A stretch of 64,000 nucleotides of DNA from a virus (Duplodnaviria; Caudoviricetes), in the IMG/VR virus record IMGVR_UViG_3300025671_008697, one strand, 5' to 3'. Position numbers and translations under genes: made by a program. Below are positions 1 to 64,000 of this stretch, in pieces (the first letter of the stretch is position 1; every line of letters begins with the position of its first letter). The notes under the pieces were generated by a model. It made no database searches, was not told where the DNA came from, and was given only the letters and a program-made list of their open reading frames with translations.

Positions 1-2
1 AT

Positions 3-359
3 CCAGACTTGCGTAAGTGTTTGAATTTGCTACAGGCAAACAGTACAACAGGTAAACTGGTGCAACCACGTGAAGGCGAAGGTGGCACAGATGATTGGAA
101 ACTTAGTGTTACAGAACTGTTCAAAGCACGTCGTATCAAAGAAGGACGCAAACTGTTGTGTGATCAAGCCAGACCAGAAGAAATGGAAGACGTGTTTCGT
201 TGGATGTATGACAACTTAGATTTGTGGAGCCAGACAGACTCGGGACAAGACGAAGCAATTGTAATCATACGTCGAGGATTAGTTAATCACAGTATGGTAG
301 CAGACCCAGAAATTAATCTAAGTGCAACTATTGTAGAGTTAGCAGGTATCGCAGAATGA
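3..359 (+). CDS. Clamp loader (RFC/gp44-like AAA+) C-terminal part, 5'-truncated by window edge
   Basis: Frame is open from base 3 (PDLRKCLNLLQ, sensor-2-like DLRK); C-terminal DPEINLSATIVEL is typical of clamp-loader small subunits. Confidence 0.7.
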   Translation, partial: PDLRKCLNLLQANSTTGKLVQPREGEGGTDDWKLSVTELFKARRIKEGRKLLCDQARPEEMEDVFRWMYDNLDLWSQTDSGQDEAIVIIRRGLVNHSMVADPEINLSATIVELAGIAE

Positions 360-703
360 CAAATCGAGACATCCATTTAATTGCTTACTATCATCAAAAA
401 CCCAAGGATCCTAAACGTACCAAGGAACCCGGTTACATGACCAACGTGGAAAACATTGCCTACGATGAATCCATAAATATTACAAGAGGTATCAAAACAA
501 GGGATCAACTGCAGGCCAGTGTTATTTTAAATTTGAACAAAGAAACTGTAGTTAAAAACAGTTTCAATAGTGGAGCAGACTATGCCAGTTTACTAGCACA
601 CTATCAAGAAGGTTATCCTAAGTATATTAATCCTTTACTAGCAGAATTATACCCAGAGGTAAAAGACAATGGAAATGTACCAACAGAAAAAGAAGAAGCG
701 TGA
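356..703 (+). CDS. Hypothetical protein
   Basis: 115 aa ORF with ATGA overlap to the upstream gene. Confidence 0.6.
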   Translation: MTNRDIHLIAYYHQKPKDPKRTKEPGYMTNVENIAYDESINITRGIKTRDQLQASVILNLNKETVVKNSFNSGADYASLLAHYQEGYPKYINPLLAELYPEVKDNGNVPTEKEEA

Positions 704-902
704 AGTAGACCCCAATGCTCCTCCACGCCCTACTCTGTTGGGACATGAAAAAGAAATGAAAGTATGGCGCAATCAGTTTGAAAAACTGGCCAGTACTAAC
801 ACAGAACAGGCAATTACAATCGCCACCCTTGAAAGAAAACTAAATCGATTACAAAGTCAGGTTGACGCCATGACTAGTTTTATCAACAGAAAGATTAGAT
901 GA
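669..902 (+). CDS. Hypothetical coiled-coil protein
   Basis: 77 aa, heptad-like C-terminus, coupled to the next gene. Confidence 0.55.
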   Translation: MEMYQQKKKKREVDPNAPPRPTLLGHEKEMKVWRNQFEKLASTNTEQAITIATLERKLNRLQSQVDAMTSFINRKIR

Positions 903-1489
903 GAAAAAAAGTTATACTTACAGATTCGGATGGTGTACTAACTGATTGGGAATATGCTTTCGATATTTGGATGCAGGAGCATGGATTCCGGCGCCAAGAA
1001 GGCAGTGAATTTGAGTACAACATTGGCAAACGCTACGGCATTGACTACGAGCAAGGCAAAAAGTTAATAAAACTTTTTAACGAAAGTGCCAGTATAGGAT
1101 TTCTACCCGCACTACGTGACAGTATGTTTTACGTTAAAAGACTACACGAAGAACACGGATACGTGTTTCACTGTATTACCAGTCTAAGTCTAAATGAAAA
1201 CGCACAAGAACTTAGGAAAATGAATCTAAAAAAACTGTTTGGGAAAACAGCGTTTGCTAAATTTATTATCTTAGATACAGGTGCAGACAAAGACGAAGCA
1301 CTAGAACAGTATCGCGACACTGGATGTTTTTGGATAGAAGATAAAATTACTAATGCAGAAGTTGGAGTTAAACTAGGGTTAAAAAGTCTGCTAGTAGAAC
1401 ACGGTCACAATATGCATCACAATAATCCTGCAATACCTAAAATGAAAAACTGGCGGCAAATCTACGAAAGAATTTTAAGTAGTAGTTAA
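899..1489 (+). CDS. HAD-family 5'(3')-deoxyribonucleotidase-like phosphatase
   Basis: HAD motif I LTDSDGVL, motif II ITSL, motif IV WIEDK. Confidence 0.75.
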   Translation: MRKKVILTDSDGVLTDWEYAFDIWMQEHGFRRQEGSEFEYNIGKRYGIDYEQGKKLIKLFNESASIGFLPALRDSMFYVKRLHEEHGYVFHCITSLSLNENAQELRKMNLKKLFGKTAFAKFIILDTGADKDEALEQYRDTGCFWIEDKITNAEVGVKLGLKSLLVEHGHNMHHNNPAIPKMKNWRQIYERILSSS

Positions 1490-1512
1490 TAAGGGAGCCT
1501 GGCTCCCTTATT
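1488..1512. terminator. Bidirectional intrinsic terminator
   Basis: Inverted repeat aataagggagcc-t-ggctcccttatt between convergent genes, followed by a T-run on the + strand. Confidence 0.8.
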
Positions 1513-1514
1513 TT

Positions 1515-2249
1515 TTATATCTCCTGATAAATTTTTAAGACTTCAATAACCGCAGGGTGACGTTGAATATCTCGGCCTTCCAATTCAACACCAGCCACAT
1601 ATTGGCAATCTCTATAACTTTCTACAAGTGATTTGAAGTCTAATAGACCATTGTCAGGGTCACGCCTATCTGCTTGGCGTGTGTCTCCAGTAACTATCAT
1701 CTTACTGGCTTCACCTAAACGTGTCAGCAACATTTTCATTTGATTGGGAGTTGCATTCTGCATTTCGTCTGCAATGATCCAAGCATTCTTAAATGTGCGT
1801 CCACGCATAAATGCTAGTGGAGATATCTCAATGATTTGTTCATCTAGCATTCTGGTAACTTCTCTTTTGTCGTAGTATTCCATAAGAACATCAAACAACG
1901 GTCTGGTCCAAGGCTCCATTTTTTGATTTAGGTCACCTGGTAAAAACCCATGGCGTTCATCGTCTACTCCCACTGCTGGTCTGGTCAGCACTATCTTTGT
2001 TACCCTCCCGTCTTTTAGTGCCTGTATACCCGCAAGCATGGCCAACATAGTTTTACCCGTACCAGCAGGACCTGTGGCAAACACAATTAGTTTGCTGGGA
2101 TCTGTTAGTAGGTTTACGTATGTTTCTTGATTGAGGGTTTTTGGAAGTAAATCGACTCTGCGTCGCTTGTTGTAGTATGTGTTTAATTGTATAATGTTAT
2201 CTGTATCACGGACTTGCTCCTGATACATTCTTTGCTTACGTTTTGACAA
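1515..2249 (-). CDS. phoH: PhoH-family ATPase
   Basis: GPAGTGKT Walker A, LTRPAV, GFLPG, RGRTF, DEMQN; TTG start preceded by AGGAGG. Confidence 0.95.
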   Translation of the reverse strand: MSKRKQRMYQEQVRDTDNIIQLNTYYNKRRRVDLLPKTLNQETYVNLLTDPSKLIVFATGPAGTGKTMLAMLAGIQALKDGRVTKIVLTRPAVGVDDERHGFLPGDLNQKMEPWTRPLFDVLMEYYDKREVTRMLDEQIIEISPLAFMRGRTFKNAWIIADEMQNATPNQMKMLLTRLGEASKMIVTGDTRQADRRDPDNGLLDFKSLVESYRDCQYVAGVELEGRDIQRHPAVIEVLKIYQEI

Positions 2250-2279
2250 TGTGTCCTCCTGATCGTAAACGTAGTTTTC

Positions 2280-2303
2280 GGTGTTAGCAGACCGGCTAAC
2301 ACC
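2280..2303 (-). promoter_or_regulatory. 9-bp hairpin in the phoH 5' leader
   Basis: ggtgttagc-N6-gctaacacc lies between a TAAATA motif and the phoH SD. Confidence 0.5.
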
Positions 2304-2316
2304 CTGTCTACTAGAA

Positions 2317-2322
2317 TATTTA
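2317..2322 (-). promoter_or_regulatory. Late-type promoter TAAATA for phoH
   Basis: Motif in the intergenic region upstream of phoH; resembles the T4 late TATAAATA core. Confidence 0.45.
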
Positions 2323-2387
2323 AATCTGGTTTACAGGAGGAATATTACACTATAATTCTAAAACTTAAGGCATAAGTATTTGGCTGT

Positions 2388-3122
2388 TTAACGCTTAGTG
2401 TAAACAAAATATAGTCTACTGTTAGCATCTTTCTTAAAAGTATCTAGTGTGAGATTGTACTTTTCGGCAAACTCATTCACCGTTTCAAAATCCCAAAGAA
2501 AGATATCTACATAAGGTCCTGTTTTATGGGGAATCCCTGGATTAGCACGTAAGAAAAACTTACCCCCAGATTTCAACAAATTTACACAGTGACTGAAACG
2601 CTGTTCAATTTCATCTTTTGAATTAAAGTTAATGGAGCCCAATGCTATTATAACATCAAAACTTTCTGGTGCTACACGATATTCTAAGATATCTACTTCG
2701 TAGTCTGCACAATTATTATAGGGGTCTATACCTACCAAATTGTTGATTCGTCCTTTAAAAGGATGGTATCCACAACCTACGTCCAACACTTTACTGGGAT
2801 TGAGTTTGTTAACTTCATCTGCTAATTGCCAACCGGTATATTCAAATTCGTTAGTTCTAGGTTTCCATATTTCACTAAAAAATCTTAGCGTATAACGTTC
2901 ACTTAAGTCTGCAACAATATTTTTTACAGTACCATAATAGTCGCTGTCCAAACTGAGTTCAGATTCCATAGCATTTTTAAATTTACGATAACGGGCAGGA
3001 GTCCACGGCAGTTTGTCGACTTCAGTTTCCCCTCCGATAGCGTCATAAATTTTTTGATACTTGGGTAAATTAAACGCACTCTTTAAATTTTTTTCTAAAA
3101 GAGCAAAAATTTTCGTATTCAT
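2388..3122 (-). CDS. Class I SAM-dependent methyltransferase with N-terminal helical extension
   Basis: VLDVGCG motif I, GIDP motif II, SFDVIIALGS, LKSGG. Confidence 0.8.
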   Translation of the reverse strand: MNTKIFALLEKNLKSAFNLPKYQKIYDAIGGETEVDKLPWTPARYRKFKNAMESELSLDSDYYGTVKNIVADLSERYTLRFFSEIWKPRTNEFEYTGWQLADEVNKLNPSKVLDVGCGYHPFKGRINNLVGIDPYNNCADYEVDILEYRVAPESFDVIIALGSINFNSKDEIEQRFSHCVNLLKSGGKFFLRANPGIPHKTGPYVDIFLWDFETVNEFAEKYNLTLDTFKKDANSRLYFVYTKR

Positions 3123-3205
3123 ATAAAATTTTTTACTTTCGACTAAATAAATTTGTCAATCAATAATTTTTTGACTAAGTAACTTTAATTATCAATAAAT
3201 TCTGT

Positions 3206-3847
3206 ATGAAATATATTTTTGTGGCAGGTGCACCAGGATCAAAATGGAGTAGTGTAGTTAAAAACATCTACTATAGTGCCAGCATTGACCGCACAGATTA
3301 TACTGAGGCTCGTACATACCATCACGATGCTTCAGGGACTATGCAGTTAATGCACTTGGGTGCTTATTTTGATCCAGGCATGGAATTTGGTGATTTTTTC
3401 GATAAAATGGACCAGTACAGTCGAGAGGACTTAGAACTAGAGTTTGACCGTCCTTTCTCGGGCAAGGGTGTACGTATTATTAAAAGTCATGTTTTTGCAC
3501 ATCATATCGATTTTATTCAACGTACTTGGCCCGACTGTCCCATTGTACTTGTACACAGGCCCAACGACAGTTGTTTAGGCTGGTGGACGATGTGTGGAGA
3601 ATTTGCAATTACCTATCCAGACTATAGCAGTTATTACAAAAACCTAAAACACATGACAACACAAATACGTGCTCAAAATCAGGATATTATTAAAGCAATG
3701 GAAGACCGGCCGGGATTTTTTTCTTACGATAATAGAACTGCTTGTTTAAACTTGCACATCGAGCAGCCTCCAGAAGAATACAGACAGGATTATTCTCAAG
3801 ACGATATTAAAGTTAAAATTCTATCTTTTACAAAGGAAATAAAATGA
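3206..3847 (+). CDS. Sulfotransferase-like P-loop protein
   Basis: N-terminal FVAGAPGSKWS, IIKSH, IVLVHRP resemble sulfotransferase PAPS-binding motifs. Confidence 0.45.
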   Translation: MKYIFVAGAPGSKWSSVVKNIYYSASIDRTDYTEARTYHHDASGTMQLMHLGAYFDPGMEFGDFFDKMDQYSREDLELEFDRPFSGKGVRIIKSHVFAHHIDFIQRTWPDCPIVLVHRPNDSCLGWWTMCGEFAITYPDYSSYYKNLKHMTTQIRAQNQDIIKAMEDRPGFFSYDNRTACLNLHIEQPPEEYRQDYSQDDIKVKILSFTKEIK

Positions 3848-4899
3848 AGCGACTACTAGCAATGTTAGCATTGGTGATTGGCACACAAGCCCATGCAGAC
3901 TATACTTTAATTGTGCCACAAGGTCCCGGATTGGGTACTGCTGTTTGGGCTGGCATTATAGCACAGAATCTCAGCAAATACACAGACGAACCTGTTGTTG
4001 TAAGACATATTCCCGGAGCACGTGATATTCCTGGATACAATGAATTTCACAACAAACTAAGATTCGACGACAAAACTATTATGGTGGCCCACGGCGGCAA
4101 CGGTGTTAGTTTTTTGTTGGATCGGGTAGACTACGATTACAGACAGTACGATGCCATTGGCATGATGAACTTGGATATTGTGGTAGGAAAACGTGTGGGC
4201 ACAGATCCCAAAAAGGACACATTTAAAGTAGCAGGCGGTTCTGGACTAGAACCCGACGGTATGGCCATGGCCATGATGGTTTGTGGACCACAAAAAGATG
4301 GTAGTATTTCTGCTTATCTTGACTGCTGGAAAAAACGTGTAGTATGGGTCAACGGTGTTAAAGGTGCAGAAAAGCGTTTGGGATTTTTACGTGGCGAACT
4401 AAACATTACTCGTGAAAGTCCTCCTGCTTGGATTAAGTTCTGGACTGACAAGGCTAAAAATAACGAAGTATGGTTTACACATGGCACTTACGACTTAGCC
4501 AATAAACGTCAAGTTGCTGACGCAAACTTTCCAAATACACAGTTCGAAGATGTATATCAGAAATTATGGGGTCAAGCACCTAGTGGTGAATTGTATGAAG
4601 CATATCGTCTGACTCGTAACTGGCGTGATGTTATTCAAAAATCACTATGGGTTAATAAGGGTAATCCCAATACAGAAAAACTTCGTGCGGCACTACGTAA
4701 GATGTTAGCAGATCCCGAAGCAGTTCGTGCCATTGAACAACGTACAGGACGTTATGGTTGGATTGTGGGTGACGATGGTAATGCAGTTATTGGTGAACTC
4801 AGCAAGTTAATCACAGAGCCAGCACTTAAAGGTGCAGTACGTTGGAATCAAGAAGCCTACGGTTTCCCCAGTGTTTACAAACCTGAATTAGTCAAGTGA
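3844..4899 (+). CDS. Tripartite tricarboxylate transporter substrate-binding protein (TctC/Bug-like, divergent)
   Basis: Signal peptide, LIVPQGPG and VVVRHIPGA N-terminal motifs, adjacent to a TctA-like gene. Confidence 0.7.
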   Translation: MKRLLAMLALVIGTQAHADYTLIVPQGPGLGTAVWAGIIAQNLSKYTDEPVVVRHIPGARDIPGYNEFHNKLRFDDKTIMVAHGGNGVSFLLDRVDYDYRQYDAIGMMNLDIVVGKRVGTDPKKDTFKVAGGSGLEPDGMAMAMMVCGPQKDGSISAYLDCWKKRVVWVNGVKGAEKRLGFLRGELNITRESPPAWIKFWTDKAKNNEVWFTHGTYDLANKRQVADANFPNTQFEDVYQKLWGQAPSGELYEAYRLTRNWRDVIQKSLWVNKGNPNTEKLRAALRKMLADPEAVRAIEQRTGRYGWIVGDDGNAVIGELSKLITEPALKGAVRWNQEAYGFPSVYKPELVK

Positions 4900-6338
4900 T
4901 CGCTTACTTACTTTGGATTTTAGCAGGCAGTTTATACGGTCTGCTGATAGGAGTGATACCAATTGCAGGAGTAACTACTGCGTTAATCACTGTGTTTGGT
5001 TTCGCTCCTTATTTCCTTAGTGACCCTTATGCTGGTATCGTGTTTCTTACCAGCATTATTGCTGCCTGCGCGGCTGCGGACAGTTATACCAGCATACTGA
5101 CAGGCATACCCGGGGCGTCAACCACTGCAGCCTGTGTTATAGATGGATACCCTATGACACAACAGGGCCAAGCAGGTCGTGCAATGGGCATTGCTATCTT
5201 CGACAGTACTGTCAACGGTGTGTTATACGGCACACTGGCATTTTTGTTGCTGCCATACTACGGACAAATTATTCTATGGTTTGGCATGCCTGAGTTTGCA
5301 GGCTTTATGTTAATGAGTCTTGCCTGTGTAGGATTTGTTGCCAGCAAAAATCCCTTTAAAAGTTTAATTGCAATTGCACTTGGATTATTCGTTGGTGTTA
5401 TAGGACAGGATCCTGCCACAGGTGCTTACCGTTTTACTTTTGGCTGGGAGTACTTAGGTGCAGGTGTACAAATGATTGCACTGATATCTGGCTTGTTTGG
5501 CATTCCAGAACTACTATGGGGGTTGAAAAATAGACATAAGCGTCCTCCAGTATTTGACCAGTACTGGCATCAATTACGTCAAGGTGTGCGTGACTGTATA
5601 GAATATAGACGTGACATGATGCGTGGTGGTGTAATAGGATTTGTCACAGGCTTACTGCCAGGTGTAGGTGGTGCAATAGGAGACTTTTTAGCCTATGGTT
5701 CCACAGTGGCGCGGCATCCAGATAAAAAGTTTGGTGAAGGCAATCCATTAGGCTTATTAGGATGCGAAGGTGCTAACAGTGCTCAAAAAGTGTCAAGTAT
5801 GTTGCCCACAGTGTTGTTTGGGATACCAGCCGCGCCTTTTGCTGCTATCATGATGGCACTGTGTATCTACTTTGGCATTGAACTGGGTACACCCATGTTA
5901 ATTTACGACACAGACTTTGTACTAAGCCTTGCTGCAGGATTTGTGGGCGGCAGTATTGTAGTAGGCATAGTCAGCGTAGTGTTCATGCGTTACATTGTAA
6001 AAATATTGGAAATACCCTATTGGATATATGCTACTATTATTTTAGCAGTTATTGTGTGGGCAAACTTTCAATACACACAGGGTTGGCAGGACATGGCCAT
6101 GCTGACATTATGTGGTACGTTAGGTATTGCGTGTAAATATTATGATATCAGCAGACCGGCATTGTTAGTAACTTATGTGGTAGCCGAACGTTTAGAAGGT
6201 TACATCTTACAGACCAATCAACTGTACACATGGGACCAATTGGTCACACGACCTTTGTTTGTGTTGACTGTGGCAGTGGCTGCATGGATTGTGTATAGAA
6301 GCATAAGAAATAAAAACCGAGGATTAAATTATGTCTAA
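4896..6338 (+). CDS. tctA: Tripartite tricarboxylate transporter large permease TctA-like
   Basis: About 12 hydrophobic segments; GIPGASTTAA, DGYPM, GLLPGVGG, EGANSA, GIPAAP signatures. Confidence 0.85.
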   Translation: MIAYLLWILAGSLYGLLIGVIPIAGVTTALITVFGFAPYFLSDPYAGIVFLTSIIAACAAADSYTSILTGIPGASTTAACVIDGYPMTQQGQAGRAMGIAIFDSTVNGVLYGTLAFLLLPYYGQIILWFGMPEFAGFMLMSLACVGFVASKNPFKSLIAIALGLFVGVIGQDPATGAYRFTFGWEYLGAGVQMIALISGLFGIPELLWGLKNRHKRPPVFDQYWHQLRQGVRDCIEYRRDMMRGGVIGFVTGLLPGVGGAIGDFLAYGSTVARHPDKKFGEGNPLGLLGCEGANSAQKVSSMLPTVLFGIPAAPFAAIMMALCIYFGIELGTPMLIYDTDFVLSLAAGFVGGSIVVGIVSVVFMRYIVKILEIPYWIYATIILAVIVWANFQYTQGWQDMAMLTLCGTLGIACKYYDISRPALLVTYVVAERLEGYILQTNQLYTWDQLVTRPLFVLTVAVAAWIVYRSIRNKNRGLNYV

Positions 6339-7014
6339 GAGTAATTGGGAAATTACTAAGCAAAGAAGTCAGTATCATTTTAACACTATGATCAATGATC
6401 CAAAATACGATACTGTAGTTAAACTTGGAAGAATCAAACCCACATGGACTGCAGAGTTGGAGCAGGCTATTGCAGATGCATACCCAGTTACTTGGCGTAC
6501 TCGTGGCAGACCCAACGACACACTGGTCAGAGCAAGTGAAGAATACGATCAAGAAGAGTACGACTTAGAATCGTACGGCATGAGCAAAGACTATGTTGTA
6601 ACAGACATGAACTATTCTGTAAGTGCTATATATCAACGTATAGCAGACCAGTTTGCTTTAGACTTACCAATGACGAGAGTGCATGTACAACGCCCCGGAC
6701 AAGTTTGGAACTTGCACTTGGACAAGTTAGAAAAGTGGATGCCTGAAGATCCCGCACAAGTTGTTAGATACTTTGTACAGTTGACTGATTGGCAAATGGG
6801 CCATTTTTGGAACTACGGAAACTATCAGTACGCAGGATGGCGTGCGGGTGATGTTACCACATTTGATTGGTTAAACGTGCCTCACAGCACTGCCAATGCC
6901 GGGCATACGCCCAGAGTTACACTACAAGTTACCGGAGTAAAAACCAAAGAGACTGATTTTTTTCTCGCTAAATTACAGTATAATCATCAAGTTGAAATCA
7001 ATGAACAAAGTTGA
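6331..7014 (+). CDS. 2OG-Fe(II)/cupin-fold oxygenase-like protein
   Basis: WNLHLD (HxD) and distal PHSTANAG..R motifs. Confidence 0.6.
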   Translation: MSKSNWEITKQRSQYHFNTMINDPKYDTVVKLGRIKPTWTAELEQAIADAYPVTWRTRGRPNDTLVRASEEYDQEEYDLESYGMSKDYVVTDMNYSVSAIYQRIADQFALDLPMTRVHVQRPGQVWNLHLDKLEKWMPEDPAQVVRYFVQLTDWQMGHFWNYGNYQYAGWRAGDVTTFDWLNVPHSTANAGHTPRVTLQVTGVKTKETDFFLAKLQYNHQVEINEQS

Positions 7015-7618
7015 ACCGGGGCACAAATATTTTGATTGGGGTTATTCAGATTCTGAACTTTATGCACTGTATTCTCCTATATTAGATAAAATTATGTTTT
7101 TGTGCAATGATTTAGAACATACTATTTCATTGGGTTTACTTATTTCTTCTAAGATGCATTTATTTCCTATTAGAATAGATCAATCACACAACTATTCAAA
7201 AGAATTAATTGACAATTCTTGTTGTTACTACAGAACATTCTCTGACTTAAAAAATATCAAAAAAATAAACTATCCTTACTTTAGAATTTTTGCAAGAGAT
7301 ATTGTAAGTTACAAAAATAAAATTACCGAATCTAAAGAAAAAATAGATGAATCTGTTACCACTATAAGAAATTTTTTATTTTTAAGCAATTGGACCCTTC
7401 ACCAATTTGGCAATGTAGATTTATGCTTAAAATATTCTCAAGAACTTTTGCCAATTTTACCTAATGGAATATTTGAGACATATTACAATCAAAAAAAGAA
7501 ATGCCTGGAACAGATTTATCTCGGTGAAAACTTCGAAGTAGCAAGTGATTTTATAGAAACTCATATTAAAAATAATATAATACAATATGGCCCGAATAAT
7601 ATATTTTCCTTGGAATAA
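6992..7618 (+). CDS. Hypothetical protein (AT-rich)
   Basis: 208 aa ORF, no recognisable motif. Confidence 0.5.
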   Translation: MKSMNKVEPGHKYFDWGYSDSELYALYSPILDKIMFLCNDLEHTISLGLLISSKMHLFPIRIDQSHNYSKELIDNSCCYYRTFSDLKNIKKINYPYFRIFARDIVSYKNKITESKEKIDESVTTIRNFLFLSNWTLHQFGNVDLCLKYSQELLPILPNGIFETYYNQKKKCLEQIYLGENFEVASDFIETHIKNNIIQYGPNNIFSLE

Positions 7619-8711
7619 TTTTAGATTTACTAGTAGTAGTACCAAGTCTAGATATCAAAATTATTTTAATTTTGACTTCGGGTTATGGGGTATTCCGGAC
7701 GGTGTAAGCAAAGCAAGGTATGGAAAAGATTCATCTGAACTTTTAATCCATACCGCTTCAATAATTTCAGATGGACCGTTATTGGGAGAAGAAACAGAAA
7801 ACTTTGAAACAGTTACTGATAAGAGAAGTGTCGATATTTTAGAAACAGTAAACAAAAAAAATAAAAAATTAGCAATTTTTTGGAGTGGAGGAATAGACAG
7901 TTCTGTTATGATTTCTTCAATTTTAAAAAATTGGTCTACTCATGATCAAAAAAACGTAGTTGTTTTTCTAAATGACTACAGTCTTGTAGAAAACCCTATA
8001 TTCTTCCATAAAGTTATTAAGAAAAAGTTGAAGTATCAACTTTTTAATAATTTAAAGTCTTTTCCTAAGTTAAACAATTATATTGTAACAGACGGAGAAC
8101 TAGCAGACAAGCTTTGGATTCCGCAAATGGCTATAAACTATTCGTATATCTATGGAGATAATTCTGCCCAGAATCTGTGGAGCAACGAAAAAGATAATTT
8201 TATCGATTTTCTAACGACTAATTACTTGAAAGATTCTGCAACAAAAATTATAGAAAGAATAGAATATAATATCCAATCTTTAAATTTTGAAAAATTATCT
8301 TTAAAAGACATTTTAGGTTGGATAAACTTTAATTTTTTCTGGCAGCAAATTTATTTGTCTAGATATCAGTTATTGACTGATCCTTCACCCGAATCTTTTA
8401 AAGAATATAAAGAAAATTACATTCCATGGTACTGTAGCAATGATTATCAGAAATGGGCTTGGGCACCATCAACTAGAGCAATGATTAATCAAAGCGGCTT
8501 AAAAAAATACAAGGACACTGCTAAAAAATACATACATGGTATTGTTAAAGATAAAATATTCGAATACAAAACTAAAGTCCCATCAAAATTAAGTTCTACC
8601 AATTTTTATTCCGAAAATATAATTTTTGAAGATGGCTCAGTAATTAAAACAAACAGTGATAATTACGAAGAATTATTTTATCAGCACTTATTAGAAAGAA
8701 AAAATGCATAA
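7587..8711 (+). CDS. PP-loop (SGGxDS) adenine-nucleotide alpha-hydrolase-like protein
   Basis: AIFWSGGIDSS motif; VTDGELADKLW resembles the asparagine synthase-like GxxAD motif. Confidence 0.55.
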   Translation: MARIIYFPWNNFRFTSSSTKSRYQNYFNFDFGLWGIPDGVSKARYGKDSSELLIHTASIISDGPLLGEETENFETVTDKRSVDILETVNKKNKKLAIFWSGGIDSSVMISSILKNWSTHDQKNVVVFLNDYSLVENPIFFHKVIKKKLKYQLFNNLKSFPKLNNYIVTDGELADKLWIPQMAINYSYIYGDNSAQNLWSNEKDNFIDFLTTNYLKDSATKIIERIEYNIQSLNFEKLSLKDILGWINFNFFWQQIYLSRYQLLTDPSPESFKEYKENYIPWYCSNDYQKWAWAPSTRAMINQSGLKKYKDTAKKYIHGIVKDKIFEYKTKVPSKLSSTNFYSENIIFEDGSVIKTNSDNYEELFYQHLLERKNA

Positions 8712-9144
8712 ACCAATTAAAATATTAATCATGGGTTTGCCTGGAAGCGGCAAGACTACCTTAGCAAAGCCTTTTGCAGAATTATTAGGCGCAGTACATT
8801 TAAATGCGGATGCTATCAGAACAGAATATGATGACTGGGATTTTTCGCCCGAAGGTAGAATTAGGCAGGCCATGCGTATGCGTTATCTGGCGGATGGAGT
8901 AGTGAAAGCAGGTAAGATAGCAGTAGCAGATTTTGTATGCCCTACAGAAAAATCTAGACTGGAATTTGGCCCCGACTTTACTGTGTGGATGGATACTATT
9001 AAAGAAGGAAGATTTGAAGACACAAATCGCATGTTTGAGCCTCCAGCAAATTATAATTATCATGTTGCTGAATGGTTTGATGATACGGATGAACAACTCG
9101 TACAAGTTATATCAGAATATATGAAGAGAAACAATAATGTTTGA
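8704..9144 (+). CDS. Adenylylsulfate kinase-like P-loop kinase
   Basis: GLPGSGKT, LNADAIR, DFSPEGRIRQ, ADFVCP. Confidence 0.7.
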   Translation: MHKPIKILIMGLPGSGKTTLAKPFAELLGAVHLNADAIRTEYDDWDFSPEGRIRQAMRMRYLADGVVKAGKIAVADFVCPTEKSRLEFGPDFTVWMDTIKEGRFEDTNRMFEPPANYNYHVAEWFDDTDEQLVQVISEYMKRNNNV

Positions 9145-9547
9145 TTGGAAAAAACCAACTACACAGATGTTAGGTAGGTGGCAACCGTGGCATGATGGCC
9201 ACACTGCCCTATTTAAAAAAGCACTAATGGAAACAGGCCAAGTCTGTATTATGATTCGGGACGTTGGTGGTATAGTAGGCGAAGATGCAGGCGGCGGACG
9301 TACAGTTGCACAAGACGATAATCCATTTGATTTTGAAACTGTTAAAAATAATATTATTGAAGGTTTAGGAAAAGAAGGATTTGTTTACAACAAAGATTAT
9401 ATTATTATGCTTGTTCCTAATATTGTTGATATTAGTTATGGTCGTGGGGTTGGATACACGTTCACCCAACATGATTTGGGTGAGGAAATTCACGCAATTA
9501 GTGCAACACAGATTAGAAAAAAATTAAGAGAAGGAGGCAAAATCTAA
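9137..9547 (+). CDS. HxGH nucleotidyltransferase (cytidyltransferase-like superfamily)
   Basis: GRWQPWHDGH and C-terminal ISATQIR. Confidence 0.75.
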   Translation: MFDWKKPTTQMLGRWQPWHDGHTALFKKALMETGQVCIMIRDVGGIVGEDAGGGRTVAQDDNPFDFETVKNNIIEGLGKEGFVYNKDYIIMLVPNIVDISYGRGVGYTFTQHDLGEEIHAISATQIRKKLREGGKI

Positions 9548-9696
9548 TGTTACTTCCTGACTTATGTGTCAACAGTAAAAAATTTTTTAACTCTGATTAC
9601 TGCGGCATAGATTCTTATAAGGAATGTCAGGATAAAGAGCACTTTAAGAACTTTCTGTACATTGTAAATTGCAACATAATTATCAGGTGGAAATAA
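9547..9696 (+). pseudogene. 49-aa ORF, possibly a truncated gene remnant
   Basis: ATG overlaps the previous TAA; MLLPDLCVNSKKFFNSDYCGIDSYKECQDKEHF... ends 8 nt before a convergent AT-rich gene; below the ORF track length cutoff. Confidence 0.3.
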
Positions 9697-9704
9697 AGTA
9701 AGTC

Positions 9705-10430
9705 TTATGATGTGAGAAGATTTTTTAGGTAATCATTGTGTAATGATAGCCAAAACTTATTATGATCAATGTTGTCTTGTTTTATTTTATAATTTAATGG
9801 TTCAAGTAAAGATTGACCCGAAGTTTTTATAATATCTTGTAATTTTAAAACTAAGTCGGCCGATAAAAAATTTTCTAATTTATAATCTACTTTTTGCTTG
9901 CAATATGTTATAGTGTTATAATTGTTTAAATCTACATCCTCATGGTTAAAACCATGAGCTTTTTTAAAAAACGCAAGTTGTTTTTGTGTGTCCCAATCAG
10001 TATATAATAATATTTGAAAATCATTTTTATGAAATGTATAATCTTCGATGCTGGGATTACAATAAAAAAATAACTTATTATTATAGCAGGATGTTTTTGT
10101 TTCTTCGTTTAAAGGCCATATTTCTGTTTTTTTCCAATTTTCTATATTATTAATATTCCAATGAATTTCATAAATTTTTGGTAGTAATTTATAATACTTT
10201 TGGTAAAAAAATAGGTTATTCAATAAACGCATTTCTTTTAAAATGTCTTCAGTCAATTCTGCATAGTTTTCTGGAAGATTTTTCGGCCAGCCTGATCCCT
10301 TAATAGTTTCGTAGTTTTCTAAGATTAATTTCTTACTTGCGAATTCGCATTTAAATTTAGTTCCTAACAATATATGCCATAAAGCATAAAAACCACCACT
10401 CCCCCCAAAATAATACAAAGCAACATTCAT
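9705..10430 (-). CDS. Hypothetical AT-rich protein, possibly sulfotransferase-like
   Basis: N-terminal YYFGGSGG Gly loop; has its own TAAATA motif 6 nt before ATG. Confidence 0.5.
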   Translation of the reverse strand: MNVALYYFGGSGGFYALWHILLGTKFKCEFASKKLILENYETIKGSGWPKNLPENYAELTEDILKEMRLLNNLFFYQKYYKLLPKIYEIHWNINNIENWKKTEIWPLNEETKTSCYNNKLFFYCNPSIEDYTFHKNDFQILLYTDWDTQKQLAFFKKAHGFNHEDVDLNNYNTITYCKQKVDYKLENFLSADLVLKLQDIIKTSGQSLLEPLNYKIKQDNIDHNKFWLSLHNDYLKNLLTS

Positions 10431-10436
10431 GGCAAA

Positions 10437-10473
10437 TATTTATAGGCATGCCTGTTATTGTATTTGATAAATA
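10437..10473. promoter_or_regulatory. Divergent pair of TAAATA late-type promoters
   Basis: TAAATA on - at 10442-10437 and on + at 10468-10473, each exactly 6 nt from an ATG, neither with an SD. Confidence 0.65.
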
Positions 10474-10479
10474 TCTTGT

Positions 10480-11004
10480 ATGGCCACTAATATTAAATCA
10501 GTACTTGACAACGTCAAGAAAATCTACATGACAGACAGCGTACTTGAAAGTTTGCTGGACTACGAGCGTGTACTTGACGAACTGGATCTGTACACATTTG
10601 CTAACTGGAAAACCGGCGAATTGCTGGCTGGGCCGGACTACGAAAAATACTTTGTAACCTGCAAGTGGATGTTTAGATATCGCGAAATGCCCGATCCAGC
10701 AGGTGCTGAACGTTTACTAAATTATGGCTGTGAAGTAACCTACGAGAAGGATATGTTAGAATATCCAGTTGAAGTCAAAACCCCAGATGACTTTAAGCCA
10801 GGTACAAAAGTTCCTAAACTAGTCAGCACCCCAATTTGGGTAGTTACAATTACCATGCCTAAACGTTTGATGAGCGACATTCAAGCAGGTGCTCTAGAAC
10901 TTGAGAACGAAACACTGGACATGGAAGACGTTGAGGACGCTTACGAAGACGGACTTGACCAAGTACAACAAACAGGAATAAACAATGAGCAACCAGCTAT
11001 TTGA
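10480..11004 (+). CDS. Hypothetical late protein
   Basis: 174 aa with acidic C-terminus; follows a late motif. Confidence 0.7.
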   Translation: MATNIKSVLDNVKKIYMTDSVLESLLDYERVLDELDLYTFANWKTGELLAGPDYEKYFVTCKWMFRYREMPDPAGAERLLNYGCEVTYEKDMLEYPVEVKTPDDFKPGTKVPKLVSTPIWVVTITMPKRLMSDIQAGALELENETLDMEDVEDAYEDGLDQVQQTGINNEQPAI

Positions 11005-11536
11005 AGGTCTTGAAGAAGGCGACTTGGCAAGACTGGTCAGCAATGTCTATAGTATTGATGAGTTTAAAAGCAAGATGGGCGATGATGCTGACATCATTGT
11101 ACTAGGGTTTGTTGTTGATGATAAAAACCCTGCAATGGATTTAATGAACTTTGTTGAACGTGGATACGATTTTGTCTTAGACGCAGATGTAAGTGCAGGT
11201 GAGGCACAAAACGGCGAGTACATGGTATTCGTTGAAATGGAACGCAACGAAGATGCACCTGAACATATTCACCAGTTAATCAGTGATATTACAAACCTAA
11301 CAGACATAGACATGGCGGATTGGGAATTTAAGTATCGCAAAAGCAACACCAAATACGACTGCACAGAAGAAAACATTGCTAGAATTGTTCCCTTAACTGC
11401 ACGTCAATACAGAGCAAAGTTTGGAGCAGATGATGAACTTAATGCCATGCGTGAATCAGCCCGTGTTCCTATGAAGTCATTGGGCGAGCCTGACAAATTT
11501 AAAGAACAAATTCAAATAGCAGCTGGCATCAGATAA
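10985..11536 (+). CDS. Hypothetical late protein
   Basis: 183 aa acidic protein overlapping the upstream gene. Confidence 0.7.
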   Translation: MSNQLFEGLEEGDLARLVSNVYSIDEFKSKMGDDADIIVLGFVVDDKNPAMDLMNFVERGYDFVLDADVSAGEAQNGEYMVFVEMERNEDAPEHIHQLISDITNLTDIDMADWEFKYRKSNTKYDCTEENIARIVPLTARQYRAKFGADDELNAMRESARVPMKSLGEPDKFKEQIQIAAGIR

Positions 11537-11545
11537 CAACATTGC

Positions 11546-11551
11546 TAAATA
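11546..11551 (+). promoter_or_regulatory. TAAATA late-type promoter of the lysis cassette
   Basis: Intergenic motif 6 nt before ATG 11558. Confidence 0.6.
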
Positions 11552-11557
11552 CAGCAA

Positions 11558-11701
11558 ATGTTGAGTAAACTCGAAAAAAACGCATCACAAGTTGTAAAAC
11601 CCACAGCAAAATCAGTGCAAAAGCCATGGTACTTTATCAGCGTGGGCGTAGGTACTCAAGCACAGCCACTGAGAAAAGGAGCACAAAAAAATGGCAACTG
11701 A
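11558..11701 (+). CDS. 47-aa leaderless ORF overlapping the endolysin start
   Basis: MLSKLEKNASQVVKPTAKSVQKPWYFISVGVGTQAQPLRKGAQKNGN; translated by hand, fills the gap before the lysin. Confidence 0.4.
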   Translation: MLSKLEKNASQVVKPTAKSVQKPWYFISVGVGTQAQPLRKGAQKNGN

Positions 11702-12569
11702 ATTTGAATTTGATTTTACAAAAGAACACCTAGCAGAAATTATATCTGCTGACGCAGATGATTGGTATGATGCACTGTGCGAACTGTTACCTAAATATGG
11801 TATTACCACAGAGCGCAGAGTAGCGCACTTTCTTAGCCAGTGTGCTCATGAATCAGCAGGCTTTAAGCGTCTAGAAGAAAATTTAAATTACAGTGCCAAG
11901 GCACTACGTGCAGTATTTGGTCGTTATTTTGGTGAACCACCCAAGCGTGACGCAGACGAATATCATCGTCAACCTGAAATGATTGCCAACTACGTGTACA
12001 TGGACGAGTTCCGCAAGTACAAAATGGGCAACGTTAATGAAGGTGATGGTTGGCTATTCCGTGGCCGAGGACTCAAGCAGTTGACAGGGCGTGAAAACTA
12101 CACACGTTTCGGTGCCAGCGTAGACATGACTGCAGAAGAAGCAGCAGAGTATGTGGCAACTCCTGCGGGTGCTATTGAAAGTGCCTGCTGGTTCTGGGAC
12201 GCAAACAACTTAAACGATATTGCAGACAGTGACGATGTCAAGCGTATGACTAAAAAGATCAACGGTGGTACTATTGGACTTGAAGACCGTCAAAAACGTT
12301 ATGTGCATGCCATGAAAGTGTTAGGCATGAGTGCAGAAGAAATAGCAGCAGATGATGACGACGAAGTAGAGATAGAAGATATCGGTGTACTACGTAAAGG
12401 CTGCAGAGGTGACGGTGTCAAGATGATGCAGGCTGCATTAGGTCTAGATGCTGACGGTGTGTTTGGTCCCGGCACAGAACGTGCATTGAAGCAATGGCAG
12501 ACAGACAACGGTTTAACTGCTGACGGTATTGCAGGTCCTAAGACTTTAGAAAAACTTTTAGAGGACTGA
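11691..12569 (+). CDS. Endolysin: GH19 catalytic domain plus C-terminal peptidoglycan-binding repeats
   Basis: AHFLSQCAHES, EENLNYS, RGRGLKQLTG, INGG; DGVFGPGT and DGIAGPKT PG_binding_1-like repeats; SD AGGAG. Confidence 0.9.
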   Translation: MATEFEFDFTKEHLAEIISADADDWYDALCELLPKYGITTERRVAHFLSQCAHESAGFKRLEENLNYSAKALRAVFGRYFGEPPKRDADEYHRQPEMIANYVYMDEFRKYKMGNVNEGDGWLFRGRGLKQLTGRENYTRFGASVDMTAEEAAEYVATPAGAIESACWFWDANNLNDIADSDDVKRMTKKINGGTIGLEDRQKRYVHAMKVLGMSAEEIAADDDDEVEIEDIGVLRKGCRGDGVKMMQAALGLDADGVFGPGTERALKQWQTDNGLTADGIAGPKTLEKLLED

Positions 12570-12570
12570 C

Positions 12571-12735
12571 ATGTTTACACAATGGATAAAAGATAGAATC
12601 AGTGAACGCACCAGCTGGAATGGTGCAGCACTGATTGTAATGGGATTATTAGCAGTTTTTGCTGCCAACTTGGCAAAGTTAGTTGGTGGCATCGCAGTTC
12701 TATATGGTATCTGGACCATATGGAAAAAAGGTTAA
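12571..12735 (+). CDS. Small two-TM membrane protein, holin candidate
   Basis: MFTQWIKDRISERTSWNGAALIVMGLLAVFAANLAKLVGGIAVLYGIWTIWKKG (54 aa, hand-translated); starts 1 nt after the lysin stop. Confidence 0.55.
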   Translation: MFTQWIKDRISERTSWNGAALIVMGLLAVFAANLAKLVGGIAVLYGIWTIWKKG

Positions 12736-12765
12736 TCGATTAGTTTTAGATTCAAAGGAGAAAAA

Positions 12766-13842
12766 ATGAAAAAACTATTTGTAGCACTAGTGGCTAGCGT
12801 AATCGGCTTGGCTGTTATTCCAACACAGGCCAAAGATCCAATCAAAGCAGCATGGGTATATGTTGGACCTGTAGGAGATGCAGGTTGGACATTTGCACAT
12901 GACCAAGGCCGTAAGGCAGTAGTAGCCAGATTTGGCGATGCTGTACAAACCACGTATGTAGAAAACGTGCCTGAGGGTGCCGACGCTGAGCGTGTGATTC
13001 GTGATCTTGCTCGTCAAGGTAACGATATCATCTTTGCTACATCGTTTGGTTTTATGGACCCAATGCTAAAAGTAGCAAAGGAATTCCCCAAAGTAAAATT
13101 TGAGCATGCCACAGGTTACAAGACTTCAAAAAATATGCGTCTATATGATGCCAGTTTTTATCACGACACCTACATGGCAGGTATTATTGCAGGCACAATG
13201 ACCAAAACAAATACCTTAGGTTTTGTTGGTAGTTTTCCTATTCCAGAAGTATTACGCAATATCAATGCATATACCTTAGGAGCACAATCAGTAAATCCTA
13301 ACGTCAAAGTAAAAGTTGTTTGGGTTAATACTTGGTTTGATCCTCCCAAGGAAACAGATGCCGCCCAGAGTCTAATTAATGCAGGTGCTGACGTACTATT
13401 GCAAAACACAGACAGTACAGCTGTGCTACAGACTGCTGATAAGAACGGCAAGTATGCATTTGGTTGGGACAGTGACATGAGTAAGTTTGCTGGCAAGGCG
13501 CACCTGGGCTCCGCCATTGCCAACTGGGGTCCATACTATATTCAGGCAATTGAAGAACTCAAGGCTGGCACTTGGAAAACCAAGCGTACAGTATGGGGTG
13601 TTAAAGAAGGCTTGAATGACCTTATCAAAATCAGCAAAGAAGTTCCAGCAGACGCTGTTGCCCGTGTAAATAAAGTTAAGGCAGGTATCAAAGCAGGAAC
13701 GTTTGATCCATTTACTGGTCCTGTAGTTGACAATACTGGTAAAACCAGACTTGCCGCAGGCAAAGTAAGCGATCAGGCCTGGCGAGACAGTATTAACTTT
13801 TTCGTCAAGGGTGTAGAAGGCGCTGTACCAGGAAGTAAGTAA
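12766..13842 (+). CDS. BMP-family ABC transporter substrate-binding protein (nucleoside-binding type)
   Basis: Signal peptide, WVYVGPVGDAGWTFAHDQGR, TSFGFMD, WFDPPKE; SD AAGGAG. Confidence 0.9.
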   Translation: MKKLFVALVASVIGLAVIPTQAKDPIKAAWVYVGPVGDAGWTFAHDQGRKAVVARFGDAVQTTYVENVPEGADAERVIRDLARQGNDIIFATSFGFMDPMLKVAKEFPKVKFEHATGYKTSKNMRLYDASFYHDTYMAGIIAGTMTKTNTLGFVGSFPIPEVLRNINAYTLGAQSVNPNVKVKVVWVNTWFDPPKETDAAQSLINAGADVLLQNTDSTAVLQTADKNGKYAFGWDSDMSKFAGKAHLGSAIANWGPYYIQAIEELKAGTWKTKRTVWGVKEGLNDLIKISKEVPADAVARVNKVKAGIKAGTFDPFTGPVVDNTGKTRLAAGKVSDQAWRDSINFFVKGVEGAVPGSK

Positions 13843-13844
13843 GC

Positions 13845-14270
13845 ATGGGTTTCAAGTTAGCCATTGCAATGTTTTTTGTGCTAGCCAGTCTGGCTGGTGT
13901 GGGTTATTGGTATTACAATGACACACAGGAAAGAATTCGCACACTACAACAAAACAATGCTAAACTTGAAACTGCTATACAGATCAACGAAGCCAGCATT
14001 AAAACAATGCAGGCTGATGCTGCTAAAAATGCAGCATTGACAAAACAATTACAGACTGATCTACAACAGGCAGAGCGGTATGGTGATGAGTTACGTAACA
14101 CATTACAAAAACACAACCTTACCGCTCTGGCACAACGTAAACCTGAATTAATCGAAAAGAGAATGCAAGATGCGACTAATAAGTTATGGGCCGATCTTCG
14201 CAGTATTACTGACCCTAACAGGGTGCGGGATACTAAGCAAGCCGGAACCAAAGATAGTAACAGTAACTAA
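13845..14270 (+). CDS. Inner-membrane spanin (Rz-like)
   Basis: N-terminal TM followed by long coiled coil; overlapped by a lipoprotein gene. Confidence 0.75.
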   Translation: MGFKLAIAMFFVLASLAGVGYWYYNDTQERIRTLQQNNAKLETAIQINEASIKTMQADAAKNAALTKQLQTDLQQAERYGDELRNTLQKHNLTALAQRKPELIEKRMQDATNKLWADLRSITDPNRVRDTKQAGTKDSNSN

Positions 14271-14556
14271 CACTGTTAAAACTACAGTACCTATAGTTGC
14301 CAGGCCCAAGGCAGTGAATCTCAACGACGTCAAAATCTACGTTGTCACAAAAGAAAACATAGATCAGTTCGAACAAGACTTTGCAAAGAAAAACGGCAGT
14401 TTAGTTTATATTGCTATCAGCATCAAAGACTATGAAAACCTAAGTCTAAACTTTGCGGAACTTAGACGCTACATAGAACAACAGCAGCAGATTATTGTCT
14501 ACTACGAAGAAGCAGTAAAGCCTGAAGAAAAGACCAAAGAGCCCGAAAATAAATAA
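14170..14556 (+). CDS. Outer-membrane spanin lipoprotein (Rz1-like)
   Basis: Lipobox LTGC, Pro-containing N-terminus, starts inside the i-spanin gene in another frame. Confidence 0.75.
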   Translation: MRLISYGPIFAVLLTLTGCGILSKPEPKIVTVTNTVKTTVPIVARPKAVNLNDVKIYVVTKENIDQFEQDFAKKNGSLVYIAISIKDYENLSLNFAELRRYIEQQQQIIVYYEEAVKPEEKTKEPENK

Positions 14557-14575
14557 TCTATAACAAGGAAAAATC

Positions 14576-14854
14576 ATGTGGGAAATGATACAGAATATGG
14601 CAAGTGATAGACTGTGGATTTACACAGGCATCTTTGGATCATTGTTCGGAGCAGCATTTTTGTTCTGGTTTAAAGATACAAAGATGGCTATATGGGCAGT
14701 AGGCAAGTTCGATAGCACATTAGAATACTTGGCAATCCGGTGGGGTTGGACCTGGTTGCAAAATGATCCTAATGCTTGGCGTGTTAAATACCCAAAAATT
14801 ACAGCAAAAATCGACGACTTAGAAACACGCATTCAAAAGTTAGAACAAAAATAA
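14576..14854 (+). CDS. Small membrane protein
   Basis: One TM (LWIYTGIFGSLFGAAFLFWF); TAAATA at 14550-14555 and SD AAGGA upstream. Confidence 0.65.
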   Translation: MWEMIQNMASDRLWIYTGIFGSLFGAAFLFWFKDTKMAIWAVGKFDSTLEYLAIRWGWTWLQNDPNAWRVKYPKITAKIDDLETRIQKLEQK

Positions 14855-14856
14855 CT

Positions 14857-14885
14857 TTGACTTAACTGCTATACTGTTGTATAAT
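14857..14885 (+). promoter_or_regulatory. Sigma70-type promoter for dnaJ
   Basis: TTGACT-N17-TATAAT, 6 nt before the GTG start. Confidence 0.75.
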
Positions 14886-14891
14886 CAATAA

Positions 14892-15725
14892 GTGGATTAC
14901 TATCAAACGTTGGGTGTTAGCAGAACTGCTAATGCCGACGAACTCAAACGTGCCTATAGAAAATTGGCCAGTCAGCACCACCCCGACAGAGGCGGGGATA
15001 CTGCACGATTTCAGGAAATACAGGCTGCTTACGATACATTAAGTGATCCTCAAAAGCGACAACAATACGATAATCCTCAACCACAACATCAGCATTTTGA
15101 ATTTAATTTTGGTCCAGGAGGTATGGATGAGATATTCAGCAACTTTTTTCGAGGACATCAAAATCCATTTCAACATGCTAGGCAACAACCCAGACGCAAT
15201 AAGGATATAAGAGCAGAAGTCGCTATAGGTTTGCAGGAAACATTAACAGATGCTAAACGTACTTTGAATATAAAAAGTCAAAATGGCGTAGTGCAAACTG
15301 TTGATATAACCATACCTCGAGGAGTCAGTGCTGGTACTACTATTAAGTATCCGGGTCTGGGTGATTATCTTTTTGAAAACTTACCCAGGGGTGATCTGTA
15401 CTTAACAGTTAACATTTATCATAATCCAAATTTCGAAGTTTCAGGTTTAGATTTAGTTACAAATTTGACTATAGACTCGTTTGATGCTATACTAGGAGTA
15501 GATGCACAAATTGTAGGCCTAGATGGCAAAGTTTTTACAGTAAGAACTCCCAAAAGTTGTCAGCACGGAACAAAACTCAAGATACCAGGAGAAGGTCTGT
15601 ATAAATTTCAACAGGATATTAAAGGAAACTTGTATGTGAAAATCCACATTAAAGTACCCTTTAATTTGACAGATGAACAACTAGAACAAATTAGAACAAT
15701 TAAACAACAACTAACTGCACGGTAA
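14892..15725 (+). CDS. dnaJ: DnaJ/CbpA-type co-chaperone (no zinc finger)
   Basis: J-domain DYYQTLGV...HHPD; C-terminal GDLYL and KIPGEG motifs. Confidence 0.9.
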
Positions 15726-15728
15726 ATA
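15723..15728 (+). promoter_or_regulatory. TAAATA late-type promoter overlapping the dnaJ stop
   Basis: 5 nt before the clpA ATG, no SD. Confidence 0.55.
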
Positions 15729-15733
15729 TTTTT

Positions 15734-18028
15734 ATGGTACAATCAAATCCAGACATAGAACGAATTATTGAAATGGCTACCAACATTGCCCAAAGTAAAC
15801 ATCACGAGTATGTAACTCTAGAGCATATACTACAAGGCATGTTGGCTTATGACCAATTCGCAGATTTCTTAGGCAAATTTGGCGTAGATGTTGAAAGTAT
15901 GCAAAAAGATCTAGATGCATACTTAGATCGCCAAGAGTATTTAGTTAGTAAAGTATATGATGTTGTACCAAAGAAAACACACAGTCTCGAGCGTGTGTTC
16001 AATCGTGCATTTACACAGGTTTTATTCAGTGGCAGGCATAACTTGCAAACAATAGATTTGTTTTTAAGTATCATGACAGAAGATAAAAGTTATGCTACTT
16101 ACATAATCAACAAGTATGGTTGCGAGCGTAGCAAACTAGTTAGTTTATGGAACAAAACTTTTCAAGAAAAGCATGGCGGAAAACGCAGTAAAAACCATGC
16201 TGACCAGGTGTTAGCGGAATATTGCGACAACTTAAATGTTCTTGTCAATGAAGGTAAAATTGATCCTGTAATTGGTAGAGAACACGAGATAGACGAAATC
16301 AGCCAAGTTTTAGCCAAACGAAACAAGAGCAATATATTGATGGTAGGTGATCCTGGTGTGGGCAAAACTGCTATTGCCGAAGGACTGGCACATAAAATTG
16401 TTAATCAAGAAGTACCTGCTTACCTTAAAGACTTTACTGTATTCAGTTTAGATATTGGTAGTTTGCTGGCAGGCAGTAAGTATCGTGGTGAGTTTGAAGA
16501 AAAAGTCAAAGAGGTAATGAAAGCATTGACTGTAAAAGGCAACTGTATTTTGTTCATCGATGAAGCACACCAGATGCGTGGCGCAGGCACAGGCAGTAAC
16601 AGTGGTCCCGACTTTGCCAACATGATTAAACCTGCATTAACTAAACGCAATGTCAAAGTTATTGCCTCAACTACATGGGAAGAATACACACAGAGTTTTG
16701 AAAAAGACCGTGCGCTAATGCGCCGCTTTTATCGTATGACTGTGGAAGAGCCCACACCTGAAGTTGCTAAAGAAATCCTAGTAGGATTAAAAGAATACTT
16801 CGAAGAGTTTCACGGCGGCGAGATCAGTGCAGAAGCCATCGAAGCCGCAGTAGATCTCAGTGTGCGCTACCAAACAGACAAACGACTGCCAGACAAAGCC
16901 ATTGATCTAATTGACACTGCGGCAGCAAAACTTAAAATCTATACCACAGGTTTTGTTGTACGCAAAAGTCACATTATTGATGCACTCAGTAAGTTTACTA
17001 AGATTCCAATTGAGCAGTTAGACACAGAAGCCACTAAGAACCTCGAAACACTGGAAGGTGACATTAAAGAAAAACTCTACGGACAGGATCAAGCAGTGGA
17101 CAACGTGCTTGAAAAGATTTATGTTAGCCGTGCAGGTTTGAAAGCAATCAACAAACCTGTAGGCACGTTTTTGTTCTTAGGCCCAACTGGTACAGGTAAA
17201 ACTGAACTGGCAAAACTGCTGGCAGAAAATTTGGGCATGAAACTGTTACGCTATGACATGAGCGAATACCAAGAACGTCACAGTGTGGCCAAACTGATCG
17301 GTGCACCTCCTGGGTATGTTGGCTACGATGATGGCAATCTGGGTGGCGGACTACTAATTAGTGATGTAGAGAAAAATCCCAACAGTGTTATCTTGTTTGA
17401 CGAAGTTGAAAAAGCGCACCCTGACGTCAGTAACGTATTGCTGAGTTTGATGGACGAAGGTGTAGTAACCAGCAGCAACGGCAAAAAAGCAGACTGTAGG
17501 AATACCATTGTTATTATGACCAGTAACTTGGGTGCTGCCGAAAGCGAACGTAATAGTATCGGCTTTGCCAGTTTGTCCAAAACAGGCGAAGATGACGCCG
17601 CAGTTAAAGAATTCTTTAAACCTGAGTTTAGAAATCGTTTAGACGGCATTGTTAAATTTAACAAACTGGCCACAGAAACTGTACGCAAGATTGTGGTCAA
17701 GTTTGTTGAAGAAATGAACGACTTGCTCAGTGACAAACGTATCTACGTCGAACTAAGCACCAGCGCCATTGATCACATTATTGACAAAGGTTACGATGAC
17801 AAGATGGGTGCTCGTCCGCTAAATAGAAAAATTAACGAACTTATCAAAGTTCCTTTGAGTAAACGTATATTGTTTGAAAATTTGCAAAATTGTACTGTAA
17901 ATGTCGAATATTATGATGGGGATTTACAATTTAACATTACCGAAAACACTTACCTGGTATACCCCACAGACAGCACCATAGACGAAAATGGCTATATTAT
18001 CCTGGACAAAATTAAATCCAACTGTTAA
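15734..18028 (+). CDS. clpA: ClpA-like Hsp100 AAA+ unfoldase
   Basis: Clp N-domain, GKIDPVIGR, GDPGVGKT, FIDEAH, LPDKAIDL, GPTGTGKT, LFDEVEKAHP, IGF loop. Confidence 0.9.
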   Translation: MVQSNPDIERIIEMATNIAQSKHHEYVTLEHILQGMLAYDQFADFLGKFGVDVESMQKDLDAYLDRQEYLVSKVYDVVPKKTHSLERVFNRAFTQVLFSGRHNLQTIDLFLSIMTEDKSYATYIINKYGCERSKLVSLWNKTFQEKHGGKRSKNHADQVLAEYCDNLNVLVNEGKIDPVIGREHEIDEISQVLAKRNKSNILMVGDPGVGKTAIAEGLAHKIVNQEVPAYLKDFTVFSLDIGSLLAGSKYRGEFEEKVKEVMKALTVKGNCILFIDEAHQMRGAGTGSNSGPDFANMIKPALTKRNVKVIASTTWEEYTQSFEKDRALMRRFYRMTVEEPTPEVAKEILVGLKEYFEEFHGGEISAEAIEAAVDLSVRYQTDKRLPDKAIDLIDTAAAKLKIYTTGFVVRKSHIIDALSKFTKIPIEQLDTEATKNLETLEGDIKEKLYGQDQAVDNVLEKIYVSRAGLKAINKPVGTFLFLGPTGTGKTELAKLLAENLGMKLLRYDMSEYQERHSVAKLIGAPPGYVGYDDGNLGGGLLISDVEKNPNSVILFDEVEKAHPDVSNVLLSLMDEGVVTSSNGKKADCRNTIVIMTSNLGAAESERNSIGFASLSKTGEDDAAVKEFFKPEFRNRLDGIVKFNKLATETVRKIVVKFVEEMNDLLSDKRIYVELSTSAIDHIIDKGYDDKMGARPLNRKINELIKVPLSKRILFENLQNCTVNVEYYDGDLQFNITENTYLVYPTDSTIDENGYIILDKIKSNC

Positions 18029-18710
18029 GTTAGAAGACACGACCAAAAAGTTCTTTAAACAGTACTTGTATAGAGCACGACTATATCTACCTGGTGGAAG
18101 GCTTACTCAAGGTTATCAAGAAAAGTCAATGAGCGAATTGATAGCATGGCGTAAGCAGATGGCTACAAGATATATTAACTATGGTGGCAGTTGGCTAGCA
18201 AAAAAGAACGGCAGAGTCAATGACATGCGTTTAGAAGATCTAGTCTATTGGCGCACACAGATTAGAGCAGTCAGCGAGTTTCACTTTAGAATAGAAGAAC
18301 CGTGGATGTGCGTTTATAGCAACAGTGAAAGTGACTTGTATAATTTAATCAAACAAAGTCCATCTCAAGGCAGATTGCTTAATATTAGCACACCAAAAAA
18401 CACAGACAGCGTTCGAGCATTAAAGGCAGGCGAGGTACTGGTAAAGTCTGATAATGGGTACAGTTATAGAATACACTTAAAAGAAGGTAAGATGACTGCA
18501 CAGATCGCGGCCGCACTGCTTAGTTTATTAGAATCGCAAGGCGATGAAGTCAAAATGACTAAAAGTTGTGAACAAAACTTACGCAAACGCAATGTATGGT
18601 TTACCAAAACATATTTTTACAGTAAGGACTTGCGAGTGCTTACTATGATCAACTTGATCGACCCAGATATTGTATCGGAATTTTTTAAACTTACAAAAAT
18701 AGACCGATAA
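17988..18710 (+). CDS. Hypothetical protein
   Basis: 240 aa ORF overlapping the clpA end. Confidence 0.6.
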   Translation: MAILSWTKLNPTVKLEDTTKKFFKQYLYRARLYLPGGRLTQGYQEKSMSELIAWRKQMATRYINYGGSWLAKKNGRVNDMRLEDLVYWRTQIRAVSEFHFRIEEPWMCVYSNSESDLYNLIKQSPSQGRLLNISTPKNTDSVRALKAGEVLVKSDNGYSYRIHLKEGKMTAQIAAALLSLLESQGDEVKMTKSCEQNLRKRNVWFTKTYFYSKDLRVLTMINLIDPDIVSEFFKLTKIDR

Positions 18711-18713
18711 ATA
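18708..18713 (+). promoter_or_regulatory. TAAATA late-type promoter
   Basis: gataaatatcttg context identical to 10466-10478; ATG 5 nt downstream. Confidence 0.6.
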
Positions 18714-18734
18714 TCTTGATGGTTAGGAAAACTA

Positions 18735-18899
18735 ATGGCTAAAATCCAAGAAGAAATTATCGCAATTAAAGTTAGCAAACTAGTTAAAGATTCAGAAGAA
18801 GCCGGCAAATTAGTCGGTGCTGAAACAGTGCAGGCACTTGAACAAGTAGCACAAGAACTAGTAGGCGAAGGTGTAATTGTCGAAGTAATCACTGAATAA
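18735..18899 (+). CDS. 54-aa hypothetical protein missed by the ORF track
   Basis: MAKIQEEIIAIKVSKLVKDSEEAGKLVGAETVQALEQVAQELVGEGVIVEVITE; SD AGGA; fills the intergenic gap. Confidence 0.7.
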   Translation: MAKIQEEIIAIKVSKLVKDSEEAGKLVGAETVQALEQVAQELVGEGVIVEVITE

Positions 18900-18920
18900 A
18901 CATTTTTATAAAGGTCTTAA

Positions 18921-19874
18921 ATGAATAAGAAAACTGTAAGCGCGAAGCAGATTACGCCTAAAGCCGCTGGCGCTACCCCAACTCCAATCCCAAAACTAAC
19001 TAAACCTGTTATGCCAGTTCCAGGCAAACCACAAACTGCTGCACAATTTCAACAGCCAGGCCAAGGACAGCAATTTGATTTTACTAAAGTTCATGTACAC
19101 TTTGCTGTGCCCTGCTATGGCGGTGTTGTCAGTGAACCTACAATGACAAGTTTCATTAGATTTACACTTATGGCAAGTCGTGTTGGTTTAAACTGGAGTT
19201 TAGACACTATGGTCAATGAATCATTGGTTACAAGGGCACGTAATAATTTGTGTGCTAAAATGATGACCAACGAAAATGCGACTCATTTTATGTTTATCGA
19301 CGCAGATATTAGATTTGAAGCAGAGGCTATCTTTGGCATGATTGCTGCTGACAAAGATGTAATCGGCGGATTGTATCCTAAAAAATCTTTGCCCATTGAC
19401 TATGTAATTAACTTAAAAAATGGTGGCCGAATTGAGGGCCCTTGCTTCCAAGTTGATACACAAGGCACAGGATTCTTACTGTTTAAGAAACATGTCTATA
19501 AGCAACTAATCGATGCACATCCTGAATGCAAATATGTAGACGATATTGGATTAGGTAAACAGTTTGAACCATGGATGTACAGTATCTTTGATACCGTCAT
19601 TGATGAAAAAGGACACTACTTGAGTGAGGATTGGACATTCTGCCGGCGTTGGCAGGCATTGGGTGGAGATATTTGGGCAGACAGTCGTGTGCTACTCAAC
19701 CACATTGGACACTACGAGTTTAAAGGTGATCTATCAGCACTAGAGCGGAAAGGCCTAAAACGTGTTGACATTAACAGCCCTGAAGGTAAGGCTGCAATGG
19801 AAGCACAACAACGTGCGGCACAAGAAGCACTAGCCAAAGCACAAGAAGCACAGAGTGTCGGACAGCCAGCCTAA
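18921..19874 (+). CDS. GT-A-fold glycosyltransferase-like protein with Pro/Gln-rich N-terminus
   Basis: FAVPCYGG, RARNNL, FMFIDADI (DxD), GTGFLL, SEDWTFC. Confidence 0.7.
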   Translation: MNKKTVSAKQITPKAAGATPTPIPKLTKPVMPVPGKPQTAAQFQQPGQGQQFDFTKVHVHFAVPCYGGVVSEPTMTSFIRFTLMASRVGLNWSLDTMVNESLVTRARNNLCAKMMTNENATHFMFIDADIRFEAEAIFGMIAADKDVIGGLYPKKSLPIDYVINLKNGGRIEGPCFQVDTQGTGFLLFKKHVYKQLIDAHPECKYVDDIGLGKQFEPWMYSIFDTVIDEKGHYLSEDWTFCRRWQALGGDIWADSRVLLNHIGHYEFKGDLSALERKGLKRVDINSPEGKAAMEAQQRAAQEALAKAQEAQSVGQPA

Positions 19875-20301
19875 TTTAGAAACTATAGCATTTAAAATCG
19901 GATTAACCGGTACTTACTGGGACCGGAAACCAAAATGTAGTGTATTACTAAATGGTGAAAATAAATCTAATTTAGTTTGTGATGAAAATTTGCAATATGC
20001 CGAATTTACATGTGATTTGGCTGAAAGGCAAGAACATCTACTAGAAATAAAGTTAGAAAATAAAACTATTACTGACACTATTGTAGAAAACAGCAAAATA
20101 GTCAAAGACATGCTGTTAAACATTAAAAGCATTGAAATTGACGAAATGGAATTAGGCGAAATTAAATGGAATCTCAGCGAGTTTGTGGCAGACGATCCAA
20201 ATAGACCAACACTAAAAAATTGTGTAAACCTGGGCTGGAATGGTAGTTATCGACTAAAATTTACCAGCCCATTTTACCTTTGGCTCCTAGAAAACATGTA
20301 A
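19855..20301 (+). CDS. Hypothetical beta-rich protein
   Basis: 148 aa; resembles 62581..63003 by eye. Confidence 0.6.
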   Translation: MSDSQPNLETIAFKIGLTGTYWDRKPKCSVLLNGENKSNLVCDENLQYAEFTCDLAERQEHLLEIKLENKTITDTIVENSKIVKDMLLNIKSIEIDEMELGEIKWNLSEFVADDPNRPTLKNCVNLGWNGSYRLKFTSPFYLWLLENM

Positions 20302-20304
20302 CGC

Positions 20305-20331
20305 TAAATACTATATTAATCTTAGTATAGT
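20305..20331 (+). promoter_or_regulatory. TAAATA motif plus 9-bp AT-rich inverted repeat abutting the ATG
   Basis: TAAATA 20305-20310; stem 20310-20318 pairs with 20323-20331 (one G-U); no SD. Confidence 0.45.
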
Positions 20332-22683
20332 ATGTATTCGTTTGAACTTTTTGAAGCACCTAAAAATATTGTAGTCTTATATGCAGGGCGTTTCCAGCCC
20401 TTCCACAAAGGACACAGAGCAGTCTACGAATACCTTGTAAAAAAGTTCGGCCGTGATGCTGTCTACATTAGCACCAGCAACAAAACTGACAACGATAAAA
20501 GTCCTTTTACATTCAGCGACAAAGCATATTTTATGCAGATCCAAGGTATTCCTATGGATCGTGTCAGAGAAACAAATCAGCCCTATCAAAATCCCGAATT
20601 AGTAAAAACATTTGATCCTGAAAACACTGCACTGATTGTGGCAGTTAGCGACAAAGACAAGGATCGCTTTGGCAAGATTGGATTTAAGAAAGACGGTAGT
20701 TTAAGTTTCTTCCAGGACATACCCAATGAACTTGGAGACATGGCTCCCATTAGCCAGCACGGTTATGTAATGACTGTGCCCACATTTGATTTCAATGTAT
20801 ATGGTAAACCTATGCGTAGTGCTACAGAAGTACGTGCTATGTATCGAGCAGCCAACGAGCAAGTACGTAAAGAAATAATTAAGGATCTATTTGGCAAGTG
20901 GACAAAGGAAGCCGAACAGATCATGAATGCCAAACTACAAGAAGACATCATGCCAGCAAGTCAGGGCACTATCAGTCCTGTTCATGAAAGTTGGAGCAAA
21001 AAATACAAGAAAAGTATCGATTGCAGCAACCCCAAAGGCTTTAGTCAAAAGGCGCACTGTGCTGGACGCAAAGCAAGACAAGGCGGTAAAAAGACAAAAA
21101 GTCAAAGTGTAAGTGAAAACTTAGAAGGACGCATGATTGATCTTACTAAAAACTTTCCTACTTACACAAGTTTAATCGGTAAAATTACAAAAGAAAATCC
21201 CACTAAAGTTACAATCGAAATCGTACAGGCAGATGGTCCAGGCAACGTAAAAGTTGGTGATGAACTACGCATTGCCACAAACTATATTAAACGACTGCCT
21301 ATTACAGAAAGTCATCATACAGACATTCCCGGCATGCTGGAAAAGTTTTTGCCAATTGCAATGAAAGAATTAGGCATTGCTAAACTACCCAGCATTAAGT
21401 TAACCAAGCACCTAAAGCCACACGGCACACAGGCCAGTTTTGGCATGTACAACCCAGACGATGGCAAAATTTATTTGGCCGTTGCTGATCGTCACCCCGT
21501 AGACATTTTACGAACATTGGCACACGAACTGGTACACTTTAGTCAAGACGGCAAACATGAGTTAGATGCAGACAGTGGTGAAACAGGCAGTGATGAAGAA
21601 AACGAAGCCAACTCAGTTGCCGGCGTCATTATGCGTCAGTTCAACAATGAGTTTCCTGATGCAATTAAGAGCGAACCACTATTAGCAGAAAACTTATTAA
21701 ACAAGGCAACACCAACTCCACAAGAAATTATGCAAAAGCATGGCATGACTGATCAAGAGTTTATGCAGCAACTACGTTTGGGTCGTGCAGTGGAAATGGA
21801 ACACACAAACAATCCAAAGGTAGCAATTGAAATTGCCTTGGACCACATCAATGAACGCCCAGACTACTACACTATGTTAAAAAGTGTAGAACGTCCTATG
21901 GGCGAAAGTAAAAAAAAAGTAGTTAGCGCAAACTACGGCATTGGCAAAACGCCCGGTGCACTAGCACGAGTAGGACCCAAAGGTCAAGTACCCCGTGCTC
22001 GACTACACGTTAACGTTCCTAAGAAGACTGCTATAAAATTAGGTATACCTCACACACATCTTAAAGAAGCGTTCGACGCACCTTACCCAATGACTTGGGA
22101 ACACGGTGACGATAACGAGTCACATGATGCACTGGTTAAACTACCAGACGGTACTAACCTAAGCATTATGTTCAGCAAGGAGTATGCCGAGCCTGACTAC
22201 GTAGAAGAAGAATGGCAAGTAGAGTTTTATCGCAACCACAGTCAAGATGTCACAGGCGAAGGTGATGCACAGCGTATATTTGCCACAGTATTGAGTGCTA
22301 TCCAACAGTTTATTAAATTAGAAGAACCAAAGCGTATAAAATTTAGTGCCGCTAAACAAACAGGCGATATGACGCCAAATGCCAGCAGAACAAGTTTATA
22401 TAACAGACTTGTACAACGTTTTGCCAATAATTTAGGGTATGGCGTAAAAACTACAGACCATTCATTGAATACAGTGTATGAATTAGAAAAATTGCAAGAA
22501 GGCATGGCGGAAAACTTTGCCGACGGTAAGGTAAAAGGCCGAAGTCGCCCAGGGCGTGTAAAAGCAGCAGGCGCAAGTTGTAAAGGATCAGTCACTGACT
22601 TACGTGCTCGAGCAAAAAAGTATAGTGGTGAACGTGGTAAAATGTATCACTGGTGTGCAAACATGAAAGCAGGGAAAAAATAA
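20332..22683 (+). CDS. Modular putative internal head polyprotein: NMNAT-like HxGH domain, basic Cys peptides, HExxH zincin-like domain, other modules
   Basis: MYSFELFEA N-terminus; GRFQPFHKGH and SATEVR; LAHELVH; modules bounded by LQE, VHE, VSE, ITE, LAE, MGE, LKE, LQE. Confidence 0.65.
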   Translation: MYSFELFEAPKNIVVLYAGRFQPFHKGHRAVYEYLVKKFGRDAVYISTSNKTDNDKSPFTFSDKAYFMQIQGIPMDRVRETNQPYQNPELVKTFDPENTALIVAVSDKDKDRFGKIGFKKDGSLSFFQDIPNELGDMAPISQHGYVMTVPTFDFNVYGKPMRSATEVRAMYRAANEQVRKEIIKDLFGKWTKEAEQIMNAKLQEDIMPASQGTISPVHESWSKKYKKSIDCSNPKGFSQKAHCAGRKARQGGKKTKSQSVSENLEGRMIDLTKNFPTYTSLIGKITKENPTKVTIEIVQADGPGNVKVGDELRIATNYIKRLPITESHHTDIPGMLEKFLPIAMKELGIAKLPSIKLTKHLKPHGTQASFGMYNPDDGKIYLAVADRHPVDILRTLAHELVHFSQDGKHELDADSGETGSDEENEANSVAGVIMRQFNNEFPDAIKSEPLLAENLLNKATPTPQEIMQKHGMTDQEFMQQLRLGRAVEMEHTNNPKVAIEIALDHINERPDYYTMLKSVERPMGESKKKVVSANYGIGKTPGALARVGPKGQVPRARLHVNVPKKTAIKLGIPHTHLKEAFDAPYPMTWEHGDDNESHDALVKLPDGTNLSIMFSKEYAEPDYVEEEWQVEFYRNHSQDVTGEGDAQRIFATVLSAIQQFIKLEEPKRIKFSAAKQTGDMTPNASRTSLYNRLVQRFANNLGYGVKTTDHSLNTVYELEKLQEGMAENFADGKVKGRSRPGRVKAAGASCKGSVTDLRARAKKYSGERGKMYHWCANMKAGKK

Positions 22684-22856
22684 TGGCAATAAGTGTATTA
22701 AAAACTTGGTGGGGAGTCACTAAAGGCTTCTTTACGGGCGGCCCAATAGGTGCAGTTATCGGCGGCAATGAAAGTGAGGCCGAGCAAGTAGCTGCCGATG
22801 AAATGCCATCCATTGAAGAATCTATTCGTAAAGACGAAGAAGATAAGGCAAACTAA
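22683..22856 (+). CDS. Small protein with glycine-zipper-like segment
   Basis: ATG overlaps the previous stop; GGPIGAVIGG; acidic tail. Confidence 0.5.
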   Translation: MAISVLKTWWGVTKGFFTGGPIGAVIGGNESEAEQVAADEMPSIEESIRKDEEDKAN

Positions 22857-22895
22857 AAAAGACATAACAGCCAACGAAGAAAAGGTAAATTTGTA

Positions 22896-23510
22896 ATGAA
22901 AAATCTATTATTAATTGTATTAGCATCAATTGCATTGTCAGGTTGTAGCACAACAAAAACTCAAGAGTCAGAACTTACACTGTGCAAAGGCAAGTTTGCC
23001 TTGTGTGCTGCCAGTACCTGTAAACCCACTGGTCGTACAATGACCACCAATAACGGTGTAACTTATCCTGAAATGGCCTGTACCTGTCCTGTGTTGGACG
23101 GCTACAGTATTGCCGATTTAACTGCTGGTGTTATGCAAGGTACTTGTGCAGTAGATGATCCCAGCACACAGGTTTGGAGTCTGTTTGCGCCACGCATATT
23201 TTACCCACAAGAAGCCAGTGACTTTGTACAAACACCCAAGTCTGCTACTAAAGCCACTGTGCAGAGTTGCCCAGGTGAACTGGCACCAGAATCTGTAAAT
23301 TGTTTTGGCATGATGTGTACCTATGACAAAGACCCTGTTAACGGCACACAAACTGCTACCTGCACCTGCCCTAGCAGACAGATTGAAAAAGGCACAGAGT
23401 TCTTAATTGAGGCAGGACAAGGTGACCCCAGTTACTGCGCCCGGCACCCAGTAAGTGCTCCTGATCCATTTGCACAGGGCTATCCCGATGTGTGGTTAAC
23501 GAGGAAGTAA
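22896..23510 (+). CDS. Cysteine-rich lipoprotein
   Basis: Lipobox LSGC; many Cys including two CTCP motifs. Confidence 0.7.
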   Translation: MKNLLLIVLASIALSGCSTTKTQESELTLCKGKFALCAASTCKPTGRTMTTNNGVTYPEMACTCPVLDGYSIADLTAGVMQGTCAVDDPSTQVWSLFAPRIFYPQEASDFVQTPKSATKATVQSCPGELAPESVNCFGMMCTYDKDPVNGTQTATCTCPSRQIEKGTEFLIEAGQGDPSYCARHPVSAPDPFAQGYPDVWLTRK

Positions 23511-23511
23511 T

Positions 23512-23715
23512 GTGAAACTGTACGAACTGTTTGATACTGTATCCGAGCAACTGACCTACAAGGGTTATGCTTGCCGCATCGACTGTTCGGGGCACATTGC
23601 AGGCTACGAGTGGGCACGACAGCACAATATTACAGATCCAGACGCATGTCCATATCGCCCCAGCCATCCCAGTTTTTATGAAGGCTGCAGAAGTTACGCT
23701 GAAGGCAGAACATGA
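23512..23715 (+). CDS. Small putative head-targeted protein
   Basis: GTG start, MKLYELFDTVSE N-terminus; three Cys. Confidence 0.6.
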   Translation: MKLYELFDTVSEQLTYKGYACRIDCSGHIAGYEWARQHNITDPDACPYRPSHPSFYEGCRSYAEGRT

Positions 23716-23990
23716 AGCAAATTGAAATTAAATTAGATGTTTACGGAGCATGGAAAGACGTTGCACCAGCATACAGAATTTATATAGACGATGAGATGAT
23801 ATGTGAGCGTGGTTTTTATGCTATGGAATATGAATTCTGTCAGGAAAAAATATTAGTGGAATTACCTGCAGGAACAAGTCACCTAATTAAATTTGAACCT
23901 CTCCCCACAATTCGAGGAAACACTTTAAGTTATAAAAACCTTAGAATGAATGGAATAATGATAGAACCTGGGTTCACTGTTCCAAACTAA
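23712..23990 (+). CDS. Hypothetical beta-rich protein
   Basis: 92 aa, coupled to the upstream gene. Confidence 0.55.
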   Translation: MKQIEIKLDVYGAWKDVAPAYRIYIDDEMICERGFYAMEYEFCQEKILVELPAGTSHLIKFEPLPTIRGNTLSYKNLRMNGIMIEPGFTVPN

Positions 23991-23993
23991 ATA
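23988..23993 (+). promoter_or_regulatory. TAAATA late-type promoter
   Basis: Overlaps a stop codon; leader contains SD AAGGA before 24015. Confidence 0.55.
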
Positions 23994-24014
23994 TAGCATA
24001 AGGACCTTTTTGAC

Positions 24015-24314
24015 ATGAAAACCCAAGAATTTTTAAAAGAAGACATTGTTACAGATGCCGCAGAAATGCATACCGATCACGAAGTACAAATGGCACGCAG
24101 TCAGTGTTATCATGCTGCCGAAGATGCTATCGCACTACACAAACTACTACGTCATATTTCAGAAGCACAGGGCATTGAAGGCTGGGTCGCTGCAAAAATC
24201 ACACTGGCAGCAGACTACTTGAACAAAGTTCGTGAGTATTTAGAATATGATTTAATGAGCGCACAAGAGCCTGGCGAAGAAATGCCTGTGGCAGAAGATG
24301 AAGACAAGCAATGA
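24015..24314 (+). CDS. Putative internal head protein with T4-like capsid-targeting sequence
   Basis: MKTQEFLKE closely resembles the T4 IPII/IPIII targeting peptide MKTYQEFIAE. Confidence 0.65.
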   Translation: MKTQEFLKEDIVTDAAEMHTDHEVQMARSQCYHAAEDAIALHKLLRHISEAQGIEGWVAAKITLAADYLNKVREYLEYDLMSAQEPGEEMPVAEDEDKQ

Positions 24315-24529
24315 AAATTAGGGATATTATCAGTGAAGAAGCCAGTGCAGGCGCAACCGCAGCAGGCAACATTGCCACTGTGAATAATCCTAACATTGCA
24401 AGACAGAAAATTAAAAGAGATCGTAACGGTATACCCAAAGCACCACAGGCACTAAACCCTAACGGCACTGCAAAAAATGCCTTAGACATAGATGCAAACA
24501 TTACTGGCGGCCCAATGTTTAAGAGATAA
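24311..24529 (+). CDS. Putative internal head peptide
   Basis: MKIRDIISE N-terminus followed by a Glu-free basic remainder. Confidence 0.6.
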   Translation: MKIRDIISEEASAGATAAGNIATVNNPNIARQKIKRDRNGIPKAPQALNPNGTAKNALDIDANITGGPMFKR

Positions 24530-24531
24530 TA

Positions 24532-27075
24532 ATGGATATTAAGAAGTTTTTAGAAACAGTTGACAAGTTCGACTTTGCAGGTGAAAAACAAGGACAACAA
24601 CCTGGCCAACAATGGCAGGGCACAGACAAAGGTCTGCCTGGTACTAAACTTGTGGGCGAAGAACTTGATTCCAATGTTGTTCTTATTCAAGATCCTAAAG
24701 GCCAATACTTAGACAAACTAGATATAAATGTGGCTGCAAAAAAATATAATTTTAATGCCAATGATATAAAACAACAGTTACAGCATCAAGACTTTACTCA
24801 AATTGGAAATATAAGAGTAATAAAGCCAATAGCAGCAGAAAATGTCATTAAAGAATTAGAAGACTATGTAAAAGAAACTTCTACAGAGCGTAAACTTAAA
24901 CGTGACTTTGATAACTTTGACAGTGAAGATTGGGCAGATTGGGACGCCAAAATTAAAAGACTGAAACAACTTGCCAAACAAGGCGAACTGGTTACTGTAT
25001 GGGACAAAGAGAAACGTGTTTATAAAAATGTTCCTAAAAGCGAAATAAAAGAATACCAAAATAGAATGGATCCTGATGCGCAGGTAACTAGCCCTCCCAG
25101 TCCAGATGCTAGTCAAACTGCTATAGATCAGATTAAAGATAAAATTTTTGCACGTGATGTAGAAGGTGAAACTGTTGAAGAACAAACGCCTACAACTACT
25201 CCCCCAGCACCTGGTGCTCAACAATTTAAATTTACACCGGACCAAGAAAAATGGTTAGGTGGTGCTAATCGTCAAGATCCCGATATCCTAAAAAGAATGC
25301 CTGGGCCAAAACCCGGCGTAGATTATTTTAAAGGTCAAGACGATCAAGCAAGAGCAAAAACATTAAACATCGGTAGACAAAACTTAAACACCGTTAAAGG
25401 TGTAGTTGGTGCACAAAAAGATGCTCCTGAAGTGTTTCCTACAAGGCCAGCGGCTGCACCTGCAGTGGCGGTGCCAAAACCACAGGCTGCTGCACCTGCA
25501 CCTACAAGACCTGTAGTAGTAGACGAACCTAGAAAGACTGCGTTAGATCCTAATGCATACAAAAAAGTACCACAACAAACAATAAAAGTAGATGCACCAG
25601 CAGCAACAACTGCTCCAGCAGCTGCAGTACAACAAGCTGATAGGCCAGCAAGAACAACATGGCGGAGTTTGGCAAAACTAAATCCACAAATTAAAAATCC
25701 AGATAGAATATATCCAGGTCAGGAAATTACATTACCCGATGGTTCTAAAGCAGTTGTCGACAAAGGTGATACACTAAGCGGTATTGCACAACGTTATAGA
25801 CAAGGTGGCTATGCAGATAGTACACCAGTAAAAACAGCGCCTGCAACTGCTACTTCCACACCAGTTAAACCTCAGCCTGATCTAAAAGGAACTGAATTAC
25901 CTAAAGTAAGCGGTAAGGCTGCTAGTCAACTACAAAAAGGTAGAGAATACCGTGCTCGCCAGGCAGCAAAACAAGATAACACAAACCTAGGTGGCAATGC
26001 TGCTGACCCAGAAGCACAGGCTTTTGCAAAACCAGATACACCCAAAGCAGAACCAGGTGTAACTGCTACTGCAAATCTAGGTGTATCACAAGGCGGAATA
26101 GCTGCTGCTTTTGGTGATTTAAAGAAACGTGACGATGGCAATTGGTACTTTCCAGGCGGTGTAAAAGTAACTAATCCAAAAACTATTGCTGCGGCAAACA
26201 AGGCTGCGGTGCAAACTAGTACTAGACCAACTGCAATCGCAAGTAACAATGCACGACAAGAACCAACTAGATCAACCGCAAAGAATTTTAAACCAATGCC
26301 TAGTTACATTTTAAATCAGATACCAGGTGTTGAGAGTAACAACAATCCCAAGGCTGTAGGTGCAGCAGGAGAAACTGGTGCATGGCAAACTATAGCCGGC
26401 ACTTTAAAAGACCCAGGTTACGGTGTTGAACCTGCACGAGATAACAGTCCTGAAGAGTTAGCAAGAGTGGGTAAAGATTATGCTAATGCTATGTACAATA
26501 AGTACAGAGATCCTGAAAAAGCATTGGCTGCATATAATGCCGGACCTGGTGCAGTAGATAAAGCAATTCGTGCAGCATCAATGAGACCTGGTTCAGATTG
26601 GAAAGATTTCATTCCAAAATCTACCAGAGAGCAATATTTGACAAAATACAACTTACAGCCGCCGACAAGATTAGCAGCAAAAGGCGGCGCTACTGTTGAA
26701 TCGCTAATGTCAGACTATCGCAAGTTTGTTGCAGAATACGGCAATCAACAGGCGCCTGACCAACAGGCTACTAGCCAAGACAGTGCAGAAAGTGATGCAG
26801 AAGCAGAACTAAAACGTCAGCGCATGGACCGACGTGTCAGTCAAGCAACACTGGCTGGTTTAAGCGCAGTGCTACCTCCAGGCACAAACACCGCAGTGGC
26901 AGCAACTGCATTAAATAAAATTGTTGATCAGAAGCCACTGAGTCCACAGGAAAACCAAGTTATAGGCACACTGATGCCGTTGTTGGCTAGAGCAGCAGAA
27001 GAACCTAGTACTAGTAGCAGTCTAAAAACCGCATTGGGACGTGCAGGTATGTTAACAAAATTAGGAAAGCAGTGA
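24532..27075 (+). CDS. Modular virion protein with permuted LysM and SLT lytic transglycosylase domain
   Basis: WRSLAKLNPQIKNPDRIYPGQEITLP followed by VDKGDTLSGIAQRY; VESNNNP, ALAAYNAGPG; Pro/Ala-rich linkers. Confidence 0.75.
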   Translation: MDIKKFLETVDKFDFAGEKQGQQPGQQWQGTDKGLPGTKLVGEELDSNVVLIQDPKGQYLDKLDINVAAKKYNFNANDIKQQLQHQDFTQIGNIRVIKPIAAENVIKELEDYVKETSTERKLKRDFDNFDSEDWADWDAKIKRLKQLAKQGELVTVWDKEKRVYKNVPKSEIKEYQNRMDPDAQVTSPPSPDASQTAIDQIKDKIFARDVEGETVEEQTPTTTPPAPGAQQFKFTPDQEKWLGGANRQDPDILKRMPGPKPGVDYFKGQDDQARAKTLNIGRQNLNTVKGVVGAQKDAPEVFPTRPAAAPAVAVPKPQAAAPAPTRPVVVDEPRKTALDPNAYKKVPQQTIKVDAPAATTAPAAAVQQADRPARTTWRSLAKLNPQIKNPDRIYPGQEITLPDGSKAVVDKGDTLSGIAQRYRQGGYADSTPVKTAPATATSTPVKPQPDLKGTELPKVSGKAASQLQKGREYRARQAAKQDNTNLGGNAADPEAQAFAKPDTPKAEPGVTATANLGVSQGGIAAAFGDLKKRDDGNWYFPGGVKVTNPKTIAAANKAAVQTSTRPTAIASNNARQEPTRSTAKNFKPMPSYILNQIPGVESNNNPKAVGAAGETGAWQTIAGTLKDPGYGVEPARDNSPEELARVGKDYANAMYNKYRDPEKALAAYNAGPGAVDKAIRAASMRPGSDWKDFIPKSTREQYLTKYNLQPPTRLAAKGGATVESLMSDYRKFVAEYGNQQAPDQQATSQDSAESDAEAELKRQRMDRRVSQATLAGLSAVLPPGTNTAVAATALNKIVDQKPLSPQENQVIGTLMPLLARAAEEPSTSSSLKTALGRAGMLTKLGKQ

Positions 27076-27076
27076 T

Positions 27077-29410
27077 ATGTTAACCGGAGATCTATTTCAA
27101 CCGCTAACAGAAAAAAAGAAAAAGCCCAAGCCCACCAAGCCAGAGAAATGGGCCTATGCTAAATCTGAAGCAAAGAAAAAGTTTGATGTATATCCCAGTG
27201 CCTACGCTAATGCATGGGCTGCTAAAAAGTACAAAGAACTGGGTGGCGGTTGGCGCATGGGCGAAGACATCGACGAAGCAGATCAACAAAGTGATGCACC
27301 CAGCAAAACCTACGGCAATCAAAAACTAGTTAACATAATGCGTAAGGCTGCTGAAGTTCCTGGCACTGGCCTATCCAATGACCAACGTATGTTTGTGGCC
27401 ATGTACGATGAACTAGAAGATGCAGTAGAAAAAATTGGTGATGTAGAAAAACAAAATCAAGAACTACGCCAACAAGTTGCCAAACAGGCACAACCTGCGG
27501 CTAAAGCAGCAGCGCCAGCAAAAGAACCTACAGCAGCACAGGTCAAAGCACAGCCCGCAGCAGAACCTGCAGTACAACAAGTTGTGCAAAATATTACACA
27601 AGTTCTACAACGTGCAGAGCAGAGTGCTGAAACACCAGAACAACAAAAAGAACTGGCTGCTGCCAAAGAAAGAATTGCAGACTTAGAAGACAAAATGAGT
27701 CAACTCAGCAATGCTGACGTAAAAGAGATTGAACGTACATTTGTTGAGATTGAAAAAGGCGGCATCAAAATGGGTGACGTCAAACGTTTGTTGCGTGTAG
27801 TAGACAAGCGTATTGACCAAAGCGCAAAAGAAAAACAAGCGGCAGAAAAACCAATTACAGTAGATCAACCAGAACCAGAAAAACCAATTACAGTAGATCA
27901 ACCTAAGCCAGGAGAAATTTCCACAAACACAATAATAGATTTTATGAAGAAAACCGATGACACACTCGATGATATTAAAGCAACTGATCAGGAACAAAAT
28001 AAAGTTATAAAAGTGGTTCCCGACAACACAGACAAATTAAATGCAATTATTGCTTCTTCCCCAACATTACGAGCAAAGTATCCAGATGTCCAACCACAAC
28101 CTATACAACCATCACCAGACAACAAAGTAGTTCAATTTCGCCCACGCACCGCACAACCTCCTGCACAACCTCCTGCACAACCTCCTGCACAACCTCCTAA
28201 ACAACGCATAGCCGTAGTTCCAAACCCAAATGATGAACTACTAACAGGAACAAACAATGAAAGTATCAATGAACAACAACAAGAAACATTTGATTTTAGA
28301 TTGCCTGCAGCAAGAGTTATTGGCGTATTAGATGATTTCTTTGCAACAAAATGGGATGGTGCTTTTAAGTATTTTGAAAAAACTTTCCATGACGAAGATA
28401 ACGAAGAAGAGGAAGATCCATGGGGAGAAGGTCTTACTCAACTGGACAATGCATTTTTAGTTCCTGCAACCATTGTTAGAAAACTTGGTACATTAACAAA
28501 CGCTTTTATTGACTTAGAAGACTATCACACCCAAATTTATAATCATCCAGAATACAATGCTATGTTTGGTCATGTTATGTTTCCTGCATTTAAAGGAAAA
28601 ATTTACAACAAACCTGTTAAAGCAAGTGAAACTAAAATGGGCTTCGATGATGATTTACAATTTTTTGAATACTATTTTAATGCACTTACAAATGCTGTTA
28701 AAACAAAAATTCATCCCTTCATGAAACAAGTAAAAGAGTTTGTCGAAACTCAATACGCTGAAAATAAAGATGACAATCATGCTATGATGCAGTATTTTGT
28801 ACGGAATGTATGGAATCCGTACATGAATGAAATTAATAAACTACATGCAGCAAGAGAAAAATTAAAGCCTGTTGTTTTTAACATGAGGCAAATCTTAAGA
28901 ACAAAACCTCAAGGTGAACTATTTGAGCGCAAGAAGAAAAAGAAAAAGTCCAAGAGCAAGAAAGCATTCGGTGGTTACTACTTCCCAGGCTATCACTACT
29001 ATGGACAGGGCACTGCCGAGATCAGCGACGGCGGTGGTGACGGTGGTGGCGAAAGCATGTTTGAAGTTGTCACAAAGAATCGTTCACCAGAAGAAACAGG
29101 TTCATTAGACAGTTACTACGGTCGTCGCAGACAGCCACACAAAGTTGTAGATGGCAAACGTGTCGAACTCACAGACCGAGAAGAAATCCAGCAATATTTG
29201 GATGCCTACGAAAACCAAACAGACCGCAAGGACTACGGTGATTTAGATGAAACACGTTTGTATTTCCGCACTGTGGCCACACTGGCAGAAAGTCTTGAAC
29301 AGGACTTTGGCATGCAACAAGACGACAAAGGTTGGTATCTAACAGCACGCAGCGGACGTCAACGTATCCTAGACGCAGAGCGTGCATTTGGTGAACCAAG
29401 GATCCTCTAA
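27077..29410 (+). CDS. Modular putative internal head polyprotein with basic peptides, coiled coil and Pro-rich repeats
   Basis: MLTGDLFQPLTE then KKKKPKP; LFE then RKKKKKKSKSKK; AQPP repeats. Confidence 0.6.
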   Translation: MLTGDLFQPLTEKKKKPKPTKPEKWAYAKSEAKKKFDVYPSAYANAWAAKKYKELGGGWRMGEDIDEADQQSDAPSKTYGNQKLVNIMRKAAEVPGTGLSNDQRMFVAMYDELEDAVEKIGDVEKQNQELRQQVAKQAQPAAKAAAPAKEPTAAQVKAQPAAEPAVQQVVQNITQVLQRAEQSAETPEQQKELAAAKERIADLEDKMSQLSNADVKEIERTFVEIEKGGIKMGDVKRLLRVVDKRIDQSAKEKQAAEKPITVDQPEPEKPITVDQPKPGEISTNTIIDFMKKTDDTLDDIKATDQEQNKVIKVVPDNTDKLNAIIASSPTLRAKYPDVQPQPIQPSPDNKVVQFRPRTAQPPAQPPAQPPAQPPKQRIAVVPNPNDELLTGTNNESINEQQQETFDFRLPAARVIGVLDDFFATKWDGAFKYFEKTFHDEDNEEEEDPWGEGLTQLDNAFLVPATIVRKLGTLTNAFIDLEDYHTQIYNHPEYNAMFGHVMFPAFKGKIYNKPVKASETKMGFDDDLQFFEYYFNALTNAVKTKIHPFMKQVKEFVETQYAENKDDNHAMMQYFVRNVWNPYMNEINKLHAAREKLKPVVFNMRQILRTKPQGELFERKKKKKKSKSKKAFGGYYFPGYHYYGQGTAEISDGGGDGGGESMFEVVTKNRSPEETGSLDSYYGRRRQPHKVVDGKRVELTDREEIQQYLDAYENQTDRKDYGDLDETRLYFRTVATLAESLEQDFGMQQDDKGWYLTARSGRQRILDAERAFGEPRIL
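27844..27903 (+). repeat. 27-bp direct repeat, two copies, 33-bp period (EKPITVDQP)
   Basis: agaaaaaccaattacagtagatcaacc at 27844 and 27877. Confidence 0.9.
28151..28198 (+). repeat. Perfect 12-bp tandem repeat x4 (AQPP)
   Basis: gcacaacctcct repeated four times. Confidence 0.95.
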
Positions 29411-30036
29411 TGCGTAGAGATCCAACAGAACTGTTCAAACCTGAAGACAGCGAACTTCGCAGAATTAAGAACAAGTACGTTCCTGAGTGGAGCATGTTGG
29501 ATTATACTGTGCTAGAATGTGCATGGGAGTTTGTAGACGCACAGACTGCGATGCGTTTTGCCTATGAAATGTACAGACTGGGCGAAGACATGGATCACAA
29601 CGCTGTGGTTAAAATAGATCATAACAGTGTTGAAGTACAGATTAGAACCGGCGACGTTGACGGATTAACTATATTAGATTTTGAATTTGCACTTAAAGCA
29701 ACTGCTGTTGCAGAACAGTTAAAGGGCGACAGACTCAGCAAAGTCAAAAACGAACTGGGCGAAGCCTATCAGGGTGGACTACGCAAGTGGTTTAAAGAAA
29801 AATGGGTCAACATTGCCAAGAAGAAAAAAGGCGGCGGCTACGAAGAATGCGGCAGCAGTGGTGACAAAAAAGGCTATGCCAAATGCGTACCAGCTGCAAA
29901 AGCTGCTGGTATGTCATCTAGTGAAAAGAAAAGTGCAGTACAACGTAAACGTAGCGCACAACGTAAAGCAGGCAGACCCGGCAAGAAAAGTGGCGCTAAA
30001 GGCAAGGCTCCAATAAGGGTAAGTACAAAGAAATGA
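29410..30036 (+). CDS. Pterin-4a-carbinolamine dehydratase-like domain fused to a basic Cys-containing module
   Basis: AMRFAYEMYRLGEDMDHNAVVKIDHNSVEVQIRTGDVDGLTILDFEFA resembles PCD; after LGE comes GGLRKWFKEKWV...KCVP. Confidence 0.5.
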   Translation: MRRDPTELFKPEDSELRRIKNKYVPEWSMLDYTVLECAWEFVDAQTAMRFAYEMYRLGEDMDHNAVVKIDHNSVEVQIRTGDVDGLTILDFEFALKATAVAEQLKGDRLSKVKNELGEAYQGGLRKWFKEKWVNIAKKKKGGGYEECGSSGDKKGYAKCVPAAKAAGMSSSEKKSAVQRKRSAQRKAGRPGKKSGAKGKAPIRVSTKK

Positions 30037-31469
30037 AAATCGTTGAACTAAAATGCTGGCCTGGCTATGAGCGTGTACCTGGAACCAAAGCAGGTGCTGT
30101 AGGTAGTTGCCGCAAAACGAGTTCTAAAAACGAAGATGCTGCTAACCCAGCCAATCTTGGCCTAACTATATTTGACATAGACGACACACTAATGCATACT
30201 ACTGCAAAGATACGTGTTGTCAAAGACGGCAAAACCGTACGTGAATTAACCAATCAGGAGTTTAATAACTACAAACTAGAACCAGGCGAACAGTTTGACT
30301 TTGGTGAGTTTCGTAGTGCAGAAAAGTTTGCCAAGGAAAGTGAACCCATACGCCCTATGATTGCTAAACTAAAAGCAATCATGAAAAACGCAGGAAACAG
30401 CAAAGTTATAATGCTGACTGCAAGAGCAGACTTTGATGACAGAGATACTTTCCTAGACACTTTCCGCAAGTACGGTATAGACATTGACAACATCCATGTG
30501 CACCGCGCAGGCAATATTCCAGGACCAGAAACTCCAGCGCTGAAAAAAGCAGTTTGGGTACGCAGATATTTAGACACTGGCATGTACAACAGAGTCAGAC
30601 TGTACGATGATTCAATGAGCAATCTGCGTGCATTCAAAGATTTAAAAGATGAATATCCTGCAGTAGACTTTAAGGCCTATTACGTAGGTCCCAGCGGCAG
30701 TAGCACTGTTGTAGAAGTAGACCTTAAAGGCAAGTTAGCAACAGGTGCTGTGGCAGGCGCACTGGCTGTGGGTCAGGGTGGCGCACTTGTTAACAAACTC
30801 ACAGACCCCGACAGTCCTCGCTATCAGGTTCCTAAAGATGCAGCCACATACCAAATGAAGGAACCACCACGTGAACTGCCCAAGTCACTGCCTGCTGCAC
30901 AGCCTAAACAACAGACTGCACCTCAGGTCCGAGCAGAACCAAAGGCAGTTAATTTGACTGGCAGTCCTTACGAAACACTGATGCGTAAAGTAGCACAAGC
31001 CAGTGGCATACAGGGCACAGAACTGGCAGCGTTTATGGCACAGATGGCGCACGAAAGTATGGACTTTACTCGCATGTACGAAAAGGGTATCAAACGTTAC
31101 TTTAATCGCTATGATCCCAGATACAATCCAGGCACTGCTAAAATATTAGGCAACACTCGTGCAGGCGATGGCTACAAGTACAGAGGCAGAGGTTTTATAC
31201 AGTTAACTGGGCGTGACAACTATACCCGTGCAGGCAGAGACCTAGGTATTGACTTAGCGAACAAACCAGACTTAGCAGCTGATCCTAAAATAGCAGCACA
31301 AATTGCAGTATGGTTTTGGAAAAACAGAGTGCAACCAAAGGTAGATGACTTCAGCAACGTAAATGATGTAACACGCAGTATCAATCCCAACATGCGTGGT
31401 CTGAAAGATCGTGCAGAAAACTTCAAACAGTATCAGGTTGCTATGGCAGACACTGGAGCAGATTCATGA
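30033..31469 (+). CDS. Modular protein: basic Cys peptide, HAD phosphatase and GH19 lysozyme-like domain
   Basis: MKIVE; KCWPGYERV; IFDIDDTL, MLTAR, LYDDS; AQMAHES, YRGRGFIQLTGRDNY. Confidence 0.75.
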   Translation: MKIVELKCWPGYERVPGTKAGAVGSCRKTSSKNEDAANPANLGLTIFDIDDTLMHTTAKIRVVKDGKTVRELTNQEFNNYKLEPGEQFDFGEFRSAEKFAKESEPIRPMIAKLKAIMKNAGNSKVIMLTARADFDDRDTFLDTFRKYGIDIDNIHVHRAGNIPGPETPALKKAVWVRRYLDTGMYNRVRLYDDSMSNLRAFKDLKDEYPAVDFKAYYVGPSGSSTVVEVDLKGKLATGAVAGALAVGQGGALVNKLTDPDSPRYQVPKDAATYQMKEPPRELPKSLPAAQPKQQTAPQVRAEPKAVNLTGSPYETLMRKVAQASGIQGTELAAFMAQMAHESMDFTRMYEKGIKRYFNRYDPRYNPGTAKILGNTRAGDGYKYRGRGFIQLTGRDNYTRAGRDLGIDLANKPDLAADPKIAAQIAVWFWKNRVQPKVDDFSNVNDVTRSINPNMRGLKDRAENFKQYQVAMADTGADS

Positions 31470-31945
31470 GATTATTTCAGTTTGAAGCAGAACTGCCACC
31501 AGAAGCAATTGAAAAACTTCAACAGTATAAACAGCAACGTCAGCCAACTTATGCAGAACTTAGACGTAAGGCTCTGCAGGTTGAAGAGTTAGCAGGCATG
31601 GCCAAAAAGATTGAAGACCTGCGTGCCAGAGTAGAACGTGTATACGGTGATTTACCTCCAGGCATGCAGGCAGATTTGGAACTAGCAGATTTATATCCTG
31701 TGCCAGAAACAGATCAGGACTATGTTGATCTGAAACAAAGATTTGTAAAAGACATAGCACTACTACAAAATTATGTACAGAGCAAACGCAGTCTCTACAA
31801 AAGAGAAAGCGTGAACTACAATGGCGCTTTTTGGTTATCACAGGTACAGGGCAGCGATAGTCCTGTTAGCCCAGTTGGTGCAGTTCCAAAAGCACAACGC
31901 ATAAATACTAAAAAGGCGCCAATTAATGTTAAGAAATCTGATTAG
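31466..31945 (+). CDS. Putative head-targeted hypothetical protein
   Basis: MRLFQFE N-terminus; helical. Confidence 0.55.
   Translation: MRLFQFEAELPPEAIEKLQQYKQQRQPTYAELRRKALQVEELAGMAKKIEDLRARVERVYGDLPPGMQADLELADLYPVPETDQDYVDLKQRFVKDIALLQNYVQSKRSLYKRESVNYNGAFWLSQVQGSDSPVSPVGAVPKAQRINTKKAPINVKKSD
31902..31907 (+). promoter_or_regulatory. TAAATA late-type promoter inside the end of the upstream CDS
   Basis: 18 nt before ATG 31926, with AAGG SD between. Confidence 0.45.
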
Positions 31946-32357
31946 ACTGGTAGAAGCAGCAGAGCGTAACTGCCCTGTGGCAACCTACGACATTGACGTC
32001 AACCTTAAAAATCGACAGACAGCAATTGACAGTTATCATTACGGTCCTGCTAATCCAGCAGCGCCAGGAAAATATTGGAAAGATAGTGCCAAGCAGTGGA
32101 AGATAGACGAAAAAACTGCAAAGACAATGCTGTGTGCTAACTGTGGTGCATTTGATGTCAGCGACAGTATGCGTGACTGCATTGCCAATGGTATTAAGGG
32201 TGACGAAAAGGCTGTAGATGCAAACGCCAGTATTAACTTAGCAGACTTAGGATACTGTAACTTCTTGCATTTTAAATGCGCCGGGGATAGAAGTTGCACT
32301 GCTTGGATAGCAAATGGCCCCATAACAGAAAAAGACAAAGGCAAGAAGGCAGACTAG
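31926..32357 (+). CDS. Putative head-targeted Cys-containing protein
   Basis: MLRNLIRLVE N-terminus; CANCGAF and GYCNFLHFKCAGDRSC suggest metal binding. Confidence 0.6.
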   Translation: MLRNLIRLVEAAERNCPVATYDIDVNLKNRQTAIDSYHYGPANPAAPGKYWKDSAKQWKIDEKTAKTMLCANCGAFDVSDSMRDCIANGIKGDEKAVDANASINLADLGYCNFLHFKCAGDRSCTAWIANGPITEKDKGKKAD

Positions 32358-32358
32358 C

Positions 32359-32793
32359 ATGGAAGATTTAATCAAAGCAATGAAAATTGCATTTAGCACA
32401 GAGTTTAGTTTTTATTTAAAAGCACACAATTTTCATTGGAACGTAGAAGGTCCAGATTTTCAAGAGTATCACAAACTGTTTGAAACTATTTACGAAGAAG
32501 TCTACGAAAGCATTGATCCATTTGCTGAAAACATTCGCAAACTGGGCAGTTACACTCCTGGTAGTTACACACGCCTTAGTATGCTAACACAGATCGACGA
32601 CGAAACTGGCGTACCACCAGTAATGGGTATGGTAGAAGAACTGTTAAGTGACAGTGATAAGTCCGTCAAAGTATTCAAGATGGTTTACGACCTAGCAGAA
32701 CGTGAAGGTGAACACGGTTTGAGTAACTTCCTTGCTGAACGTATGGATGCACATCGTAAACACAGTTGGATGTTAAGAGCAAGTCTCAAGTAA
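32359..32793 (+). CDS. dps: Dps/ferritin-like DNA protection protein
   Basis: KAHNFHWNVEGPDFQEYHKLFETIYEE ferroxidase signature; HRKHSWML. Confidence 0.9.
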   Translation: MEDLIKAMKIAFSTEFSFYLKAHNFHWNVEGPDFQEYHKLFETIYEEVYESIDPFAENIRKLGSYTPGSYTRLSMLTQIDDETGVPPVMGMVEELLSDSDKSVKVFKMVYDLAEREGEHGLSNFLAERMDAHRKHSWMLRASLK

Positions 32794-32795
32794 GA

Positions 32796-33377
32796 ATGCA
32801 AACAAAAGACTTTTATGAAGCCAGTCCCAGTACACTAGGCGGGAGTTTTACACCTGACTTAGTAACAAGCAAATTATGGCTAGCACGTAAGGTGCGTGCT
32901 TTAATGACTAAAACTCGTGTCGAAAAATACAAAACAGTATATGTACTGGGCAGTTGGTTTGGTAATATGGCTATATTTTTGCAGCAAAAAGGTGTTGAAT
33001 TTGATCGAATAGTGTTAGTAGACATTAACAAAGATTGGATGCAAATTAGCAAAGAACTATTAGAACCAATTACAGACAAACTAGATACCATAATTCAGGA
33101 CGCAAACAAAATTACCTATTCTGACCAGCAGCCAATATTAGTAATTAATACCAGTTGTAATGAAATGGCAAATGAGGGTTGGTTAGACCGTATTCCTGCG
33201 GGATCAACGGTTGCTCTGCAGGCTAGAAATAATGTACAATCAGTGGACGTAGTAACAGACACCGTAGAAGAATTTAATAATCAATTTCCGTTGAGTGATG
33301 TGTTTTACTTGGGCGAGCGTAAACTACGAGATCCGGAAGTTAGTTATCAAAGGTTTATGAAAATAGGAATCAAATAA
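32796..33377 (+). CDS. SAM-dependent methyltransferase-like protein
   Basis: VYVLGSWFG motif I variant, [15 protein letters not shown]; start moved to ATG 32796 (MQTKDFYE). Confidence 0.6.
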
Positions 33378-34585
33378 TGAAAAAACGCAATTACTCACAG
33401 GAAACTGTAGACAAACTCAGAGGCAGTGTACACATTGACCATACCCTGGCTAGACTGGGTGCAAATAAACTACGCCACTTGTTAGCCACAGAACCATATA
33501 TTAACACACTAGGTGCTTACAATGGGCAACAGGCAGTACAACATGCCAAGGCAGGACTTAAAGCAATTTACCTGTCAGGCTGGCAAGTAGCGGCAGCAAA
33601 TAATACTGCACTGCAAACTTATCCGGATCAAAGTCTATATCCAGTAAACTCAGTGCCCAATGTGGTAAAAGGTATCAACAATGCTTTCCGTCGTGCGGAT
33701 CAAATTGAACACGTAGAAGGCAACGTGACCACAGACTACTTCCTGCCCATTGTAGCAGATGCAGAAGCAGGGTTTGGCGGTGCACTTAATGTCTATGAAC
33801 TTATGATGGCCATGATTGAAGCAGGCGCTGCCGGCGTACACTTTGAAGACCAACTAAGTTCAGAAAAGAAATGCGGACATTTAGGTGGCAAAGTACTAAT
33901 TCCCACAGGACAGGCAATTCGTAATCTTAATGCTGCACGGCTGGCAGCAGACGTAGCAGGTGTTAGCACAGTTATTATGGCACGCACAGATGCAGAAGCT
34001 GCGACACTGATTACCAGCAATCACGACCCACTAGACAAGGATTTTATTATTGATGAGCGCACTGAAGAAGGTTTTTACAAATTTAAAAATGGTATCGATG
34101 CTTGTATTAGCAGAGGTCTTGCTTATGCCCCTTACGCTGATCTCTTATGGTTCGAAACTAGCACACCTGACGTGGCACAGGCTAAGAAATTTGCCGATGC
34201 CATACATGCCGAGTATCCTGACCAGTTGCTTGCTTATAACTGTAGCCCTAGTTTCAATTGGCGTAAGTTCCTAAGCGAAGACGAATGCGAAACTTTCCAA
34301 CGTGAAATTGCTGAACTAGGATTCAAGTTTCAGTTTATTACACTGGCAGGATTCCACAGTGTTAACCTTGCTACATTTGAACTTGCTGAAGCATATAAAC
34401 AACGTGGGATGGCAGGCTATGCAGAAATGCAACAACGTGAGTTTGCGGCAGTAGACAGAGGCTTTACCACTGTAAAACATCAACGCGAAGTTGGCGTTAG
34501 TTATTTTGACGTTATCAGTGAAGCAGTTGGTGCTACCAGTACCGTTGCTAACAAATCTTCAACAGAAGCAGATCAATTTCATTAA
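33377..34585 (+). CDS. aceA: Isocitrate lyase (short type)
   Basis: [25 protein letters not shown], catalytic [27 protein letters not shown]. Confidence 0.95.
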
Positions 34586-34588
34586 GTA
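34583..34588 (+). promoter_or_regulatory. TAAGTA late-type promoter variant
   Basis: Overlaps the aceA stop, 6 nt before the boxB ATG, no SD. Confidence 0.5.
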
Positions 34589-34594
34589 TTTACA

Positions 34595-36010
34595 ATGACA
34601 ATAAATTACTCAGAGCGTATACCTAACAATGTTAATTTAAGTGAAGACAGAGCACTACAACGTGCTCTTGAAGGATGGCAACCAAACTTTTTAAACTGGT
34701 GGCAGGACATGGGACCAGAAGGCAGTACCAACTATGACGTATATCTGCGTACTGCTGTCAGTGTAGATGCACAGGGATGGGCACAATTTGACCATGTTAA
34801 GATGCCAGACTATCGTTGGGGTATTTTCCTAAACCCTGCTAAAGAAGGTCGCAAGATTCATTTTGGTGATCATAAAGGTGAAGCGGCCTGGGACAGTGTG
34901 CCAGGTGAATACCGTGCAAACCTAAGACGTATTATTGTGACACAGGGCGACACAGAACCTGCGTCAGTGGAGCAACAACGGCACTTGGGTTTGACTGCTC
35001 CCAGTTTGTATGACCTACGTAACTTATTTCAGATCAACGTAGAAGAAGGCCGTCACCTGTGGGCCATGGTATATTTGTTACACAAATACTTTGGGCGTGA
35101 TGGTAGAGAAGAAGCAGAAGACTTACTGGCACGTAACAGTGGTAGCGCAGACAATCCACGTATCTTGGAAGCATTTAACGAAAAGACTCCAGACTGGCTC
35201 AGTTTCTTTATGTTTACTTACTTTACAGACAGGGACGGCAAGTTTCAGTTAAAAGCATTGAGTGAAAGTGCATTTGATCCCTTAGCACGTACTACACAAT
35301 TCATGCTTACAGAAGAAGCACATCATATGTTTGTAGGCGAGAGCGGCGTAGCAAGGATCCTACAACGCACTGCACAAGTTATGAAAGAACTTGGCACAGA
35401 TGATCCGCAACGTTTACGTAGTGCTGGTGTAATTGATTTGCCAACAATCCAACGTTACTTAAACTTCCACTTCAGTAAGACTGTGGACTTATTTGGTGCA
35501 GACGAAAGCAGTAATGCTGCTACATTCTACTCAACAGGACTAAAAGGACGTTATGATGAAGAAAAGCACGATGACGACCATGTACTAAAAGACAGTGAGT
35601 ACAGCGTTTTAAGTGCAGACTTAACAGAGCGCAGTGTACCCATGCTGAATGCACTTAATGAAGTGCTACGTGATGACTACATCAAAGACAGTGCCAGTGG
35701 CGTTGGACGTTGGAATCGTATTTTAAACAAGGCAGGCATCGACTTTGAACTTACAGTTCCACATAAAGCATTTAATCGTAACATCGGACCACTAGCAGGC
35801 TTAACAATTAGTCCCGAAGGGCGTGTTGTATCACAGGAACAATGGCAGCAAAGTCAGAGCCAGTGGTTACCCACACCAGAAGATCGTGCATTTGTACAAA
35901 GTCTAATGGGCCGTGTTACTGAACAAGGACAGTATGCCAACTACATTGCACCACCTTCTGTGGGTATCAACAAACAACCAATGGATTTTGATTACGTAAG
36001 GTTTAATTAA
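34595..36010 (+). CDS. boxB: Benzoyl-CoA 2,3-epoxidase oxygenase subunit BoxB
   Basis: IPNNVNLSEDRALQRALE, YLRTAVSVD, KMPDYRWGIF; di-iron ligand motifs GDTEPAS, EEGRH, FTDRDG, TEEAHH; full length 471 aa. Confidence 0.9.
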   Translation: MTINYSERIPNNVNLSEDRALQRALEGWQPNFLNWWQDMGPEGSTNYDVYLRTAVSVDAQGWAQFDHVKMPDYRWGIFLNPAKEGRKIHFGDHKGEAAWDSVPGEYRANLRRIIVTQGDTEPASVEQQRHLGLTAPSLYDLRNLFQINVEEGRHLWAMVYLLHKYFGRDGREEAEDLLARNSGSADNPRILEAFNEKTPDWLSFFMFTYFTDRDGKFQLKALSESAFDPLARTTQFMLTEEAHHMFVGESGVARILQRTAQVMKELGTDDPQRLRSAGVIDLPTIQRYLNFHFSKTVDLFGADESSNAATFYSTGLKGRYDEEKHDDDHVLKDSEYSVLSADLTERSVPMLNALNEVLRDDYIKDSASGVGRWNRILNKAGIDFELTVPHKAFNRNIGPLAGLTISPEGRVVSQEQWQQSQSQWLPTPEDRAFVQSLMGRVTEQGQYANYIAPPSVGINKQPMDFDYVRFN

Positions 36011-36660
36011 TGTTAGAAACAATCTGTGATACAATGAATCATGCATATCAGCGCGGCTGGATTACCAGTCGTGACGGTAATGTCAGCATTAGGCATCACG
36101 ACAGAGATCATTTTTACATTACACCCAGTGGAGTACGCAAGCAAACACTACAGCCTGATCAATTTAAAAAAATTGAAATACTTAAACAACCAGTAGAAAA
36201 CAGGCCATTACCTTTTGAATACAATTGGCGTGAATTAGAGTATACTGACATCAGCCGTAACTTACGGCCAAGCGGAGAAATTCCTTTACACTTTGGTTTG
36301 CAGCGTGAAATACACAGCGACGAAGTAAGAGTGGTCATGCACTTTCATCCCACTTACACCGTGGCTGCTATGCATGCCGGAATTGAACTACAAGATTTGG
36401 TCAAAGACTTTCCTGAACTAAGTAGATATACATCGGTTGCTCCTAATGTACCGGATGTGCCGCCGATCAGTCAACAGTTGGCAGACTATACAATTGATAG
36501 ACTTGATGTTTGTCCAATAACTGGTTTGGTAAAGTATGATATTATTGGTATTAAAGGACACGGCGTAGTAGCAGTAGATACTACGCCCTGGAGATGTTTT
36601 GAACACATTGAACGTTTAGAACATATCTGTCAAATAGTTTTAGCAAGTGGACGACATTAA
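36010..36660 (+). CDS. Class II aldolase/adducin-family protein
   Basis: DGNVS, YITPSGV, MHFHPTY, GHGVV. Confidence 0.85.
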   Translation: MLETICDTMNHAYQRGWITSRDGNVSIRHHDRDHFYITPSGVRKQTLQPDQFKKIEILKQPVENRPLPFEYNWRELEYTDISRNLRPSGEIPLHFGLQREIHSDEVRVVMHFHPTYTVAAMHAGIELQDLVKDFPELSRYTSVAPNVPDVPPISQQLADYTIDRLDVCPITGLVKYDIIGIKGHGVVAVDTTPWRCFEHIERLEHICQIVLASGRH

Positions 36661-36663
36661 AGT

Positions 36664-37293
36664 ATGTTAGTCATCTTGGGTGACAGTTTCTGCTCTGAAA
36701 AGGAGGGCTGGCCTTCTATGCTAGCCAATATGCTTAATACAGATTTTGTTTGTCACGGAACACCTGCTGCTAGTTGGTGGATTACCTATAAAGATTGTCA
36801 AAGATTAGAAAATAAGTTGTCAAATGCAAAAATAATTATATTTTGCCACACACATCCTGCTAGAATATTAACTGAAAATTTAAATATTCTTCAATGCGAT
36901 TATAGAGCAAAATCAAAAAATGAAGAGCAAGCCGCCGGTAGTTTATATATGAAATATATTCATAATCACGAAGTTCATGATTGGTCGATGTCTGCTTGGT
37001 TTAAGGAATTAAATGAACGGTACAAGCAAGCCACAGTTTTGCACCTATTTGCTTTTGACGATTCAATGAGTCTAGGAAAATATCTCACCAATGGAATTAA
37101 AGCAAAGACATCGCTTACTGAATTAAGTTTATTAGAGTTTTCATCAGATGACATCAATTTGCTGTCAGGCGATAGTAGAGCAAATCATTTTAGCCAATAC
37201 AATAACAAAATATTAGCTAAACAAATTTATAATGGATTAATCAATGGTATAGATTTTGATTTTGACAAAAGTGAATTTAATTTCGGAACTTAA
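36664..37293 (+). CDS. SGNH/GDSL-like hydrolase-fold protein (AT-rich)
   Basis: N-terminal LGDSF and late RANH. Confidence 0.45.
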   Translation: MLVILGDSFCSEKEGWPSMLANMLNTDFVCHGTPAASWWITYKDCQRLENKLSNAKIIIFCHTHPARILTENLNILQCDYRAKSKNEEQAAGSLYMKYIHNHEVHDWSMSAWFKELNERYKQATVLHLFAFDDSMSLGKYLTNGIKAKTSLTELSLLEFSSDDINLLSGDSRANHFSQYNNKILAKQIYNGLINGIDFDFDKSEFNFGT

Positions 37294-37304
37294 ATGGAAT
37301 AAAA

Positions 37305-38453
37305 ATGGCAATTGATAATAAAATTTTAGAAATATTAGGTAGAGAAGAATACAGGCAAGGCAACACCATAGAACTTATAGCAAGTGAAAACTTTGCCAGT
37401 GAAGTAGTGCGTAATCTCTGTGCTAGTGTGTTTACCAACAAGTATGCAGAAGGTATTCCTGGCAGACGTTTTTATAATGGTTGCGAACACGCAGATGAAA
37501 TTGAACGTCTGGCAATTGAATACGCTACAACACTGTTTGGGTGTCAATTTGCCAATGTTCAACCACATAGCGGTGCTAACGCCAACCTTGCAGTATTCAA
37601 AGCATTACTTAAACCTGGAGATGTTATCTTAGGTATGGATCTGAGTAATGGTGGACATCTGAGTCATGGAAGTCATGTTAACCTAAGTGGTGCTTGGTTC
37701 AGAGCTGCCAAATATACATTAGGACAAGATGGCCTAATAGACTATATAGAAGTAGATAAATTGGCTCAAGAACTAAAACCTAAATTGATCATTGCAGGTG
37801 CTAGTAATTATAGCCAAGTTATCGATTGGGCAAGGTTTAGGCAAATTGCCGACAAAGTAGGTGCAAAACTATTATGTGACATAGCACACTACAGTGGATT
37901 GATTGCCGGCGGACAATACCCCAATCCTTTCCCACATGCTCATATCGCTACTAGCACTACACACAAAACATTACGCGGTCCAAGAGGTGGAATAATTCTA
38001 TGGAACGACAACGATTTATCGGCAAAAATTAACAACGCAGTTTTTCCTGGCACACAAGGCGGACCTTTGATGCATATTATTGCTGCCAAGGCACAGTGTT
38101 TTCACGAGGCATTGCAAAAAGATTTCAGAGAATACAGCCGGCAAGTTATCTTAAATGCAAAAGCAATGGTAGAAGTATTCAAAGAAAATGATGTAGATAT
38201 AGTTAGTAATGGTACTGAATGTCACATGTTTACTTTAGACTTAGGCAAAGAATCTTATAGTGGAAGACAACTTGCAGATAGACTAGAGGAAAAAGGAATT
38301 ACTGTGAATAAAAATGCAGTACCAGGAGATACCAGAAGTTTTGTTGAAACTAGTGGAATCAGAATTGGCACTGCTGCTGAAACTACTAGAGGACACAACG
38401 AAGAATGGTTTAGAGAACTTGCTCAGAATATTGTTAATATTTTGAGAACTTAA
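37305..38453 (+). CDS. glyA: Serine hydroxymethyltransferase
   Basis: LIASENF, NKYAEG, NVQPHSG, GGHLSHG, PLP-lysine TTHKTLRGPRGG, SGIRIGT. Confidence 0.95.
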   Translation: MAIDNKILEILGREEYRQGNTIELIASENFASEVVRNLCASVFTNKYAEGIPGRRFYNGCEHADEIERLAIEYATTLFGCQFANVQPHSGANANLAVFKALLKPGDVILGMDLSNGGHLSHGSHVNLSGAWFRAAKYTLGQDGLIDYIEVDKLAQELKPKLIIAGASNYSQVIDWARFRQIADKVGAKLLCDIAHYSGLIAGGQYPNPFPHAHIATSTTHKTLRGPRGGIILWNDNDLSAKINNAVFPGTQGGPLMHIIAAKAQCFHEALQKDFREYSRQVILNAKAMVEVFKENDVDIVSNGTECHMFTLDLGKESYSGRQLADRLEEKGITVNKNAVPGDTRSFVETSGIRIGTAAETTRGHNEEWFRELAQNIVNILRT

Positions 38454-38535
38454 CACCTTAGGACCGCTAAGTTAAGGTGTAGGCGGCTGCTGCCTGTGGG
38501 AATCGATTCGCTACCGTGTACCATAAAGTGAGCAC
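38453..38535 (+). ncRNA. Candidate structured RNA element (family not assigned)
   Basis: GC-rich intergenic stretch with stems acacctta/taaggtgt, aggcgg/ctgcct, ttcgct/agtgag and alternative pairings; ends at a TAAATA motif. Confidence 0.45.
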
Positions 38536-38541
38536 TAAATA
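38536..38541 (+). promoter_or_regulatory. TAAATA late-type promoter
   Basis: 18 nt before ATG 38560. Confidence 0.5.
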
Positions 38542-38559
38542 TTTTGTCTTTCAATTATT

Positions 38560-39030
38560 ATGATATTAATTAAACACCAAACACTTAACGAAGTAAAAAC
38601 CGTCACCAAACCTTGGGGATGTGAACGCTGGATACAGGCCGGAGATGACAATCATACTTACGTGCTTAAAGAAATTGAACTAAACACCGGGTTTAGAACC
38701 AGTATACAAGTTCATAGGCAAAAAGCAGAAACTAATTTTATCTTAGAAGGTCGTGGAGAACTTTGGTATTATCCAGAATGGTTTGACTGCGAGCGCTACG
38801 AACAAGGAAAATATACCCAAAGCGAACTTGATTATATTTTAGCAAATTTAGAGTGCATCGAATATGGGCCAGGAAGCACAATGACAATAGAACCGGGCAC
38901 GATACACAGAATGGTTGCTGTTACAGATTTGCGTTTTGTAGAATCCAGCACCTGTCACTTAGACGATGTTATTAGATTACAAGATGACAGCAATCGCAGT
39001 CACGGTAAAATAGATTCAGAACACCAATAA
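38560..39030 (+). CDS. Cupin (mannose-6-phosphate isomerase type II C-terminal-like)
   Basis: KPWGCE, SIQVHRQKAET, PGTIHR. Confidence 0.7.
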   Translation: MILIKHQTLNEVKTVTKPWGCERWIQAGDDNHTYVLKEIELNTGFRTSIQVHRQKAETNFILEGRGELWYYPEWFDCERYEQGKYTQSELDYILANLECIEYGPGSTMTIEPGTIHRMVAVTDLRFVESSTCHLDDVIRLQDDSNRSHGKIDSEHQ

Positions 39031-40574
39031 TGCTAACAGTTTTAATTCTCGCTGCAGGCTACGGTAGACGTATGGGACACTTTAGCCGCATGGTCAATAA
39101 AGGCCTTATTCCCTACGACAACAAACCTTTAATCAGTCATATCATCGAACGATTTGATCAGGACACAAAATTTGTAATTGCCTGTGGGCACATGGGACAG
39201 CAAGTCAAAGACTATGTCAGTGCAGTGCATACAGACAAACAGATTATTTACGTAGATATAGACGACTACGCTGAAGGTTCAACGGGCCCGGCTACTACAA
39301 TACAAAAATGTAGTCCACATTTGACTGCGCCATTTATGTGGCTTAGTTGCGACACTGTTTTTGATTTTGATTATAAATCTAAAATGGATCACAACTGGAT
39401 TGGTGTATATCCTGTTGATAGTGCCATAGCCAAAGACTACTGTTGGATTCAAAGAGACGGCGACACCATTACAGATATCTACAACAAACAACCCAGCACT
39501 ACCGCAGTCGACGCTTTTATCGGCTTGATGTACTGCAAGGATACTACATACTTAGACAACTTAAAAGCCAAAGGTGCACGTGAAGCCTACCAGGGATTTG
39601 ATGATAATTTAGAATTACATGCACACACAGTGAGAGACTGGAAAGACTTTGGCACATACGATAAGTGGGTTGAACTAAGTAGAGGACTTAAGGAAGTTAG
39701 TTTTCCTAAACCTGATGAAATCTTTTATCAAGACAATAATAAAATTGTCAAGTTTACCACCGATAGTACACTAACAGATAAAAAAGCCAACAGAGCACTA
39801 CTGAATCCCAACTGCATGCCCAAGGGTATACGCAGAAGCGGACAGTTTTTAGTTTATGATTATGTGGAAGGCGACATAGTTTACAATAAACTTACTCCTG
39901 CTTTGTTTGCCCAGTTACTGGACTGGAGTGAACAAAACCTATGGCGCCGTAAATGGTTCCCTGATACAGATCAAATCTGTAGGGACTTTTATCAAGAAAA
40001 AACACTAAACCGGCTAAATCAATTTAGAGTAAAATACAAGGATTGGAGTGATCCTACTAGTGTAAACAACGTTCCCACACTAAGCATAAATGATTACTTA
40101 AACAAAATAGATTGGGAATGGTTGTGCAAAGAAAATGAATGGGCATTTATTCACGGTGATTTTCAATTTGAAAACATCATAGCACACGATCAAGGGTTTA
40201 CCTGCATAGACTGGCGTACAGACTTCGGTGGCAGCAGCTACGGAGACTTATACTATGACCTAGCCAAAATGTTGGGTGGTATTATGCTGAATTATCAAAG
40301 TGTCAAGAAAGGTGATTTAGTTTATGAGGAACAGGCAGAACTGGCAACGCTAAATTACTGCGGCCTTGATGATGCATTAGATTATAGACAACAACTGCGA
40401 GCATGGGTAGAACAGCATAATTTAAATTGGGATAAAGTGGAACTACTTGTTCCTATTATCTACCTAAACATGAGCCCTTTGCATGATGCACCTTTTGACA
40501 AATATCTTTTTGCACTAGCACAATTACGTTTTGCTGAATACTTCAATGAATCTAGAACAAGCAATAGCCAATAA
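39030..40574 (+). CDS. NTP-transferase fused to choline/aminoglycoside-kinase-like domain
   Basis: LILAAGYGRRM, NKGLIP; C-terminal HGDFQFENI, CIDWR, DLAK. Confidence 0.8.
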   Translation: MLTVLILAAGYGRRMGHFSRMVNKGLIPYDNKPLISHIIERFDQDTKFVIACGHMGQQVKDYVSAVHTDKQIIYVDIDDYAEGSTGPATTIQKCSPHLTAPFMWLSCDTVFDFDYKSKMDHNWIGVYPVDSAIAKDYCWIQRDGDTITDIYNKQPSTTAVDAFIGLMYCKDTTYLDNLKAKGAREAYQGFDDNLELHAHTVRDWKDFGTYDKWVELSRGLKEVSFPKPDEIFYQDNNKIVKFTTDSTLTDKKANRALLNPNCMPKGIRRSGQFLVYDYVEGDIVYNKLTPALFAQLLDWSEQNLWRRKWFPDTDQICRDFYQEKTLNRLNQFRVKYKDWSDPTSVNNVPTLSINDYLNKIDWEWLCKENEWAFIHGDFQFENIIAHDQGFTCIDWRTDFGGSSYGDLYYDLAKMLGGIMLNYQSVKKGDLVYEEQAELATLNYCGLDDALDYRQQLRAWVEQHNLNWDKVELLVPIIYLNMSPLHDAPFDKYLFALAQLRFAEYFNESRTSNSQ

Positions 40575-41292
40575 AAAACGTGAAAAACTATTTGTTAGTT
40601 TAGCACTTCGACCTGGACGCACTGGTACTAGATTTTACACACGACTATTCCTGCATCATGAAATAGACGCAGAGTATGTGGCCTGCGAATGTACAGACAT
40701 TAAGAAAGATATAGAGTTAGCCAAACAACACTGTGCAGGTATTAGTATAACTATGCCATATAAAACACAGGTGTCAGAATTTGTAGATTTTTGGCACGGT
40801 TCAAAAGGAATTACAAATACTTTACATTTACAGTTAGGTATTGTAACTGCCTACAACTGTGATGAATCTGCACTTAGAACCTGTGTTAACTTTCCAAAAT
40901 CTGACATGAGTATTAATTTATTAGGTATGGGTGCAATGAGCCAAAACTTTAGGAATATTGCACCTAAAGGCAGTATAATTAGACAGTTCGACAGAGCAAA
41001 TTGGATGTATAGAGTACAACCCTGTGACATGTTAGTGAATGCGACCAGTATTGGGATGAATCCGGAAGAGTCGCCTGTAGCAGACGTACACAATGCACAC
41101 GCAGTAATAGACGTGGTGCAAGGGCCCACTAGATTAAAAAAGATTGCAAGGGCAGCAGGTGTACCATTGGTTACAGGAGAACAACTATACATTGAACAGT
41201 TCAAGCAGCAATTCAAAGTTTATACAGGAATTGCGCCAGATAACAAAGTTTTAGAGCAAGTGGCAGAAGAAGTATTTGATTATGATTACTAG
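40546..41292 (+). CDS. Shikimate dehydrogenase-like oxidoreductase (compact)
   Basis: SITMPYK, ITNT, YNCD, LGMGAMS, VNATSIGM; ATG at 40546 preferred over TTG 40531. Confidence 0.7.
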   Translation: MNLEQAIANKKREKLFVSLALRPGRTGTRFYTRLFLHHEIDAEYVACECTDIKKDIELAKQHCAGISITMPYKTQVSEFVDFWHGSKGITNTLHLQLGIVTAYNCDESALRTCVNFPKSDMSINLLGMGAMSQNFRNIAPKGSIIRQFDRANWMYRVQPCDMLVNATSIGMNPEESPVADVHNAHAVIDVVQGPTRLKKIARAAGVPLVTGEQLYIEQFKQQFKVYTGIAPDNKVLEQVAEEVFDYDY

Positions 41293-41752
41293 ATTTATTA
41301 GTGACGTAGATGGCTGTTTGAATGACGGAGTCATTTATTGGTCAGAACAAGGTAAACCATTCAAAGCATTTGGTAATTATGACCACGATGGTGTTAAAAT
41401 GTTTCGCAAACACAATATTCCCATTACTTTTATTACTGCGGACAAAGCAGGTTGGAATATTATGTACAGTCGCGTAGTTGAACATATGAAATGCGACTTA
41501 GTGTTAGTACCGGAAGCCAGTAGATACGAATTTGTTGAAAATTATGGATTTGATAACATAGCATACATGGGCGATGGATTTTATGATGCTCCTATTATAA
41601 AGGCCGCACGTTATGGAATAGCGCCAGCACAGGGCAGAATAGAAGCACGGAATGCTGCCCACTATGTAACACCTAGTCGAGGCGGTGAAGGCGCTTACTT
41701 TGATGCCTGTTTATGGTTATTGGATCAGATGGGAATAGACTATGCAATTTAA
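41276..41752 (+). CDS. KdsC/YrbI-like HAD phosphatase
   Basis: SDVDGCLNDG, AYMGDGFYD, GGEGA. Confidence 0.8.
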   Translation: MIMITRFISDVDGCLNDGVIYWSEQGKPFKAFGNYDHDGVKMFRKHNIPITFITADKAGWNIMYSRVVEHMKCDLVLVPEASRYEFVENYGFDNIAYMGDGFYDAPIIKAARYGIAPAQGRIEARNAAHYVTPSRGGEGAYFDACLWLLDQMGIDYAI

Positions 41753-42719
41753 ATTAGGCTTTGGTCCTATGAGTGTGATCGTTAACAGGGCACTGGCAGA
41801 ATACGCTAGTATGAAACAGCGTCCTCTAATGATAATTGCCAGTAGGAATCAAGTAGATGCCGACAGTGGCTATGTAATGCAGACACGGGCGCTGGCTGAT
41901 CAAATGGAGCCATTGCGTAGTGACTATTTAATGCTGTGCAGAGATCATTGTGGACCCTACTTTTTAGACAGTGAACGTGAACTGTCAATTAAAGACGCAG
42001 TAAACGCTACAAAGAAAACAATTCAAGCAGACATAGAAGCAGGATTTGATTTGATTCACATCGATACCAGCAGATGTGAAGATCCTTATCCGGTAGCAGA
42101 CGAATTATTCAACTTTTGTTTGGAACTAAACCCCAATATTAAATTTGAATTTGGCACAGAAGAAAATGTTGGAGTAAGGGCTGGGGTTAAGAAATACAAA
42201 GACGATGTTAGATTTGCCAGTCAATACCCAAACATGGAGTTTGTGGTGGCACAGACCGGCAGTTTGACCATGGAGGATAGACAGATAGGCAGTTTTGAAC
42301 CTGGTTTGGTTAAAAAGTTGGTTGCATTTGCTGAACAGAGTAATGTAAAATTAAAAGAGCACAATGCCGATTACTTAACTGCCGAACAGATCCAAATGCG
42401 TCGAAACGCAGGAGTACACGCTTGTAACATTGCTCCACAGTTAGGTGTTATACAAACACAGGTAACACTGTCATTGGCTAAAGAACATAATGTTAACACA
42501 CATGAATTTGAACGTACAGTATTGGAAAGTAATAAATGGCAAAAATGGATGATCGGTGATAACACAGAAACAAAAATACTGGTAGCAGGACATTATTGTT
42601 TTGGTTCAAACAGTTATGAAAGACTTTTTGAACAAACACAAAAACACTGCGACTTAGAAGCAGAAATCACGTTAGCAATTTATAATTGCTTAGACACTTA
42701 CTATGAGAACTTATTATGA
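41742..42719 (+). CDS. GatZ/KbaZ-like tagatose-phosphate aldolase/epimerase-family protein
   Basis: IIASRNQVD, LCRDHCGP, LIHID, FEFGTEE, KEHNADY, NIAPQL. Confidence 0.65.
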   Translation: MQFKLGFGPMSVIVNRALAEYASMKQRPLMIIASRNQVDADSGYVMQTRALADQMEPLRSDYLMLCRDHCGPYFLDSERELSIKDAVNATKKTIQADIEAGFDLIHIDTSRCEDPYPVADELFNFCLELNPNIKFEFGTEENVGVRAGVKKYKDDVRFASQYPNMEFVVAQTGSLTMEDRQIGSFEPGLVKKLVAFAEQSNVKLKEHNADYLTAEQIQMRRNAGVHACNIAPQLGVIQTQVTLSLAKEHNVNTHEFERTVLESNKWQKWMIGDNTETKILVAGHYCFGSNSYERLFEQTQKHCDLEAEITLAIYNCLDTYYENLL

Positions 42720-43810
42720 TTGTATGGTTTAATTGCAAAATTAGTGACATTAGGCTTACGCCACAACCTAGATATCATTTACGTACAGACGATAGACTAG
42801 ATGTAGCCAAATATAGTTTAGCCAGTTTCCGCCCGTTAGATGAAGTGACTTCTAAATGGATCTTTAACTTTGAACTGGCAGATGGTTGTGCTGGTAAAGA
42901 AAAGGAATTTGAAGATTGGATCCGAGAAAACTTTCCTGCAGATAAAACAGTTATAAACTGGTATCGGTGCAATCACTATGAGCAATGGCAGGAAATGGCA
43001 GATTTAGTTAATGCTGAGGACGATGAGTTAATTTTTCCAGCTGGGAACGAAGATCATATCTTTATGGATACTGATATCGAACTGTTCAAAGAAGGATTAG
43101 AACTTGTTAAAAATGATTCGGACCCAAATGCAGTTTTTTTTACAAGTCATTATCCAGAACTTGCAAGATGTAGTTTTTATTTTAACCCAGAAGGCATAAC
43201 TGAAAATAAACATTTTACATGGTACGTTTTAGGTAGCAATGATGCACTGCGTGTTATGAAAAAAGGCCTTTTTAATGAATACGTACAAAAAATTAAGAAT
43301 AATAAAAACATTTTTTACAGGACTGAAGATTGGAATCAACTCAGTTTGCCTGTTTGTAAAATATATTGTCCAACCAAAGAACAATTTAGGCACTATGATG
43401 GATACGCTCATGTTCGTATAGGTGCAGATATAGCTCCACCATTGGAAATTCCTGCAGGATTTTTTGATAAATCTATGACAATTAAATACGGTTTTGATCA
43501 GCGTGAAGAAGGCGCAGTAAACATTAACCCACAAATGGAAAGTTTCTTTGCAGAAGATGGCGCCGGCACAGACTATAAATTTAGTTTAGAGGATATTCCG
43601 TTATTTTGGAAAGAACACATTAAAGAGATTCAAATTAATCCAGACTCTGATTCAGAACAACTTATAGAAGCAAGAGATGCTCAATTACTTAAAATGAGTA
43701 GATGTGAAGCACATTGGGACTTTATGGGGATTGTTTTTGATAACAATAATTATCCACCAGCAGAAAGAGTAAACTGTTGGACCAAATCAATTGATTTCAC
43801 AGACGAATAA
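42716..43810 (+). CDS. Hypothetical protein
   Basis: 364 aa ORF coupled to the sugar cluster. Confidence 0.6.
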   Translation: MIVWFNCKISDIRLTPQPRYHLRTDDRLDVAKYSLASFRPLDEVTSKWIFNFELADGCAGKEKEFEDWIRENFPADKTVINWYRCNHYEQWQEMADLVNAEDDELIFPAGNEDHIFMDTDIELFKEGLELVKNDSDPNAVFFTSHYPELARCSFYFNPEGITENKHFTWYVLGSNDALRVMKKGLFNEYVQKIKNNKNIFYRTEDWNQLSLPVCKIYCPTKEQFRHYDGYAHVRIGADIAPPLEIPAGFFDKSMTIKYGFDQREEGAVNINPQMESFFAEDGAGTDYKFSLEDIPLFWKEHIKEIQINPDSDSEQLIEARDAQLLKMSRCEAHWDFMGIVFDNNNYPPAERVNCWTKSIDFTDE

Positions 43811-43819
43811 CAGTATAAT
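43791..43819 (+). promoter_or_regulatory. Sigma70-type promoter for the polymerase operon
   Basis: TTGATT-N17-TATAAT, then SD AAGGAG. Confidence 0.7.
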
Positions 43820-43836
43820 ACAGTCAAGGAGAACAC

Positions 43837-44103
43837 ATGTCAGACTACACCCGTACATTTAACGCAGAAGCCAAAATCAAACTTACACAACTAATCAACG
43901 AAGGCATGACTGTCATGCAAGAAATTGAAGATCTCAACGCAGGTTTGAATGATACTATCAAGGCAATCGCAGAAGAATTAGAAATTAAACCTGCAACACT
44001 TAAAAAAGCAGTAAAGATTGCACATAAATCTAAATTGGGTGAAACCAATCGCGACCACGACGAACTAAACACTATTTTGGAAACTGTAGGCAAAACACTT
44101 TGA
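43837..44103 (+). CDS. Small dsDNA-binding protein (T4 DsbA-like)
   Basis: 88 aa helical, IKAIAEELEIKPATLKKAVKIAHK pattern; upstream of the DNA polymerase. Confidence 0.55.
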   Translation: MSDYTRTFNAEAKIKLTQLINEGMTVMQEIEDLNAGLNDTIKAIAEELEIKPATLKKAVKIAHKSKLGETNRDHDELNTILETVGKTL

Positions 44104-44405
44104 CCAAAGCATTTGGTGCTTGGTGGTCAGGCACGCAACAGTTTATCGCAAAGGATTGGAGTAGCCATCCTTTTCGTTTCTGTTTAGAGATGACTGCGTG
44201 GGCAATCAGTATAGGCTGTGCTATAACTTACGCTTATACTGTACCTAATATTCCATTTATACCTTTGTACTGTGCATTTATCACAGGCTGCGTTATAGGT
44301 GCATGGTGTGCTTATACTCGAGGTAGTTTTGGACTTTTTGGAAATTACACCCTGCTCGCAATCATTGACATGACCGGGCTAATTAAGTTATTATTAATGA
44401 AGTAA
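44100..44405 (+). CDS. Small multi-TM membrane protein
   Basis: Three hydrophobic segments; TTG start overlaps the previous stop. Confidence 0.55.
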   Translation: MTKAFGAWWSGTQQFIAKDWSSHPFRFCLEMTAWAISIGCAITYAYTVPNIPFIPLYCAFITGCVIGAWCAYTRGSFGLFGNYTLLAIIDMTGLIKLLLMK

Positions 44406-44406
44406 G

Positions 44407-47079
44407 ATGTCATACGTAGACGCATTATTTGATAAACAACGTGACAGGATTCACGTAGTAGAACGTGTTAACGGCGAACGCCGCTATCAAGAGTTTGCGG
44501 CTGATTATACGTTTTACTATGACGATCCCAAGGGCAAGTATCGTACTATCTATGGCACGCCTGTAAGCAAGTTTACAACACGCAACGGCAAAGAGTTTCA
44601 AAAAGAAATGCGTATCCAAGGCAGCAAGCGTCTTTGGGAAAGCGACTTCAAGCCAGTGTTTAGATGCTTGGCCACAAACTTTCTTGGCGCAGAACCCCCA
44701 AAACTACAGACAGCATTTTTCGATATTGAGGTAGACTTTGATCCCGAACGTGGATTCAGTAAACCCGAGGATCCATTCAACGCTATCACTGCTATCAGTG
44801 TGTACTTGGATTGGATGGACAAGTTAGTTACACTGGCTATTCCGCCCAAGTCGATGAGTTGGGAAACCGCAGAAGAAATTTGTAATAGGCATAGTGACTG
44901 TTTCTTGTTTGACAGAGAAGAAGACTTATTAAACACATTCTTAGACTTAGTTGATGATGCTGACATCCTGTCAGGTTGGAACAGTGAAGGCTTCGACATT
45001 CCTTATACCGTGGGACGCATTACTCGTGTGCTCAGCAAAGACGATACACGCAGACTTTGTTTGTGGGGACAGTTTCCCAAACAACGTGAATTTGAACGCT
45101 TTGGTGCCACAAACATTACGTTTGACTTAATCGGCCGTGTACATATGGACTATATGCAACTGTATCGCAAGTATACCTATGAAGAACGCCATAGTTACAG
45201 TTTGGATGCCATCGGCGAATATGAACTAGAAGAACGTAAAACTGCCTATGAAGGCACACTGGATCAGTTGTACAATAAAGACTTTGACACATTTATTGAA
45301 TACAACAGACAGGATACTCGACTGTTAGCAAAACTGGACAAGAAACTCCGCTTTCTAGACTTGGCTAACACCATTGCACATGACAACACAGTATTGTTGC
45401 AGACCACAATGGGCGCAGTAGCAACCACGGAGCAGGCAATTATCAATGAAGCACACAGCCAAGGACTGGTCGTACCTAACAGAAAGAACAGAGATGAGGG
45501 GGAAGAAACAACAGCGGCAGGTGCCTATGTTGCTTATCCCAAAACAGGCATCCACGAATACATCGGAGCCATTGACATCAACTCGCTCTATCCCTCGGCT
45601 ATTAGAGCGCTCAACATGGGACCAGAAACCATCGTCGGACAGATCCGACCCGTAATGACTAAAAAGTTTATTCAAGACAAAATGACTGGAGGTACTAGTT
45701 TTGCTGGTGCTTGGGAAGGTCTGTTTGGCAGTCTTGAATATGAAGCAGTCATGAAAGGTGATCCCACAGTTGAACTTACAATTGATTGGGAACAGGATGG
45801 TACCAGTGATGTTGTCAGTGCCGCAGACGTTTGGCGCTTAATCTTTGACAGCAACAAGCCCTGGGTACTCAGTGCCAATGGCACTATCTTTACAATTGAA
45901 CGCAAAGGTATTGTGCCTGGCTTGCTGGAACGTTGGTATGCTGAACGTAAACAGATGCAGGCCAAACTTAAAGACTGTATTGCAGAAGGTAACGAAGCAG
46001 ACATTGAGTACTGGGACAAGCGACAGTTAGTTAAAAAGATTAACTTGAACAGTTTGTATGGTGCTATTTTGAATCCGGGTTGTAGGTTTTTCGACCACAG
46101 GATCGGACAGAGTACCACACTGTGTGGCAGGGTAATTGCCAAGCACATGGATGCATTTGTCAATGAAGCAATCACTGGCGAGTACGACCACGTAGGCAAA
46201 AGTGTTATCTATGGCGACACTGACTCTGTGTATTTCAGTGCTTGGCCAATAGTAAAAGAAGATGTTGAAGCAGGACGTATGCAGTGGAACAAAGACATTG
46301 CTATCCAAGTCTACGACAACATTGCTGACCAAGTAAATGAAAGTTTCCCAGCATTTATGGAACGTGCCTTTCACTGTCCAAGAGAGAACGGCAGCATTAT
46401 CCGAGGCGGTAGAGAGATTGTGGCTAGTAAAGGTTTGTTTATTAAAAAGAAACGCTATGCCGCACTAATCTATGACAAAGAAGGCAAACGCAAAGATATC
46501 AAAGGCAACCCTGGTGAAGTAAAAGCCATGGGCCTGGACTTGAAGCGTTCGGATACTCCTAAGGTTGTACAAGACTTCTTAAGTGAAATCTTATTAAAGG
46601 TGTTAACAGGCAGCGGCAAAGAAGATATTATCGAACGTGTGCGTGAATTCAAGTATGAGTTTCAAGAACGTCCTCCATGGGAAAAAGGTACGCCCAAGCG
46701 TGTTAACAACCTGACCAAGTATACCGCAGAAGAAAAAAGATTAGGTAAAGCCAACATGCCCGGACACGTTCGTGCCGCAATGAACTGGAACAACTTATGT
46801 CGTATGCACAGTGACAAGTTTAGTATCCAAATTGTTGACGGTATGAAAGTGATTGTGTGCAAACTCAAAGATAATCCACTTAAATACACCAGTGTTGCTT
46901 ATCCCACAGACGAAACACATATCCCGCAATGGTTTAAAGACTTGCCGTTTGACGACAGCACAATGGAGTCCACTATTGTAGACCAAAAAGTAGAAAACTT
47001 GTTGGGTGTGTTGGAATGGCAAATTGCTGAAAACACAGATATCAATACTACATTTGATACATTGTTTAGTTTCGAATAA
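44407..47079 (+). CDS. Family B DNA polymerase with 3'-5' exonuclease
   Basis: FDIEVD, GWNSEGFDIPY, YNRQD, DINSLYPS, KINLNSLYG, YGDTDS, KKRY. Confidence 0.97.
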   Translation: MSYVDALFDKQRDRIHVVERVNGERRYQEFAADYTFYYDDPKGKYRTIYGTPVSKFTTRNGKEFQKEMRIQGSKRLWESDFKPVFRCLATNFLGAEPPKLQTAFFDIEVDFDPERGFSKPEDPFNAITAISVYLDWMDKLVTLAIPPKSMSWETAEEICNRHSDCFLFDREEDLLNTFLDLVDDADILSGWNSEGFDIPYTVGRITRVLSKDDTRRLCLWGQFPKQREFERFGATNITFDLIGRVHMDYMQLYRKYTYEERHSYSLDAIGEYELEERKTAYEGTLDQLYNKDFDTFIEYNRQDTRLLAKLDKKLRFLDLANTIAHDNTVLLQTTMGAVATTEQAIINEAHSQGLVVPNRKNRDEGEETTAAGAYVAYPKTGIHEYIGAIDINSLYPSAIRALNMGPETIVGQIRPVMTKKFIQDKMTGGTSFAGAWEGLFGSLEYEAVMKGDPTVELTIDWEQDGTSDVVSAADVWRLIFDSNKPWVLSANGTIFTIERKGIVPGLLERWYAERKQMQAKLKDCIAEGNEADIEYWDKRQLVKKINLNSLYGAILNPGCRFFDHRIGQSTTLCGRVIAKHMDAFVNEAITGEYDHVGKSVIYGDTDSVYFSAWPIVKEDVEAGRMQWNKDIAIQVYDNIADQVNESFPAFMERAFHCPRENGSIIRGGREIVASKGLFIKKKRYAALIYDKEGKRKDIKGNPGEVKAMGLDLKRSDTPKVVQDFLSEILLKVLTGSGKEDIIERVREFKYEFQERPPWEKGTPKRVNNLTKYTAEEKRLGKANMPGHVRAAMNWNNLCRMHSDKFSIQIVDGMKVIVCKLKDNPLKYTSVAYPTDETHIPQWFKDLPFDDSTMESTIVDQKVENLLGVLEWQIAENTDINTTFDTLFSFE

Positions 47080-47083
47080 AATC

Positions 47084-47089
47084 TAAATA
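47084..47089 (+). promoter_or_regulatory. TAAATA late-type promoter
   Basis: 4 nt before ATG 47094, no SD. Confidence 0.5.
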
Positions 47090-47093
47090 AGAG

Positions 47094-48224
47094 ATGAAGT
47101 TGTCTGAGTTAGTTGATTTAAAATTGCGGATGGAAGAATATTTTAACAACAAACTAACTACGACTCTAAATAACTTAATAAATGAATTTAAATTGTGGGA
47201 AGGTGTAGCACTAACTCACAACAGATTGATAGAATTACAAAACGAAATTAAAGAAATTGACCATTTAACATCTTTAAAATTTGAAAATTTTTTAAAAGAT
47301 ATAGAAGAAGAAATTGAAAATAAATCAAATGTCATGCTAACATTAGGGTATGAATTAGAAGGAAAAAAAGTTTTAGGTCCATCCCAAAGTGTTCACGAAG
47401 ACAAACAATTTCGATCTATAAATGTGTCAGATAAATTTAAAGAACAACTAGGTAGTAAAATTAGAACTAAAACAGACTGGAGATATCCTTGTTTAGAGAT
47501 TGGGCCTGGCGAAGGCACTTGGACAGATAACTTAGTGGGTTGCGATCCATTATATTTGGTAGACATACATCCAGAATATTTAGAAGCAACAAAATTAAAA
47601 TATACCCGCCAATTTAGTAGAAGGATAAGATCATATTTAATCGGTAGTCGTAATGGACAGACAAGGGAAAAAATAAACGAATATAATTTATCAGCTTTAC
47701 CCAAAAATCAAATTGGATTTATTTTTAGTTGGGCGGTATTTGATTTTCTATTCATAAACGAAATAGAAATTTATCTAAAAAGTTGTTTCGAAGTATTAAA
47801 GCCAGGTGGCAAAATGATTTTTAGTTTCAATGACTGTGATAAAGTTATAGGAGCACAGTTTGCTGAAAAAGGCGAACGATCGTGGGTAACTAAGAAAGCG
47901 CTCAACAAATTATTTTCAGAAATTGGATTCGGTTTAACCGAGTTTTACTGTGATGAAATTGAAAAACATAGTTGGGTAGAAATAGAAAAACCAGGAAGTA
48001 TGGTTTCAATGAAAATTGGTCAGCCTAAGGTATCAATTCATAAAAGACAAGGATTTGAAAATCTTGACACAGGTCCCACAAAAGTATATAATAAGCAACA
48101 AGTAGCAAGATTAAAACAGTTAGCAATACAACTTGGAGTCGATACAGCAGAAAATATTATGTCTGGGATGTATGAACCTCATGTATTAGAGAAAAAAATA
48201 AACATTTTAAGGATGAACAAATGA
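47094..48224 (+). CDS. Coiled-coil plus class I SAM-dependent methyltransferase
   Basis: CLEIGPGEG, YLVDIH, FSWAVFDF, LKPGGK. Confidence 0.75.
   Translation: MKLSELVDLKLRMEEYFNNKLTTTLNNLINEFKLWEGVALTHNRLIELQNEIKEIDHLTSLKFENFLKDIEEEIENKSNVMLTLGYELEGKKVLGPSQSVHEDKQFRSINVSDKFKEQLGSKIRTKTDWRYPCLEIGPGEGTWTDNLVGCDPLYLVDIHPEYLEATKLKYTRQFSRRIRSYLIGSRNGQTREKINEYNLSALPKNQIGFIFSWAVFDFLFINEIEIYLKSCFEVLKPGGKMIFSFNDCDKVIGAQFAEKGERSWVTKKALNKLFSEIGFGLTEFYCDEIEKHSWVEIEKPGSMVSMKIGQPKVSIHKRQGFENLDTGPTKVYNKQQVARLKQLAIQLGVDTAENIMSGMYEPHVLEKKINILRMNK
48064..48092 (+). promoter_or_regulatory. Perfect sigma70 consensus promoter embedded in the methyltransferase CDS
   Basis: TTGACA-N17-TATAAT, about 130 nt upstream of the clamp gene. 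Confidence 0.8.
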
Positions 48225-48952
48225 AAGATCACTTACAAGATATAGTACAACACACACATGGTTTAGGTGTAATTGACCTAGTAAAAATTGTAGGCAGCGA
48301 CAGTGAAACGGCATTAGAAGCACTAGCAGAAGACCGCAGTGTTATCGTTCAAGCCAAATTCAAAGGAGTAGTTGCAGACTTTATTGGCACGTTTGGTATG
48401 CCTAACTTGGGCAAACTAAACACTATTCTTAATATTCCAGAATATCGAGAAGACGCCAGCATTGCAGTCGCACGTCAAGACCGCAATGGTGAAAGTGTTC
48501 CAGTAGGTGTACACTTTGAAAACAAAGCAGGAGACTTTAAAAACGACTATCGTTTTATGGCTAGTGAAATCATTTCTGATAAACTTAAAACTGTTAAGTT
48601 TAAAGGTGTAAAGTGGAATGTAGACATTGTGCCCAGCGTGGCCAGTATTCAGCGTCTCAAGTTTCAGGCACAGGCCAACAGTGAAGAAACTACGTTTACT
48701 GCTCGTACAGAAGGCACGGACTTGAAGTTTTTCTTTGGTGACCATAGCAGTCACGCAGGTAACTTTGTGTTCCAAACTGATGTCAGCGGTACACTCAGTA
48801 AATCGTGGGCATGGCCTGTAGCAGTTGTAATCAGCATTTTAAACTTGCCCGGTGATAAGACATTTAAAATCAGTGATGAAGGTGCCGCAATGATTACAGT
48901 AGACAGTGGCATTGCCGAATATAACTATATTCTGCCAGCACAGACAAAATAA
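48221..48952 (+). CDS. Probable DNA sliding clamp (gp45-like)
   Basis: 243 aa with repeated alpha/beta pattern; follows the polymerase; clamp loader also present in the window. Confidence 0.55.
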   Translation: MKDHLQDIVQHTHGLGVIDLVKIVGSDSETALEALAEDRSVIVQAKFKGVVADFIGTFGMPNLGKLNTILNIPEYREDASIAVARQDRNGESVPVGVHFENKAGDFKNDYRFMASEIISDKLKTVKFKGVKWNVDIVPSVASIQRLKFQAQANSEETTFTARTEGTDLKFFFGDHSSHAGNFVFQTDVSGTLSKSWAWPVAVVISILNLPGDKTFKISDEGAAMITVDSGIAEYNYILPAQTK

Positions 48953-49140
48953 TGAATTATGATACCTTAGTCACGCTGAAAGTTTTACAACAAGAAATCA
49001 GTGTGCTCAAGAATAAGATTATGCCAGAAGATAGTGGACACATTTATACTGCTATCAGCGTGATTAAGGATCGTATAAAAGAATTAGAATGTGAACTAAC
49101 ACCAGAAGAACAAACTTGGTACGCACTAAATGCCAACTAA
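48952..49140 (+). CDS. Hypothetical small protein
   Basis: 62 aa, overlaps both neighbours. Confidence 0.5.
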   Translation: MNYDTLVTLKVLQQEISVLKNKIMPEDSGHIYTAISVIKDRIKELECELTPEEQTWYALNAN

Positions 49141-50689
49141 AGACGATTTAACACAAAAACAAAAAGACTACGCAGTATTCTTACCTGCGCTCAGTAGTTT
49201 TTACAGCAGAGATGTTAGCAAACAACAGTTAGACCCTAACTACATTGATCCAGCACGAGTACCCCAAGACTTTGAAAATGGAGTAGAAGGCTTAAACTGG
49301 ATGAACAAAAATGAAGGCTACTTTACCTATCATTGGAGTTTGTATTCAGCAGGACACGCAGACTTGAACTTGAACAAGATTGGTGGGCGTGATGACATGG
49401 TGCGTAATCGAAATCGTAAAAACGCATTTGTGTTGGGCGATAGCGGTGGCTTTCAGATTGGTAAAGGTGTCTGGGAAGGCAACTGGAAAGATCCTAACTG
49501 CCCACAGGCTGCTAAAAAACGTAAGCAAGTATTAGAGTGGATGGATGCTTACATGGATCGTGGCATGATCCTTGATATTCCTGCTTGGGTCGCTCGTAGT
49601 CCTGCAGGGCAACAGGCAACAGGCATTACCACATATGCAGAAGCAGTGGCGGGCACTAGCATCAACAACGAGTACTTTATGCAGAACCGCAATGGTAACT
49701 GTAAGTTCTTAAACGTACTGCAAGGCGAAACACACGCCGAAGCAGATGACTGGTACGAGCAAATGAAACATTACTGTGATCCCAAACAACACGCACAGCC
49801 GTTTGAAGGTTGGGCAATGGGTGGGCAGAATATGTGTGATGTACACCTTGCACTACGCCGTATTGTTGCGTTAAGGTTCGATGGATTATTGGAACCGGGA
49901 CTGCACGATTGGATGCACTTTCTTGGCACAAGCAAATTAGAGTGGGCAACTCTACTTACAGACATTCAACGTGCAGTCCGAAAGTACCATAACGAAAACT
50001 TTACAATCAGTTTTGACTGTGCCAGTCCTTTCCTTGCCAGCGCCAACGGACAGATTTATTATGATGTTACCATAGAGGACCGCAGTAAGTGGAGTTACTT
50101 GATGCAACCCAGCATCGACGACAAAAAGTATGCAAAAGATTTTCGTCCTTTACGTGACACTATACTACAGGACGGGATATTTGAATCATTCTTGGAAAGT
50201 CCCATCAGTGAACGTCTCAAAGCCAAAGACGTTTGTATCTATGCGCCAGGCGACTTGAACAAACTGGGCAAAGAAGGACGTACAAGTTGGGACAGTTTCA
50301 GTTACACACTACAAATGGGACACAACGTATGGACTCACTTGTATGCTGTACAGGAAGCCAATCGTCAATATGACGCAGGCCTGTATCCCGAAATGTTAGT
50401 AGCAACTACCAGCAACAAAAAGGCTTTCAGGACTTATGACAGAAACTTCTTCCGTGACATTGTGGATGATATCTTTGCTACCAGTGACAGAAGCCGTGCT
50501 GAAGAACTGATTGAACACTACAACCGTTATTGGTTAAGCATTATCGGCACACGTGGTGCAGTTGGTAAGAAAACTGTAAACAGTAAAACACAGTTCTTTA
50601 ACTTGTTTGAAACCGAAGAAGTGGAAGAACATCACAGAGATGACAGTGACTTGGATGAATCTAAACTCGAAGCACTGGAACAAGAATGA
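49130..50689 (+). CDS. tRNA-guanine transglycosylase-fold protein (DpdA-like base-exchange enzyme)
   Basis: GDSGGFQIG, MILDIP, LQG, GWAMGG, HFLGTS, SFDCASP match TGT-fold motifs; folE and queD-like genes nearby. Confidence 0.75.
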   Translation: MPTKDDLTQKQKDYAVFLPALSSFYSRDVSKQQLDPNYIDPARVPQDFENGVEGLNWMNKNEGYFTYHWSLYSAGHADLNLNKIGGRDDMVRNRNRKNAFVLGDSGGFQIGKGVWEGNWKDPNCPQAAKKRKQVLEWMDAYMDRGMILDIPAWVARSPAGQQATGITTYAEAVAGTSINNEYFMQNRNGNCKFLNVLQGETHAEADDWYEQMKHYCDPKQHAQPFEGWAMGGQNMCDVHLALRRIVALRFDGLLEPGLHDWMHFLGTSKLEWATLLTDIQRAVRKYHNENFTISFDCASPFLASANGQIYYDVTIEDRSKWSYLMQPSIDDKKYAKDFRPLRDTILQDGIFESFLESPISERLKAKDVCIYAPGDLNKLGKEGRTSWDSFSYTLQMGHNVWTHLYAVQEANRQYDAGLYPEMLVATTSNKKAFRTYDRNFFRDIVDDIFATSDRSRAEELIEHYNRYWLSIIGTRGAVGKKTVNSKTQFFNLFETEEVEEHHRDDSDLDESKLEALEQE

Positions 50690-51381
50690 TTTTTGAAAAA
50701 AACGACACGCAAACAAAGCAACGTGACCCTAATAGGTCACCAGTTATGCATGCAGAAATTGCACATCTGTTTCCTGTACCTTTGTACGTTAAAGAAAATG
50801 CTGTGGATTCTGCATTAACTGAATGTTTACAAAATCCAGACAATCGAGAACCTCATTTAATGATAGACAATTGGGGGCATGTCAGCAAAGACAACTATTA
50901 TCTAAATCAAGAAAAGTGTCAGGCATTAAAATCCGCTCTCACTGCTTATGTAAATGACATGGCGAATAATGTGTTAGGGTTTGCTGGAGAGTTTGTAATT
51001 ACACAAAGTTGGATTAGTACCAAAAAGCCTTATCAAAGTCATCAACTTCATACACATCCTAACAGTATTATTAGCGGTGTATTTTATTATGACAATCCAG
51101 AAGACGCTAGCCAAATTAGTTTTGTGAAGCCAAACTTTACTAGTTCTATATATAGTTTGAAACCGATTCGTAATGATGAGAACAATGTTTTCACTGCAGA
51201 TGAAATGCATATTAACGTAAAGAATACTATGCTGCTTTTATTTCCTAGCTATTTACAGCACACTGTTTCGATGAACGAAAGCCAAGTAAATAGATATAGC
51301 CTAGCATTTAATACTATGCCCAGGTATCAGTTAGGATTACAGAACGACTTAACACAACTTAAAATGCCAAACTTTGAATAA
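50686..51381 (+). CDS. 2OG-Fe(II) oxygenase-like protein
   Basis: LFPVPLY, HTHPNSIISGVFY, LFPSYLQHTV, RYSLAFN. Confidence 0.75.
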   Translation: MIFEKNDTQTKQRDPNRSPVMHAEIAHLFPVPLYVKENAVDSALTECLQNPDNREPHLMIDNWGHVSKDNYYLNQEKCQALKSALTAYVNDMANNVLGFAGEFVITQSWISTKKPYQSHQLHTHPNSIISGVFYYDNPEDASQISFVKPNFTSSIYSLKPIRNDENNVFTADEMHINVKNTMLLLFPSYLQHTVSMNESQVNRYSLAFNTMPRYQLGLQNDLTQLKMPNFE

Positions 51382-51391
51382 GGAGACGACT

Positions 51392-51595
51392 ATGTATGAA
51401 ACCCGTATTAAACACCTTGAAGAAATGCACCGAGTATTAGATAGTAAAATTGAGGCGTTAGAAAAAACAGGTATATATGAAGATCATGCTCTTGCAAATA
51501 TGAAAAAGCAAAAACTTCAAATTAAAGATGAACTAAGACGGCTCACCAGATTGCAATGGGAACATAATCACGAAACTGTAAACTTCGACGACTAA
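51392..51595 (+). CDS. DUF465/YdcH-like coiled-coil protein
   Basis: HRVLDSKI...MKKQKLQIKDEL; SD AAGGAG supports ATG 51392. Confidence 0.65.
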   Translation: MYETRIKHLEEMHRVLDSKIEALEKTGIYEDHALANMKKQKLQIKDELRRLTRLQWEHNHETVNFDD

Positions 51596-51597
51596 TT

Positions 51598-52077
51598 ATG
51601 GCACAACTATACAGAATCACACCCTTGGAAAAGAAAAGCATCGAATTTGTAATCGAATGTTATCAAAAATTAGAAGATGGAGATACCAGAGGTTTTACAG
51701 CAACATTTCTCTACCGTTGGGGACAGGGGTTTAGAGAACTAGACAATCCTGTAAGTAAGTGGGAAGCAACCAGTGACGATGGTGTAAGTTGTGATCCCAC
51801 AATCGGTTGGGGAGCAGAACTAGATGACGGCATCAGTACATGGGTTGATTTCGACGGCGATTGGACTGATGCAGAACGAGAAGAAATTGAAGCCTACTGT
51901 GAAGGCGAACTAGAGGATGATGAAGGACGCTGTTGCGAAGCATGGTTGTTTGATGGAGATCACGAATACGAAATCGAAATGGACGAAATTGTAATTCATG
52001 GTCCCGTTAAAATTGACTTAGTAGACGAAGACAACTATAATACTGTAATCGAAGAAAACGTAGAACCTCAAGAATGA
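51598..52077 (+). CDS. Hypothetical acidic protein
   Basis: 159 aa, strongly D/E-rich. Confidence 0.6.
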   Translation: MAQLYRITPLEKKSIEFVIECYQKLEDGDTRGFTATFLYRWGQGFRELDNPVSKWEATSDDGVSCDPTIGWGAELDDGISTWVDFDGDWTDAEREEIEAYCEGELEDDEGRCCEAWLFDGDHEYEIEMDEIVIHGPVKIDLVDEDNYNTVIEENVEPQE

Positions 52078-52970
52078 AAAGTTTAGTTATTGGCATGGGT
52101 ATAGGCCAACTATACCTTGCTGTATTGAAAAACATTGGCTCAGAAGTAATCACCGTAGACACAAACGAAAATGCCGGAGCACATTTTGCCAGCGTGGACA
52201 GTGCATTAGAACGGCATCCATTTTTTGATACTGTACATATCTGCACTCCAAACTTTACACACTATGATTTGGCAGCAAAGGTAGCACCCTACACAAAAAT
52301 TGTTTTTGTGGAAAAACCCGGTGTTGCTACCGCAGAACAATGGCTGTCATTGCTAACTACATTTCCTAAAACACGTTTCATGATGGTTAAAAACAATCAG
52401 TGGCGTGATGAGTTTGTGGACTACAAAAAGATTGCTGAAAGTGCGGACACTATCTTGTTTAAATGGATTAACCGGAACCGCGTACCCAAACCAGGTAGTT
52501 GGTTTACTGATAAGAAACTGGCATATGGTGGAGTTAGCAGAGACTTGTTACCTCACTTGCTAAGTTATTACACAGGATTCTTTTCGGACTTTGCCAAATC
52601 TGTACCTAAAGTAAAACTTGTAAAGCAACGTTGGACTATCGATGACTTGGCAGATAGTGACTATGGTGAAGTTGATCCTAATGGTCATTATAATGTAGAC
52701 GATAGGGTGGAATTGGAAATGAAGCATAACGGCAAACTGTTGTTCTTTATTGCAGATTGGCGCAGCAATGATAAAGATGACATCGGACTAACATTTATTG
52801 CAGAAGGCGGCGCAAGATTTGAATTTGAACTAGGTCTCTGTCCAGAAAGTGCATACGAAATAATGATTCGTAGTGCCGTAGATAATCTAAATAACAGTGA
52901 CTTCTGGCAACAACATATTAAACAGGATCTTTGGATTCACGAAGCAATAAGCAATGTCACAGCAAGTTAA
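52074..52970 (+). CDS. Gfo/Idh/MocA-family NAD(P)-dependent oxidoreductase
   Basis: VIGMGIG, HICTPNFTH, VFVEKP, GGVSRDLLPH. Confidence 0.85.
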   Translation: MKSLVIGMGIGQLYLAVLKNIGSEVITVDTNENAGAHFASVDSALERHPFFDTVHICTPNFTHYDLAAKVAPYTKIVFVEKPGVATAEQWLSLLTTFPKTRFMMVKNNQWRDEFVDYKKIAESADTILFKWINRNRVPKPGSWFTDKKLAYGGVSRDLLPHLLSYYTGFFSDFAKSVPKVKLVKQRWTIDDLADSDYGEVDPNGHYNVDDRVELEMKHNGKLLFFIADWRSNDKDDIGLTFIAEGGARFEFELGLCPESAYEIMIRSAVDNLNNSDFWQQHIKQDLWIHEAISNVTAS

Positions 52971-53871
52971 AGTATTATCCACCGTAGGTCAAGGTGAGTT
53001 TGTAGAAACAGACTACACCTTACCTGAATTACAACCCGATGAAATTTTAGTCAAAGCCATAATGACCGGCGTGTGTCGCAGTGACATTGACATGATGCAG
53101 GGCACGTTTGGACCACTGCCATTAGACATGCAGGGACATGAAGGATTGGGAATTGTTGCTGCCAAAGGCACGCAAGTACATGACGTTATAGTAGGCGACT
53201 ATGTGGCTACCAGAGGTGAACCTGCTTATGCTGATTTCTATCGCAGTAGATCCAATGAATATGTGTGGGTGCCAGAAGCACTACCTAAATATATTTTAGA
53301 ACCAGTGGCCTGTGGAATCAATGTCATACATCAACCTTTGCGTGAAATTGCAGAACGCAGTGGACCAGGACGAAGGTTATTGTTGTTAGGCAGTGGATTT
53401 TTGGCTTGGGTGGCCTACCACACCATCCTACTTAATCATTTGGAATTTGACGTAGATGTTGTGGGTACTAGCAATCGTGCGCTTTGGCAAGATACACTCA
53501 AATCGTATCCGCAGGACTGCGAATACGATGTTGTCATTGATTTGAGTGGTCGATATGATGTGTTTACTGGCGTATACAACGCCAAAGAAAGTTTGTTGGT
53601 AGTGGGTGTACAAAATACTGTAACCACAGACTTTGGTAGTTTACTTTGGAAAGCCTGCACTATCATGTTTCCCAGTCCGAGAACAGATGGTTTCTATAGT
53701 GCAATGAAATCTGCCGAATATTGGATAACCAATGGCGATATTGTAGTTGACAGTTTTTGGACAAAAGGTTATAATAGATACACAGAATGGCAACAGGCAT
53801 TTCTAGATGGAGCAAATCGTCCCGACGGTTACAGTCGAGGATACATTTATTGGGGTAAAAATGACAATTGA
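52954..53871 (+). CDS. Zinc-binding (MDR) sugar/alcohol dehydrogenase-like protein
   Basis: GVCRSD, GHEGLG, GDYV, LEPVACG, LLGSGFL. Confidence 0.85.
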   Translation: MSQQVKVLSTVGQGEFVETDYTLPELQPDEILVKAIMTGVCRSDIDMMQGTFGPLPLDMQGHEGLGIVAAKGTQVHDVIVGDYVATRGEPAYADFYRSRSNEYVWVPEALPKYILEPVACGINVIHQPLREIAERSGPGRRLLLLGSGFLAWVAYHTILLNHLEFDVDVVGTSNRALWQDTLKSYPQDCEYDVVIDLSGRYDVFTGVYNAKESLLVVGVQNTVTTDFGSLLWKACTIMFPSPRTDGFYSAMKSAEYWITNGDIVVDSFWTKGYNRYTEWQQAFLDGANRPDGYSRGYIYWGKNDN

Positions 53872-54379
53872 TACAAGCGGTCGAAAACAAGTAGACTACT
53901 TTGTTGGTGTAGAAGTAGAAAATACTATCATGAAAGGTGAGCGTACACTGTTTGTAGTGGGCGTAAAACCTGTTGACGAAATTGTCGAGATCGCAGAACG
54001 TGAAGGCGTAAGACATTTATACTTTGGTACCAGCCAAAGTTTTCATCCTGCCAATCCTTATGAATGGGCACAGTGGGATGATATGATTAAGCCATTGTTG
54101 GTTAAAAACTATTGGGTCACACTGGACTTTGGTGTTGAGTATGCTCCAGAGATTCACGAAGAATCTTGGAATGAGTACAACACATTCATTCCTATGATCT
54201 CAGTTAAACTGCCTTACATTAAGCAGTATAACTATCACGCAACACTTAAGATTGATGACAACACTTGGGGTGACACTAACCCTGGTGTTTGGTGTCATCC
54301 TCTTAATGAATTACTTAAACGACGTGTCTACACAGACTGGAAAGACTATGTAGGCGACGAACCTATAGGTGCAAAATGA
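53861..54379 (+). CDS. Hypothetical protein
   Basis: ATG 53861 overlaps the dehydrogenase stop, with GGGG SD. Confidence 0.6.
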   Translation: MTIDTSGRKQVDYFVGVEVENTIMKGERTLFVVGVKPVDEIVEIAEREGVRHLYFGTSQSFHPANPYEWAQWDDMIKPLLVKNYWVTLDFGVEYAPEIHEESWNEYNTFIPMISVKLPYIKQYNYHATLKIDDNTWGDTNPGVWCHPLNELLKRRVYTDWKDYVGDEPIGAK

Positions 54380-54819
54380 ATCAAGAACAAAGAGAACAAG
54401 TTAATCGTATCATGGAACGAGCAGACCGTAAAGTCTGGGTAACGTTTCGCAAAGAAGGCATCCATCGCTACCCAGCGGCGGCAACAGATCCTGCATTAGC
54501 AACTGGAAACGAGTATGATGTTAGTTTTCTTGGCGTGCCACATCGACACATTTTCCACTTTCGTGTCTGGATCGACGTACTACACAATGATAGAGACATT
54601 GAATTCATACAGTTTAAACGCTGGTTGGAAAATCTCTACCGCGATGGTACTTTAGCATTAGACTACAAGAGTTGCGAAATGATGAGCGATGACTTGTACG
54701 TACAAATTAGCAGTCGTTATCCGGATCGTGCAGTATGGATTGAAGTATCAGAAGATGGCGAGAATGGCGCACTGATCCGTTATGAAACCACTCACCCTAA
54801 CTTATCTGTCAAAATTTGA
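54376..54819 (+). CDS. QueD-like T-fold protein (DpdL-like candidate)
   Basis: EGIHRYP, FLGVPHRHIFHF, HNDRDIEF, SCEMM, VSEDGENGA. Confidence 0.65.
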   Translation: MNQEQREQVNRIMERADRKVWVTFRKEGIHRYPAAATDPALATGNEYDVSFLGVPHRHIFHFRVWIDVLHNDRDIEFIQFKRWLENLYRDGTLALDYKSCEMMSDDLYVQISSRYPDRAVWIEVSEDGENGALIRYETTHPNLSVKI

Positions 54820-55685
54820 TTAATATATTTTTTGCTCCAGGCACATTTGGTAGTACCATGGAATACATGCTCAGAAACTTTACTAAAGATTTTGAAAATG
54901 TAAAAGGTAATATTATGCTAGATGGTTCAATGCATTCATTTAAAAAAGAATGGCATGTTGCATCCTTGGATAAGACTGAGACTTATTCAGAAGAAATAGA
55001 AATTTCAACAGTGACCTATCCGTGGTATGGGAAATCATTAGACGAAATTTTTAATGTATGGCCTGGTGATCTAAAAAAATCAAAAAATGTTTGTATAAAA
55101 GTAAAAGACCTAGAGGCTGGAGAACTAAATTTATTATTCTTTTTTTATAAAATTGCGAAAAGTATTCTATCAGACTATTTTGCCGCCGACAAACATTTTG
55201 CACGATGGAACTCAAACTATACCAATCATAAAGATATGCAAAAATGGGAGAAGCGAGAATGGTATAGTTTATTTTATATAGGCTTGCTCAATGACTGGTT
55301 AAATGTAGAAAAACCGATAAATCAAATTGGTAATTTCTTACTAATTAATAATATAGATATTCTTAATAATTTAGACATTGAGTTTACAAAAATTGTCGAT
55401 CATTGCGGCTTAACTGAAGATAAATCTATAGAGTATTTTGAATTTGTCACAAAATGGACTAAGGCACAACAATATATTTTAGAAGAATTTAAATTAATAG
55501 ATAAAGTGGTATTATCTACAATAAATGGCTTAGATTTTGATTGGTCTCAAGATAGACTTTGTTTTACTTCAGAGTGTATAATACAAAAAAGATTACGCGA
55601 TAATGGGTATGAAATAAAGTGCTACAATCTAAATGATTTTCCAACCAATAGTGAACAACTATATAACTTACTTGAAAAACAATAG
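54816..55685 (+). CDS. Hypothetical AT-rich protein, possibly sulfotransferase-like
   Basis: N-terminal FFAPGTFGST Gly loop. Confidence 0.5.
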   Translation: MINIFFAPGTFGSTMEYMLRNFTKDFENVKGNIMLDGSMHSFKKEWHVASLDKTETYSEEIEISTVTYPWYGKSLDEIFNVWPGDLKKSKNVCIKVKDLEAGELNLLFFFYKIAKSILSDYFAADKHFARWNSNYTNHKDMQKWEKREWYSLFYIGLLNDWLNVEKPINQIGNFLLINNIDILNNLDIEFTKIVDHCGLTEDKSIEYFEFVTKWTKAQQYILEEFKLIDKVVLSTINGLDFDWSQDRLCFTSECIIQKRLRDNGYEIKCYNLNDFPTNSEQLYNLLEKQ

Positions 55686-55694
55686 GAGAAAGTA

Positions 55695-55886
55695 ATGGCA
55701 GCAAAATGGCTTGAAAAATATCTTACTATGAAGCCAGAAGTCACAAAAATCTTTGATGACTTAGAACAGTATCGTGATTACTGCAAATTTAACTTTGTCA
55801 AGTTCGACGAGCGGGACTTGTACAAGAGTGATGCATATCGCAAATTTGATCGACAGCGTAATCGTCGAGAACGACAAAATGGCTAA
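55695..55886 (+). CDS. Hypothetical small protein
   Basis: SD AGGAG; 63 aa. Confidence 0.6.
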   Translation: MAAKWLEKYLTMKPEVTKIFDDLEQYRDYCKFNFVKFDERDLYKSDAYRKFDRQRNRRERQNG

Positions 55887-56952
55887 CGTATTTTTAGTTG
55901 ACTTAGAATCGGTTGAAACACGTTACACTGGTCAATGGCAGTCACATATCCCAGAACTGTTAAAGAAAGCAGGTCATAATGTTCAAGTTTTATCTGGTCC
56001 TACGGACATTCCTAGTGCCACTACTCCTGGCGCCTTTCTTAATTTTGGTGGGACTAATATCTATAAGTCTAGTCAAGTCGAAGCAATGGGTAGACTATTT
56101 TGCAGTGGGGGAGTTGGGCGTGGTGACCATTTTCTTTTTACTGACGCTTGGCATCCAGGCATTATTAACCTAAAGTACATGAGTGAACTACTGGATATTC
56201 CAGTAAAGATTCACGCACTTTGGCACGCCGGTAGTTATGATCCAGCAGACTTTCTTGGAAGACTGATTGGTGATGCTCCTTGGGTACGCTATGCTGAAAA
56301 AAGTTTCTTTGAAGCCATAGACTACAACTATTTTGCCACAGACTTTCATATCAACATGTTTGCTGGTAACTTGTTAAATGCAAATCTTGGCACAATGTAC
56401 AAGTATCAGGAGTCCAAAAAAGTAATTCGCACAGGTTGGCCCATGGAGTATATGGACCAGACACTGTCTCCATACAAAGGTATGACTAAGCGTGACTTAA
56501 TTGTGTTTCCGCATCGTATCGCTCCAGAGAAACAGGTCGCCATATTCCGTGACTTAAAAGAACAACTACCTGAATATGAGTTTGTAGTCTGCCAAGATCA
56601 GGAACTTACCAAGAATGAATATCACAATATTTTAGGCGAAGCCAAAATTGTGTTCAGTGCCAGTTTGCAGGAAACCTTAGGTATAGGTGCATATGAAGGC
56701 GCTATTGTAGATGCTATTCCCATGGTGCCTGACAGGCTCAGTTACAGTGAAATGTATTATGAGGGATTCAAATATCCCACAGAGTGGACAGAAAATTTTA
56801 GCAAGTACATGATCTACAAAGACCATTTGGTTAATCATATTCGTGCCACTATGGAACACTATGAACGGCGTTTGCCAGAACTTAAAAATCAGACACAGGA
56901 CCTGACTGACAACTTCTTCAGTGCAGGATCATTATTAAAAAATATAAACTAA
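55879..56952 (+). CDS. GT-B-fold glycosyltransferase
   Basis: ATG 55879 (MANVFLVD); FPHRIAPEKQ, SASLQETLGIGAYEG, VPDRLSYSEM. Confidence 0.75.
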   Translation: MANVFLVDLESVETRYTGQWQSHIPELLKKAGHNVQVLSGPTDIPSATTPGAFLNFGGTNIYKSSQVEAMGRLFCSGGVGRGDHFLFTDAWHPGIINLKYMSELLDIPVKIHALWHAGSYDPADFLGRLIGDAPWVRYAEKSFFEAIDYNYFATDFHINMFAGNLLNANLGTMYKYQESKKVIRTGWPMEYMDQTLSPYKGMTKRDLIVFPHRIAPEKQVAIFRDLKEQLPEYEFVVCQDQELTKNEYHNILGEAKIVFSASLQETLGIGAYEGAIVDAIPMVPDRLSYSEMYYEGFKYPTEWTENFSKYMIYKDHLVNHIRATMEHYERRLPELKNQTQDLTDNFFSAGSLLKNIN

Positions 56953-57546
56953 ATGTCTTTTGATACCGTTTTCGAATTTGAAAAAAGAATAGCAGAATAT
57001 TTTGGATCTCCTTACGTTATCAGTACGGACTCCTGCACCCACGCTATTGAATTATGTTTGAGATACGAGAATCCCGAAACAGTATCTATTCCTCAGCACA
57101 CTTATATTAGCATACCGTTCACTTTAATTAAATGCGGTATTGATTTTTCTTGGCAGGAAAATTATTGGCAGGATTATTATAATATTTCAAATACTAATAT
57201 TATTGACGGTGCCGTTTATTGGAAAATTCAAGGTTATATTCCTGGAAGTTTATTATGTTTAAGTTTTCAGCACAAAAAACAACTTTCTTTGGGAAGAGGC
57301 GGCGCTATTTTATTAGATAATAAAGAAAAATATGAATCACTAAGCCGCATGCGATATGATGGAAGAGATCTAAGTCGTCCTTGGGCAGAACAAGATTTTA
57401 CAGAAATAGGATATCACTATTATATGACGCCAGAAACTGCTCAACTTGGAATAGAAAAATTAAAGGATATTAATCCAAGCCAATCAAAAACTTGGTCGTG
57501 GCAGGATTATCCAGATTTAACTAAATTGACAGTTTTCAAAAAATGA
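56953..57546 (+). CDS. Miniature DegT/DnrJ/EryC1-type PLP aminotransferase-like protein 1
   Basis: FEKRIAEYFG, CTHAIEL, IIDGA, SFQHKKQLSLGRGG, GYHYYM; only 197 aa. Confidence 0.7.
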   Translation: MSFDTVFEFEKRIAEYFGSPYVISTDSCTHAIELCLRYENPETVSIPQHTYISIPFTLIKCGIDFSWQENYWQDYYNISNTNIIDGAVYWKIQGYIPGSLLCLSFQHKKQLSLGRGGAILLDNKEKYESLSRMRYDGRDLSRPWAEQDFTEIGYHYYMTPETAQLGIEKLKDINPSQSKTWSWQDYPDLTKLTVFKK

Positions 57547-58133
57547 CTTTCAACTCCATTTTAAAGTTTGAACAGGAGTTAGCCGAATTCACAGGCGCTC
57601 CTTACGCAGTCATGACTGACTGCTGTACTCATGCCATTGAACTTTGTTTTAGGCTAAATCGTCCCGATGTACTCAAGTTTACTGCTTACACTTATCTTAG
57701 CATTCCAATGTTGATGCACAAATTGGCTATACAGTATGAATATATGGACGAGCAGTGGACCAGCGAATACAGATTTTATGGATCAAATGTTTGGGACTGT
57801 GCTCGACGACTTGAAAAAGACATGTATAGACCCGAGCGCATCCAGTGTTTGAGTTTTGGTTGGGACAAGCCTTTACAAATAGGCCGTGGTGGTGCTATAC
57901 TATTAGACGACAAAAACAGTTATCAAAGGCTAATCGAAATGAGATACGATGGTAGAGACTTAACACAAGTGCCGTGGCAGGAGCAACGTGTGTTTAGAGT
58001 TGGTTATCATTATCGTCCCACAATTGAAGAAGCCGAGGCTGCATCCCAAGAACTTAAAAAAATTAAAATTACAACCCCCAAACCTAAATACAAACAGTAT
58101 CCGGACTTAAGAACTATAGAGATTGTAAAATGA
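57543..58133 (+). CDS. Miniature DegT-type aminotransferase-like protein 2
   Basis: FEQELAEFTG, CTHAIEL, VWDCA, SFGWDKPLQIGRGG, GYHY; 196 aa. Confidence 0.7.
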   Translation: MTFNSILKFEQELAEFTGAPYAVMTDCCTHAIELCFRLNRPDVLKFTAYTYLSIPMLMHKLAIQYEYMDEQWTSEYRFYGSNVWDCARRLEKDMYRPERIQCLSFGWDKPLQIGRGGAILLDDKNSYQRLIEMRYDGRDLTQVPWQEQRVFRVGYHYRPTIEEAEAASQELKKIKITTPKPKYKQYPDLRTIEIVK

Positions 58134-58921
58134 ATAAGAATATATTAATTTCTGGATGTTCTTGGGCAACTGGTTGTGGTCTACCTGAAGAGAAAAACAA
58201 TCCACGAAATTGGCCTACCCAACTAGTAAATGCAATTTGGCCTGGCGCAGATATGAACAATATTGCACAGAATGGAAATAATAACGACACAATATTCTTT
58301 ATGACGGCAGAAGAACTACTAAAAAACAGATATGATTGTGTTATTGTAGAATGGTCAGAAACTGCACGATTAAATTACAATATAGGATTAGAATTATATC
58401 ACACTTTGTCCAGGTGTGAATCTGACCATGACATAAATTTAGTAAATCACGAAACAGTCAAAGCAGACTGGTTGTATAAAAATATTAAACAAAATATAGT
58501 TAAAATTTCAAATGAGCATTGGTTTATTTTAAACATGGTAAGATATTTAAATATTTTAATACAATTACAAAAACCATATGGTGAGATATTTTTTGTAAAC
58601 GGTGGCGGGTGCTGGCCGGATGGCTATTTTAATAGGTGCGATTCCTGGACCGATGCCGACTCATACACAAAAAATGACATCCTACAAATGGATTTTAGAG
58701 ATGACGAAGAAATAGCACAACTCTATAGAAAAGTACATGATGACTATGAAAATGCAGGCGGAATCAATGAATACCGTTGGCTTAATCTATATAACTCATT
58801 GCATACGTCAAAAATAGATATAGCGTCTGACACCGATTTACATCCAGGAATATTATCACAAGATAAATTTGCTACAGAATTCATTTTAAAAATTAAAAAT
58901 ATTGGCAAACAAAATGTTTAA
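58130..58921 (+). CDS. SGNH-like hydrolase-fold protein
   Basis: ISGCSWATG, NIAQNGNNN, DLHPG. Confidence 0.55.
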   Translation: MNKNILISGCSWATGCGLPEEKNNPRNWPTQLVNAIWPGADMNNIAQNGNNNDTIFFMTAEELLKNRYDCVIVEWSETARLNYNIGLELYHTLSRCESDHDINLVNHETVKADWLYKNIKQNIVKISNEHWFILNMVRYLNILIQLQKPYGEIFFVNGGGCWPDGYFNRCDSWTDADSYTKNDILQMDFRDDEEIAQLYRKVHDDYENAGGINEYRWLNLYNSLHTSKIDIASDTDLHPGILSQDKFATEFILKIKNIGKQNV

Positions 58922-59462
58922 AAAAATTCAACTGTCAGATTTTAACTTTGATATCTTTTTGAATGCAGACTACACTCAACATACAGGAAGTTGTATAAAC
59001 CACCAGGTGCATGAATTAACTGATATACACACAAAGTATGGTGGATTTCCTACCTCTTATTGTTTAGAAAATACTATGATTCATCAACTTTGGTGGACCA
59101 AGGAACAAATAGATTTTGAAGATTTAGGAAATAAATTAGGTATAGACGTTGTCACGGTATCTAGTATTTTGCAACCTCCAGGGTGTGTAGTGCCTTTGCA
59201 TCGTGATACTTTTTATCAAATAAACAAAAAATATCCGGAACGTCAAGACCATAAAGTACGTGCAAATATTTTTTTAGAAAATTATAAAGTAGGTCATTTT
59301 GTACAGTATCTAGATGAAAATCAAAAAATTTATACAGTTGATAATTGGGATCGAGGGGATGGTTATATATGGGATAGTGAAATTTTACATTTAAGTTGTA
59401 ATGCAGGTATGCAAGACAAGTACACACTTCAGGTTTCAGGATTTTTAAAACAAGATAATTGA
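58914..59462 (+). CDS. 2OG-Fe(II)/cupin-fold oxygenase-like protein
   Basis: VVPLHRD, RANIFLE, LHLSCNAG..KYTLQ. Confidence 0.6.
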   Translation: MFKKIQLSDFNFDIFLNADYTQHTGSCINHQVHELTDIHTKYGGFPTSYCLENTMIHQLWWTKEQIDFEDLGNKLGIDVVTVSSILQPPGCVVPLHRDTFYQINKKYPERQDHKVRANIFLENYKVGHFVQYLDENQKIYTVDNWDRGDGYIWDSEILHLSCNAGMQDKYTLQVSGFLKQDN

Positions 59463-59471
59463 GATTACAAA

Positions 59472-60179
59472 ATGACAGAAAAAACACTAGCACAGGCCTT
59501 ACGTGAAAGAATGCGATCAGACAACAAACGTTTCTTTGCAGGAGATAACATCAGCGATTACGTAACAGACTCTGATCGTGAACAGTTGATCGAAGAAGCA
59601 ACAACTGCATTTGAATCTGTATTAGATGTATTGCTGATTGACAGGGAAAATGATCCCAACAGTCATGACACTGCTCGCAGACTGGCAAAAATGTACTTTA
59701 ATGAAATTATGGCAGGACGTTATGAGCCCAAGCCAGATGCTACTGCATTTCCCAACGAATCCAATCATGAACTGGATGAACCCTATGATGGTATGTTGGT
59801 TGTACGCAGTGAACTAAAAAGTATGTGCAGTCACCATCACCAGCCAGTTAGTGGTGTTGCTTACATCGGCATTTTGGCTGCTAACAAATTGATTGGTTTG
59901 AGCAAGTATACACGTATTGCACAATGGTGTGCTCGACGTGGTACACTACAAGAAGAACTTGCTATGACCATTGCCAGAGAAATTATGTGTGCCACAGACA
60001 GCAAAGATGTTGGTGTTTACATTCAGGCTACACATGGATGTTGTGAAAACAGAGGCATTATGGCACATAGCAGTCTTACACAGACCACAGTGCTCAAAGG
60101 TGCCTTTAAACAAGATCCAGGTACTAAGAAAGAGTTTATGGACAATATTAAACTACAACAGGAGTTTGCGCCGCGATGA
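59472..60179 (+). CDS. folE: GTP cyclohydrolase I
   Basis: TARRLAKM, SMCSHHHQP, GLSKYTRI, LQEE, HGCCENRG. Confidence 0.95.
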   Translation: MTEKTLAQALRERMRSDNKRFFAGDNISDYVTDSDREQLIEEATTAFESVLDVLLIDRENDPNSHDTARRLAKMYFNEIMAGRYEPKPDATAFPNESNHELDEPYDGMLVVRSELKSMCSHHHQPVSGVAYIGILAANKLIGLSKYTRIAQWCARRGTLQEELAMTIAREIMCATDSKDVGVYIQATHGCCENRGIMAHSSLTQTTVLKGAFKQDPGTKKEFMDNIKLQQEFAPR

Positions 60180-60595
60180 TACTTAAATTACTGGAACGTT
60201 TAGGTCGTCGACGCATTGTAATGGATCGTGTCAACGATGAACCCTACTTAGAACGTTACTATCTTTTCTTAAAGGATAGGCAGCGTTTTCCTTTTAATGT
60301 ATTCCTACATAAGTTTCTTAAGTCAGACCCAGATGATTTACACGATCATCCCTGGCCCTATGCTACGCTGATCCTAAAAGGTGGTTATTGGGAAACTACT
60401 CCAGAAGGACGTTTTTGGAGAAGTCCAGGACACTTTAGAATCTGTAAGGCCAACAGTCTACATAGAATCGAACTTGACCCCGAGGTTGAATGTTGGACTG
60501 TGTTTATGCCAGGCCCTAAACAGCGTGAATGGGGTTTTATCAAAAACGGTACTTGGACACAATGGGAACAATACTTAGCAGGTAGAGCAAAATGA
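60176..60595 (+). CDS. Cupin-fold protein
   Basis: LHDHPW, GGYWE, LHRIEL, REWGF. Confidence 0.65.
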   Translation: MILKLLERLGRRRIVMDRVNDEPYLERYYLFLKDRQRFPFNVFLHKFLKSDPDDLHDHPWPYATLILKGGYWETTPEGRFWRSPGHFRICKANSLHRIELDPEVECWTVFMPGPKQREWGFIKNGTWTQWEQYLAGRAK

Positions 60596-61098
60596 AACAA
60601 GAAATTATCAAACACCGAGAATTCAAAAGCATGGTGCAAAGCATCGGGCGCAAACTAACCAAGGTCACTAGTACATGGCAACCAGACTACATTGTGGGTA
60701 TTACTCGTGGTGGCCTGTATCCTGCACTGTTGCTCAGTCATTATTTAGACACGCCAATGCATGCACTTGGTGTAAGTCTACGTGACGAAAAAGAAAATGG
60801 TTGCGAAAGTAATCTATGGATGGCAGAAGATGCTTTCGCTGGCAAAAATATTCTTGTTGTAGATGACATCAATGACACTGGTGCTACCTTTAATTGGATA
60901 GTCGAAGATTGGCAGGCTGGATGCTTGCCCTATGACGAACGTTGGGCCATGGTATGGAACAACAACGTGCGTTTCTGTGCTATAGTAAATAATGCTGCCA
61001 GTGAGTTTCAATACAAAGTAGACTATACTGCTATGCCTATAGACAAAAGCAAAAACGACTGTTGGATTGTTTTCCCGTGGGAGAATCAGGGCGAATAA
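60592..61098 (+). CDS. Type I phosphoribosyltransferase (purine PRTase-like)
   Basis: GITRGG, PRPP-binding ILVVDDINDTGAT, WIVFPWE. Confidence 0.9.
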   Translation: MKQEIIKHREFKSMVQSIGRKLTKVTSTWQPDYIVGITRGGLYPALLLSHYLDTPMHALGVSLRDEKENGCESNLWMAEDAFAGKNILVVDDINDTGATFNWIVEDWQAGCLPYDERWAMVWNNNVRFCAIVNNAASEFQYKVDYTAMPIDKSKNDCWIVFPWENQGE

Positions 61099-61130
61099 TT
61101 AAAAAAGCAGGAGATAATTTACTTTAGATA

Positions 61131-62594
61131 ATGCATTTACAGTATTTAGATAATAAAAATAAAACACAAATAGACTTTGTTTTAGTTACAGTACCATGGA
61201 CTGACAGTTCTATGCCTTTAATGGCGCCAGCTGCTCTTAAACCTGTTATTGAGCAGGAAGGCTTATCTTGTTTAGCAATAGATTTGAATGCTGAAATCTT
61301 TGATTACACTAAGACTGCAAGTAATAAAGATAGTCTTATTCAATTTTTCTTTAATGGATACACAGATTCTGAAGCAGCAGCAACAGAACTAGAAGAGTTA
61401 TTTGTAGAAATTGCAAATAGAATTTTATCATATAGACCTAAGTATGTAGGATTGAGTATCTTTAGTTACGTTTGCCAACATAGTGCAAAATGGATTGCAT
61501 ATTTTCTAAAGAAAATGGATCCTGACTTAATTGTGTTAGTTGGTGGTGCAGGTTGTTTGAATACATTCACCGGACCATCAGAATTTGTAGACGAACTTAA
61601 AAATCTAAATCTAATAGATTATCATATCAGAGGTGATGCAGAGCATTCGTTGGCAGAATTTCTTAGGAAGAATAAAACATTCCATGGTATAAATTCGCTA
61701 ACTTGGAGTGAAATGAGCAATGATGAAATACGTTCATTGCCGATTCCCGACTACGATGATTATATTTTTGATTTTTACACACAAAAAACTATTCCTTTAG
61801 TCGGAAGTAGAGGATGTGTCAGACGATGTACCTTTTGTGATTATATTGCTAATTGGCATAAATTTACCTGGAGAGATGCTGACTCTATTTTCTCTGAGAT
61901 GCTGTTTCAAAATAAAAAATATAAGGTTAACAAATTTAAATTTCAAGACAGTCTAACTAACGGCAGCATTTCTGAATTTAGAAAATTAACCAAACTATTA
62001 GCAACACATAACAAAGATAATCCAAACAATGAATTTCGTTGGTCTGGTTATTATATATTTAGAGATGTAAACAACACCAGCGATTCAGATTGGGAATTGA
62101 TTTATAAAAGTGGCGCGGAAGTTCTTATGGTAGGCATTGAGAATCTTAATCAACATATTCGTTATGATATAGGAAAAAAATTTAACAATGAATCTATAAT
62201 ATATCATTTAGAAAAAGCACAACAATATAAGATCAAAATTTCCATGCTTAACATTGTAGGATACGTAACAGAAACAAGGTCTGATATAGAATATATTAAA
62301 CAATGGTTACGAGATAATACCAGATTTAAAGATAATATAGTTATACAGTGGGGCGGTACTTTAGGTATTTTTCCTAACACTTATTTGGAAAAAAATAAAG
62401 ATAGACTAGGAATAAGTATGATAGGAAATGGTCCTCCGCTCTGGATTAACAAGCAAACCGGTAGTACACCCTCAATGAGGGCGTCTTGGGCAAAAGAATT
62501 AAATGATTTTAGCAAAAGATTAGGGTACTCAGTTCATAATAATATTGATAATCATTACCTATTAGAAATGCTTATGCAAAATGAACAAGTATAA
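61131..62594 (+). CDS. Cobalamin-binding radical SAM protein
   Basis: N-terminal B12-binding-like domain (YVGLSIFS, VGGAG), SRGCVRRCTFC (CxxxCxxC), GIEN. Confidence 0.85.
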   Translation: MHLQYLDNKNKTQIDFVLVTVPWTDSSMPLMAPAALKPVIEQEGLSCLAIDLNAEIFDYTKTASNKDSLIQFFFNGYTDSEAAATELEELFVEIANRILSYRPKYVGLSIFSYVCQHSAKWIAYFLKKMDPDLIVLVGGAGCLNTFTGPSEFVDELKNLNLIDYHIRGDAEHSLAEFLRKNKTFHGINSLTWSEMSNDEIRSLPIPDYDDYIFDFYTQKTIPLVGSRGCVRRCTFCDYIANWHKFTWRDADSIFSEMLFQNKKYKVNKFKFQDSLTNGSISEFRKLTKLLATHNKDNPNNEFRWSGYYIFRDVNNTSDSDWELIYKSGAEVLMVGIENLNQHIRYDIGKKFNNESIIYHLEKAQQYKIKISMLNIVGYVTETRSDIEYIKQWLRDNTRFKDNIVIQWGGTLGIFPNTYLEKNKDRLGISMIGNGPPLWINKQTGSTPSMRASWAKELNDFSKRLGYSVHNNIDNHYLLEMLMQNEQV

Positions 62595-63003
62595 TGTAAA
62601 ACTAAAACTAGAATTTGGTAGTATCAATGGAAAATTTATGAATGTAGAATATCAAATTAATTCTAGTAGGGTAAAAAAAGTTTTAGTTAGTGAAAATGAA
62701 GGATTACTCGATGATGAAATTTCTTTGCCTGGAAAGGTACGTTTATTTTTTTCCAATAAAGACAATGCTACAGATACTATAGTTAACGAAAGTAATGAAA
62801 TAGTTGCTGATTTATACGTAAAAATATTAGGAATAACACTAGATAATTTTGATATTCCTCAAGTCTATATACAAAAAAACCTAAAGTTAGTTACAGAAAA
62901 AAATAATCAAATTAACACTAACTATATTGGCTTTAATGGAACTATGGAAATACCATTCGATCAAAATTCGGTATTTAAACAAATCAATTGGTTCAAAAAA
63001 TGA
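62581..63003 (+). CDS. Hypothetical beta-rich protein
   Basis: 140 aa; resembles 19855..20301 by eye. Confidence 0.55.
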   Translation: MNKYNVKLKLEFGSINGKFMNVEYQINSSRVKKVLVSENEGLLDDEISLPGKVRLFFSNKDNATDTIVNESNEIVADLYVKILGITLDNFDIPQVYIQKNLKLVTEKNNQINTNYIGFNGTMEIPFDQNSVFKQINWFKK

Positions 63004-63008
63004 GCAAA

Positions 63009-63014
63009 TAAATA
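63009..63014 (+). promoter_or_regulatory. TAAATA late-type promoter
   Basis: 6 nt before an ATG that opens the queD leader. Confidence 0.55.
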
Positions 63015-63020
63015 TTCTAT

Positions 63021-63088
63021 ATGCGGCCTTTTTGGAATCATCCCGCTATACAAATTCTGCTTCCTATGCTATAATTTTTACATAGGGA
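63021..63088 (+). promoter_or_regulatory. Candidate preQ1-I-like pseudoknot plus SD-sequestering hairpin in the queD leader
   Basis: P1 GCGG/CCGC, P2 GGAAU/AUUCU, A-rich L3 UAUACAA; anti-SD UUCCUAUG pairs with CAUAGGGA. Confidence 0.45.
63047..63075 (+). promoter_or_regulatory. Sigma70-type extended -10 promoter inside the queD leader
   Basis: TATACA-N17-TATAAT with TG at 63067-63068. Confidence 0.5.
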
Positions 63089-63093
63089 ACAAC

Positions 63094-63618
63094 ATGGCAA
63101 AATTTTATTCTACAAAAACTTACGGCAACGACAGAGGACTAAGTTGTTGCTTTAGGCAATGGCGTGCCACGCACAGTCATTGCAGTACACTACACGGTTA
63201 TGCAATCGGTATCAAATTGGTATTCGAATGTGACACACTGGATGACAAAAACTGGTGCATGGACTTTGGCGGACTCAAAGAGTTCAAGGCCTGGGCAGAC
63301 TATATGTTTGACCATACCTTAGTAGTTGCTCGAGATGATCCTCATCTAGCGTTTTTTAAACAGATGTCCAACATGGGTCTGCCATTAGACAGCGGCAGCG
63401 GCCAAGTACAGACTGTGAAACCGCATGAACGCGAAGCTGTTTGCGATTTGCGGATTGTAGAAGGTGTTGGCTGCGAAATGTTTGCAAAAATGTGCTACGA
63501 TAAAATGGCCGAACTGATTGCCAGTGGCACCATGCGTTATCCAATCAATCCCACTGTGCGTATCAAAAGCGCAGAAGTATTTGAACACGCAGGCAACAGT
63601 GCTATCTACGAAGGGTAA
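63094..63618 (+). CDS. queD: 6-carboxytetrahydropterin synthase (QueD/PTPS)
   Basis: CSTLHGY (CxxxHG), DFGGLKE, FDHTL, VFEHAGNSA. Confidence 0.85.
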   Translation: MAKFYSTKTYGNDRGLSCCFRQWRATHSHCSTLHGYAIGIKLVFECDTLDDKNWCMDFGGLKEFKAWADYMFDHTLVVARDDPHLAFFKQMSNMGLPLDSGSGQVQTVKPHEREAVCDLRIVEGVGCEMFAKMCYDKMAELIASGTMRYPINPTVRIKSAEVFEHAGNSAIYEG

Positions 63619-63623
63619 CTACT

Positions 63624-63956
63624 GTGACTAAACTTAAAATTTACGACATAGGTGGTGAAACAATCAAAGACAATGAAACTTATGTTTTAAAAGACAATAA
63701 AACTCTAAATAACTTAGTAATAAGTTCAACCGAACTACACGGCTTACAGAGCACCAGAGGACATCGCCACGAGGGACAGGAAGAAGTTTATTATTTTGTA
63801 AGTGGCACGGGAGAAATGGAGTTAGATAATGAAAAATTTCCAGTGCAGGGTGGCGATGTTGTGTTAATAAAGGATGGTGTGTTTCATAGAGTACACAATA
63901 CCAGTAACACAAAACTTTATTTTGTCTGTGTTTTTGATGGAAAAAGGAATCATTAA
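63624..63956 (+). CDS. Cupin-2 protein
   Basis: GHRHEGQEEVYYF, GVFHRVHN. Confidence 0.75.
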   Translation: MTKLKIYDIGGETIKDNETYVLKDNKTLNNLVISSTELHGLQSTRGHRHEGQEEVYYFVSGTGEMELDNEKFPVQGGDVVLIKDGVFHRVHNTSNTKLYFVCVFDGKRNH

Positions 63957-63958
63957 TA

Positions 63959-64000
63959 ATGAAAAAATTACTATTAGCAATGTTGTTTGTGCCTGTCGTT
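63959..64000 (+). CDS. Start of a secreted protein, 3'-truncated by window edge
   Basis: MKKLLLAMLFVPVV signal-peptide-like start. Confidence 0.5.
   Translation, partial: MKKLLLAMLFVPVV

Follow-up and report, generated by a model that had tools for sequence, protein, structure and literature searches.

A conserved 5′ leader pseudoknot of uncultured phages, upstream of queD-like genes, as a probable translational ON riboswitch

The mRNA leader of T4 gene 32 carries a 5′ H-type pseudoknot that controls translation by autoregulation; this pseudoknot nucleates cooperative protein binding and has no strand in common with the RBS. The add adenine riboswitch of Vibrio vulnificus is a translational ON device in which a strand of the aptamer is common to the helix that sequesters the RBS. 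Few riboswitches have been reported from phages, and they are copies of classes known in bacteria, for instance the glutamine riboswitches (PMC9004378). The preQ1-I family (Rfam RF00522), which comprises types I-III and is represented by examples such as those of B. subtilis queC, T. tengcongensis, C. antarcticum and E. coli, is an H-type pseudoknot in which a cytosine specificity base lies just before the 3′ strand of P1, preceded by U in type I and by A in types II and III, while U6 in L1 and A30 in L3 read the ligand (PMC11625349). Its short P2, which is formed with the 3′ tail, touches the SD and the outcome is repression; all modes of action listed for preQ1 riboswitches in a review of 2024 are repressing ones (PMC11625349). 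Members of the family bind preQ1 or preQ0.

Here we analyze a 90-base leader (63004-63093) from a 64,000-nt stretch of DNA of an uncultured lake phage (Caudoviricetes; IMG/VR record IMGVR_UViG_3300025671_008697), referred to below as the window. The leader lies between a 140-aa ORF of unassigned function that ends at 63003 and the ATG of a queD-like gene at 63094. We propose that it is an uncatalogued phage-borne cis-regulatory RNA with a 5′ pseudoknot aptamer that most likely works as a translational ON riboswitch, a reading to which we assign a probability of about 0.6. As in gene 32, an H-type pseudoknot stands at the 5′ end of an mRNA of a T4-type phage; however, a strand of P2 is common to the RBS helix in the phage motif and not in gene 32, and the two have no apparent sequence similarity. 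The ON logic, in which ligand binding would free the RBS, is that of the add riboswitch, which differs in being built on a three-way junction rather than a pseudoknot and in its unrelated ligand and organisms.

The phage itself is large and T4-related, and encodes a DNA polymerase of the T4 type as well as structural and lysis proteins of phages; a 519-aa ORF at 49130-50689 had no match in Pfam or NCBIfam. The gene that the motif would regulate (63094..63618, plus strand) encodes a 174-aa protein of a divergent subgroup of the PTPS/QueD family, as judged from Pfam and NCBIfam: it scored 50.7 bits against Pfam PTPS (PF01242; cut-off 22.4) and 33.6 bits against the NCBIfam QueD equivalog TIGR03367, which is under the cut-off of 89.25, and it had no sequence match in the PDB. 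A gene with a cupin domain (Pfam Cupin_2; 63624..63956, plus strand) starts 5 nt past queD and is probably part of the same operon. In a metatranscriptome run, a single 254-nt contig from a 92%-identical relative was found; it lies inside the queD coding region and says nothing on the leader.

Taken alone, the leader is unremarkable, with an MFE of -15.4 kcal/mol (z = -0.63 against shuffles), and because of this z value the folding of the single sequence is uninformative. A QueD protein search of viral contigs gave 495 relatives, and among the best 80 of these 495 a conserved block with compensating changes was present in the 110 nt 5′ of the start codon at 73 loci; at the other seven, queD overlaps the upstream ORF or starts immediately after it. 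A gene-independent scan for the core pattern found at least 120 loci, and the complete motif was present in about 110 among the matches listed. Parsing the family in viral contigs yielded 186 instances and 135 distinct aptamers, with the qualification that loci obtained with the pattern favor copies with a conserved core and that the instance finder demanded P1 complementarity.

A gapless alignment of 39 sequences, selected for the regularity of their P2, has 96.8% of its cells paired, and both sides change in 8 of its 12 pairs; its covariation score was not reached in any of 500 shuffles, and pairing fell to 28-57% of cells when the register was slid. A covariance model (R1) that contains the P2 pairs only, and no P1, was run on the loci obtained from protein homology and gave 53 matches, and on the resulting alignment 96.5% of cells pair. 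P1, although absent from the R1 structure, pairs in 99.6% of cells of that alignment, with changes on both sides in 4 of 5 pairs; over both alignments the corresponding values are 99.6-100% of cells and 3-4 of 5 pairs, and P1 and P2 combined show both-side changes in 8-9 of 12 pairs. The conserved P2 (63034-40/63058-64) is paired in 94.5% and in 92-100% on the two alignments. A rigid-anchor check over all distinct copies, unfiltered, gave 89.5% paired in the homology set and 80.5% in the pattern set, compared with 29-50% for slid registers, and revealed at least 4 pair types at each position. R1 matches the window once, at 63020-63068 (56.5 bits, E 1.6e-11, the E-values being rough). G.U pairs are frequent in P2, which indicates that the constraint acts on the RNA of the plus strand. 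The leader pseudoknot of P1 and P2 is real and is conserved, with covariation, across 135 distinct phage copies. The original prediction had placed an H-type pseudoknot in this queD leader, and this is borne out by two helices that cross each other and that each show covariation.

P1 is formed by the strands (U)GCGG (63022..63026) and CCGC(U) (63043..63047), both on the plus strand, GCGG 63023-26 pairing with CCGC 63043-46. These four pairs had been recognized in the window from the outset, and in the family P1 is paired in 99.6-100% of cells, with changes on both sides in 3-4 of its 5 pairs. The helix occurs as GCGG/CCGC, GAGG/CCUC, GUGG/CCAC, GUCG/CGAC and CCGG/CCGG. Nearly all relatives close the helix with A-U or U-A, where the window has U.U (63022/63047); in this respect, and in having just 4 variable P2 pairs, the window copy is slightly atypical. 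Loop L1 is CCUUUUU in the window (63027..63033, plus strand; 7 nt) and varies in length among relatives. Its first base is variable, with A, C and U about equally frequent (52/49/44), and C63028 and U63029, which correspond to columns C20 and T21 of alignment A1, are invariant.

The 5′ strand of P2 (63034..63040, plus strand) consists of the variable and covarying GGAA (63034-37), U63038 and an invariant CA (63039-40). It pairs with UG-C-UUCC (63058..63064, plus strand), of which UUCC (63061-64) is the switching strand, common to the P2 helix and the SD hairpin described below. U63038 lies opposite C63060 in a conserved U.C mismatch within P2, so that P2 across the family reads as CA/UG, the U.C mismatch and then 4-7 covarying pairs. 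Loop L3, AUACAAAUUC (63048..63057, plus strand; 10 nt), follows the consensus N-W-A-N-A-N-A-Y-U-C, in which three A and the final UC are invariant; the A-containing L3 of the original prediction is thus retained.

Loop L2 is UC (63041..63042, plus strand), with C63042 directly 5′ of the P1 3′ strand. This base, which had been singled out earlier as an unpaired C, is invariant in the columns of A1 (52 sequences) and A2 and in every row of A3, and its 5′ neighbor is U in most copies, with A or C in a few. When the L2 position of the pattern was changed from C to U, none of 116 matches was a real copy, compared with about 110 among the 120 matches listed when it was C. By its position directly 5′ of the P1 3′ strand, C63042 is a candidate ligand-pairing base.

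Although every complementarity that had been listed for the leader is present, including GGAAU (63034-38), AUUCU (63054-58), UUCCUAUG/CAUAGGGA and the ATG at 63094, the P2 that had been drawn from them is not the conserved one. The pairing of GGAAU with AUUCU is formed in 64% of cells, with a change on both sides in one cell of one pair; its 3′ partner is invariant L3 sequence, conserved as a single strand that AUUCU overlaps, while the 5′ strand varies freely. GGAA and UUCC, which had been regarded as a competing pair, can indeed pair, but they are not a competitor of the aptamer: they are its conserved helix. The check for covariation among phage queD leaders thus comes out in favor of P1 and of 63034-40/63058-64 and against the P2 first proposed. 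These findings bear on the possibility of an OFF switch of the preQ1-I type, in which a ligand would stabilize GGAAU/AUUCU and release UUCC onto the SD. Such pairing is possible in the window, and type I preQ1-I has a similar UC ahead of the P1 3′ strand (PMC11625349); nevertheless, with a P2 that is 64% paired and lacks covariation, with GGAA/UUCC-type pairs covarying instead, and with no match to any preQ1 model, this explanation is barely credible.

With Rfam 15, neither the 64-kb window nor any of 20 related loci gave a match at gathering level, and this includes preQ1-I, -II and -III. No riboswitch family matched 62950-63150 at E<=10, and the preQ1 models matched nothing at E<=10 on stretches of 121-201 nt from the window and from two relatives, L091 and L005. 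At E<=10 such short stretches gave just chance matches to miRNA and snoRNA families and a 13.5-bit match to freshwater-2 (RF02980; gathering threshold 49.9) on L091, the aligned part of which is the SD/AUG region and not the pseudoknot. Freshwater-2, the sole Rfam cis-regulatory family to appear, resembles the phage motif in being a cis-regulatory motif of freshwater metagenomes, and at gathering level it was found neither in the window nor in the 20 related loci.

PreQ1-I is nonetheless the closest of the known families. It has in common with the phage motif the H-type pseudoknot topology, a P1 of 5 bp, a C directly before the P1 3′ strand, an L3 that contains A and follows P1, and an association with genes of 7-deazaguanine (queuosine-type) biosynthesis; in the phage motif this C usually comes after a U, as it does in type I. 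They differ in the detail on which the class is defined. L1 of preQ1-I is short (2-3 nt) with a conserved U as its first base, whereas the phage L1 has a variable base followed by the invariant CU; the phage P2 has 7-10 positions as opposed to 3-4, and the SD lies outside it, 20-30 nt downstream; and in the phage L3, which is 10 nt long, every second base of a stretch is A and the last three are YUC. The phage aptamer occupies about 45-50 nt compared with about 34, and the 3′ strand of its P2 doubles as an anti-RBS strand, an ON wiring, in contrast to the repressing modes of preQ1-I. Membership of preQ1-I is not supported, as the L1 rule, P2 length, the relation of P2 to the SD, L3 and the covariance model score all disagree with it; the original assignment to this type is likewise unsupported, given the absence of a preQ1 match even at E<=10 and the much longer L1, P2 and L3.

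Downstream of the one aptamer we distinguished three types of leader: class A with 59 distinct leaders, including that of the window, class B with 42 and class C with 45. In class A, the P2 3′ strand continues into a CCUAUG...CAUAGGAG hairpin, in which CC and the GG of the SD are paired. The RBS-sequestering hairpin of the window is formed by UUCCUAUG (63061-68) and CAUAGGGA (63081-88), spans 63061..63088 on the plus strand and is present in the MFE structure; the SD, GGGA (63085-88), pairs with UCC (63062-64) and U63061, and all four variable P2 bases are common to the aptamer and the hairpin. The SD-hiding hairpin was already part of the original prediction, and it is upheld here as present, as part of the MFE fold and as conserved in class A; it is nearly invariant there, so that covariation neither supports nor contradicts it. 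Its conservation could be due in part to an embedded promoter, which is considered below.

In classes B and C, a helix is formed between the start-codon region and the P2 3′ strand extended by 3-5 bases, as in GUCAUC/GAUGGC and GCCAUUG/CAAUGGC, and in leaders with other first codons both partners change too (AAGUC with AUGACUU, the P2 5′ strand being GACUU). The AUG is fully paired in 41 of 42 class B and 39 of 45 class C leaders, and 3 of 8 pairs of the class C start-codon helix are compensatory. Over all classes, a helix that hides the RBS is part of the nested MFE structure of 131 of 146 leaders, and its mean duplex energy is -8.2 kcal/mol compared with -5.9 kcal/mol for P2, both values being for the duplexes alone. 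The corresponding energies in the window are -7.9 kcal/mol for the platform hairpin, -7.0 kcal/mol for the RBS duplex and -4.1 kcal/mol for P2, the latter again as a duplex.

Since the RBS-hiding helix is the MFE fold and more stable than the P2 duplex, the default state would be a closed RBS, and a stabilized pseudoknot would open it, as one strand serves both P2 and the RBS helix. This ON wiring is the reverse of the feedback repression that had been proposed for the leader: the strand that blocks the RBS is the 3′ strand of P2, and its capture by the pseudoknot would free the SD. In the window, the hairpin 63061-68/63081-88 would thus be closed and translation off when ligand is absent. A small molecule that binds at the junction of P1 and P2 and pairs with C63042 might then lock P2, and the locked P2 would hold UUCC (63061-64) off the SD (GGGA, 63085-88), allowing ribosomes to start at 63094. 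The step from a stabilized pseudoknot to a bound small molecule is one that we infer. Transcription attenuation was considered as a further mode of control and dropped, as the leader has no intrinsic terminator.

The energies also suit a device that needs no ligand, in which the pseudoknot folds first and the RBS stays open for a limited time or under a certain temperature or Mg2+ concentration, as in a timer or thermosensor: the aptamer strands are transcribed ahead of the RBS, and the RBS helix, at -8.2 compared with -5.9 kcal/mol, is the more stable and is the MFE state. However, the invariant C of L2, CU of L1 and A.A.A.UC of L3 exceed what a simple competitor helix needs, and we regard such a device as distinctly unlikely. 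Overall, the original observation is confirmed in part, and the original interpretation is supported in part.

The positions of promoter-like sequences in the leaders predict that the 5′ end of the mRNA is at the motif. In the window, AATAAATA (63007..63014, plus strand) matches the T4-type late promoter TATAAATA at 7 of 8 positions, and if this sequence functions as a promoter, its RNA would start at about 63020, just before P1. An ATAAATA that resembles the T4 late promoter is found shortly 5′ of P1 in 25 of 59 class A leaders. A sigma-70-like promoter is found in 25 of 45 class C leaders, and in 21 of the 45 its -10 element ends exactly 7 nt before P1.

Class A carries in addition a sigma-70-type promoter-like site within the motif. 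In the window it spans 63047..63075 (plus strand), with 10 of 12 consensus matches plus the TG, and its function as a promoter is put forward on this resemblance. It consists of TATACA (63047-52), which corresponds to the last base of P1 and positions 1-5 of L3, a 17-nt spacer and an extended -10 element, TGCTATAAT (63067-75), within the loop of the hairpin. The combination of TTTACA or TATACA, a spacer of 17-18 nt and TGnTAnnnT (TGCTAWAAT) is present in 56 of 59 class A leaders, and C is found at L3 position 4 in 56 of 59 class A leaders compared with 4 of 87 other leaders. RNA started from the embedded site, at about 63082, would lack the aptamer and the anti-SD arm and hence would be unregulated; the embedded sigma-70 promoter of class A thus probably also yields unregulated transcripts that lack the aptamer.

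Could the sequence 3′ of P1 be conserved in class A mainly at the DNA level, as a sigma-70 promoter (TATACA, 17 nt, TGCTATAAT), with the aptamer as a relic? The near-consensus promoter of the 56 leaders, its correlation with C at L3 position 4 and the invariance of the class A hairpin all point in this direction. Yet P1 and P2 covary inside class A, as seen from CCGG/CCGG, GGCG/CGCC, GGGC/GUCC and the GGAA/UUCC of the window, and the CAUA 3′ of the -10 element is conserved though a promoter needs none; the promoter and aptamer functions are, moreover, compatible. We judge this reading very improbable.

The genes that follow the motif belong largely to one pathway. A member of the PTPS/QueD superfamily is encoded by 177 of 179 ORFs located 3′ of the motif, and these fall into three clearly different subtypes, one of which is canonical QueD. 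The two other ORFs encode a cupin (L153) and an unassigned 243-aa protein (L164), and in the former case the motif is directly 5′ of a cupin gene that is homologous to the window gene at 63624-63956. One locus (L051) has a second copy of the motif, 5′ of a radical SAM gene. In several class A relatives a QueE-like gene comes next after queD, and the best PDB matches of its product are all 7-carboxy-7-deazaguanine synthases. In five large related records there were only marginal matches for QueC and no match for Pfam TGT, a model that DpdA-type proteins may escape.

This range of genes also bears on whether the pseudoknot might instead be a protein operator, at which a translational regulator of phage or host, or an enzyme of the pathway, would choose between P2 and the RBS helix in a gene 32-like manner. 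The phage is T4-related, the leader pseudoknot of T4 gene 32 serves autoregulation, and an operator would use the same structure and the same switching strand as a riboswitch. On the other hand, the motif is found 5′ of genes for three PTPS subtypes, a cupin and a radical SAM protein, as would be expected of a metabolite common to them rather than of one protein that regulates itself. Its invariant bases are confined to a few positions around the junction of the helices, as is typical of small-molecule pockets, and no candidate RNA-binding protein is conserved beside the motif. A protein operator is thus unlikely. Of the generic traits of a riboswitch, we find here a structured and covarying 5′ leader, genes of a single pathway and a platform strand that is common to the aptamer; a riboswitch would in addition bind its ligand directly, with no protein involved, and thereby change expression.

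If the motif is a riboswitch, its ligand candidates are the guanine-faced heterocycles of the pathway: guanine, preQ0, preQ1, CDG or 7-deazaguanine, and the pterin substrate. The ON logic favors a precursor or by-product, such as guanine or dihydroneopterin triphosphate, over an end product. It counts against our main model that biosynthetic genes are seldom turned ON by ligands related to their own pathway. We put at roughly even odds the fuller proposal that the motif is a new class confined to large uncultured phages, that its ligand is one of the guanine-faced metabolites of 7-deazaguanine synthesis, perhaps guanine or the pterin substrate, that it turns ON queD (and queE, cupin and radical SAM genes), and that one lineage has a built-in sigma-70 promoter whose early transcripts escape the control.

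So far the motif appears confined to uncultured viral contigs. The full motif was absent among the 120 core-pattern matches listed from 185,579 bacterial and archaeal genomes, in which the covariance model scored the pattern region only, at 25 bits or less, a chance level. Among cultured phages, blastn with two aptamers returned nothing real. The QueD homologues of cultured phages, annotated as QueD-like, have at most 47% identity, and the motif was absent in six cultured phages with such homologues (immuto, BUCT-ZZ01, Moby, MA9V-3, ACP17 and BUDD), where queD is mostly without a leader. Literature searches found no published phage riboswitch for queD, preQ0 or 7-deazaguanine.

Should the proposal be correct, this would be a riboswitch class known only from phages, controlling an early committed step in 7-deazaguanine synthesis, and phages would meter their DNA-modification chemistry through the sensing of a metabolite. 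As an ON-wired relative of the preQ1-I fold, it would represent a minimal pseudoknot pocket that has been re-wired and perhaps re-targeted, and its size, about 45 nt, would make it a compact ON switch for synthetic biology. For some cultured phages that have a QueD homologue, the annotation includes a 7-deazaguanine pathway for queuosine or archaeosine-type bases. In the window, FolE and a phosphoribosyltransferase of the xanthine/guanine type are encoded near queD, and the same trio is found together in Synechococcus phage BUCT-ZZ01.

At one related viral locus, L051, an additional copy of the motif (1345-1395; 36.1 bits with the covariance model built from motif relatives) precedes a radical SAM gene encoding 312 aa (1422-2360). 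This copy occurs at the same locus as the queD copy and immediately follows a phosphoribosyltransferase gene. In L153, the motif (6778-6829) is found immediately 5′ of a cupin gene homologous to that at 63624-63956 of the window, and in L164 it lies at 4352-4402, 5′ of a gene for a 243-aa protein without a Pfam family. The contig L090, which carries one strong copy, also gave a weak second match to the covariance model at 6-53 (22.8 bits, E 0.012), approximately 1 kb upstream of the first. Conversely, the motif was not found at seven close QueD homologues among the best 80 of 495 relatives (L016, L021, L025, L026, L042, L044 and L045). At these loci there is no leader between the upstream ORF and queD, indicating that the motif is associated with a free-standing translation start.

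The riboswitch-like leader itself contains a predicted, near-consensus sigma-70 promoter (63047-63075), which is also present at other loci with the window's leader type, class A (for example, L008, L024, L054 and L085). Its class A pattern consists of TTTACA or TATACA, a spacer of 17-18 nt and TGCTAWAAT; in the window and in class A, the -35 element is formed by bases of the pseudoknot loop L3, while the extended -10 element falls within the hairpin loop. A C at position 4 of L3 accompanies this embedded site, being found in 56 of the 59 class A leaders compared to 4 of the 87 other leaders.

The QueD-like protein encoded at 63094-63618 carries ...HSHCSTLHGY..., whereas the canonical QueD of L162 has ...CAHLHGHNY.... 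It scored 33.6, far under the NCBIfam QueD cut-off of 89.25, and a PDB sequence search with it returned no match. The exact reaction of this protein may differ from that of canonical QueD.

Pfam TGT was not found in any of five related phage records of large size, including one with an estimated completeness of 91%, and the 519-aa ORF at 49130-50689 of the window had no match in Pfam or NCBIfam. Upstream of folE, the segment 50686-58133 holds a series of genes of sugar or tailoring type, which encode a 2OG-Fe(II) oxygenase, a GFO/IDH/MocA oxidoreductase, an ADH-like protein and two DegT-type aminotransferase fragments. The gene at 61131-62594 resembles those of B12-binding radical SAM methyltransferases. 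A xanthine/guanine-type phosphoribosyltransferase gene (60592-61098) occurs together with folE (59472-60179) and queD (63094-63618), and a gene of the same type is likewise grouped with folE and queD in the cultured cyanophage Synechococcus phage BUCT-ZZ01 (L322). This shared grouping hints that guanine salvage could feed the pathway, with guanine as a candidate ligand.
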